Part shown: positions 1-28,529 of the stretch, one piece after another
Position numbering within the stretch: the first letter of the stretch is position 1
Layout of the letters: the number at the start of each line of letters is the position of its first letter
Origin: Candidatus Aenigmatarchaeota archaeon
Lineage (GTDB): Archaea > Aenigmatarchaeota > Aenigmatarchaeia > CG10238-14 > SpSt-28
NCBI GenBank assembly: GCA_049414645.1
Contig: JBMSAV010000113.1
Location: 1 to 28,529 of the forward strand
DNA: 28,529 nucleotides
Reading direction: 5' to 3'
The notes under the pieces: model-generated
The model's input: only the letters and a program-made list of their open reading frames with translations
What the model was told of the DNA's origin: nothing
Database searches by the model: none
Made by a program: the position numbers and the translations under genes

Positions 1-1
1 T

Positions 2-625
2 GTTAAAGATTCTTCTAATAATTTGCCAATAGTAAATGCACGAGTCTGTGAAGGTGCAATATGTTATAATACTGATAACAACGGACTAGCAAGCTTTTAT
101 ATATCTAAAGGTTTTCATAATCTACAAGTCAGCAAAGAAGGTTATTATAATTACAGCATAAATTTATTTTGCGAAGATGGAGCTTTGATAGAAAGAAACG
201 TATTTCTAATTAAGCAAGTTAGTTGTTTTCAATGCGATCAGTTAGATGGATGGTATTATACTACAGAATCTTATTGTGAGATAGGAAAATTTGAATGTGG
301 TAGTGGATTGAGGCTCAGGAAAGAGGAGTATAGAGATTATAAAAGTGTATGTGTAAGCTCATCCTCAAGCTGTAAAGATTATAATGTAATATCGTACAGA
401 TGGGTGGAAGATGGATATTGTTATAAAAATTGTACTTATGGAGTTTGTGAGGAAGGACTCTGCAAACAATCTAAAATTCCTCAACCAATTTATATTAAAT
501 TGGAAGAATATGACCACTATAGGTCGGAAGGAATCAATCTAGGAGTTACATTTTTAATAATTTCATTATTTGTATTACTATTGATATTATCAAGAAAGAT
601 GGATAATTTTAAACCTATAAAATAA
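2..625 (+). CDS. 5'-truncated surface-anchored protein (carboxypeptidase-regulatory-like beta domain, Cys-rich segment, C-terminal TM helix)
   Basis: Frame is open from nt 2 (VKDSSNNLPIVNARV...TDNNG...VSKEGY), a pattern typical of CarboxypepD_reg-like domains. Many Cys follow, then hydrophobic LGVTFLIISLFVLLLIL and a basic tail. Confidence 0.55.
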   Translation, partial: VKDSSNNLPIVNARVCEGAICYNTDNNGLASFYISKGFHNLQVSKEGYYNYSINLFCEDGALIERNVFLIKQVSCFQCDQLDGWYYTTESYCEIGKFECGSGLRLRKEEYRDYKSVCVSSSSSCKDYNVISYRWVEDGYCYKNCTYGVCEEGLCKQSKIPQPIYIKLEEYDHYRSEGINLGVTFLIISLFVLLLILSRKMDNFKPIK

Positions 626-634
626 TAACAAAGA

Positions 635-1231
635 ATGAAAGGTAAACTAATTGTTTTTGAAGGAATAGACGGTGCCGGTTTGACAACGCAATCACAGATG
701 TTGGAAAAATATCTAAAAGAAAAAAAATATGAAGTTGTTTTAACAAAAGAACCGACAAACAACTTAATTGGAGGTATAATAAGAGCTGCTTTGAAAAAAG
801 AATGGTTAACATCAAACAGAACATTGCAATTGCTATTCTCTGCAGATAGAGCTCACCATCTTGAAAAAGAAATAATCCCTGCTTTAGAAGATGGAAAAAT
901 TGTTATATCAGATAGATATTTCATTTCAACAATTGCCTATGGAATGATAGAATTAGAAAAAGATTGGCTGAAGGCTCTTAACTCAAAATTTTTGTTGCCA
1001 GATATTATTTTCATAATCGACGTTCCAGTAGAAGTTTCAATAGAAAGAATAAAAGCAAGCAGATTTGGATTTGAGCTTTTTGAAGAAAAGAAAAAACTAG
1101 AAAAGATAAGAAACAATTTTCTTGAGCTATCAAAAGAATACAAAAATTGTTTTGTGATTAACGGAAATAGAAGTATTGAAGAAGTTCATAAAGAAATCGT
1201 TAAAATAGTTGAAGAAAAATTAAAGCTCTAA
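635..1231 (+). CDS. tmk: thymidylate (dTMP) kinase
   Basis: FEGIDGAG P-loop, TKEP, LLFSADR and SDRY motifs. Confidence 0.95.
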   Translation: MKGKLIVFEGIDGAGLTTQSQMLEKYLKEKKYEVVLTKEPTNNLIGGIIRAALKKEWLTSNRTLQLLFSADRAHHLEKEIIPALEDGKIVISDRYFISTIAYGMIELEKDWLKALNSKFLLPDIIFIIDVPVEVSIERIKASRFGFELFEEKKKLEKIRNNFLELSKEYKNCFVINGNRSIEEVHKEIVKIVEEKLKL

Positions 1232-2287
1232 TTCAGCCAATCTTTTCAAAGCCTCTAACTTTTCTTTCTTTTCGATTTCTGCTTTCTCTAAAATTTCTTT
1301 TAAAGTTCTTATGCTTTCATCATAAGTCCTTCTATCAACAGGGTAAGGTATTCTATCTTTTCCACCATGTGCAAATGTGTATTTAACTGGATCTATCCAG
1401 CTTGCCTCCTTTCCATAAACCAGTTTTGCTATTAAAGCTAGGGCTCTAACAGTTTTTGGACCAACTCCTTCAAAGGCGATAAGTTCTTCATAATTTTTGG
1501 GGTCAAATTCATGCAAATCCAAAAGTTTCTGATAAACCTTTATATCAAAAGTATGCTCTACTGGCATTTTCAGAAACTTATACAAACTGTAAGGTGAAGA
1601 AAAATATTTTTTGAATTTTCTTACATCCTCTTTAACAATATCAACGCTCGCTTTTCTTGCTTCCTCGCTTTCTTTAGCAACCATGTTTAAAACGTTCTCC
1701 TCCTTAAAGCCAACTATTGCTGAATGAGGTTCAACAACAAAAGAACTTAATGAGAAAGAAAGCCAATGATATCTTCTTGCTAACTTATTTTCAACATTCA
1801 TTCCTTGTTGAACTACTGCCCATTTTCCGTCTTCTGTCACAAAAAATGAATGATGATAAATTTGATAACCAGCTTGAATTAAGGAATTGTCAACCTTTGC
1901 TACCATTTTGCTTGCATACTTTAATTCTTCAATTCTTTTTGTAGATAAACCAAATTCTTCTCCAATTTTTTCTATTTCATCTGGAGTCTTTCTTGAAGAA
2001 GAACCTTTACCTCCTAAAACTTTAACACCAACATTTTCTTTGCTTAATCCTTCTTTTAATGCTCCAGCTAAAGTTGTTGTTAAACCACTTGAATGCCAAT
2101 CAAATCCAACAACGCAGCCCAAAGCTTGATAGAAAAATGGATTTGAAATTCTTTTTAGAAATTCTTCCTTTCCAAATTCTTGAATTATCAGCTTTGAAAT
2201 TTGAGAGCTTAGTTTAACCATTCTTCCAAACAACCATTTTGGACATTTTCCATAGTGTAAAGGCAATTCCGCTACTCCAACCTTCAT
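1220..2287 (-). CDS. DUF763 family protein
   Basis: LPLHYGKCPKWLF, DWHSSGLTT, GGKG, WAVVQQGMN, ARRYHW, GVGPKTVRALAL and FAHGGKD motifs. Start moved to ATG 2287 because the listed start lies inside tRNA-Gly. Confidence 0.85.
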   Translation of the reverse strand: MKVGVAELPLHYGKCPKWLFGRMVKLSSQISKLIIQEFGKEEFLKRISNPFFYQALGCVVGFDWHSSGLTTTLAGALKEGLSKENVGVKVLGGKGSSSRKTPDEIEKIGEEFGLSTKRIEELKYASKMVAKVDNSLIQAGYQIYHHSFFVTEDGKWAVVQQGMNVENKLARRYHWLSFSLSSFVVEPHSAIVGFKEENVLNMVAKESEEARKASVDIVKEDVRKFKKYFSSPYSLYKFLKMPVEHTFDIKVYQKLLDLHEFDPKNYEELIAFEGVGPKTVRALALIAKLVYGKEASWIDPVKYTFAHGGKDRIPYPVDRRTYDESIRTLKEILEKAEIEKKEKLEALKRLAELEL

Positions 2288-2326
2288 AAAATCTTTTAGA
2301 GTTCTTAAACGAAAAAATAAAAATAT

Positions 2327-2399
2327 GCGCCAGTCGTCTAGCCTGGTAGGACACGAGCTTCCCAAGCTCGGAGCCCGGGTTCAAATCCCGGCTGGCGCA
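2327..2399 (+). tRNA. tRNA-Gly(CCC), no intron, CCA not encoded
   Basis: GCGCCAG/CTGGCGC acceptor stem, CGAGC-TTCCCAA-GCTCG anticodon arm, CCGGG-TTCAAAT-CCCGG T arm, A73. Confidence 0.97.
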
Positions 2400-2429
2400 A
2401 GGTTTTAAATTAAAAATTCAACTATTTTT

Positions 2430-2963
2430 ATGATTTTTGGTAAGAAAGAAAAAGAATTATCTATCGAAGATAAATTAAAAGAGATAGAGGAAAGGGTTAA
2501 AGGACTGGGGAAATCTCCGAAACCAGCTTTTCAACCAAGTGAGGTAACCCAGCAACCAATACAACAATCAAAAAACGTTGAAGAAAAAGAGATGAAAGAA
2601 GAAAAAATGGAGGAAGAAACTCAAGTTCCTCTTTTTGTTAAATTAGATAAATATAAGACAATAGTTTCATCTTTGATGCAACTTAAGACACTTTTAATTT
2701 CACTAAGAAATTCATTGATAGGTTTGGAGCAAATAGAGAAAACTCGAGTAGAGACTTTTAACGCTATTATAAAGAATTTGGACAAGATTAATGAAAAAAT
2801 TTCAACCTTGGAAAAAGAAGTGGTCAAACCAATAGGATTTTCTATAGGAGCACCAATACCAACATATGCTCCATATGAAGAGATTCAAAGTATACAAACA
2901 TCAATAGCAAACTTGAAAGCTCAAATAGAGCAATTGAAAGCACAGCTAGATTCTTTAGAGTAG
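2430..2963 (+). CDS. hypothetical coiled-coil protein (PLFVKLDKY motif)
   Basis: 177-aa ORF with a TATA-like TTTTAAAT at 2403-2410 and heptad-like helical segments. Confidence 0.7.
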   Translation: MIFGKKEKELSIEDKLKEIEERVKGLGKSPKPAFQPSEVTQQPIQQSKNVEEKEMKEEKMEEETQVPLFVKLDKYKTIVSSLMQLKTLLISLRNSLIGLEQIEKTRVETFNAIIKNLDKINEKISTLEKEVVKPIGFSIGAPIPTYAPYEEIQSIQTSIANLKAQIEQLKAQLDSLE

Positions 2964-2995
2964 AAATTTAAAGTATAATCTACAAAATTTTCTTC

Positions 2996-3463
2996 ATGTT
3001 AAATGAAAAAAATCTAGAGAAATTCTTGGAGGAAAAGAATATTGATTTCGAATTGATTGAATTTAAAGAAAGTGTGATAACTAGTGAGTCTGCAGCAAAC
3101 AAAACCAATGGAATTGTTATTAAAAGTATTTTGTTGATTTGTGATTATGAACCTATCATTTGTATCTTGCTCGGCAAAGACAAGATTGATTTTGAAAAAA
3201 TAAAAAAAGAATTAAATTGCGGAGATGTTAGACTTGCGAAAGCAAAAGAAGTTAAAGAAATTAGTGGTTATGATATTGGGGCTGTCCCACCATTTGGACA
3301 TAAACAAAAGATAAGAACAATAATAGATAGTAAAGTCGATAGTTTGCGTGAAGATGAAGAAATATATTGTGGTGGTGGCTCCCATTATCATTTGCTAAAA
3401 ATAAGAAAAGCTGATCTAATGAAGGCAATAGAAAATGCAGAAATAAAAGATATAACTCAATAA
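2996..3463 (+). CDS. YbaK/EbsC family aminoacyl-tRNA editing protein
   Basis: IKSILL, RLAKAKEVKEISGYDIGAVPPFGH and IYCGGGS motifs. Confidence 0.9.
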   Translation: MLNEKNLEKFLEEKNIDFELIEFKESVITSESAANKTNGIVIKSILLICDYEPIICILLGKDKIDFEKIKKELNCGDVRLAKAKEVKEISGYDIGAVPPFGHKQKIRTIIDSKVDSLREDEEIYCGGGSHYHLLKIRKADLMKAIENAEIKDITQ

Positions 3464-3491
3464 ATTTTTTTAATGATAATGTCTTTAATGC

Positions 3492-3615
3492 GCGGGGGTC
3501 GCCTAGCCTGGTCGATGGCGGCAGGCTCAAGTAAGGTTTTCTTGAGCTTTGATGAGATGATGAGAAGAAACCTGCTGGGTTAGTCCCTTCGTGGGTTCAA
3601 ATCCCACCCCCCGCA
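3492..3615 (+). tRNA. tRNA-Leu(CAA) with a 38-nt intron at 37/38 (3532-3569)
   Basis: GCGGGGG/CCCCCGC acceptor, A73, GCAGG/CCTGC anticodon stem, CT-CAA-G|A loop, and archaeal Leu-type variable arm T-GGG-TTAGT-CCC-TT-C. Confidence 0.9.
3541..3563 (+). ncRNA. putative intron-encoded box D'/C' (K-loop) guide element targeting C34
   Basis: Guide CTTGAGC pairs with G31-G37. D'-like TTGA at 3549-3552 and perfect C box ATGATGA at 3557-3563. The fifth nt upstream of D' (G3544) pairs with C34. Confidence 0.6.
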
Positions 3616-3651
3616 GATTTTATTTAACTAAACAAAAACAATAATCAAAAA

Positions 3652-4275
3652 ATGGAAATTGAAAAAGTTATAGAAGATCTTGAGCAAAAAATAGGAGAAA
3701 ATGCAAAAAACGGATTAAAGGTTTTTGAAAAAAACAGAAATTTGAGCAAAGAAGAAAAATTTATTGAACTTTGCTTTTGTATATTGGTTGCAAACTCGTC
3801 AATGGAAAAAACTTTCAAAATTTGGAAAGATATAGGAAATGATTTTTTAAAGATCTCAAAAGAACAACTTTCTAAAAGACTAAAAGAACTAGGATATAGG
3901 TTTTATAACAAAAGGGCCGAATACATAGTAGAAGCGAGAAATAAAGTTGATTTATTAGAAGAAATTTTGAAATCCGATAATGAAATTGAAATAAGAGAAA
4001 GGATTGTTGAAAATTTTAAAGGAATTGGTTGGAAAGAAGCTTCTCATTTTTTAAGAAATCTTGGCTATAAAAACTTTGCGATAATAGATAGACATGTTCT
4101 AAAAACTTTGAAAGAATTCGGATTTATAGAAAAGATTCCAAAATCCTTGAATAAGAAAAATTATCTTGAAATTGAAAATAAGCTTAGAGAATTAGCTAAT
4201 AAATTAAAAATGAGCTTAGCCGAACTAGATTTTTACCTATTTTACATTAGCTCTGGTAAAATGCCAATTAAATAG
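3652..4275 (+). CDS. ogg: N-glycosylase/DNA lyase (8-oxoguanine DNA glycosylase)
   Basis: ELCFCILVAN, GYRFYNKRAEYI, HhH KGIGWKEASHFLRNLG, AIIDRHVL and ELDFYLFY motifs. Confidence 0.92.
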   Translation: MEIEKVIEDLEQKIGENAKNGLKVFEKNRNLSKEEKFIELCFCILVANSSMEKTFKIWKDIGNDFLKISKEQLSKRLKELGYRFYNKRAEYIVEARNKVDLLEEILKSDNEIEIRERIVENFKGIGWKEASHFLRNLGYKNFAIIDRHVLKTLKEFGFIEKIPKSLNKKNYLEIENKLRELANKLKMSLAELDFYLFYISSGKMPIK

Positions 4276-4276
4276 T

Positions 4277-4339
4277 CTATTTTTTCTTTTCTTTCTTTTT
4301 ACCACTTTTGAATATCTTTTTGAACCATTCTAGGCACAT
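4277..4339 (-). CDS. candidate 20-aa small protein MCLEWFKKIFKSGKKKEKKK
   Basis: ATG-to-TAG ORF filling the ogg/FKBP gap. TTTAAAAA ends 22 nt upstream of the ATG. Confidence 0.4.
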   Translation of the reverse strand: MCLEWFKKIFKSGKKKEKKK

Positions 4340-4361
4340 AATAAATAATTGAACAAAAATC

Positions 4362-4370
4362 TTTTTAAAC
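4362..4370. promoter_or_regulatory. putative bidirectional TATA element
   Basis: TTTTTAAAC lies about 20 nt from ATG 4390 (+) and 22 nt from ATG 4339 (-), similar to other leaderless-looking starts here. Confidence 0.45.
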
Positions 4371-4389
4371 TTTTGGCCAAATAATTAAG

Positions 4390-5070
4390 ATGCAAAAAGG
4401 AGATTTTGTCTACATAAGCTATGTTGGAAGAATAAAAGAAAGTGGGGAAATATTTGATACTACTAGTGAAGAAATTGCAAGAAAAGAGGGAGTTTACAAT
4501 CCAGAAATAAAGTATGGAGATATTCCAATAATAATTGGCGCAGGCTTTGTAATTCCGGGATTAGAAGAAGAATTAGAAAAGATGAATGTTGGAGAGAAAA
4601 AGGTTGTTGAAATTGAACCGAAGAAAGCATTTGGTGAAAGAAGAGATGATCTGATAAGATTGATTCCCGAAATTGAATTTAAAAAACAAAATATTGACGT
4701 TAAAGTTGGGGATTTTGTAAACGTAAATGGAATAACTGGTAGAGTCTTGAGTGTGAATGCTGGTAGAGTAAGAGTGGATTTCAATCATCCTCTAGCTGGG
4801 AAGGCTTTAGTTTATGAAGTTGAGATTAAAAAACAAGTTACAGAAACAAAAGAAAAAATTTATGCAATTTTAAAGTATTTTTCAAACTTGGATGAAAGCA
4901 TCGCAAACGTTAAGATCGAGAACGGAGAAGCCGAAATTGAGATTAAGGGCTTACAAATAGCAAATAGAGTTAAAGAAAACATTATTAAAACAATATTTCA
5001 ATGGATTAGGGAAATAAACAAGATAAAATTTTCGGAGGTTTATGAAAAGAATGAAAAATCTAAAAGCTAA
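4390..5070 (+). CDS. long-type archaeal FKBP peptidyl-prolyl isomerase (SlyD-like)
   Basis: GDFVYISYVG, IFDTT, VIPGLEEEL, PKKAFGER and VDFNHPLAGKALVYEV motifs plus a C-terminal domain. Confidence 0.93.
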   Translation: MQKGDFVYISYVGRIKESGEIFDTTSEEIARKEGVYNPEIKYGDIPIIIGAGFVIPGLEEELEKMNVGEKKVVEIEPKKAFGERRDDLIRLIPEIEFKKQNIDVKVGDFVNVNGITGRVLSVNAGRVRVDFNHPLAGKALVYEVEIKKQVTETKEKIYAILKYFSNLDESIANVKIENGEAEIEIKGLQIANRVKENIIKTIFQWIREINKIKFSEVYEKNEKSKS

Positions 5071-5078
5071 TTATTCTT

Positions 5079-6149
5079 ATGGCTGTTAGGCAATTTAATT
5101 CAAAATCTAACTTACCTGAAGATGAAGAATTAAAGAAGTTTGTAGAGAGGGCAAAAATAAAAATTAAAGTTGTTGGTTGTGGAGGTGCTGGTAATAATAC
5201 TATAAGCAGATTAATGCAAATGGGAATAAAGAATGTTGAGACAATAGCAATTAATACTGATGCTTTAGATTTGCTTTATACTGATGCTAACAAAAAAATA
5301 TTGATTGGAAAAGAAACTACTAAAGGTTTGGGTGCGGGAGCTGATATTAACGTTGGGAGAAAAGCTGCCGAAGAACAAAGAGATGAGATAAAAAATGCAA
5401 TAAAAGGCGCGGATTTACTTTTTTTAACTGCAGGATTGGGAGGTGGTAGTGGTTCTTCTTCTATTCCGCTAGTTGCTCAACTTGCAAAAGAAATGAATAT
5501 TTTAAATATAGCAATTGTTACTTTGCCATTTTTAATGGAAGGAAAACATAGAGTAGAAAATGCAAGAGTTGCTTTGGAAGAATTGGAACAATATGCCGAT
5601 ACTTTAATAGTAATTCAAAATGAGAGATTGTTGGAAATAGCGCCAAACTTATCTTTGGTTGAAGCTTTTAGTTTTGTTGATGAAATTATAGCAAATGCTG
5701 TTAAAGGGATTATAGATGTTGTAACGAATCCTGGATTAATTAATGTTGACTTTGCTGACTTAAAAGCAATAATAAAAGAGGGGAAATTTGGAGTTATAGG
5801 GTTGGGAGAGAGTGATTCGGAAAAGAGAGCGATAGAGGCTGCAGAAAAAGCAATTTCCCATCCTTTGTTGAATATAGAAGTAAAAAATGGTAAGGCCGCT
5901 TTAATAGATATAATAAGCGATCCTTCTATTACCGTTAGAGAAAGTCAAAAGGTTATAGAAACTATTGCTTCTCGTTTGAATGAAGATGCAAAGATTATTT
6001 GGGGGGTGCAACTGGATAAAAATCTAAATGGTAAGCTTAAGACATTAGTTGTTGTTACAGGATTGGAAAAGCCTGAGTATTTTAAAGTTAAAAGTTTAAA
6101 AAAGAGGAAAGAGATTGAGAAATATTTGGGTGTTGAAGTTGTTAAGTAA
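5079..6149 (+). CDS. ftsZ: cell division protein FtsZ (FtsZ1 locus, divergent signature)
   Basis: VVGCGGAGNN, NTD, GLGAG, PFLMEG and LINVDFAD motifs, in the ftsZ-secE-spt5-rpl11 context. Confidence 0.95.
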   Translation: MAVRQFNSKSNLPEDEELKKFVERAKIKIKVVGCGGAGNNTISRLMQMGIKNVETIAINTDALDLLYTDANKKILIGKETTKGLGAGADINVGRKAAEEQRDEIKNAIKGADLLFLTAGLGGGSGSSSIPLVAQLAKEMNILNIAIVTLPFLMEGKHRVENARVALEELEQYADTLIVIQNERLLEIAPNLSLVEAFSFVDEIIANAVKGIIDVVTNPGLINVDFADLKAIIKEGKFGVIGLGESDSEKRAIEAAEKAISHPLLNIEVKNGKAALIDIISDPSITVRESQKVIETIASRLNEDAKIIWGVQLDKNLNGKLKTLVVVTGLEKPEYFKVKSLKKRKEIEKYLGVEVVK

Positions 6150-6324
6150 TGCTTTAAAGAAAATTAAAGAAGCCTTAGAAAGCTATAGAAGAGTTTTAAT
6201 TATTGCTAGGAAGCCCGATAAAGAAGAATTTATAAAGACTGTTAAAATTTGCTTGATTGGCATAGGTTTGGTAGGTTTCATAGGTTTTATAATTTATACT
6301 TTCTCGATTCTTTTCCTCTCTTAA
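6139..6324 (+). CDS. secE: protein translocase subunit SecE/Sec61-gamma (start codon uncertain, 6115-6139)
   Basis: YRRVLIIARKPDKEEF followed by a TM helix GIGLVGFIGFII; conserved position. Confidence 0.88.
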   Translation: MLSNALKKIKEALESYRRVLIIARKPDKEEFIKTVKICLIGIGLVGFIGFIIYTFSILFLS

Positions 6325-6359
6325 AATTAATTTAAATTTTTGAAGTTTAAAAAATTGAA

Positions 6360-6797
6360 ATGATATTTGCAATAAGAACTATTGTTGGTAGGGAAAACGT
6401 TGTTTTGGAGAGCCTTTACAATAGAGCAATAAAGAATAATATTCCAATAAAAGCTTTGATTCATCCTGAAGAAATAAAAGGTTATGTTTTTGTTGAAGGC
6501 GAATTGGAAAATGTTAAAGAGTTGATAAAAGGTGTTGTTAATGTTAGAGGTTTAATTACCTCCCCTGTTAATGTTTCTGAATTGGAAAAGTTTTTGAAAC
6601 CGAAAGAAAGTAAGATTGAGGTTAATCTTGGAGATATAATAGAGGTTGTTAGCGGTCCTTTCAAAGATACAAGAGGGAAAATAACAAGAATTGATAATAT
6701 TAAAAGGGAAGTAACAATAGAGCCTTTGGAAGTTTCTGTTCCAATTCCAATAACAATTCCAATAGAATTTGTAAAAATAGTTGAGAAGAAAAAGTGA
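6360..6797 (+). CDS. spt5: transcription elongation factor Spt5/NusG
   Basis: IFAIRTIVGRE, IKGYVFVE and KOW motif GDIIEVVSGPFK. Confidence 0.95.
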   Translation: MIFAIRTIVGRENVVLESLYNRAIKNNIPIKALIHPEEIKGYVFVEGELENVKELIKGVVNVRGLITSPVNVSELEKFLKPKESKIEVNLGDIIEVVSGPFKDTRGKITRIDNIKREVTIEPLEVSVPIPITIPIEFVKIVEKKK

Positions 6798-6802
6798 GGA
6801 AT

Positions 6803-7264
6803 ATGGAAAAGATAAACTTGATTATTGATGCGGGAAAAGCGAATCTTGGGCAGCTTTCGAGTAAGATAAGTTCTTTAGGTTTTAATGTCAGTGAAATTCA
6901 AAAAGAGATTAACGAAAAAACAAAAGAGTTTTCCGGGTTAAAAGTTAATGTTATCGTGATTTTGGATAAGGACAATAAGAAATATGAAATAAAAGTTAAA
7001 GCTCCTAGTGTTGCTGATTTGGTTAAAAAAGAGCTTGGTGTAGAATTGCTTAAACTTAGCGAAGAAGAAAAGCAAAAAGGCAAAAGTTTTATTGGAAATT
7101 TAACGATGAAACAAGTTGAAAAGATAGCAAAGATAAAGGCTGAAGAATTTGGAGAAAAAGATTTGAAGAAAGTTTTGAAGATGGTTATTGGATCTATAAA
7201 TACATTGCAAGGAGTTTTGATAGAGGGTAAGAAGCCAAAAGAAATTTTAAAAGAAATACAATAA
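6803..7264 (+). CDS. rpl11: 50S ribosomal protein uL11 (divergent N-terminal domain)
   Basis: INEKTKEF, LVKKELG, IGNLTMKQVEKIAKIK and GKKPKE motifs. SD GTGAGG precedes ATG 6803; conserved position after spt5. Confidence 0.88.
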   Translation: MEKINLIIDAGKANLGQLSSKISSLGFNVSEIQKEINEKTKEFSGLKVNVIVILDKDNKKYEIKVKAPSVADLVKKELGVELLKLSEEEKQKGKSFIGNLTMKQVEKIAKIKAEEFGEKDLKKVLKMVIGSINTLQGVLIEGKKPKEILKEIQ

Positions 7265-7270
7265 ACTTTT

Positions 7271-7722
7271 TCATCTTTTCGCTAGGTTCTCATATATCTG
7301 ATTATAAGCGAATGCAAATTTTCCTAAAGAATGCGTCCTTATTAGCTATATCCTCGCTTTCGCTGAATACTTTTTCATTTCCTCGTATTTTTTTATAACC
7401 ATCAAAATAGCAGCTTTTAGATTATTTACCCTTTCCAAATAATTATCGGAAAATTTCTCTCGTGTAATGTATTTACTATGTATATTCTTCTGATGCAAAA
7501 ACATCACAGCTAACTGACGGTATCCATTATAAATCTCTTGGTTTCTGATTTCGTACACAAGTTTTCCTGGTTACCTATAGTTCTCATAAACACCAATTTC
7601 GGAAAAACTCATAACCAAGTTTTTTCTAAGTAAGAAGCGTAGCTTCTTATATAAGTAGTTACTCCTCCGTATAAACCTTTACTACCACATGAAACAATCA
7701 AAATCTTTCTTCTTTTATCTAT
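7271..7722 (-). pseudogene. degraded, internally deleted GT4-like glycosyltransferase remnant
   Basis: Reconstruction: RKILIVSCGSKGLYGGVTTYIRSYASYLEK/LGYE (frameshifts at runs 7620-7625 and 7603-7607), stop at 7571-7573, the 70-aa ORF, stop at 7346-7348, then LIRTHSLGKFAFAYNQIYENLAKR. The ends resemble GT4 N- and C-termini. Confidence 0.5.
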
Positions 7723-7737
7723 ATTATTAATGGAGGA

Positions 7738-8616
7738 TTAACTTTTTCCTTGAAGCCTCCTTAATTCTTCTTCAAGCTGTCTTACTTTTGTCGCCCAGTA
7801 GTTATACTCGGGTGTACCTTTTTGTAATGTTGATAAAGTAGCTTGTGCGTCTCTTAATTTTTTTGTTAGGTCTGCTATTTTTTCCATTTTAGTTTCAGTA
7901 ATAATTGTTTGAATCATTGCTGCTCCTGCCCAGAGTTTTTGTATTGCCCTAAAAACAATCATAAAGAAGAAATAATTGAAAAGTAAGATACCTAAACCGG
8001 CAAATCCGTACCCTAATAAGTCTATAAACAACGTAGCTAATAAAAATCTATAGGCAACTATTGCAGAAAGGAACGCCATCACATTTCTTACCCCTGTATG
8101 CGTTAAAAAGTCTGTAAATTCATAAAAAAGAGCAATGAGCATTGCAAGAGGGGCTATTAAACCGAATATAATAAAAATTGCTAAAGTTGATAGCTCCGTG
8201 CCTGAAGGCGCGTAACCGACAAAAATGCAAGAAAAGGTATAGACAACATTTTCATATGACAATCCTCCTGCAAAAGATGTTCCTTTACATTCGTTATACT
8301 CTACAACTTTACTACCTAAATATGGAATTAAGTATGCTATTTCGGCACCAAAAATACCAAGAATTACTACTATTAATCCTATTATACTACCATATTTTCT
8401 TATTTTCCAATTTACTTTTCCAATAATTATACTAAAAAAGATTATAGCTATTCCAATGATAAATAAGAATAACCACCATGCTCCAATCTGCTGTATCCAC
8501 GCAATTTTACTCTCAATTTTACTTTCAGTTTGAGCTATACCAGGAATAAAGAACAATATCGTAAGTAAGGTTAGAATAATTACTGTTTTTTTTGCATATG
8601 AAACATTCATAAACAT
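7738..8616 (-). CDS. polytopic membrane protein of unknown function with C-terminal coiled coil
   Basis: 292 aa with a signal-like N-terminus, about 6-7 hydrophobic segments and a heptad tail (KIADLTKKLRDAQ...VRQLEEELRRLQ). Confidence 0.75.
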   Translation of the reverse strand: MFMNVSYAKKTVIILTLLTILFFIPGIAQTESKIESKIAWIQQIGAWWLFLFIIGIAIIFFSIIIGKVNWKIRKYGSIIGLIVVILGIFGAEIAYLIPYLGSKVVEYNECKGTSFAGGLSYENVVYTFSCIFVGYAPSGTELSTLAIFIIFGLIAPLAMLIALFYEFTDFLTHTGVRNVMAFLSAIVAYRFLLATLFIDLLGYGFAGLGILLFNYFFFMIVFRAIQKLWAGAAMIQTIITETKMEKIADLTKKLRDAQATLSTLQKGTPEYNYWATKVRQLEEELRRLQGKS

Positions 8617-8673
8617 TATTGTTTTGTAACTTTTTAAACATTTAAAACTAACGATTAATAGTTATTAATTGTA

Positions 8674-8690
8674 CTGCTTCGGCAGGAGGT
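8674..8690 (+). promoter_or_regulatory. CTGC-TTCG-GCAG hairpin abutting the rpl1 Shine-Dalgarno GGAGGT
   Basis: c(UUCG)g tetraloop stem at 8674-8685, SD at 8685-8690, ATG at 8697. Confidence 0.45.
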
Positions 8691-8696
8691 CTTTGA

Positions 8697-9323
8697 ATGA
8701 CCGAAATATTGGAAGCAATAAAGAAAGCTAGAGAAGTTAGTAAAAAAAGGAATTTTGAGCAAACTTTTGATTTGATTGTTAATTTAAGAGCAATAGACAC
8801 AAGAAAACCAGAAAATAGAATTAATGAGATTGTTGAATTGCCATATGGCATTGGTAAGGAAGTTAAAGTCGTTGTTTTCTCCGATGAAATAAAAGAATTA
8901 GAAGGAGTGGAAATTATTGACTCTAAAGAAATTGAAGAGATAGCAAAAAACAAAAGATTAGCTAAGAAGTTAGCTAAAAATACTGATTTCTTCATTGCAG
9001 ATCCTAAACTAATGCCAATAGTTGCCAAAAACTTAGGAAAATTTTTAGCTCCAAGAGGGAAAACTCCAAGACCAATAGTTGGCGATGTTAAGAAAACGGT
9101 TGAAAACTTAAAGAAAAGTGTTAGAATAAGGATTAAAGATGCTCCAGTAATCCAATGTCCAGTTGGAACTGAGAGTATGAAAGATGAAGAAATTGAAGCA
9201 AACGTAATTAAAATTTTAAAGTTCTTAGAGGAAAGATTACCAAAAGGCAAAGCAAATATAAAGAACGTTATAATTAAATTAACGATGGGGAAGCCAGTTA
9301 AAGTTGAGGAGGTTAAAAAATGA
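8697..9323 (+). CDS. rpl1: 50S ribosomal protein uL1
   Basis: KRNFEQTFDLIVNL, LAPRGKTP, CPVGTESM and KLTMGKP motifs. Confidence 0.97.
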   Translation: MTEILEAIKKAREVSKKRNFEQTFDLIVNLRAIDTRKPENRINEIVELPYGIGKEVKVVVFSDEIKELEGVEIIDSKEIEEIAKNKRLAKKLAKNTDFFIADPKLMPIVAKNLGKFLAPRGKTPRPIVGDVKKTVENLKKSVRIRIKDAPVIQCPVGTESMKDEEIEANVIKILKFLEERLPKGKANIKNVIIKLTMGKPVKVEEVKK

Positions 9324-10078
9324 AGAAAGAAGAAAAAATTGCCCTGGCCGAAGAAATTTCAAAAGAAATGAAGAATTATAAAACTGTTGGATTGATTGAC
9401 TTGTATAAAATTCCTACTAAAGAATTTAAGGAAATTAGAAAAGCTTTAAGCGAATTTGCTAGGTTGAAAGTAATAAAGAAAAGTACATTGAAATTTGCTG
9501 CAGAAAAAGCAGGAGAAGAATTTAAAAAACTTATCGAATTAAATCCAAACCAATTTGCTATTTTGTTTTCAAACGAAGAACCATTCTCTCTTTTCAAGAA
9601 AATTTCCTCAATAACTTCTGAAACTTACGCTAAAGAAAACGATGTTGCTGAAGAAGATATTTGGATTTATGCAGGTCCAACTCAAATTAAAGCTGGTCCT
9701 TCAATAAGCGAGTTTGCTAAATTAAAAATTCCTGCGGGAGTAGAAGCTGGTTTTATAGCTGTAAAGAAAGATACCCAGGTTGCTAAAAGAGGGGATAAAA
9801 TAAGTAAAGAATTAGCTTCTCTTTTAAGAAAGCTAAAAATTAAAGTAAAAAAGGTTAGGTTAAATGTTTTAGGTTTGTTTTATGACGGAGTTTTATACAC
9901 AAAAGATACATTGAATTTAATATTCGAATATCCGAAGTTATTAACCCAAGCTTATCAAAGTGCTTTGAATTTGAGTGTAAATATAGGATATCCAATGAAA
10001 GAAAACATAAATATCTTAATTTCAAAATGTTATTTGAACGCTAAAACGATAGAAAATTTGGTGGTGAAAAATGATTGA
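9320..10078 (+). CDS. rpl10: 50S ribosomal protein uL10/P0 (C-terminally short)
   Basis: [21 protein letters not shown] and [10 protein letters not shown] motifs; lies between rpl1 and rpl12. Confidence 0.93.
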
Positions 10079-10370
10079 AGTATATGCCGCATTAATGTTA
10101 CACGAAGCAAAGAAGGAGATAAACGAAGAAAACTTAAAAAAAATATTGGAAGCTACAGGTGCTCAAGTAGAAGAAGCAAAAATTAAAGCGTTAATAGCGG
10201 CTCTACAAGGGGTTAATATAGATGAAGCATTAAAACAAGCTGTAGCAATTCAAGTACAGCCAACAACAACAACTCAAGAAAAGAAAGAAGGAGAAAAAGG
10301 TGGGGAGGAAGAGGAAGCGAAGAAAAAAGCAGAAGAGGCAGTAGCAGGATTGAGTGCACTATTTGGATAA
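10071..10370 (+). CDS. rpl12: stalk protein P1 (archaeal L12)
   Basis: [18 protein letters not shown], acidic hinge and C-terminal AGLSALFG. Confidence 0.96.
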
Positions 10371-10402
10371 ACTTCATTCTTTTAATTTTTAATGGTAATG
10401 AC

Positions 10403-11263
10403 ATGGATGAAGAAGCAATTAGAAAGCAAAAGGAAGCTTTTGAAAAGATGAAAATTGTCTTAGAATACGCCAAAGAACTGGTCAAACCAAATGCTAAAAT
10501 ATTGGAAATTGCTGAAGCGATAGAGAATAAGATTTTTGAAGTTGGAGCAAAACCAGCTTTTCCCGTAAACATAGGAATTAATGAAATTGCTGCACATTAT
10601 ACCCCTTCTATAGATGATCAAACTATTTTAAAAGAGGGTGATATGGTTAAAATAGATGTTGGCTTACATGTAGATGGTTATATAAGCGATAACGCTTTTA
10701 CAATTCTAGTTGGAAAAAACTCACATCCAATGATAGAGACAGCAAAGAAAGCTGTCGAAGAAGCTAGGAAAATTTTAAGGGAAAACGTGAAGATAAGTGA
10801 GATTTCAGAAGTCATAGAAAATACTGTTACTTCTTCTGGCTTTAAAGTAGTTAAAAACTTAACTGGCCATTTTCTTGATAGATACGTTGTTCATGGTGTT
10901 TCCATACCTAATGTTAGAAACGAAATAGAAACGAAAATACCTAAAAATCAGGCTTTAGCTATAGAAGTATTTGTTACAAACGGTTCTGGATGGGTTAAAG
11001 AGGGTTCAGAAATTCAAATATTTCAGTTTAAAGAAGATAGAGGCTCGAGAATTAGAGAAGGCAAGAAGATAATTGAAATTGCTAAAAGCAAATTTGAAGG
11101 CTTACCTTTTGCTAAAAGATGGTTGAAAGATATACCAAGGGTCAAACTTGAGTTTGCTATAAGAGATTTGTTAGATAGAGGATGTTTGATTGATTATCCG
11201 GTTTTAAAAGAAGAGAGCAACAGTCTAGTTGCCCAATGGGAAGAAAGTTTTATTGTTGAATAG
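10403..11263 (+). CDS. map: methionine aminopeptidase type II
   Basis: AFPVNIGINEIAAHYTP, KIDVGLHVDGYISD, NLTGH, AIE and VAQWE motifs. Confidence 0.95.
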   Translation: MDEEAIRKQKEAFEKMKIVLEYAKELVKPNAKILEIAEAIENKIFEVGAKPAFPVNIGINEIAAHYTPSIDDQTILKEGDMVKIDVGLHVDGYISDNAFTILVGKNSHPMIETAKKAVEEARKILRENVKISEISEVIENTVTSSGFKVVKNLTGHFLDRYVVHGVSIPNVRNEIETKIPKNQALAIEVFVTNGSGWVKEGSEIQIFQFKEDRGSRIREGKKIIEIAKSKFEGLPFAKRWLKDIPRVKLEFAIRDLLDRGCLIDYPVLKEESNSLVAQWEESFIVE

Positions 11264-11408
11264 ATTTATTACCGTTAGCAAAGCTTATTATTGGCTTGGC
11301 AATCAAATAGCCACAATAAACGCATCTTCCTTCGTTAACTAAAACAACTTTTTTAGTAATTAATCTTTCACATCTTGGACATTTAATTTTTGTATTAACA
11401 ATAGGCAT
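11250..11408 (-). CDS. 52-aa CxxC-x15-CxxC zinc-finger protein (eS27-like spacing), not in ORF track
   Basis: MPIVNTKIKCPRCERLITKKVVLVNEGRCVYCGYLIAKPIISFANGNKSIQQ. Confidence 0.6.
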   Translation of the reverse strand: MPIVNTKIKCPRCERLITKKVVLVNEGRCVYCGYLIAKPIISFANGNKSIQQ

Positions 11409-11470
11409 ATTTTCGCTAGTAATGGAAAATTAAAAAAGACTTCTTTTCTTTAAAATATATAAAGTAGAAT

Positions 11471-11785
11471 TTACTTTAGTCCTTTAGCCCATTGAAAATA
11501 TTCTTCATTTATTTTAACGTCGAAAATACCAATAAAAGGAATTTTATAGGGATGTAACTTCTTGACGAGCTTCTCGAGCTTTCCAATATTCTTCTTCAAC
11601 GCTTTTGCGATTAAAACAAATTCTTTGGATTTTTCTATCTTTCCTTCCCACCAATAAAAACTTTTTATAGGAAAAATGTTGCAACAAACAATTATTCTTT
11701 TCTCCAAAAGTTCTTTTGCTATTCTATATGCATCTTTCTTAGAAGGAAACGTAATGTATGCAATACAAAATTTTCTCATAAGCAT
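11471..11785 (-). CDS. cutA: divalent-cation tolerance protein CutA
   Basis: CCNIFPIKSFYWWEGKIE, LHPYKIP and YFQW motifs. Confidence 0.92.
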   Translation of the reverse strand: MLMRKFCIAYITFPSKKDAYRIAKELLEKRIIVCCNIFPIKSFYWWEGKIEKSKEFVLIAKALKKNIGKLEKLVKKLHPYKIPFIGIFDVKINEEYFQWAKGLK

Positions 11786-11808
11786 TTTTGAAAAATAAAA
11801 ATAAAAAA

Positions 11809-11920
11809 TCCCGCCCCAGGGACTCGAACCCTGAACCTCCCGGTTTCGAGCACCTGCTTACAAGCCTCGCAAAAAGCAAGGCTCTACAGCCGGGCGCTCT
11901 GCCAGTTGAGCTAGGGCGGG
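11809..11920 (-). tRNA. tRNA-Tyr(GTA) with a 39-nt intron at 37/38 (11845-11883)
   Basis: C1-G72 acceptor CCCGCCC/GGGCGGG, A73, CCCGG/CCGGG anticodon stem, CT-GTA-G|A loop; 73 nt after intron removal. Confidence 0.92.
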
Positions 11921-11958
11921 TTAGAATAGAAATATTTATCAAAAAATAATTTAATTTT

Positions 11959-13326
11959 TCACTGTAAAATTTTCTTTCTTCCCTTCTCATCAAAATAATT
12001 AACTATTGTTTTTGGTAATTCTAAAGAGATAATCTCAACTAAAGATGAAGCTATATATCCTACAATAACTTCTTCATCTTTCTTTAACTCATCTATCTTC
12101 CAAACCAAATACCTCTTCTTACCAACCTTTTTTTCTTCAAATTCCAAACCGATATTAGATTCTATTTTTAACATAGGCAATACTTCTTCAATTATTTCAA
12201 CGTTTTTCATTAAAGACTTAGAGTTGTTTTTTACCTTTATATGAACTTTTAATTTTTTGTCTTCAATCTTAACAGTTTTAATTATAGAAGGTCGGAAGCT
12301 TCTTTTGAAAAAGTAAATTATAGCTAGAATTATTGCAACCAAACCCACCCATGTCTGCCAAAGAGAGATCTCATATTCTATAATAACACTCTCTCCTGGA
12401 GCCAAAGATTTTACTAACCATCTATAAACAGCAAAACCTCCTTCTATCTTTTGTTCAGAATACGGAACGTAAGCCTTAACAAAATCTTTCATGAAAATGG
12501 GAACTCTCTCTTCTATGTAAAATTGATCACTAAAAACATTTCCCTCATTCTTCACTCTCACAAAAACTTTTGCTGAAAGTAAAGAATATTTAACATCTTT
12601 TTGTGTATATTCTTGTGGCAACTTAACTATTGCCTTAACTTCAAACTTAGTTTTCCCCTCATCTATGTATTCTCCTTTTAAAGTTTCTAACCTAACAAAA
12701 ACATCATAAACTCCTGCTTCTTGATATTTATCTGCATTGAAAGTTTGAGAAACTTCTATTTTACTATTAGCCTCTATAAAATCTGTTATAACTTCTTTTC
12801 TAAATACTTCCTTGCCTTCTTTTGTAATAATAAACAAAAGTTTATAGTTAGGCGTTACTTCATTCTTTAGATTTTGGATCCCAACGTTTATTTTAGTACT
12901 TTCCAAAGGTAGAATACTATAGTTTGAAAGATTAACGTAAGAAATTACTACTGGAAACTTCCTTAAAACATAAATTACTATATTTTTTTCTATTGTTTGA
13001 TTTTTAGAAGAAATTGTTAAAGTAAATAGGTTTGGAGATATCTCCTTAGCATCTTTTGAAGCAAAAATATACAAAGTTATCTTAGTAGATTCATTAGGTA
13101 ATAATTCAACAAACTTAGGATAAACATCTATAAGAACCTTTCTCTCAGCAAAATACGCAATTGGTCCACTTAAGAAAATTGTATAAGCCTCTTTTTCATT
13201 TGCGGCATTTATTAAAGTGAAATTTATTGTCTTAGATTCTCCAGCATAAACAGTTATGCTTTCTGTTTGACCTAAAGAAAATTTCAATAAAGAAATAAAT
13301 ATTAATAAAGCAAAAAACCACTTCAT
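11959..13326 (-). CDS. bitopic membrane protein with extracellular and cytoplasmic Ig-like domains (CARDB/DUF11-like)
   Basis: N-terminal signal peptide, beta-rich repeats (INFTLIN, VKNEGN), TM WVGLVAIILAIIYFF, and C-terminal KVHIKVKN...W.I..L...E..I.Y domain. Confidence 0.65.
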   Translation of the reverse strand: MKWFFALLIFISLLKFSLGQTESITVYAGESKTINFTLINAANEKEAYTIFLSGPIAYFAERKVLIDVYPKFVELLPNESTKITLYIFASKDAKEISPNLFTLTISSKNQTIEKNIVIYVLRKFPVVISYVNLSNYSILPLESTKINVGIQNLKNEVTPNYKLLFIITKEGKEVFRKEVITDFIEANSKIEVSQTFNADKYQEAGVYDVFVRLETLKGEYIDEGKTKFEVKAIVKLPQEYTQKDVKYSLLSAKVFVRVKNEGNVFSDQFYIEERVPIFMKDFVKAYVPYSEQKIEGGFAVYRWLVKSLAPGESVIIEYEISLWQTWVGLVAIILAIIYFFKRSFRPSIIKTVKIEDKKLKVHIKVKNNSKSLMKNVEIIEEVLPMLKIESNIGLEFEEKKVGKKRYLVWKIDELKKDEEVIVGYIASSLVEIISLELPKTIVNYFDEKGRKKILQ

Positions 13327-13339
13327 TTTCTCACCATCC

Positions 13340-13951
13340 TTATTTTTGTTTTTTAGCTATAAATTCTCTAATCTTTTCAAAGCTTTCCATTATTAGTTCA
13401 TGTAAAGTTTTAAATTCGAAATCGAACTTCTTACCGTAAAATTCTACAAATGCGAATCTAGAATAATCAACTTCTTTTTTCTCGGGTTCCTCTGCAGGAT
13501 AGCCGACAGTTATTATTGCTATTGGCCTTATAAAATCAGGCAACCTTAAAATGTTTTTGACGTCTTCCTCATCAAAAGCACTAACCCAACATGCACCTAA
13601 TCCAATTGAAGTAGCTGCCAAAAGCATGTTTTCTATCGCTGCAGCACAATCAAGCAACGCATAAACTAATTCGCCTCTCTTTCCATATTTTAAACTTTGA
13701 ATCTCTAAGTCAGCAGCAACAACTATCAAAACTGGAGCCTCTTTAACATGATCTTGTTTTAGAGCAGCGTTATATAAAAGCTCTTTAGTTTTCTTATCTC
13801 TTACAACAATAAACCTCCATTCTTGTAAGTTGCCTGCAGAGGGTGCCTGAGCTGCAGCCCAAAGTAAAACTCCTATAAGCCTATCATCAACATCTTTATC
13901 TTGATACTTTCTTATGCTTCTTCTTTTTGCTATTGCTTCAAAGACATCCAT
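13340..13951 (-). CDS. nitroreductase family protein
   Basis: IAKRRSIRKY, APSAGNLQEWRFIVV, AIENMLLAATSIGLGACWV and TVGYP motifs. Confidence 0.95.
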   Translation of the reverse strand: MDVFEAIAKRRSIRKYQDKDVDDRLIGVLLWAAAQAPSAGNLQEWRFIVVRDKKTKELLYNAALKQDHVKEAPVLIVVAADLEIQSLKYGKRGELVYALLDCAAAIENMLLAATSIGLGACWVSAFDEEDVKNILRLPDFIRPIAIITVGYPAEEPEKKEVDYSRFAFVEFYGKKFDFEFKTLHELIMESFEKIREFIAKKQK

Positions 13952-13972
13952 ATTAGATTTTATTTAACGAAT

Positions 13973-14188
13973 TTATCCTTTTTTTTCTTTGTAAATCTCG
14001 CTTATTTTATAAGTAAGAACTGTTGGGGAGCTGAATCTTCCCAATGTTATCTTTATTGTTGTTATTCCGTGTTTAAAGCATTCATTTGGTGAAATAACTA
14101 AAGTATGACCTTTGTCTTCCAAACAAACACAATCTAAAAGCCATTCTGGGGAAATTTTTTTCTCTTGTTCTTTTCTAATTTCCTCCAT
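13973..14188 (-). CDS. hypothetical protein (71 aa)
   Basis: ATG-initiated ORF with typical composition, in tandem between the zinc-ribbon ORF and nitroreductase. Confidence 0.55.
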   Translation of the reverse strand: MEEIRKEQEKKISPEWLLDCVCLEDKGHTLVISPNECFKHGITTIKITLGRFSSPTVLTYKISEIYKEKKG

Positions 14189-14202
14189 TTCTTTAATTGA
14201 TT

Positions 14203-14367
14203 TTAATATTTTTTAGTAGCTCCGCATACAGGACAAACCCAGAACTCTTCTTTAAAATTGTTTTCTTCAATAACTTGTTTAATCATCTCTACCTCTTCAT
14301 GAGAATTCTTTCTACAAACCTCGCAAACCTTATACTTCCAGCTTCTATCGTAAAATATATGGCCCAT
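14203..14367 (-). CDS. 54-aa zinc-ribbon protein, not in ORF track
   Basis: MGHIFYDRSWKYKVCEVCRKNSHEEVEMIKQVIEENNFKEEFWVCPVCGATKKY; GGAG upstream of the ATG. Confidence 0.7.
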   Translation of the reverse strand: MGHIFYDRSWKYKVCEVCRKNSHEEVEMIKQVIEENNFKEEFWVCPVCGATKKY

Positions 14368-14451
14368 TTTCTTTTTCTCCGATATTGACTTTACAATTAT
14401 AAATAGAAGTTCAAGTTTTAAAGCTTTTACATTTCACAAGGAATAAAGTTT

Positions 14452-16152
14452 ATGGAATACAAGCTTCTTTGCGATTATTATGAAAGATTAGAGAAGGAAT
14501 CATCTAAGCTGGAAAAGACAAAAATTTTAGCAGAACTTTTTTCTAAATGTTCTTTAGAGGAATTAGAAAAAGTTGTCTTTCTAGTTCAAGGAATTGTTTA
14601 CCCAAAATATACTCAACTTGAATTAGGAATAGCTACTCAGCTAATGATAAAAGCGATGGCCAAAGCCTATGGTACTTCAGAAGAAAAGATAGAAGAAGAA
14701 TTTGCAAGGCTTGGAGATCTAGGATTAGTTGCTGAAAAGTTGTCGAAGAATAAAAAACAAGTTACACTAATTAAAAAAACTTTGAGTGTGGAAAAAGTTT
14801 TTGAAGAATTGAGAAAATTACCATTATTTTCGGGAGAAGGATCACAAGAGAGAAAAATACAAACGATTTACCATTTATTGCTTATGGCTGAACCTAAAGA
14901 AGCAAAATATGTCACAAGAACTATTCTTGGTGAATTAAGAATCGGAGTAGCGGAAGGATTGATAAGAGACGCTATAGTTGAGGCATTTCTACCAATTAAA
15001 ACTAAAGAAGAGAAAGAAAGGTCGGAAGAAGCCGTTGATTACGCTTGGAATATTCTTTCTGATTTTTCTTTAGTAGCAAAAATAGCTAAAGAAAAAGGAA
15101 TAGAAGGTTTAAAAAACGTTAAAATAGAGATAGGCAGACCTATACAAGTGATGCTTGGAGAAAAAGCAGAAAGTATAGAGGAAGTTGTTAGAGAGTTTGG
15201 TGAAGTAGCTGCCGAATGGAAGTATGATGGGATGAGAACGATAATAATGAAGAAAAACGATAAAATATGGTTATTTACTAGAAGACAAGAAGACGTTACA
15301 AAACAATTTCCTGATTTGGTAGAATTATGTAAAAAAGGAATTAAAGCAAATGAATGTGTTATAGAAGGGGAGGCTATTGCTGTAGACCCAAAAACTAATA
15401 TTCCTATGGCATTCCAAGTTCTTTCGCAAAGGATTCATAGGAAGTATGATATAGAAAAAATGATAGAAAAAATTCCAATTCAAATTCATTTGTTTGATAT
15501 AGTATATTTAAACGGAGAGATGTTAATTAATAAACCGCTTATTGAAAGAAGAAAAATATTAGAAAGTATTATAGAAGTTATTCCGGGAAAATTTGAACTA
15601 GCAAAGCAGCTAATAACTAAAGATGTAAAAAAAATAGAAGAATTTTATAATGAAGCGATAAATGCTAAGCAAGAAGGTTTAATGTTGAAAGTTTTGAATT
15701 CTCCTTATAGATTTGGGAGGCATGTCGGTGGCTGGTATAAAATAAAACCAACAATGGAGAATTTGGATTTAGTTATTGTAGGAGCTACATGGGGTGAAGG
15801 AGCTAGAGCGAATTGGTTAACTTCGTTTGAGCTTGCAGTTAGGGACCCTGATACTGGTAATTTCTTAAGATGCGGAATGATGTCAACTGGATTGACAGAA
15901 GAAGAATATGAAATGATGACAGAAATGTTAAAGCCGCTAATAATTCAAGAAAGAGGAAAAGAAGTTAAAGTTAGGCCTAAGATTGTTGTTGAAGTTAAAT
16001 ATCAAGAAATTCAAAAGTCGCCTAATTACGAATCTGGTTATGCATTAAGATTTCCAGCTTTTGTTAGACTAAGAGAAGATAAAGGGCCGGAAGAAGCAGA
16101 TACTATAGAAAGACTTGTAGAACTATATAAATCACAAGGCAAAGCTGGTTAA
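14452..16152 (+). CDS. lig: ATP-dependent DNA ligase
   Basis: Motif I EWKYDG, VIEGE, FDIVYLNG, EGLMLK, WYKIK, LDLVIVG and LRFPAFVRLR. Confidence 0.98.
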   Translation: MEYKLLCDYYERLEKESSKLEKTKILAELFSKCSLEELEKVVFLVQGIVYPKYTQLELGIATQLMIKAMAKAYGTSEEKIEEEFARLGDLGLVAEKLSKNKKQVTLIKKTLSVEKVFEELRKLPLFSGEGSQERKIQTIYHLLLMAEPKEAKYVTRTILGELRIGVAEGLIRDAIVEAFLPIKTKEEKERSEEAVDYAWNILSDFSLVAKIAKEKGIEGLKNVKIEIGRPIQVMLGEKAESIEEVVREFGEVAAEWKYDGMRTIIMKKNDKIWLFTRRQEDVTKQFPDLVELCKKGIKANECVIEGEAIAVDPKTNIPMAFQVLSQRIHRKYDIEKMIEKIPIQIHLFDIVYLNGEMLINKPLIERRKILESIIEVIPGKFELAKQLITKDVKKIEEFYNEAINAKQEGLMLKVLNSPYRFGRHVGGWYKIKPTMENLDLVIVGATWGEGARANWLTSFELAVRDPDTGNFLRCGMMSTGLTEEEYEMMTEMLKPLIIQERGKEVKVRPKIVVEVKYQEIQKSPNYESGYALRFPAFVRLREDKGPEEADTIERLVELYKSQGKAG

Positions 16153-16201
16153 GAAAATTTTATAGATAACTTTTTTAACTATTGTTTTTAAATAGGATTG
16201 T

Positions 16202-16627
16202 ATGGTAAGTATATTTGAAGTTCCGGCAGATAAGTTAATAGAAAGATTGAAAGAAGAGTTAAAGAAAATAGATACAATAAAACCTCCACTTTGGGCACAA
16301 ATAGTTAAAAGTGGACCTCATAGGGAAAGGCCTCCTCAACAGCCCGATTTCTGGTATATAAGGGCTGCATCAATTTTAAGAAGGATTTATATAGATGGTC
16401 CTGTTGGTGTTTCAAGACTTCGAACGTATTATGGTGGTAGGAAAAGAAGAGGTAGGAGGCCTGCAAAGAGTTATAAGGCTGGTGGATCGATAATAAGGAA
16501 AATATTGCAACAATTGGAAGCTGCAGGTTTTGTAAAAAAGGAGAAAAAAGGAAGAGTTTTAACACCTCAAGGGAGAAAGTTTTTAGATAGAATTATAGGT
16601 GAAGTAGGTGGAAATACTAGAAAATGA
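16202..16627 (+). CDS. rps19e: 30S ribosomal protein eS19
   Basis: PPLWAQIVKSG, WYIRAASILRRIY, YGGRKRRG and RKILQQLEAAG motifs. Confidence 0.97.
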   Translation: MVSIFEVPADKLIERLKEELKKIDTIKPPLWAQIVKSGPHRERPPQQPDFWYIRAASILRRIYIDGPVGVSRLRTYYGGRKRRGRRPAKSYKAGGSIIRKILQQLEAAGFVKKEKKGRVLTPQGRKFLDRIIGEVGGNTRK

Positions 16628-16826
16628 AGAGAAAAAGCAAATATTGAGGAAAATTATCTCACCGGAAGGAAGAGAAAGACTAGCAAGAGTTAGACTTGTT
16701 AAGCCAGAATTAGTATCTCAAATAGAAGATTATTTAATAAAACTCTATACAAGTGGGAAAATAAAGAAAGAACTAAGTGAAGATGAAATAATTAAACTGT
16801 TAAAGATTTTAAATTCAAAGAGCTAA
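16608..16826 (+). CDS. PDCD5/TFAR19-like DNA-binding protein (short form)
   Basis: ILRKIISPEGRERLARVRLVKPEL...LYTSGKI; follows rps19e. Confidence 0.88.
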   Translation: MEILENEEKKQILRKIISPEGRERLARVRLVKPELVSQIEDYLIKLYTSGKIKKELSEDEIIKLLKILNSKS

Positions 16827-16835
16827 TGCTAGAGT

Positions 16836-17060
16836 ATGGGAAGAAAGAAAAAAGTAGGTACTGCTGGTAGATTTGGAGCTAGATATGGTAAAAAAATTAG
16901 AGAGAAAGTTTCTGAAATAGAAAAAATACAAAAACAAAGACATATATGTCCGAATTGTAAAATGAGATATTTAAAGAGAAAGGGAACTGGAATATGGGTT
17001 TGTGAGAAATGTGGAGCTAAATTCGCGGGGCAAGCCTATTATCCGCCTAGGGTGAGTTGA
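16836..17060 (+). CDS. rpl37ae: 50S ribosomal protein eL43 (L37ae)
   Basis: VGTAGRFGARYG, CPNC, GIWVCEKC and AGQAY motifs. Confidence 0.97.
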   Translation: MGRKKKVGTAGRFGARYGKKIREKVSEIEKIQKQRHICPNCKMRYLKRKGTGIWVCEKCGAKFAGQAYYPPRVS

Positions 17061-17191
17061 TGTATAAATGTATTAAATGTAAAAAAATAGTAAACGAATT
17101 TATAGAAGGTAGAATAATGTGTCCTTATTGTGGTTATAGAATTTTAATAAAACTCAGACCAGAAATCGTTAAAAGGGTACAAGCACGATAA
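17060..17191 (+). CDS. rpoP: RNA polymerase subunit P (Rpo12), not in ORF track
   Basis: MYKCIKC...CPYCGYRILIKLRPEIVKRVQAR (43 aa), TGATG-coupled to rpl37ae, SD GGTGAG. Confidence 0.95.
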   Translation: MYKCIKCKKIVNEFIEGRIMCPYCGYRILIKLRPEIVKRVQAR

Positions 17192-17221
17192 GCTTATAAT
17201 TTTTTTTTATTTTAAGAATAT

Positions 17222-17542
17222 ATGATAGAAGAAAACATCGAGCAAGAATACCTTGAATTACAGCAACAGCTAAGAAACGTGTTAATCCAAAAAGAAGCGT
17301 TTAAAATTCAAATTGCAGAAATAGAATCTGCGTTAGAAGAGCTAAAGAAAAGCAAAGAGGAAAATGTCTACAAAATTGTAGGAAATATAATGGTAAGAAA
17401 AAGAAAAGACGAAATTGAGAAAGAGTTAAATGAGATAAAAGACGATTCTGAAGTAAAAATTAGAAGTCTGGAAAATATTGAAAAAAGTTTAATTGAAAAA
17501 ATTAAAAATATTGAAGAAAAGTTAAGGAGTAAAGGTGGTTGA
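17222..17542 (+). CDS. pfdB: prefoldin beta subunit
   Basis: Coiled coils flanking the VYKIVGNIMV hairpin; conserved context after rpoP. Confidence 0.92.
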   Translation: MIEENIEQEYLELQQQLRNVLIQKEAFKIQIAEIESALEELKKSKEENVYKIVGNIMVRKRKDEIEKELNEIKDDSEVKIRSLENIEKSLIEKIKNIEEKLRSKGG

Positions 17543-17800
17543 ATGAAGTACAAGCCAGTAATAGAAATATTGGATAGTATAATTAACGATAGGGGTGTTC
17601 CGAAAAATATAAAGGAGGCTGTTGAAAGAGCGAGAAATGCTCTTATGAGTAAAGAAGATGAAGAGCTTAAAATAAATACAGCAATTATAACTTTAGATGA
17701 AATAGCAAACGACCAGAACATGCCTCTTTATACCAGAACTCAAATATGGAATGCTGTTAGCTTATTAGAACAAATAAAAGCAAAAGAAAAGAAAAAATAA
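17543..17800 (+). CDS. UPF0147 family protein
   Basis: DRGVPKNIK, LDEIANDQNMPLYTRTQIWNAVSLLE. Confidence 0.92.
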   Translation: MKYKPVIEILDSIINDRGVPKNIKEAVERARNALMSKEDEELKINTAIITLDEIANDQNMPLYTRTQIWNAVSLLEQIKAKEKKK

Positions 17801-17839
17801 CGAATATATAAATTTAAAGCTAAAATTCAATAAATTATT

Positions 17840-18181
17840 ATGCCATTCAAAAAACTTTTAGAAAAGTTTAAAAGAAGAGAGGAGAAACAGCAAGAAGAAA
17901 TAGAAATTAGAGAAGAAGCATTTAAAGAAGAAATAAAACCAAAAATAAGAGTTGAGAAATTAATAAGTTATGCTGATGTTACAAAAATTCAAGAATTTTT
18001 AAGAAATGGTGAAATTGTTTTCTTAAACATAAAAGATCTAAGAAACTCAAATTTAAATGAACTAAAAAAGGCTGTAGATAAGTTAAAAAATACAATTTCA
18101 GCTATTGATGGAGATATTGTTGGTATTGATGACAATTATTTGTTAATAACACCAAGTTATGCAAGAATTCAAAGAGGTTAG
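17840..18181 (+). CDS. sepF: archaeal cell division protein SepF
   Basis: LRNGEIVFLNI, LKKAVDKLK and IDGDIVGIDDNYLLITP; next to UPF0147. Confidence 0.88.
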   Translation: MPFKKLLEKFKRREEKQQEEIEIREEAFKEEIKPKIRVEKLISYADVTKIQEFLRNGEIVFLNIKDLRNSNLNELKKAVDKLKNTISAIDGDIVGIDDNYLLITPSYARIQRG

Positions 18182-18186
18182 ATTTT

Positions 18187-18804
18187 GTGGCAATCAAAAT
18201 AGATATTCTTGAAAAATCAAGAGAAACAATAAGATTTGTGGTAGATGGTATAAAACCTTCTTTTGCTAATGCTTTAAGAAGAATAATGATTTCTGAAGTT
18301 CCGACAATGGCAATAGAATGGGTTGACTTCAAGAAAAACGACTCAGCCTTGTATGATGAGCTACTTGCTCATAGACTAGGTTTAATTCCTTTAACCTATG
18401 ATAGAAAAGCTTATAAGTTGCCAGAAGAATGTATGGAGGCTAGTGTTAAAGATTCTCAATGCTATGCAAAATTGAAACTGAAGAGAAGGGGACCATGCAC
18501 AGTTTACTCTGGAGATTTAGAATCAGAGGACGAAAGCGTTAAACCTGTCTTCGAGAAAATTCCAATAGTAGAACTTTTAGATGGTCAAGAAATTGAATTG
18601 ATTGCGTATGCAAGACTGGGGTATGGAAGGGAACACATAAAATGGCAAGGAGCTGTTGTTGGTTATAGTATTGATGATAGTGGAAAAATTACTTTTGAAG
18701 TAGAGACTTGTTCAGGACTTTCCCCAGAAGAAATTGTTGAAATGGCTACAGAAGTATTTGAGAAAAAATTGAAAGAATTTAAGAAACAAGTTAGTAAGTT
18801 ATAA
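18187..18804 (+). CDS. rpoD: RNA polymerase subunit D (Rpo3), lacking the Fe-S domain
   Basis: FANALRRIMISEVPTMAI, NDSALYDELLAHRLGLIP, GREHIKWQ and FEVETCSGLSPEEI motifs. Confidence 0.95.
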   Translation: MAIKIDILEKSRETIRFVVDGIKPSFANALRRIMISEVPTMAIEWVDFKKNDSALYDELLAHRLGLIPLTYDRKAYKLPEECMEASVKDSQCYAKLKLKRRGPCTVYSGDLESEDESVKPVFEKIPIVELLDGQEIELIAYARLGYGREHIKWQGAVVGYSIDDSGKITFEVETCSGLSPEEIVEMATEVFEKKLKEFKKQVSKL

Positions 18805-18846
18805 ATTCTCTTTGTGTATTATTTATAAACCGACTTCTATAATATA

Positions 18847-19380
18847 CTACCTAAACGAATCTTTTTTTGATTTGAATGTTGGGCTATTAGATAATAAAAT
18901 TATAAGAAGCTTTCTTATTCCTTCGTCATTAATATGTATCGAGTCTTTAGGCCATTCCCGTTGATAACTGTATTTGCTCTTATAGCCATCAACTATTCTT
19001 ATTTCGCAATTTTTTCCAGCAATATACCTAACAACACCATATCGATCTATAACTTCTTTCATCGGACCTATTTTTCAGTTGAAAAAATGGTAGAACACAC
19101 TTTTTCTTGTAACTCTTTCTATTTCTCTGATTATTTAACTTATATATGCTCTAACTTCGGGCAAATCTATCACATCTATACAAGCAGGATGATCGAAGCT
19201 TTTTCCCTAAATGGTAAATGAGTCGCACTAGTTAATGCAACATCGTCGTAATTTTGCTTATCACAATGATAATACAGATTCGTTAAATCTATGTCAACCA
19301 AATAGCAGTTTTGGCACACTTCTTTCAAATAGGTTGCGAGACGAGTATATTACCAGAAATCACGCAACCTACACAAAGTG
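18847..19380 (-). pseudogene. degraded class I SAM-dependent methyltransferase remnant
   Basis: Reconstruction: YTRLATYL...YLVDID...SATHLPFREK/SFDHPACIDVI...IIREIERVTRK...DSIHINDEGIRKLL. Frameshift at 19200-19204, in-frame stops at 19135-19137 and 19075-19077. The 71-aa ORF is its in-frame tail. Confidence 0.65.
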
Positions 19381-19466
19381 GGGGTAATTTAAAGTTAAAG
19401 TCATAAATTTGGTATAAATAAGAAGCAATTTATCTATTTGAATAGAAAAATCAAAAATAGTTTATC

Positions 19467-19601
19467 GCCGGGGTCGCCTAGCCTGGTCGATGGCGGCAGT
19501 GCCATTGTCGAAGCTTAAGTGCTGGCTAGGCACATAAGCTCAGATTAATGAAGAAACCTGCTGGGTTAGTCCCTTCGTGGGTTCAAATCCCACCCCCGGC
19601 A
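19467..19601 (+). tRNA. tRNA-Leu(TAA) with two introns: 30/31 (19500-19512, 13 nt) and 37/38 (19520-19555, 36 nt)
   Basis: Body nearly identical to tRNA-Leu(CAA). Removing both segments restores GCAGG-CT-TAA-GA-CCTGC; A73; Leu-type variable arm. Confidence 0.82.
19530..19554 (+). ncRNA. putative intron-encoded box D'/C' (K-loop) guide element targeting U34
   Basis: Guide GCACATAAGC pairs with the anticodon region. D'-like CAGA at 19541-19544 and C'-like ATGAAGA at 19548-19554. The fifth nt upstream of D' (A19536) pairs with T34. Confidence 0.5.
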
Positions 19602-19637
19602 ATTTATGAAGTATTTATAAATATTTTAAGTATTAAT

Positions 19638-19895
19638 ATGGCGGAAAGAATTCTTATTGGAAGGGTAACTCACTATTATCCAAAAATAGGAGTTGCTGTA
19701 TTTGAACTTCAACAGAGTCTTAGGAAAGGAGATAAAATTGAAATAGAAGGAAAAACAACAAAGCTCGCTCAAACAGTAACATCAATGCAATTAAACCATG
19801 TTGATATAAATGTGGCTGAAAGTGGACAATCTATTGGATTAAAAGTAGAGGGTAGGGTTAGAGAAGGAGATAAAGTTTACAAGCTTGTCGAATAG
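19638..19895 (+). CDS. translation elongation factor-like beta-barrel protein (EF-Tu domain 2-like)
   Basis: IGRVTHYYPKIGVA, GDKIEIEG, VTSMQ and GQSIGLKVEGRVREGDKVY. Start moved to ATG 19638 because the listed start lies in the tRNA. Confidence 0.85.
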   Translation: MAERILIGRVTHYYPKIGVAVFELQQSLRKGDKIEIEGKTTKLAQTVTSMQLNHVDINVAESGQSIGLKVEGRVREGDKVYKLVE

Positions 19896-20049
19896 TTTTT
19901 TTATTTTATATTTTCATAAACAGAAATCTTTTTAAATGTAGAATGTAAGAAAAGTTAATGAAAAAAACCCCACTCACTACATTAATTAATTCTAAGAAAT
20001 GTGTAATTAATTATTTGGGGCTATAAGGGATGATCCTTCTTATAATTCA

Positions 20050-20481
20050 ATGAGTGGGGACCTAACCGAAGTTGAGATTTGTGATTTATGTGGGAATGAA
20101 ACCGAAGATTATTCGATTGTAAATGGTTTAGTTATTTGCGAAAGTTGTATAGAAAATTCTAGTTTAGAGAATGAGGAAAAGGAGGATAGATCTTCTAAAA
20201 TATGTGCTCTTTGCGGTTGGCCGATAAATAGAGTAATAAAGAAAGGCGAAGTGAAAGAATTTATTAAAGGTATAGAGAATTGGTTAAATCAAAATGAAGG
20301 GCTTTCCATAAATATAAAGCATAAACTAAAAAAATTAGAAGGGAAAGATTTGTATTTTTGTAGGTACGATTTCTTCTATTTAGTTAAAGATATTATTGAA
20401 GCCGAAAATGAAGCATTAGCAAATAAGTTTGAAAAAGAAATAGCATCAAAATATGATTTCTATGGTGGAATAGTCAGCTAA
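20050..20481 (+). CDS. hypothetical protein with Cys-pair zinc-finger motifs
   Basis: CDLC-x15-CESC, then CALC...FCRYD; 143 aa. Confidence 0.7.
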   Translation: MSGDLTEVEICDLCGNETEDYSIVNGLVICESCIENSSLENEEKEDRSSKICALCGWPINRVIKKGEVKEFIKGIENWLNQNEGLSINIKHKLKKLEGKDLYFCRYDFFYLVKDIIEAENEALANKFEKEIASKYDFYGGIVS

Positions 20482-20519
20482 TGAAGCTCTAAATATTTTC
20501 TTGATTTAATATAATTATC

Positions 20520-20593
20520 GCCCTGGTAGCTCAGACTGGTAGAGCACCTCACTGGTAATGAGGGGGTCGCGGGTTCGAATCCCGCCCAGGGCT
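20520..20593 (+). tRNA. tRNA-Thr(GGT), no intron
   Basis: GCCCTGG/CCAGGGC acceptor, CCTCA-CTGGTAA-TGAGG anticodon arm, GCGGG-TTCGAAT-CCCGC T arm, U73. Confidence 0.97.
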
Positions 20594-20666
20594 ATTAAAA
20601 AGATTTATTAAGAAAAAAAATCTAAATAATATTAAAAAGTAAAACTATAGTAGTGTGGTGGGGCAA

Positions 20667-20909
20667 ATGAAAAAGGAGATTGATGTCTCTAAGCATATTT
20701 TAGTACCAAAACACGAAATACTTAACGAGAAAGAGAAAGAAGAGCTAATAAAAAGATATGGTAGCATTAAAAACTTCCCAAGAATATACACTACAGACCC
20801 ACAGGTAAAACTATTAAATGCTAAGCCAGGTGATATTATAAAAATAACAAGGTATAATGAAATCACTGGTGAATATGTACATTATAGGGTTGTAGTGGAG
20901 GGAAAATAA
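20667..20909 (+). CDS. rpoH: RNA polymerase subunit H (Rpo5)
   Basis: HILVPKHEIL, PRIYTTDP, AKPGDIIKITR and YRVVV; SD GGTGGGG precedes ATG 20667. Confidence 0.97.
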   Translation: MKKEIDVSKHILVPKHEILNEKEKEELIKRYGSIKNFPRIYTTDPQVKLLNAKPGDIIKITRYNEITGEYVHYRVVVEGK

Positions 20910-22393
20910 TGGAAAATGCATTTACTATTTTGATGAAATCATATCTAAAAGAAAAAGGTCTAGTTAATTTTCAGATTGAATCGTTCAACGATTTTGTGGA
21001 AAGGAGATTGCCAAAAATTATAAAAAACATTGGGAAAATAAAACCTGAAATTCCGGAAATTGGTGAATTGGAAATAAAACTTGGAAAATTTGAGTTGGGT
21101 GAACCAAGAGTTAAGGAAGCTGACGGCTCAATAAGAAAGATTTTACCTATGGAAGCAAGAATAAGAAACTTAACTTATGCGGCTCCAATGTATGTTGAAA
21201 TGACACAAGTTTTAAACGGAATAGAAAGTAAGCCTGTTATGATTGAAATTGGGGATTTGCCAATAATGGTAAAATCTAAGTTTTGTCCTCTTTCTAGAAT
21301 GAGTGAAAAAGAACTTATAGAGGCTGGTGAAGATCCTGATGATCCTGGAGGTTATTTTATAATAAATGGAACAGAAAGGATTCTAATGCTTGTCGAAGAA
21401 ATAGCTACAGACAGAATAATAGTTGAAAAAACTAATGATGAATCTGTTCCTGAAATTGCAAGAATACATTCGGAAAAAGAAGGCTTTATTCAGAAACACC
21501 TAATAGAAAGGAAAAGAAGTGGAGAGATTTATATAACTTTTGCGAATGTTTTAAGGATACCAATAGTAATTATTCTTAAGTCTTTAGGTTTAGAAAAAGA
21601 TAAAGAAATTTTAGAGGCCATTTCTCTAGATGAAAGAATACAAGAATTATTTTTAGTTAATATATTGGAATATCCTATAAGAAATGCGGAAGAAGCTATA
21701 GAAGAATTGGGTAAACATTTGAGAATTCCACAAAAGTCTGTGAGAAAAAAACAAGCAATAAGATTGATAGATAAATATTTATTGCCACATTTAGGGCAAG
21801 AGCCAGAAAACAGATTAACAAAAGCTATGTTTTTATGTAAAGCTATAGAGAAGATTTTGAAATTGCATTTAAGAGAAATAGAAGAAGATGACGTCGATCA
21901 TTATGCAAACAAAAGAATTAAGATGAGTGGGGATTTGTTAGAGTTATTGTTAAGATCGATACTTTTAGGTAAATGGGGACTGATAGTTAGGATGAATTAC
22001 AACTATCAAAAGTTAACAAAAAGAGGCAAATTACCTCCTTTACAAGCTGTAGTTGAAAACGCTATATTAACGAATCAAATAGTATCTGCTATGGCAGTTG
22101 GCACTTGGATTGGAGGAAGAACTGGAGTTACACAAAGATTAGATAGAAGTAGTTGGAATAAAACCATTACTCATATGAGAAATGTAGTTTCTCCTCTTTC
22201 TTCGACTCAAGAACATTTCGAAGCAAGAGAATTGCATCCTACTCATTTTGGTAAGTTATGCGTAACTCAAACTCCAGAAGGAGCTAATATTGGTTTGAGA
22301 AAATATCTTGCAATTAGCGCAACGATAACAACTAAAGTTGAAAGGAAAGAAATACAACCCATATTAGACCTTATAAAAGAGGGGGGGAAATGA
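20909..22393 (+). CDS. rpoB2: RNA polymerase subunit B'' (Rpo2N)
   Basis: QIESFNDF, PMEARIRNLTY, DPGGYFIING, DHYANKR and HPTHFGKLCVTQTPEG motifs. Confidence 0.96.
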   Translation: MENAFTILMKSYLKEKGLVNFQIESFNDFVERRLPKIIKNIGKIKPEIPEIGELEIKLGKFELGEPRVKEADGSIRKILPMEARIRNLTYAAPMYVEMTQVLNGIESKPVMIEIGDLPIMVKSKFCPLSRMSEKELIEAGEDPDDPGGYFIINGTERILMLVEEIATDRIIVEKTNDESVPEIARIHSEKEGFIQKHLIERKRSGEIYITFANVLRIPIVIILKSLGLEKDKEILEAISLDERIQELFLVNILEYPIRNAEEAIEELGKHLRIPQKSVRKKQAIRLIDKYLLPHLGQEPENRLTKAMFLCKAIEKILKLHLREIEEDDVDHYANKRIKMSGDLLELLLRSILLGKWGLIVRMNYNYQKLTKRGKLPPLQAVVENAILTNQIVSAMAVGTWIGGRTGVTQRLDRSSWNKTITHMRNVVSPLSSTQEHFEARELHPTHFGKLCVTQTPEGANIGLRKYLAISATITTKVERKEIQPILDLIKEGGK

Positions 22394-25300
22394 AAGCTAG
22401 TGTATTTTTAGATGGAGAATTTATAGGAAAAGTTGAGAATCCCAAAGAATTTGTAGATAACATAAGGAAAATGAGAAGAGAGGGTAAAATACCATATTAT
22501 GTTAATGTTGCTTATCACGAACATTTAAACGAAGTTAGAATTTTAACTTCGGCTGGTAGAGTTGTAAGACCTTTAATAGTAGTTGAAAATGGTGTTCCAA
22601 AATTAACAAAAGAGATTCTAGAAAAGGTTAAGAAAGGAGAACTTACTTTTTCCGATTTAGTAAAGAATGGAATTATAGAATATTTGGATGCCGAAGAAGA
22701 AGAAAACGCATACATTGCTATAAAACCTGAAGAAGTCACAAAAGAACATACTCATTTAGAAATCGATCCCGCTGTTGTTCTAGGATTTTCTGCCCAATTC
22801 GTCCCTTATCCAGAATTTAATAGAGGAGATAGGGTAAATTATGGAGCAAAAATGGGAGATCAGTCCATTGGAATATTCGCAACAAACTTCCTTAATAGAG
22901 TAGATAGTAAATCTAGCATTTTGGTTTATCCACAAAGACCGCTTGTGCAAACTTATATTCATAAAATTCTTGACTCAACAGAAAATTATCCTAACGGTAT
23001 AAATGTAGTAATAGCTGTAGCAACATATGAAGGTTATAATATTGAAGATGCTATAGTAATTAACAAATCTTCAGTTGAAAGAGGAATGTTCTGGAGTTAT
23101 ATGTATAGAACCTACGAGACCGAAGAAAAAAGATATTTAGGTGGACAAGAAGATGTAATTGGTATACCTCAACCTGGAATAAGAGGTTATGCTGGCGAAG
23201 ATGAATACAAGCATTTACCGGAAGATGGGATAGTTAATCCAGAAACAGAAGTAAAGTCAGATGAAGTACTTATTGGAAAGACCTCACCTCTCAGATTTTT
23301 AGGTAAAGCTGATAAATTTTTAGCCGGAATGGAAAATCTAAGAGAGACTTCTGTAAGAGTAAGACATGGGGATAAAGGAATAGTTGATAGAGTTTATATA
23401 ACTCAAACTACAGATGGTACAAAACTAGTTAAAGTAGTTTTAAGAGACTTAAAAAAGCCAGAAATTGGGGATAAGTTTGCTTCTAGACATGGTCAAAAGG
23501 GAGTTGTAGGTTTACTTGTTCCGCATGAAGATATGCCTTTCACCGAAAGCGGCATAGTTCCTGATATAATTTTCAACCCCCACGGCTTACCATCAAGAAT
23601 GACTGTAGGTCAGCTACTTGAAATTTTAGCTGGTAAAGTGGCTGCAATTTATGGTAGATATATAGATGCACCTGCTTTTAATCCCACTAATGAAAAAGAG
23701 CTGAGAGAAGCTTTAAAGAGTCTTGGGTTTGAAGAAAGCGGAAAAGAAATAATGTACGACGGTAAAACGGGGAGAAAGTTTGAAGCAAAAATATTTATAG
23801 GCTGTTCATTCTATATGAAATTAGATCATTTGGTATCTAACAAACTACAGTCTAGGGCAAGAGGACCAGTAACTTTACTAACAAGACAGCCAACTGAAGG
23901 TAGAAGCAAAGAGGGTGGTTTAAGATTAGGGGAAATGGAAAAGGATTGTTTGTTAGCTCATGGCGCTGTTTTAACTCTTAAAGAAAGATTTGATTCTGAT
24001 AAAGTTATATTGCCCGTGTGTAAAAAATGCGGAATGATTGTTGTTCACGATAAGATTAAAAATGTATACTTATGCCCTATATGTAGAGATGATGCCGAAA
24101 TAGTTAATGTTGAGATGAGCCATGCATTTAAGCTAATGTTAGATGAATTGAAAAGTTTGATAATATATCCAAAGTTAGTTATAAATGATGAAGGAAAAAT
24201 TAGCAAAATTGAATTTAGCATTCTAGATCCCGAAACTATAAGGAAAATGTCTTTTGCAAAGATTAGTAAGATAGATATTTACGATGAAGAAGGTTATCCG
24301 ATAGAAGGAGGAGTTATGGATCCTAGGCTTGGGACTATAGAACCTGGAATAAGGTGTAGAGTATGTGGAGCTAATATTGGAGAATGTCCGGGTCACTTTG
24401 GTAGTTTAGAACTAGTTAAACCAGTTATTCATCCTCACTATGTTAAATTCATACATTTCTTACTAAAAGTTAGTTGTAGAAAATGTGGAAAGATTTTAAT
24501 AAAAGATGAAGATAGAAAGAAGGAGAAAATGCCTTGGAAAGAAATAGAAAGACTTTCTTTAAAGAAGTGTCCTTTTTGTAAAACTGAACAAAAAGAAATC
24601 AAACTAATTAAGCCTTATACTTTTGTAGAGGGAAATAAAGTATTAAATCCGGCAGACGTGAGAGAAAGACTTGAAAAAATTAGCAATGAGGAATTAAAGC
24701 TTCTTGGTTTAAAAATTAGACCAGAATGGCTTGTACTAACTGTTTTGCCCATACCTCCTGTAACTATTAGGCCTTCAATAACTTTAGAAACTGGAGAAAG
24801 AAGTGAAGATGATTTAACACATAAACTTGTTGAAATTGTTAGAATTAATGATAGATTTAGGGAGAATTTGGAATTAGGTGCACCTGAATTCCTTTTGAAT
24901 GATCTGTGGGAATTATTACAGTATCATGTTGCAACATATTTTGATAATGAATTGACAGGAATTCCGCCAGCAAGACATAGATCTGGTAGGGTATTGAAGA
25001 CGTTGACTCAAAGGTTAAAAACAAAAGAAGGAAGATTTAGAGGTAATTTGTTGGGCAAAAGAGTAAACTATTGTGCAAGAACCGTTATATCACCTGATCC
25101 TAAAATAGAAATTAATGAAGTAGGTGTTCCTGAAGTTATAGCTAAAGATTTAACAATTCCTGTTAGAGTTAATGAAAAAAACATAGAAGAATTAAGAAGA
25201 TTTGTATTAAATGGTCCAAACGTGTGGCCTGGGGCAAATTACGTTATTAGACCTGATGGGAGAAAGAAAAGAATTTTAGACTCTAATAAAGAAGAAATAG

Positions 25301-26676
25301 CAAAAGAGTTAAGCGTTGATTATATAGTAGAAAGGCATTTGATAGATGGAGATATAGCACTATTTAACAGACAACCAAGCTTACATAGAATGAGTATGAT
25401 GGCCCATAAAGTAAAAGTAATGCCATTCTTAACATTTAGATTAAATGTTGCAGTCTGTCCTCCTTATAATGCTGATTTTGATGGAGATGAAATGAATTTA
25501 CATATTCCACAAACAGAAGAAGCTAGAGCAGAATCTGAAATTCTATCTATTGTTGAAAAAAATATAAGAAGCCCAAGATACTCTGCACCTATAATAGGAT
25601 TAATGAGAGATGAAATAACTGGAGTATATTTATTAACAAAAGATGGAAACAAGATTAACAGAAAAGATGCCGTTAAGCTAATAAGAAGCGTTGATATTGA
25701 TGTTGAAATTCCCGATAAAGAAGAATTTACAGGTAAAGAAATCTTCAGTGTATTTTTGCCAAAAGATTTTTCAATAGAATACAGGGGGAAAACCGGTATA
25801 GTAAAAATAGAAAATGGGATTTTAACAAAAGGTGAAATAGAAAAGAATGGAATAAGCGCTGAGGGGGGCGTAATCCTCGATAAAATGGAAAAGTATTATG
25901 GAAAGAACTTTGTGAAAGATTTTATCTATAAAATAGGTTTATTGGGAATTAACTATTTAGATATGAAAGGATTCTCTCTTGGAATATCAGATTTAGATGT
26001 TGACGATAAAGTAAAAGTTGAAATATCGAATGTTATAGAGAAGACTGAGAATGACGTCAATAAACTTATTGAGAAGTTTAATAAAGGGGAATTAATTCCA
26101 ATGATAGGTAGAACTACTGAAGAAACGTTAGAAAATATGATAAAGGAAAGAGTAGCGAGATGTTTGAATGAAAGTATGGAGATATTAGAGAAAGGAATTA
26201 AAGAATCATCAGCATTAGATATGGTAAGATGTGGGGCAAGAGGAAGTCTTATTAATTTGCTGCAAATAGTTGGATTAATTGGACAAGAAATGATAATGGG
26301 TGAAAGGATAGAGAGAGGGTATTATAAAAGAACATTCCCCCACTTTAAACCAAATGACAAAAGTCTTGCTTCTAAAGGGTTTGTTTCGCATTCATTTAAA
26401 GATGGCTTAAATGTTTTTGAATTCTATTTTGATAACATGAATTCTAGAGAGAGCCTAATGGATAAGAGTTTAAAAACAAGACACTCAGGTTACATGGAGA
26501 GAAGACTTATAGGAGCTCTACAAGATTTAAAAGTTGCATATGATGGTACAGTAAGAGATGCTGCCAATAGAATAATTCAATTTGTTCCATGTGAAGATGG
26601 TTTAGATCCATCTAAAATTACAAAAGAAGGAATAAATGTAAAAGAAATAGCAAGGAGGTTATTAAATGCTTCCTAA
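22390..26676 (+). CDS. fused RNA polymerase subunits B' (Rpo2C, aa 1 to about 601) and A' (Rpo1N, about aa 602-1428)
   Basis: B' motifs [28 protein letters not shown] and FKLMLDEL run without a stop into A' motifs [36 protein letters not shown] and SGYMERRL. Confidence 0.85.
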
Positions 26677-27799
26677 AAAAATAATTGAAGAAATAGAAAA
26701 CGTCTCAAAAGAATTTAGGCTAAAAGAAGATAAAAAAGAAAAATTGATTGAAGAAGTAAGAAGGATTTACTTAAATAGTAGATTTGAACCGGGAGAAGCT
26801 ATAGGAATTCTTGCTGCTCAAAGTATTTCGGAACCTGCAACTCAACTTACAATGAGAACGTATCATCTAGCTGGAGCTGCTGGTATTAAAGTAACTTTTG
26901 GTCTACCTAGATTGGTTGAAATATTTGACGCAAAAAGAAATATAGAAACGCCGATGATGACAATATACCTGAAAAAAGAATACAATACTAAAGAAAATGC
27001 AGAAAGGCTCGCGTATAAAATAGTAGAGAGGCGTGTTTTAGATTTATCTAAATATATTTCTATAGACATAGGAGAAAAATGCATTAATATAGAACTTGAA
27101 GACAAGAGAAAAGTTGAAAAGGTAGTGAAATGCATTAAGGCATCCTTGTCAAAAAACTTTGAAGTTAAAGTAAAGGAAGATTATATTAGCATTTATCCTA
27201 AAAGTGAAAATATTCAATTTTCAGACCTACAAAAATTAAAAGAAGAAGTTGGTAATTTAGTCGTAGAAGGAATTGATGGTATAACAGCAGCAATAATAAG
27301 AAAAGAAGATGATAATTGGATTGTACAAACGGTTGGCTCTAATCTAAAGGAGATCTTAAAGTTTGATGAAGTTGATGAACATAAAACGGTTTCTAATGAT
27401 ATTTATGAAATTTATGAAATCTTTGGAATCGAAGCCGCAAGAAATGTTATAATAAAAGAAGCTTATAAAACGATGCAAGAGCAAGGATTGAATGTTGATA
27501 TAAGATACTTACTATTATTAGCAGATGTTATGACATGGAGTGGTGAGATAAGTTCTATAGGAAGATATGGTGTTGCGGGTGCAAAAGCATCTGTTCTTGC
27601 AAGAGCGGCCTTCGAAGAAACAATAAAACATTTAATTAGAGCATCCATTAGAAATGAAGAAGACGAATTTAAAGGTTTGTTCGAAAATGTAATGGTTGGT
27701 CAGCCAGCTCCTGTAGGTACTGGGATGTTCGAATTAATATTTAAGGGTGAGGAATATGAATATAGAGGAAAAAATAAAGGAAGCGATGAAAGAGAATAA
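26666..27799 (+). CDS. rpoA2: RNA polymerase subunit A'' (Rpo1C)
   Basis: [50 protein letters not shown] and [10 protein letters not shown] motifs. Confidence 0.97.
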
Positions 27800-28010
27800 A
27801 GTTATAATTGGATATAGAGAATGTTTAAAATACATAAGAAATAATAATCCCGAAGTCGTAATAATAGCTGAAAACGCGCCAGAAAAAATTAAAAAAATTA
27901 TATTTAATAGTAACGTTAAAGTTGAAATTTTTAAAGGTAGCAGTAAAGATTTAGGAACAATTTGTGGAAGACCTCATCCAATAACAACAGTAACAATAAA
28001 AGGAAGTTAA
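27756..28010 (+). CDS. rpl30e: 50S ribosomal protein eL30
   Basis: [11 protein letters not shown] and [10 protein letters not shown]; SD GGTGAGG precedes ATG 27756; conserved position. Confidence 0.9.
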
Positions 28011-28011
28011 T

Positions 28012-28425
28012 ATGACAATTGTATTTGATACAGAATCTATAAAAGCAATTAATCTTTTTGAAACAGTAAGTCAATCTTATGTAAAGGATTGTATTATAAT
28101 GGATGATAGAATATATTTTTTGGTAGAAGAGGGTAATTTGAAAAAAATTAGAGAGAACGGTCATATCATAAGGAATTTAGAAAAAATGTTTAACAAAAAA
28201 ATTTTGATTTTTGAATACAATAAAGATATTTCAACTTTCATAAAACATTCCATAAAAGGAATAAAGGAAATAAAAATAAGGAATGAGAAAGAAAGAACTA
28301 TTGTTGAAATTTCTGTAGATAGTTACTTCAAAAGTATAGTTATTGGAAAAGACGGAAAAAATATAAAAGCTTTGAGACAAATTTTGAAAAGAAACTATAA
28401 CATAGATAATTTGGTGATAAAGTAA
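28012..28425 (+). CDS. nusA: archaeal NusA (KH domains)
   Basis: VKDCII...IYFLVEEG and [11 protein letters not shown]; lies between rpl30e and rps12. Confidence 0.92.
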
Positions 28426-28529
28426 TGCCTGGAGAATTTGCTGGTCGAAAATTAAAGCAAAGAAGAAAAAAGTTCAGATGGTCTAGCGAAGCATATAAGA
28501 GAAGAGTTTTGCAGCTTTGGAAAAAAGAT
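28425..28529 (+). CDS. rps12: 30S ribosomal protein uS12, 5' part (runs off the window)
   Basis: [34 protein letters not shown]-coupled to nusA. Confidence 0.92.

Follow-up and report, generated by a model that had tools for sequence, protein, structure and literature searches.

A short intron of tRNA-Leu(CAA) in Candidatus Aenigmatarchaeota as a candidate box C/D-like guide for 2'-O-methylation of its own wobble nucleotide

Introduction

The closest described system is the intronic C/D guide of euryarchaeal pre-tRNA-Trp, known from Haloferax volcanii and, as sR50, from Pyrococcus (Clouet d'Orval 2001 and Singh 2004, as cited in PMC7994747 and PMC2584109). It is about 100 nt long, contains full C/D and C'/D' motifs with two guides (for Cm34 and Um39), and is called unique to tRNA-Trp (PMC2584109). 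According to Randau (2012, PMC3491384), no intronic guide other than that of tRNA-Trp was known before the case of N. equitans, in which the elongator tRNA-Met's 66-nt intron is a stable RNA carrying a single box C and a single box D and was proposed to be a guide. In the literature covered, an intronic guide is established for tRNA-Trp only and suggested for the tRNA-Met of N. equitans (PMC2584109, PMC3491384). Our search of openly accessible literature found no description of a short module shared by several tRNAs or of a guide in a tRNA-Leu intron.

Here we analyse a 28,529-nt stretch of DNA from a Candidatus Aenigmatarchaeota archaeon (GCA_049414645.1, JBMSAV010000113.1:1-28529), the whole of which is referred to below as the window. 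A preliminary description, made from the sequence, had proposed that the tRNA-Leu(CAA) intron encoded in it is a built-in guide for methylation of the wobble nucleotide C34 of the same tRNA. In our opinion, this intron is probably a minimal box C/D-like guide built on a D'/C' K-loop, with 2'-O-methylation of its own C34 as the predicted outcome. Like the pre-tRNA-Trp guide, as the latter is described in the sources cited above, it lies inside a 37/38 intron, has a D' guide antisense to the anticodon loop, places the N+5 position on C34 and is released as a circle. The pre-tRNA-Trp guide, according to the same accounts, depends on L7Ae, Nop5 and fibrillarin; all three are encoded here, and a similar dependence may be supposed. 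In contrast to the pre-tRNA-Trp guide, the module found in Aenigmatarchaeota is only 24-46 nt long and has one D'-loop-C' pair, one guide of 6-7 nt and no terminal C/D motif. Even the Trp introns of these archaea are reduced (24-45 nt, one box pair), and tRNA-Trp is just one of at least nine tRNA species carrying the module.

The tRNA-Met intron of N. equitans is similar in that it also belongs to a DPANN archaeon, has one box C and one box D and is abundant as RNA; however, it concerns a single tRNA and is longer, with a GC hairpin, and its published description, as covered here, names neither a target nor an N+5 register. The stand-alone sRNAs of Pyrococcus and Sulfolobus share with the module the target nucleotide and, largely, the set of tRNAs (PMC7994747, PMC7668247), but these are products of separate genes, with two box pairs and guides of 10-12 nt, acting in trans, whereas the Aenigmatarchaeota guide is built into its substrate.

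In the half-mer C/D RNAs of in vitro and structural studies on archaeal sRNPs, a single K-turn with one guide can place fibrillarin on N+5. Those constructs were made in the laboratory and have a terminal C/D K-turn, while here we deal with a putative natural K-loop and a target tied to the guide by a short loop.

Results

Gene and Genome

The window is contig C113 of a 595-kb genome, 83% complete (G000 in the coordinates below), whose FtsZ relatives belong to Candidatus Aenigmatarchaeota MAGs; the DNA of the window was found mostly in hot-spring metagenomes. With introns allowed, ARAGORN called the tRNA-Leu(CAA) gene with a 38-nt intron within the limits given in Table 1, and the Rfam RF00005 score was 40.8 bits (E 9e-8). 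The anticodon stem is formed by GCAGG (3521-3525) and CCUGC (3571-3575); C32 is at 3526, the anticodon CAA occupies 3528-3530 with C34 at 3528, and G37 and A38 are at 3531 and 3570.

Elsewhere in the window, a 1428-aa ORF (22390-26676, +), flanked by 20909-22393 upstream and 26666-27799 downstream, joins Rpb2 domains 4-7 (RpoB') to Rpb1 domains 1-5 (RpoA'). RpoB' and RpoA' are encoded by separate genes in archaea as a rule; judging from its domain content, this ORF would be a B'-A' RNA polymerase fusion.

Table 1. Features of the tRNA-Leu(CAA) locus, other tRNA genes of the window, and intron-bearing tRNAs of three genomes with and without the module
Feature	Positions	Strand	Basis
tRNA-Leu(CAA) gene, class II, intron-bearing, discriminator A at 3615	3492-3615	+	ARAGORN -i; Rfam RF00005
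5' exon of tRNA-Leu(CAA)	3492-3531	+	sequence; 5' splice site 3531/3532 from circular junction
Target strand G31-G37 (GCUCAAG), partner of intron guide	3525-3531	+	sequence; helix present in centroid fold
Intron, 38 nt, excised and circularised	3532-3569	+	68-nt RNA contig joining 3569 to 3532
Variable apical loop, target to guide (3-19 nt in relatives)	3532-3540	+	comparison with relatives
Antisense guide CUUGAGC	3541-3547	+	sequence; register kept in 86/87 arms
D'-like box UUGA, after one spacer nucleotide U3548	3549-3552	+	sequence; comparison
K-loop spacer TGAG, length and sequence varying in relatives	3553-3556	+	sequence; comparison
C'-like box AUGAUGA	3557-3563	+	sequence; (U)GAU(G/A)A kept in orthologues
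Intron tail GAAGAA; RGAA/A conserved	3564-3569	+	comparison; 3' splice site from RNA circle
3' exon of tRNA-Leu(CAA), from A38 (3570), with CCUGC at 3571-3575	3570-3615	+	sequence, ARAGORN, RNA contig
tRNA-Tyr(GUA), internal control, 39-nt intron without box pair	11809-11920	-	sequence
tRNA-Leu(UAA), second module in the window, two inferred introns	19467-19601	+	R1 match E 0.027; splice sites inferred
Own genome, with module: Leu(CAA), Leu(UAA), Gln(UUG), Lys(UUU), Trp(CCA), Ser(UGA), Arg(UCU); Ser(CGA) with degenerate D' CUUA			
Own genome, 37/38 introns without N34-directed module: Ser(GCU), Tyr(GUA), Cys(GCA), Thr(UGU)			
G017 (same family), with module: Leu(CAA), Leu(UAA), Gln(UUG), Glu(UUC), Lys(UUU), Trp(CCA), CAU tRNA, Ser(UGA)			
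G017, 37/38 introns without N34-directed module: Ala(CGC), Cys(GCA), Tyr(GUA), Thr(UGU), Ile(UAU), two long Ser introns			
G081 (another family), with module: Gln(UUG), Leu(CAA), Leu(UAA), Glu(UUC), Lys(UUU)			
G081, without N34-directed module: Tyr and 11-13 nt introns			

Putative Guide Module in the Leu(CAA) Intron

The intron segment CTTGAGC is the exact reverse complement of GCTCAAG, and the guide lies within the 37/38 intron and is complementary to the anticodon loop of its own tRNA. G3544, standing opposite C34, is the fifth nucleotide upstream of the D'-like box, and the boxes follow each other in the order D'-loop-C' (UUGA, then AUGAUGA). The preliminary description had given these elements (the antisense CTTGAGC, TTGA, a 4-nt spacer, ATGATGA, and G3544 facing C34 at D'+5), and both its coordinates and its arithmetic, read from the sequence, proved to be correct throughout. 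By analogy with the established K-turn/K-loop consensus, from which the pairing scheme was taken, the two boxes are predicted to form the pairs A3552.G3559, G3551.A3560, U3550.U3561, U3549.G3562 and U3548-A3563. Another reading, with UGAUGA at 3550-3555 as the true C box, was rejected, as the orthologues have UGAUUA, UGAUAA or UGAAAU at this place and keep UUGA.

The 38-nt intron has no second box set (no CUGA about 12 nt past C' and no C box 5' of the guide), nor was a second guide, for position 39, found in its sequence. Its guide comprises 6-7 nt versus 10-12 usual for box C/D sRNA. Having only one box pair, the intron is not a canonical C/D sRNA and can be regarded as a half-mer variant at most.

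Taken in a single sequence, the box pair is not beyond chance: TTGA-N2-9-TGATGA has four matches in the window against 1.25 expected, and 4 of 100 shuffles reach this number. A complement of the anticodon is, for its part, normal in a tRNA intron. Rfam C/D families aligned to the intron score 9-17 bits, all below threshold, and nearest-neighbour tools, for which a K-loop fold is outside what can be computed, gave no significant Watson-Crick fold of the excised intron. It is because the module is conserved and stands in a fixed register in the relatives that it exceeds chance, and this comparative evidence is strong.

RNA Evidence for the Excised Intron

Contigs of the hot-spring metatranscriptome X24 were aligned to positions 3400-3700 of the window. 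One of them, 68 nt long with a depth of 13.2 and zero mismatches, runs along 3540-3569 and then directly along 3532-3569. A 38-nt circle assembled with 31-mers predicts a unitig of 38 + 30 = 68 nt, identical to the length observed; therefore, this contig represents the circular excised intron with the junction A3569-U3532. The shorter side of the junction has 30 letters, i.e., one under the counting rule of the alignment tool, and was accepted since its length, the zero mismatches and the unitig logic agree. The junction sets the splice sites at 3531/3532 and 3569/3570, that is, at the canonical position 37/38, and gives the mature loop CUCAAGA, so that the intron placement after A35 by ARAGORN is wrong, while the limits of the 38-nt intron in the preliminary description agree with the ends of the RNA, 3532 and 3569.

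The circular contig also means that the excised intron persists as RNA. Many archaeal tRNA introns are circular, and the Leu(CAA) circle is thus no specific sign of a guide; a circular form is also known for the tRNA-Trp guide intron and for many archaeal C/D sRNAs (PMC3491384, PMC7994747). A second X24 contig (76 nt, depth 8.7) extends from 3540 to 3615, covering intron and 3' exon, and may derive from a precursor, from a 3' half or from DNA that entered the library. No depth was recorded over the 5' exon in this run.

Proposed Splicing Fold

No canonical BHB, in which a 4-bp helix of nt 32-35 with intron nt n-5 to n-2 stands between two 3-nt bulges, is present in Leu(CAA): C32 can pair with G3567 and U33 with A3566, while C34/A3565 and A35/G3564 cannot pair, and the anticodon-intron pairs adjoin a 3-nt bulge, A3568 A3569/A3570. 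All four central BHB pairs are present in Ser(GCU) of the same genome. A BHB formed by UGAG (3561-3564) with CUCA of positions 32-35 was considered and rejected, being not conserved and leaving a 6-nt bulge. The RNA circle demonstrates that Leu(CAA) is cleaved at the canonical 37/38 sites despite the missing canonical BHB, presumably by an endonuclease of relaxed specificity. In DPANN, an insert of the EndA proteins has been linked to relaxed specificity (PMC5829648). Two ORFs with EndA domains were found in the genome, at G000:C66:8485-8763 and G000:C71:805-1050, in a 192-aa and a 403-aa frame. Since C32 and U33 belong to the guide helix as well, the guide fold and the splicing fold are mutually exclusive, as in pre-tRNA-Trp.

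The main rival explanation holds that the K-loop is a structural or chaperone element, to which L7Ae or another K-turn binder attaches and either presents the poor BHB to the endonuclease or protects the circle, thereby aiding splicing or circle stability. Indeed, the introns with the module are devoid of the canonical 4-bp central helix, whereas the module-free introns of Ser(GCU), Thr(UGU), Ile(UAU) and Ala(CGC) in the same genomes have one, and the relaxed specificity tied to the DPANN endonuclease insert (PMC5829648), together with the two EndA-domain ORFs, agrees with a need for such help. However, the missing helix can also be explained by the guide holding the anticodon, and a spacing between K-loop and 3' splice site that varies from 1 to 14 nt among the relatives is a poor fit with splice-site definition. 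Taking into account also the spacing and the choice of tRNAs considered below, we believe this explanation to be rather unlikely, and the guide reading remains the one preferred here.

Distribution and Register of the Module

A covariance model, R1, was built from 29 Leu arms and searched against the relatives. Within the order, it has matches in 112 of 118 genomes, at 1-8 places in each, and these represent 44 of 46 genera and 6 of 7 families; in the class, it matches 71 of the 151 sampled genomes, including, outside the order, 45 of 125, in about 20 families (since the genomes are related, these counts are not independent and overstate independence). Sixty sampled matches are tRNAs for Trp, Leu(CAA), Leu(UAA), Gln(UUG) and Ser(UGA) and a CAU tRNA, with one common layout. 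Weak matches at C104, C49 and C2 of the own genome were discarded as coding sequence containing no tRNAs. As a separate observation, in class-level relatives (L195, L202, L207 of G130, L199 and L213) the T-loop region of the tRNAs with the module is broken directly after GTTCAAA by unrelated sequence, which suggests further introns or split tRNA genes.

In 86 of the 87 distinct arms from Candidatus Aenigmatarchaeota, NNGA begins exactly 5 nt 3' of the partner of N34, as the D'+5 = N34 rule put forward for the single intron in the preliminary description would have it. The D'-like box retains GA in its variants UUGA, CUGA, CCGA and CAGA known from the relatives, and the tetramers of the 86 arms are UUGA (66), CUGA (14), CCGA (3), CAGA (2) and UCGA (1). 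A GA-containing C' box is present in 82 of the 87, usually as (U)GAUGA or UGAAGA; some members have degenerate forms (UGAAGA, UGAUAA, UGAGG). The other lengths vary: 3-19 nt for the loop, 1-14 for the D'-C' spacer and 1-14 from C' to the 3' splice site, so that of all distances in the module only the one relevant to N+5 is fixed. Most of the 87 arms came from a model that already encodes this spacing, and for this reason the intron-containing tRNAs called by ARAGORN in three genomes were parsed separately, without the model. NNGA was found at +5 to +8 in 15/15 introns having an internal complement of nucleotides 32-36. Seven more introns with NNGA in the N+5 register were recognized by eye, and the sole exception was Ser(CGA) of the own genome, with CUUA.

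Under the structural explanation, the fixed distance between the anticodon complement and the K-loop would result from helices stacked coaxially at a three-way junction, but agreement of this distance with the N+5 rule is not among its predictions.

Leu Orthologues and Covariation

A pre-tRNA search of 40 relatives retrieved about 27 orthologous Leu(CAA/UAA) genes, all of one layout: the anticodon complement, 1-2 free bases, NNGA, 1-10 variable bases, (U)GAU(G/A)A, and the tail RGAA before A38. The boxes, along with the D'+5 = N34 relation, which the preliminary description had proposed to look for in orthologous introns, are indeed kept there. The apical loop and the box spacer are unalignable between genera. 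Position 1 of D' and position 5 of C', which are predicted to face each other, vary as U.G, U-A or C-G among the orthologues. In the alignment of 29 arms, 93.7% of the guide-helix cells are paired, with compensatory changes across anticodons; the pair of position 34 changes from C-G to U-A in five rows, other anticodon positions also covary, and 0/500 shuffles were as good. Sliding the partner by one column lowers the pairing to 36-50%.

The Leu(UAA) gene of the window provides a second example. Its inferred introns are one of 13 nt in the anticodon stem (19500-19512) and one of 36 nt (19520-19555), the latter containing the guide UAAGC (19535-19539), CAGA (19541-19544) and AUGAAGA (19548-19554); A19536, opposite U34 (19516), is again the fifth nucleotide upstream of the D'-like box. 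An apparent extra intron in the 5' strand of the anticodon stem, at nucleotides 30/31, was seen in this gene and also at G000:C36:479-608 and G000:C42:488-615; it measures 13 nt for Leu(UAA), 17 nt for Lys(UUU) and, depending on the anticodon reading, 13 or 30 nt for the C36 Leu gene. ARAGORN mis-calls all three tRNAs in which the 30/31 intron is combined with one at 37/38.

These data bear upon the supposition that the module is functionless, its box-like words being left over from an ancestral intron which had dispersed over the tRNA genes. The introns may well share ancestry, the genomes are related, and the box pair of a single sequence is within chance; nevertheless, the GA dinucleotides and the register have survived across the order and in other orders while the flanks turned over wholly, and the guide tracks each anticodon. 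Such functionless inheritance is, in our view, highly improbable.

tRNAs Carrying the Module

The carriers are Leu(CAA), Leu(UAA), Trp, elongator Met, Gln(UUG), Glu(UUC), Lys(UUU), Arg(UCU) and Ser(UGA). Thus, while the guide reading of Leu(CAA) in the preliminary description is supported as far as computation goes, its confinement to this tRNA was too narrow, the module occurring on at least nine tRNA species across the lineage. In G017, which like G081 is a nearly whole genome, the intron-bearing CAU tRNA is the elongator Met and the intron-less one the initiator, Ile being read by UAU and GAU. In the G34 tRNAs (Ser(GCU), Tyr, Cys), as in several four-box tRNAs, the introns are of the ordinary kind, with no N34-directed module; an ordinary central helix of 3-4 bp occurs in the introns of Ser(GCU), Thr(UGU) of G017, Ile(UAU) and Ala(CGC). 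Nor is the module present in those isoacceptors of Gln, Glu, Lys and Arg that have C34. The list consists, therefore, chiefly of tRNAs reading split NNR codon boxes, together with Trp and Met.

It overlaps with the set of archaeal tRNAs in which N34 is known or predicted to be targeted by box C/D RNAs: in Pyrococcus, stand-alone C/D sRNAs are directed at this nucleotide in Leu(CAA), Leu(UAA), Met and Trp (Clouet d'Orval 2001, as cited in PMC7994747), and in Sulfolobus at that of Gln(UUG) (PMC7668247). Such sorting would not be expected for a purely structural element, which predicts neither that the carriers should be known targets of C/D-guided Nm34 nor that G34 tRNAs should be free of the module. 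On the other side, K-loop-like motifs not directed at N34 occur in the introns of Thr(UGU) and Cys(GCA), which favours the structural explanation.

Two further arrangements deserve mention in themselves. Thr(UGU) of the own genome (G000:C68:3408-3507) has a canonical BHB and an internal hairpin capped by UUGA-U-UGAUGA; the bases 5' of UUGA complement the 3' splice junction, position 5 being opposite G39, an arrangement that recalls the Um39 guide of tRNA-Trp. Ser(CGA) of G017 (G017:C1:372329-372469) and of G016 (L024) contains an intron of 53-55 nt resembling a fuller C/D sRNA, with AUGAUAA, the conserved 12-nt guide GCUCUGGGGUAG, CUGA and AUGAUGA; this guide does not complement the anticodon, and its matches to the 16S and 23S rRNA of G017 do not exceed 7 nt.

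The same list of carriers admits yet another explanation, by which the module guides or times a different wobble modification (ac4C, or xm5/s2 of U34) or masks the anticodon, serving as a platform for a K-turn protein without fibrillarin. We know of no archaeal system for a non-fibrillarin wobble modification of this kind. The carriers mostly decode split NNR boxes, where U34 is usually heavily modified, and ac4Cm34 and s2Um34 do occur in archaeal tRNAs (PMC7668247). But an exact N+5 register is a specific mark of fibrillarin placement, and the sharing of one module by C34 and U34 tRNAs is better suited to ribose than to base modification; hence we regard this possibility as improbable and continue with fibrillarin-dependent guiding of 2'-O-methylation.

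Protein Machinery and Search for Other Guides

The presence of fibrillarin, Nop5 and L7Ae genes had been named in the preliminary description as a check on the guide, and profile matches indicate that the own genome encodes all three (PF01269, 235.8 bits; PF01798, 216 bits; PF01248, 98.7 bits, respectively), the Nop5 and fibrillarin genes being adjacent on contig C16. Fibrillarin is present in 150 of 151 genomes of the class, so that its co-occurrence with the module is uninformative.

A strict regular-expression search revealed no canonical double-box C/D sRNAs in the own genome. It contains 17 RUGAUGA...CUGA pairs, of which one has a terminal stem, and G017 contains 12; both box sets, by the strict pattern, were found in neither, despite the presence of fibrillarin and Nop5. 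The rRNA guides of this lineage, if any, may be atypical. The own assembly has no 23S rRNA and only a partial 16S. In the latter (G000:C42:2378-3617, -), about 870 nt separate model positions 1281 and 1344, which suggests an insertion or intron; tRNA-Lys(UUU) is located on the same contig. A search of three genomes for stand-alone antisense plus K-loop modules against intron-less tRNAs was too permissive, produced noise only and was abandoned.

Discussion

The following order of events may be proposed for Leu(CAA). The pre-tRNA would be transcribed with its intron, with which the 76-nt contig is consistent, though library DNA could yield the same. Intron nucleotides 3541-3547 are predicted to pair with nucleotides 31-37 in a short hairpin, for which the covariation speaks, and UUGA and AUGAUGA could then form a K-loop containing sheared G.A pairs in tandem, to be bound by L7Ae, which would recruit Nop5 and fibrillarin. 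From the N+5 rule one would expect fibrillarin to methylate the ribose of C34, paired to the fifth guide position upstream of D'. Once the anticodon loop is freed, C32 and U33 might re-pair with G3567 and A3566 beside the 3-nt bulge, after which a relaxed-specificity endonuclease would cut at 3531/3532 and 3569/3570; both the sites and the circle arising when the exons are joined and the intron is circularised are seen in the RNA, whereas the order of these steps is a proposal. It may be speculated that the intron circle lasts as an RNP and acts in trans. The same module would serve at least nine tRNA species of the lineage.

Against the guide reading, one must set the single box pair, the duplex of 6-7 bp, a D' box in which UUGA prevails over CUGA, and the C' box, degenerate in some members. 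Archaeal sRNPs perform best when C/D and C'/D' motifs are juxtaposed, but half-mer RNAs are active in vitro.

As a broader possibility, one that we advance tentatively and hold with less confidence than the guide itself, Aenigmatarchaeota and possibly other DPANN may have retained the introns of the split-NNR tRNAs, and of those for Trp, Met and Ser(UGA), as single-K-loop half-mer guides acting in cis on the wobble ribose; a shift from the guide helix to the C32-G(n-2) pair would couple methylation to splicing, the circular RNP would be capable of acting in trans, and stand-alone tRNA-targeting sRNAs would have been replaced.

If the guide reading is true, it would provide a function for many of the tRNA introns that are so oddly frequent in DPANN. 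The module would be the smallest natural box C/D-type guide, a functional RNA of about 25 nt with one K-loop and its own transcript as the target, and would offer a simple natural scaffold for learning how a single K-turn together with Nop5 and fibrillarin measures off five nucleotides. A reduced genome would thereby keep wobble 2'-O-methylation exactly where misreading of split boxes is costly. In this way the module bears on the old question of why tRNA introns are located at 37/38 and why they persist.

Follow-up and report, generated by a model that had tools for sequence, protein, structure and literature searches.

The window analyzed here is the whole 28,529-nucleotide stretch of DNA from a Candidatus Aenigmatarchaeota archaeon, whose source genome is 595 kb long, 83% complete, and 31% G+C; the public runs that contain it are hot-spring and sediment metagenomes. 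It holds a tRNA-Leu(UAA) gene with two introns, named 30/31 and 37/38 after the tRNA nucleotides that they separate, and a tRNA-Leu(CAA) gene with a related module (Table 1). In-silico excision of 19500–19512 and 19520–19555 yields an 86-nt tRNA-Leu(taa) that ARAGORN accepts. The Rfam tRNA model misses the two-intron gene, and an Rfam scan at gathering and permissive thresholds gave no match to a C/D family.

Table 1. Features of the tRNA-Leu genes of the window and of module-bearing tRNA genes elsewhere in the source genome (contigs prefixed C).
Feature	Position	Strand	Basis or remark
tRNA-Leu(UAA) gene, two introns	19467–19601	+	ARAGORN on the window; in-silico splicing
30/31 intron, 13 nt, no boxes	19500–19512	+	Sequence; relatives
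Target strand: nt 31–37 and first three intron bases; wobble T34 = 19516	19513–19522	+	
37/38 intron, 36 nt	19520–19555	+	Sequence, ARAGORN, in-silico splicing
Antisense (guide) strand GCACATAAGC; A19536 pairs with T34	19530–19539	+	Sequence, RNAfold
One-base spacer, guide to D'-like box	19540	+	T here and in most relatives
D'-like box CAGA	19541–19544	+	
K-loop loop TTA, 3 nt (2–12 nt in relatives)	19545–19547	+	
C'-like box ATGAAGA; G19553 pairs with C19541 (D'1:C'6)	19548–19554	+	
tRNA-Leu(CAA) gene with sister module	3492–3615	+	Intron 3532–3569
Leu(CAA) guide CTTGAGC	3541–3547	+	G3544 pairs with C34 at 3528
Leu(CAA) boxes	TTGA 3549–3552; ATGATGA 3557–3563	+	
tRNA-Gln(UUG) with module	C27:8723–8837	-	
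tRNA-Lys(UUU) with module	C42:488–615	-	
tRNA-Arg(UCU) with module	C59:4145–4245	+	
tRNA-Trp(CCA) with module	C81:1892–1991	+	
tRNA-Ser(UGA) with module	C84:1494–1614	+	
tRNA-Ser(CGA) with module	C70:3909–4018	-	D' degenerate
tRNA-Thr(UGU), hairpin that would aim at nt 39	C68:3408–3507	+	
tRNA-Cys(GCA), hairpin that would aim at nt 39	C31:11048–11150	-	

The 37/38 intron of tRNA-Leu(UAA) folds back on the anticodon. GCTTA (19513–19517, G31 to A35) is paired to TAAGC (19535–19539), A19518 (nucleotide 36) lies opposite A19534, and GTGC (19519–19522), which consists of G37 and the first three intron bases, is paired to GCAC (19530–19533)—a duplex of ten positions with one A.A mismatch. Five bases upstream of the CAGA box, A19536 pairs with the wobble base T19516 (nucleotide 34), and a single base, A19555, separates the C'-like box from exon base A38. 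The original prediction, drawn from this one stretch of DNA, had listed the pairing, the mismatch, both boxes with their spacer, and the A19536:T34 pair, and every one of these elements is present where it was placed; the guide hairpin is also part of the RNAfold minimum-energy structure.

The 30/31 intron of the same gene pairs elsewhere: GTCG at 19507–19510 can pair with C25–C28 (19494–19497), leaving a bulge AA/G31 (here and below, a slash within letters marks a splice site), and relatives, which have GYCG or GCTG ahead of AA/G, vary the strand to GCCG or GCTG and keep this pairing. We note that the GTCG pairing has the form of a relaxed splice motif (19494–19513) and would disrupt the D stem.

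An archaeal box C/D sRNA has a terminal box C (RUGAUGA) and box D (CUGA) that form a K-turn, and its guide–target duplex is about 10–12 bp long. Two further hallmarks of these RNAs are present in the tRNA-Leu intron: internal D' and C' boxes around a short loop (CAGA, 3 nt, ATGAAGA; box cores in 91/91 relatives), and an antisense element beside D' with its target at the fifth base upstream (A19536:T19516; likewise 91/91). The terminal box C/box D pair is absent in the window, where there is only the hairpin loop and the target upstream of the guide, and no second box pair was seen in the introns of the 91 relatives as parsed. Several points count against reading the intron as a guide—there is no terminal C/D pair, so each RNA has one kink motif only; the guides are short; the boxes are degenerate, with A.A at the usual U.U position; and some of the C' box is at the same time the 3' end that these introns normally have. 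One-sided guides have been found less active in vitro in some archaeal systems. The pairing of guide and target in cis may compensate for the short duplex.

The arrangement stands up to comparison with relatives. We searched 118 genomes of the order (Aenigmatarchaeota, DPANN) for Leu(YAA) genes using only the YAA anticodon loop and the Leu 3' exon as a pattern, so that the feature under test played no part in selection; matches in 65/118 genomes gave 96 distinct sequences, 91 with a 37/38 intron and 5 without. The introns range from 22 to 54 nt, and all 91 show the same order of elements: a guide core, one base, NNGA, 2–12 nt, and RTGA plus three bases. The guide core is the complement of nucleotides 32–34 (or more) together with the base opposite G31, and the guides form 4–11 contiguous pairs from nucleotide 31, most often 6–8. 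The base opposite nucleotide 34 is A in 43/43 UAA genes and G in 48/48 CAA genes, which extends to the relatives the covariation of guide and wobble base (G:C34 versus A:U34) that had been proposed from the two genes of the window. The original prediction had called for a covariance model of related Leu introns and would have been refuted by random drift of the motifs among relatives; module-wise parsing and RNAalifold, without a covariance model, instead gave a conserved register, and no such drift was seen, with the register, the GA and UGA cores, and the guide–wobble covariation intact in every one of these introns. In the RNAalifold analysis of 33 aligned relatives, the helix of nucleotides 31–35 has no broken pair and a single compensatory pair, located exactly at nucleotide 34 (CG in 20, UA in 13).

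These data bear directly on the simplest alternative, that the box-like strings are products of drift in an A/T-rich intron. The boxes are indeed short and degenerate, and the genome is low in G+C; nevertheless, shuffled 3' parts of the introns place both boxes in register in just 1.8% of trials, whereas all real introns do so, the D'1:C'6 pair covaries (see below), and the module is kept across at least four families of the order. The shuffle figures, here and below, ignore the kinship of the relatives and overstate significance because these share ancestry and are not independent samples. Even so, chance resemblance is refuted by the comparative data, and we give it next to no credence; as far as the compared introns can tell, the register of the Leu guide is more than coincidence.

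A loose pattern applied at the level of the phylum was noisy beyond the order, with a few real-looking matches in other families of the class (G157, G159). When the Leu(UAA) module was sought globally, a conserved Pelagibacter locus with no relation to it predominated among the matches listed, and a Desulfurococcales match is not a tRNA; both searches were set aside. As a separate observation, a sequence from an uncultured archaeon (L130; CAYRSM010000002.1, about 7180–7340, minus strand) encodes a tRNA-Leu(UAA) that is apparently interrupted three times, by a 30/31 intron, by a 37/38 intron that holds the K-loop module, and by an intron in the variable arm.

In box C/D kink motifs, position 1 of box D pairs with position 6 of box C, and the intron boxes can be examined for this pair. 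The D' box of the 91 introns is TTGA in 48, CTGA in 27, CAGA in 11 (spread over several genera), and one of four rarer forms in 5, while UGA occurs in the C' box of all 91. With C' defined beforehand as the first RTGA at least two bases past D', the D'1:C'6 pair is Watson–Crick in 85/91 introns (93%; U-A in 46, C-G in 39), with 3 additional G.U pairs; shuffles average 49%, and 0/10000 reached the observed value. Among the neighboring combinations, D'1:C'5 and D'1:C'7 pair less often than shuffles do on average, D'2:C'6 exceeds that average only slightly, and pairing at D'2:C'5 and D'-1:C'7 showed no enrichment over shuffles in the same introns. Of 29 distinct combinations of D' and C' boxes, 25 pair at D'1:C'6, and the UAA introns of the window's own genus already include switches (CTGA with GTGAAGA, CAGA with ATGAAGA, TTGA with ATGATAA). 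To judge by these substitutions, the D'/C' covariation has the pattern of a real K-loop pair, and we have little doubt that the K-loop and its selected register are real.

Both boxes of the Leu(UAA) intron carry A at the usual U.U position, as had been noted, with both G.A pairs and the G-C pair kept; the A residues stand, but the idea of a coordinated A/A change at D'2:C'5 was rejected because pairing there is not enriched over shuffles, and sister sequences combine CTGA with RTGAAGA. Many relatives have the canonical CTGA in place of the window's CAGA, which is a tolerated variant.

Whatever else it does, the intron must be spliced, and the elements of the module overlap those of splicing. 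The archaeal bulge-helix-bulge has two 3-nt bulges, at the splice sites, separated by a 4-bp helix. In Leu(UAA), the 3' side of the splice conformer offers an AA/A bulge and the pairs C32-G19553, U33-A19552, and U34-A19551; A.G stands in fourth place, and the 5' bulge lacks a distal helix to close it. The motif reads as a relaxed bulge-helix-loop form. When the two structures are fixed and scored, the guide conformer has about -12.5 kcal/mol and the splice-motif-like conformer about -4.6, a difference of about 8 kcal/mol in favor of the guide. The strand able to pair with nucleotides 32–35 in the splice conformer, GAAG, overlaps the C'-like box, whose GAAGA is also the usual 3' end of the introns. 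A useful reference here is the Leu(UAG) gene of the source genome: its 12-nt 37/38 intron ends in GAAGAA/A and has neither a guide nor UGA boxes. The GAAGAA tail can therefore be assigned to splicing, unlike the RTGA core; this core alone is the extra element.

This overlap speaks for a second alternative, in which the K-loop and the anticodon–intron helix are real but serve the folding, protection, or splicing of the pre-tRNA, with no methylation involved; L7Ae might then serve as a chaperone or set the timing of the endonuclease. Because the C' box shares its bases with the strand of the splice conformer, box binding and splicing are coupled in any case. Also in its favor, the splice motif is weak, with 3/4 central pairs and no distal helix, each RNA has a single kink motif, and pairing between anticodon and intron is common in pre-tRNAs generally. 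What it leaves unexplained is the fixed spacing between D'+5 and nucleotide 34, which holds in 91/91 introns of tRNA-Leu and in six or more other tRNAs; moreover, the introns of tRNAs with G34 splice without the module. A purely structural role seems unlikely to us, though it cannot be set aside as chance can.

The location of the module in other introns speaks to the same question. Of the five Leu genes that lack a 37/38 intron, four have the guide and K-loop in their 30/31 intron, again with D'+5 facing nucleotide 34. All four are Leu(CAA) genes, from four genera (L048 (G066), L059 (G083), L070 (G028), and L078 (G096)), and one of them reads ACAG / ATCA TTGAGC A CTGA TCA ATGATGT CGAA / G31-CTCAAG. 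In this layout the guide lies 5' of its target, the reverse of the usual order, and the K-loop caps the hairpin. Since the same nucleotide is addressed from a different intron, which would be hard to account for if the boxes merely came with the 37/38 splice motif, the module does not arise as a side product of that motif; a structural role likewise offers no reason for the same aim with guide and target exchanged.

The module is also found beyond tRNA-Leu. In the source genome, introns aimed at nucleotide 34 occur in Gln(UUG), Lys(UUU), Arg(UCU), Trp(CCA), and Ser(UGA), and also in Ser(CGA), where the D' box is degenerate (CTTA); the layout is an antisense to nucleotides 31–36, one base, NNGA, a loop, and RTGA. 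In Arg(UCU) and Trp(CCA), spurious sites reach the same automatic score as the module, and these two were assigned by reading the sequence. The module is absent from the introns of the G34 tRNAs Ser(GCU), Tyr(GUA), Arg(GCG), and Pro(GGG) of this genome, and from those of Arg(UCG), Glu(CUC), and Leu(UAG).

A different arrangement was observed in the introns of Thr(UGU) and Cys(GCA), where a hairpin is capped by a TTGA...ATGA(T/G)AG K-loop and the strand 5' of TTGA pairs with the end of the intron and the 3' exon, so that D'+5 faces nucleotide 39, which is also the second target of the known guide in the tRNA-Trp intron.

The protein machinery that such RNAs would use is encoded in the source genome. 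The fibrillarin and Nop5 genes are adjacent on contig C16, and there are two L7Ae-family frames. In the window itself lies a 90-aa frame at 27756–28004 (+) with an L7Ae/L30e family match (PF01248, 62.6 bits); contig C56 has the stronger L7Ae-family match. Fibrillarin is present in 115/118 genomes of the order, and there is accordingly no usable contrast between presence and absence. A search for canonical two-guide C/D sRNAs (box C, D', C', and D; guides of 9–14 nt) found none above shuffled background in the 83%-complete genome, which is weak negative evidence because boxes in this lineage may be degenerate. Two hot-spring metatranscriptomes contain fragments of genes from this organism, but their coverage of the Leu tRNA is about zero, and they yield no evidence on splice sites or on the stability of the intron.

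In our view, the 37/38 intron of tRNA-Leu(UAA) is likely to be half of a box C/D methylation guide in minimal form, acting in cis, with the caveat that there are no methylation, binding, or RNA data. The mechanism we propose starts from what is observed—pairing, register, conservation, K-loop covariation, portability, and the protein genes—and infers protein binding, methylation, and the order of events. Before splicing, intron bases 19530–19539 would pair with nucleotides 31–37 and the first intron bases; as the more stable fold, the guide hairpin and K-loop would form first in the pre-tRNA, with the 5' splice site held inside or at the end of the helix. Directly 3' of the duplex, CAGA and AUGAAGA would fold into a K-loop with tandem sheared G.A pairs closed by C19541-G19553, to which L7Ae may bind, followed by Nop5 and fibrillarin. 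Fibrillarin would then 2'-O-methylate U34 by the box D'+5 rule, and the predicted product is Um34, or a further modified derivative, on tRNA-Leu(UAA). After departure of the RNP, the RNA is expected to refold so that GAAG pairs with nucleotides 32–35 and the 3' splice site comes to lie in the AA/A bulge, whereupon the endonuclease could excise the intron. The RNP would have to leave before the endonuclease acts, because the splicing fold needs the GAAG of the C' box.

The intron could in principle guide after its release instead, as an excised and possibly circular RNA whose targets in trans would be other pre-tRNA-Leu molecules or mature tRNA-Leu. Excision frees the guide strand, circular forms can occur among archaeal tRNA introns and C/D sRNAs (PMC7994747), and the tRNA-Trp intron guide of Haloferax works in trans (PMC4090602, PMC11408192). 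In the window, however, 4/9 guide pairs involve G37 and intron bases (19519–19522), so that the full duplex exists only on unspliced RNA, and at hot-spring temperatures the pairing of a 6–7 nt guide in trans would be weak; we regard action in trans as quite improbable. Guiding in cis, on the unspliced RNA, remains our preferred reading.

Intron-borne guides have a precedent, for which the original paper is reportedly that of Clouet d'Orval et al. in 2001. The tRNA-Trp intron contains a nested box C/D RNA that directs Cm34 and Um39 (PMC4090602, PMC11408192); this guide is known from euryarchaeal pre-tRNA-Trp, as in Haloferax volcanii and as sR50 of Pyrococcus (PMC4090602, PMC11408192, PMC7994747), the median length of tRNA-Trp introns is 65 nt (PMC4090602), and the box C/D intron of tRNA-Trp has been named as the only archaeal intron that itself guides modification (PMC4090602, PMC11408192). 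Like this guide, that of Leu lies inside the intron of the tRNA it targets and is aimed at nucleotide 34 by the +5 rule, and methylation would have to come before splicing; unlike pre-tRNA-Trp, which holds a whole C/D RNA with sites at C34 and U39, the Leu intron has one D'/C' K-loop and one short guide. A second intron-borne case comes from another DPANN archaeon: the elongator tRNA-Met of Nanoarchaeum equitans has a 66-nt intron that resembles a C/D sRNA, with a box C that has one mutation and a consensus box D, and that accumulates as a stable RNA (PMC3491384). It shares with the Leu introns a C/D-like RNA within a tRNA other than Trp, but neither the one-sided K-loop design nor the nucleotide-34 register has been described for it.

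The predicted target has precedents of its own. In Pyrococcus, C/D sRNAs acting in trans have been predicted for wobble methylation of tRNA-Leu(CAA) and tRNA-Leu(UAA) (PMC7994747, PMC7668247)—the same two tRNAs and the same nucleotide; these are separate sRNA genes, whereas the Leu guide is one-sided and forms part of the intron of its target. Bacterial TrmL makes the wobble Nm34 of Leu(CAA) and Leu(UAA), and eukaryotes use Trm7-Trm734 (PMC4033218). The product predicted here, Cm34 or a modified Um34 on tRNA-Leu(CAA/UAA), would be comparable; in contrast to the intron guide, TrmL and Trm7-Trm734 are unrelated enzymes made of protein only, with no RNA guide. A full-text literature search turned up no account of one-sided K-loop guides in the introns of tRNA-Leu.

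The mini-guide of the Leu(UAA) and Leu(CAA) introns, together with its counterparts in several other tRNAs of the source genome, would extend guiding by introns to a set of tRNAs, mostly those reading purine-ending codons of split boxes, and would show that a single K-loop with a 6–10 nt guide in cis may suffice for the fibrillarin machinery. It would also tie an archaeal route to the Leu wobble methylation of bacteria (TrmL) and eukaryotes (Trm7). More tentatively, many tRNA introns of Aenigmatarchaeota could be one-sided K-loop guides, portable between the 37/38 and 30/31 positions and aimed at nucleotide 34 or, in tRNA-Thr and tRNA-Cys of the source genome, perhaps 39; this generalization is possible, though for now we would not count on it. 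If the absence of canonical two-guide C/D sRNAs from the source genome is real, the fibrillarin machinery here would work to a large part as an RNP with a single K-loop. The persistence of archaeal tRNA introns is an old unsolved question—guiding of this kind, if true, would give a selective reason for retaining these introns.

Follow-up and report, generated by a model that had tools for sequence, protein, structure and literature searches.

Does the RNA polymerase operon of a hot-spring archaeon encode parts of two different large subunits as a single chain and, if so, is this join a genuine, inherited character with consequences for the enzyme? The question is raised by a window of 28,529 nucleotides (the whole stretch of DNA analysed here) from a hot-spring DPANN archaeon of the Aenigmatarchaeota. 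In the first-pass annotation of this window, subunit B was read as split, with B'' encoded separately, and B' as continuing in frame into A' to give one polypeptide of 1428 residues, without a stop or an obvious SD motif at the transition. A preprint assigns the B''/B'/A'/A'' layout to Euryarchaeota and most DPANN (bioRxiv 10.64898/2026.06.17.729505). The locus keeps the operon order of the canonical B''/B'/A'/A'' and B/A'/A'' layouts (H, B, A', A'', L30e, NusA) and divides B'' from B' and A' from A'' at the same points, with every catalytic and zinc motif in common, but it lacks the boundary between B' and A' and thus encodes three large chains (B'', B'A' and A'') rather than the canonical four.

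Open reading frames and profile matches agree with the first-pass reading, including the separate B'' and the overall H, B'', B'A', A'' architecture (Table 1). Residues 5-600 of the fused product make up a full-length B' (NCBIfam TIGR03670 rpoB_arch, 888 bits against a cut-off of 811) and residues 602-1426 a full-length A' (NF006336, 1125 bits, cut-off 819; TIGR02390, 1092 bits, cut-off 1042.55), and in the Pfam order Rpb2 domains 4-7 are immediately followed by Rpb1 domains 1-5. The catalytic and zinc motifs, already described as intact, could be located precisely: the A' motif NADFDGD at residues 1027-1033 (nt 25468-25488), the C-terminal zinc ribbon of B' (CKKC...CPIC) at residues 544-565 (nt 24019-24084), with cysteines that are invariant across the homologue alignment, and the CxxC...CPGH zinc motif of A' at residues 656-669, the A' zinc motifs together spanning nt 24355-24486. 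Searches with the TIGR03670 and TIGR02390 profiles found no second B' or A' in the genome, which is 83% complete. On either side the gene is closely packed, as the TGA stop of rpoB'' overlaps its start codon (ATGA) and rpoA'' overlaps its end by 11 nt.

Table 1. Features of the RNA polymerase operon in the window.
Feature	Position (nt)	Strand	Support or description
rpoH (Rpo5), first gene of the RNA polymerase operon	20655..20909	+	PF01191 Rpb5_C, E 2.2e-25
rpoB'' (N-terminal half of subunit B), separate ORF	20909..22393	+	NF007175, 539 bits, cut-off 355; Rpb2 domains 1-3
Fused rpoB'-A' gene	22390..26676	+	1428 aa, 162.1 kDa; single uninterrupted ORF
B' part (Rpb2 domains 4-7)	22402..24189	+	TIGR03670 positions 1-597 of 599, 891.8 bits (genome search)
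Junction linker, 11 aa	24175..24207	+	Between conserved IYPK (B') and IEF (A')
A' part (Rpb1 domains 1-5)	24196..26643	+	TIGR02390 positions 3-864 of 867, 1094 bits (genome search)
rpoA'' (Rpo1C), separate ORF	26666..27799	+	TIGR02389, 426 bits, cut-off 420.65
L30e	27747..28010	+	PF01248
NusA-like KH protein	28012..28425	+	PF13184

The fused genes are annotated as "subunit A'" alone, which hides B', while one such gene matches both the rpoB_arch (TIGR03670) and the rpoA1 (TIGR02390) models. A double match of this kind may matter to marker-gene pipelines.

Comparison with unfused relatives revealed how the junction is composed. In these relatives B' ends in IYPK.V.KEE followed by the stop, A' begins with M.V[DE][KR]IEF, and the two genes lie end to end or overlap (ATGA, TAAATG, TAAAATG). 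In the linker of the fused gene, 6 aa match the former B' tail and 5 aa the former A' head, and the old start codon aligns with an in-frame GGA codon. The linker has neither a stop nor an SD-like motif, as the first-pass annotation had indicated for the transition; it also lacks a Met, and the stretch from residue 591 to residue 619 is free of in-frame ATG, GTG and TTG codons. More than 100 fused homologues were found and their linkers are divergent. Linker length in fused genomes ranges from 10 to 14 aa with a mode of 12 (11 in this genus), and in unfused genomes the mode of the B' tail and A' head taken together is 11. Of 44 unfused B' tails, 31 carry an SD-like motif, against 12 of 54 fused linkers; an in-frame Met is kept in 12 of the 54. 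A run of five A (24195-24199) lies inside the linker, and genus relatives carry GGAAAGATAAGC, GGTAGAATTGCA or GGAGAAATAACA in its place, the run being therefore not conserved.

The first-pass annotation had placed the join at the base of the clamp, and structural comparison locates it inside this module. In the AlphaFold2 model, a strand (residues 592-598), a turn (599-603) and a second strand (604-611) are predicted with a pLDDT of about 90, so that the junction is modelled confidently as a beta-hairpin connecting the last strand of B' to the first strand of A'. The best solved match is 3QQC, both as the top sequence hit, which crosses the junction in one stretch (E 3.7e-89), and as the top fold hit (TM 0.65 over 253 columns). 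3QQC is an engineered single-chain clamp (rClamp) of P. furiosus, made of B, A' and A'', which folds and binds Spt4/5 and in which the C-terminus of B is likewise linked to the N-terminus of A' through a short linker (Martinez-Rucobo et al. 2011, PMC3094117). This construct is artificial, a fragment produced for crystallography (B 1053-1115, A' 3-318, A'' 334-371), and not a natural full-length subunit; it nevertheless shows that a clamp tethered in this way can fold correctly.

Three explanations would leave the cell with ordinary B' and A' chains. If an A had been dropped from the A5 homopolymer during sequencing or assembly, two overlapping genes would have been falsely joined, and the addition of one A at 24195-24199 does produce a B' ending in DEGKN and a stop, together with an out-of-frame ATG reading MMKEKISKIEF. 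The probability of such an artefact is negligible. Contigs from independent studies, assembled from three hot-spring DNA runs (X3, X4 and X6), span 24170-24210 gap-free with no indels listed and show no extra base, and a contig of RNA run X15 crosses the same interval without gaps and agrees with the DNA; these being Logan contigs, from which rare variants are dropped, a minor indel or slippage population could go unseen. Moreover, the identical protein is present on other contigs, the close relatives do not have split genes, all nine species in the genus being fused despite differing junction DNA, and the old start aligns with the in-frame GGA and not with the out-of-frame ATGs, which are a simple by-product of the AAT GAT GAA codons. 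As far as contigs can resolve it, homopolymer error, recent deletion and slippage at the A5 run were accordingly rejected, and the B'-A' join is not an assembly error.

Recoding, by transcriptional or ribosomal slippage on the A run, or internal initiation might yield free B' and A' alongside or instead of the fusion. The run itself invites this idea, and internal initiation is conceivable in those fused relatives that keep a Met or an SD-like motif. It is extremely unlikely for the present gene, as the run is only five bases long and varies within the genus, start-like codons and SD-like motifs are missing around the junction as described above, and the RNA-run contig matches the DNA without gaps. 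A post-translational cleavage of the fusion into ordinary B' and A' chains appears, from the sequence, very improbable: the linker is short, differs among fused lineages and is predicted to be buried and ordered as the turn of a hairpin, and Pfam, which reveals RNA polymerase domains only, gives no sign of a protease site or of an intein-like element. Since no internal start codon or SD-like motif is found in the genus, the fused chain, probably present in the cell as one 162-kDa polypeptide, would be the only source of the B' and A' parts.

The fused state is widespread and unevenly distributed. It was found in 63 of the 346 species genomes of the phylum that have a match, where fused members share an open B(')-A' frame whose linker measures some 10-14 residues, and some join the whole of B to A' in a chain of about 1911 aa. 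Fusion is found in each of the nine species genomes of the genus, within which protein identity falls to 77%, and in 17 of the 19 of the family. Within a 99-genome tree, for which sampling beyond the host's order favoured fused genomes and from which G133 (L086; N run at the junction) and G092 (L060; B' frameshift) were excluded, 17 state changes are needed, and branches whose SH-aLRT is at least 95 make no fewer than 15 of these unavoidable; the count comes from unrooted parsimony, in which gain and loss cannot be told apart for each change. Fused pairs (G125/G126 and G100/G106) are nested inside unfused genera, and four genera (g33, g41, g20 and g14) each mix fused and unfused species. This nesting and the leftover Met codons suggest that fusion is the derived state. 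The proposal that the fusion is a lineage marker thus stands at shallow depth only: the fused state marks this genus and most of its family, and it changes too often across the phylum to mark deep clades. Among the best 150 matches in a representative library of 1.84 billion proteins, the junction was crossed only by the gene's own cluster and by one giant-virus-like protein, although the 1911-aa forms have no separate representative in that library and clustering may hide other cases.

Taken together, these observations make it very probable that the locus carries a genuine, inherited in-frame rpoB'-rpoA' fusion that behaves as a nearly neutral and reversible character. The starting point would have been B' and A' genes abutting or overlapping as they do in unfused relatives; in this arrangement, a small indel or a stop-to-sense change would remove the stop/start boundary and merge the two genes, after which the ribosome would produce one 162-kDa chain. 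The strand that ends B' and the strand that opens A' already lie next to each other within the clamp module of the assembled enzyme, and the fusion would merely exchange two free ends for a five-residue turn (NDEGK), an exchange that should affect neither catalysis nor clamp movement. Being mechanically cheap and structurally harmless, the fusion has been gained or lost many times. It is the patchy distribution by itself that points to neutrality, and the fusion may also bring a modest benefit, for instance by fixing the stoichiometry at 1:1 or by easing assembly.

A stronger role for selection can be envisaged. In tiny, thermophilic, genome-reduced cells the fusion might be advantageous by ensuring that the parts of the clamp are made in equimolar amounts and assembled co-translationally. 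Its persistence throughout the genus and in most of the family would fit such an adaptation, as would the occurrence of the natural bacterial fusions, too, in reduced or host-associated lineages (PMC9696931; NF007172, NF011417). We consider this rather unlikely, given that fused and unfused species coexist within the four mixed genera, that the state has changed so often, and that Rpo6, the omega homologue, is encoded in fused and unfused genomes. Compensation for a loss of Rpo6 was rejected on the same comparison of presence, PF01192 being detected in 104 of the 118 genomes of the order, fused and unfused alike; Rpo6 comes in long and short forms (PMC13257274). It is also quite improbable that the tether is non-neutral because a covalent B'/A' interface changes clamp assembly or dynamics in genome-reduced thermophilic DPANN, affecting Spt4/5 or TFE binding or thermostability, in which case the switching between fused and split states would reflect alternating selection and not drift.

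The closest natural analogue of the archaeal fusion is the bacterial beta-beta' (rpoB-rpoC) fusion, reported from Helicobacter/Wolinella and Wolbachia (Zakharova et al. 1998, 1999, as cited in PMC9696931). The parallel drawn in the first-pass annotation is apt, as homologous ends are joined: in both cases the second-largest subunit runs on from its C-terminus into the N-terminus of the largest. To judge from the title of the 1999 paper, the genes of the bacterial relatives are either fused or overlapping, a pattern that matches the one in Aenigmatarchaeota. The bacterial fusions nevertheless belong to another domain of life and share no common origin with the archaeal one, in which, because B is split, just the C-terminal half of B is joined to the N-terminal two-thirds of A. 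Against the bacterial fusion families NF007172 and NF011417 the protein scores 338 and 331 bits, far below their cut-offs of 5372 and 4632, and it is thus an analogue and not a member of these families. The archaeal fusion is also far more changeable, considering the many changes of state within one phylum.

Shifting boundaries of the large subunits are known elsewhere in archaea, with a refusion of A' and A'' in Pacearchaeota and an unsplit A in Thaumarchaeota/Bathyarchaeota (Da Cunha et al. 2017, PMC5484517). The Pacearchaeota refusion unites parts of one ancestral subunit, whereas B'-A' unites two different ones, and such events, rare according to that study, are frequent in Aenigmatarchaeota. 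Full-text literature searches, with most subscription journals outside their scope, returned no description of an archaeal B-A' fusion.

Archaeal RNA polymerase resembles eukaryotic Pol II. The fusion described here gives archaea a natural counterpart to the beta-beta' fusion of bacteria and shows that an archaeal lineage, too, can dispense with a boundary between its two largest subunits. It offers structural and recombinant studies of archaeal polymerase a single-chain clamp that is ready to use, and in the Aenigmatarchaeota it provides a well-replicated case of reversible gene fusion that would be driven by overlapping stop and start codons.

Examination of the operon (rpoH, B'', B'A', A'', L30e and a NusA-like KH protein) revealed that B' and A', described in the first-pass annotation as one 1428-aa polypeptide, do occupy a single uninterrupted frame matched by Pfam and NCBIfam profiles of both subunits. 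Pfam placed Rpb2 domains 4, 5, 6 and 7 on residues 5-597 and, directly after them, Rpb1 domains 1-5 on residues 603-1404. The C-terminal half of archaeal B is complete on residues 5-600 (TIGR03670, profile positions 1-597 of 599, 888 bits, cut-off 811), as is A' on residues 602-1426, matched by both NF006336 (1125 bits, cut-off 819) and TIGR02390 (1092 bits, cut-off 1042.55). TIGR03670 and TIGR02390 have one match each in the genome (595 kb, 114 contigs, 83% complete), both within the fused ORF. The remaining features of that description also hold: B'' and A'' are separate ORFs, the catalytic NADFDGD (residues 1027-1033) is intact, as are the zinc motifs, and the junction contains no stop codon or Shine-Dalgarno (SD)-like motif. 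The junction linker also lacks Met.

Features of the polymerase region and of two further ORFs of the window
Feature	Position	Strand	Remarks
ORF	19548-19895		sole Pfam match a sub-threshold EF-Tu domain 2
ORF, 143 aa	20050-20481	+	just upstream of rpoH; no Pfam family
B''	20909-22393		separate ORF, usual short overlap
Fused B'A'	22390-26676	+	one open frame, 1428 codons
Junction linker	24175-24207
A''	26666-27799		separate ORF, usual short overlap

Many hot-spring metagenome runs, belonging to separate studies, contain the 1-kb stretch around the junction. Three DNA runs, none flagged as a possible source, and one metatranscriptome were aligned to 23700-24700. DNA contigs X3 (2860 nt), X4 (912 nt) and X6 (2095 nt) and RNA contig X15 (240 nt, 24093-24332) span 24170-24210 gap-free; no inserted or deleted letter was listed, in assembled contigs where rare variants are invisible, and the extra base that would have spoken against the fusion was not found. 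More than 100 fused homologues occur in a large protein database, where their source names are those of Aenigmatarchaeota MAG proteins and their annotation is "subunit A'" only. They have two forms, one of about 1428 aa (B'A') and another, with whole B and A', of about 1911 aa; IYPK and IEF are kept at their junctions and the residues between them are variable. Within the genus, the run of five A at 24195-24199 is replaced by GGAAAGATAAGC, GGTAGAATTGCA or GGAGAAATAACA and the frame is still open. A homopolymer error, a recent deletion and slippage at this run are therefore ruled out, at the level of assembled contigs, by the independent contigs, the fused homologues and the non-conservation of the run itself. 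The B'-A' fusion is confirmed as real and inherited.

A search with a junction-spanning query against 371 species genomes of the phylum gave a match in 346. In 63 of these (18%) the frame runs open through the junction, in about 44 both genes share a frame with a stop between, and in the remainder B' and A' lie in different frames. Expressed as fused over matched genomes, the tallies are 17/19 in the organism's own family (f1), 1/1 in f2, 10/22 in f3, 1/3 in f4, 16/65 in f6, 11/20 in f8, 3/36 in f21 and 2/2 in f29, with one fused genome each in f18 and f38, given without a matched total. All nine genomes of the organism's genus are fused; its close relatives thus carry the fusion rather than split genes. 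Both states occur within genera g14, g20, g33 and g41. The state could not be called at G102:C3:19643-20578, which matches the query as three pieces in different frames, at L060 (genome G092), with a frameshift inside B', or at L086 (G133:C1), where a run of N coincides with the junction; these irregularities are likely assembly or masking issues.

On a tree of B' and A' from 99 genomes (IQ-TREE, LG+G4, quick search; sampling biased towards fused genomes outside the order), the fused or unfused state requires 17 changes, against a mean of 32.6 with shuffled labels, parsimony on this unrooted tree leaving gains and losses inseparable. The count is still 17 with the junction columns removed, and well-supported branches (SH-aLRT at least 95) force 15 or more of the changes. 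Whole versus split B requires only 2. The fused state is unusually changeable in evolution. The fused pairs G125/G126 and G100/G106 are nested with strong support in otherwise unfused genera, and the old Met is still in frame in 12 of 54 fused linkers (GSEEMAVKK, DENLMKV), from which we infer that fusion is the derived state.

Junctions were inspected in 100 loci (L013-L112). In unfused relatives, B' ends in ...IYPK.V.KEE*, A' starts with M.V[DE][KR]IEF, and the genes overlap at ATGA (e.g. GAAGAATGAAAG), abut (TAAATG) or leave a gap of one or a few bases (TAAAATG). At the end of B', the K-E-E codons (AAGGAGGA; e.g. L064-L067 near position 3480) also serve as the SD of A', so that the B' C-terminal tail is constrained by the translation signals of the next gene. 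Among unfused B' tails, 31 of 44 have an SD-like motif, compared with only 12 of 54 fused linkers, and the motif has mostly been lost after fusion. Unfused tails are mostly 6 residues and A' heads mostly 5, hence a sum with mode 11, and fused linkers have 10-14 residues, with mode 12. A 12-residue linker corresponds to tail, former stop codon read as sense, and head (e.g. LVLKED-K-MSVDR). The 11-residue linker of the organism's genus equals tail plus head with no former stop codon, the expected outcome of a frame-restoring indel in overlapping genes. No foreign insert was seen in any fused linker inspected. Alignment with unfused relatives suggests that an in-frame GGA in the window stands where the former start codon was, and the out-of-frame ATGATG would be a mere product of the codons AAT GAT GAA.

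The proximity of the two termini, raised in the first-pass annotation, is supported by an AlphaFold2 model of residues 480-770 (35-sequence alignment, mean pLDDT 73.6, junction about 90), which predicts a hairpin of strand 592-598 (IYPKLVI), turn 599-603 (NDEGK) and strand 604-611 (ISKIEFSI). The top PDB match in both sequence (E 3.7e-89, with the junction spanned in one stretch) and fold (TM 0.65 over 253 columns) is 3QQC chain A. According to PMC3094117, this is a P. furiosus clamp engineered by joining B 1053-1115, A' 3-318 and A'' 334-371 via short linkers, and it folded and bound Spt4/5. Its engineered junction (...IRPKLNLSEGGKVIGSIEF...) is closely similar to the natural one. Together, the hairpin model and this match place the B' C-terminus and A' N-terminus next to each other within the clamp. 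In Pol II structures the clamp moves as one body, and tethering chains within such a module should be free of cost. Odd architectures of this clamp-forming region were also seen in P0128, a 1025-aa B' with about 430 additional C-terminal residues bearing only a weak HTH_23 match, and P0134 (455 aa), with three tandem Rpb2 domain-7 stretches.

The likeness to Helicobacter and Wolbachia proposed earlier is apt, the closest natural analogue being the bacterial rpoB-rpoC fusion (NF007172, NF011417), reported for Helicobacter/Wolinella and Wolbachia in PMC9696931 (citing Zakharova 1998 and 1999). The B'A' protein scores far under the cut-offs of both families; it would work like the bacterial fusions without being a member. 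The sections available of Da Cunha et al. (PMC5484517) term A'/A'' splits and refusions rare and do not mention a B-A' fusion, nor do those of two texts from 2026, one a preprint on Aenigmarchaeal B'' (10.64898/2026.06.17.729505), the other a review (PMC13257274) on how archaeal polymerase subunits evolved. No description of an archaeal B-A' fusion was found in the literature searched. B'A' is a variant of a known theme, the fusion of the two largest polymerase subunits. A 1665-aa protein, P0195 (L113:8001-12998, L114:8001-12998), joins whole Rpb2 to Rpb1 domains 1-2 with only 36% identity to the query region; its neighbours on metagenome contigs of 59-79 kb (YqaJ, DOT1, GIY-YIG, DnaJ and many genes without a Pfam family) resemble those of a giant virus, and the protein is apparently an independent fusion of these two subunits, unrelated to B'A'.

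Most likely, the gene yields a real single 162-kDa B'A' chain working as an ordinary polymerase core, which would have originated by loss of the stop/start boundary and would be evolving almost neutrally. Cleavage of the chain after translation is improbable, and recoding that yields separate B' and A' is scarcely credible; no in-frame ATG, GTG or TTG lies between residues 591 and 619. An adaptive rather than neutral fusion is unlikely, if less so; a role as compensation for missing Rpo6 was rejected, Rpo6 occurring in genomes of either state. In f8, f21 and one f38 genome (L093-L099, L101, L104; e.g. G002:C1:258392-264399), A' is fused to an unsplit B in a protein of about 1911-1950 aa, and two large chains, BA' and A'', would suffice for the polymerase core of these lineages.
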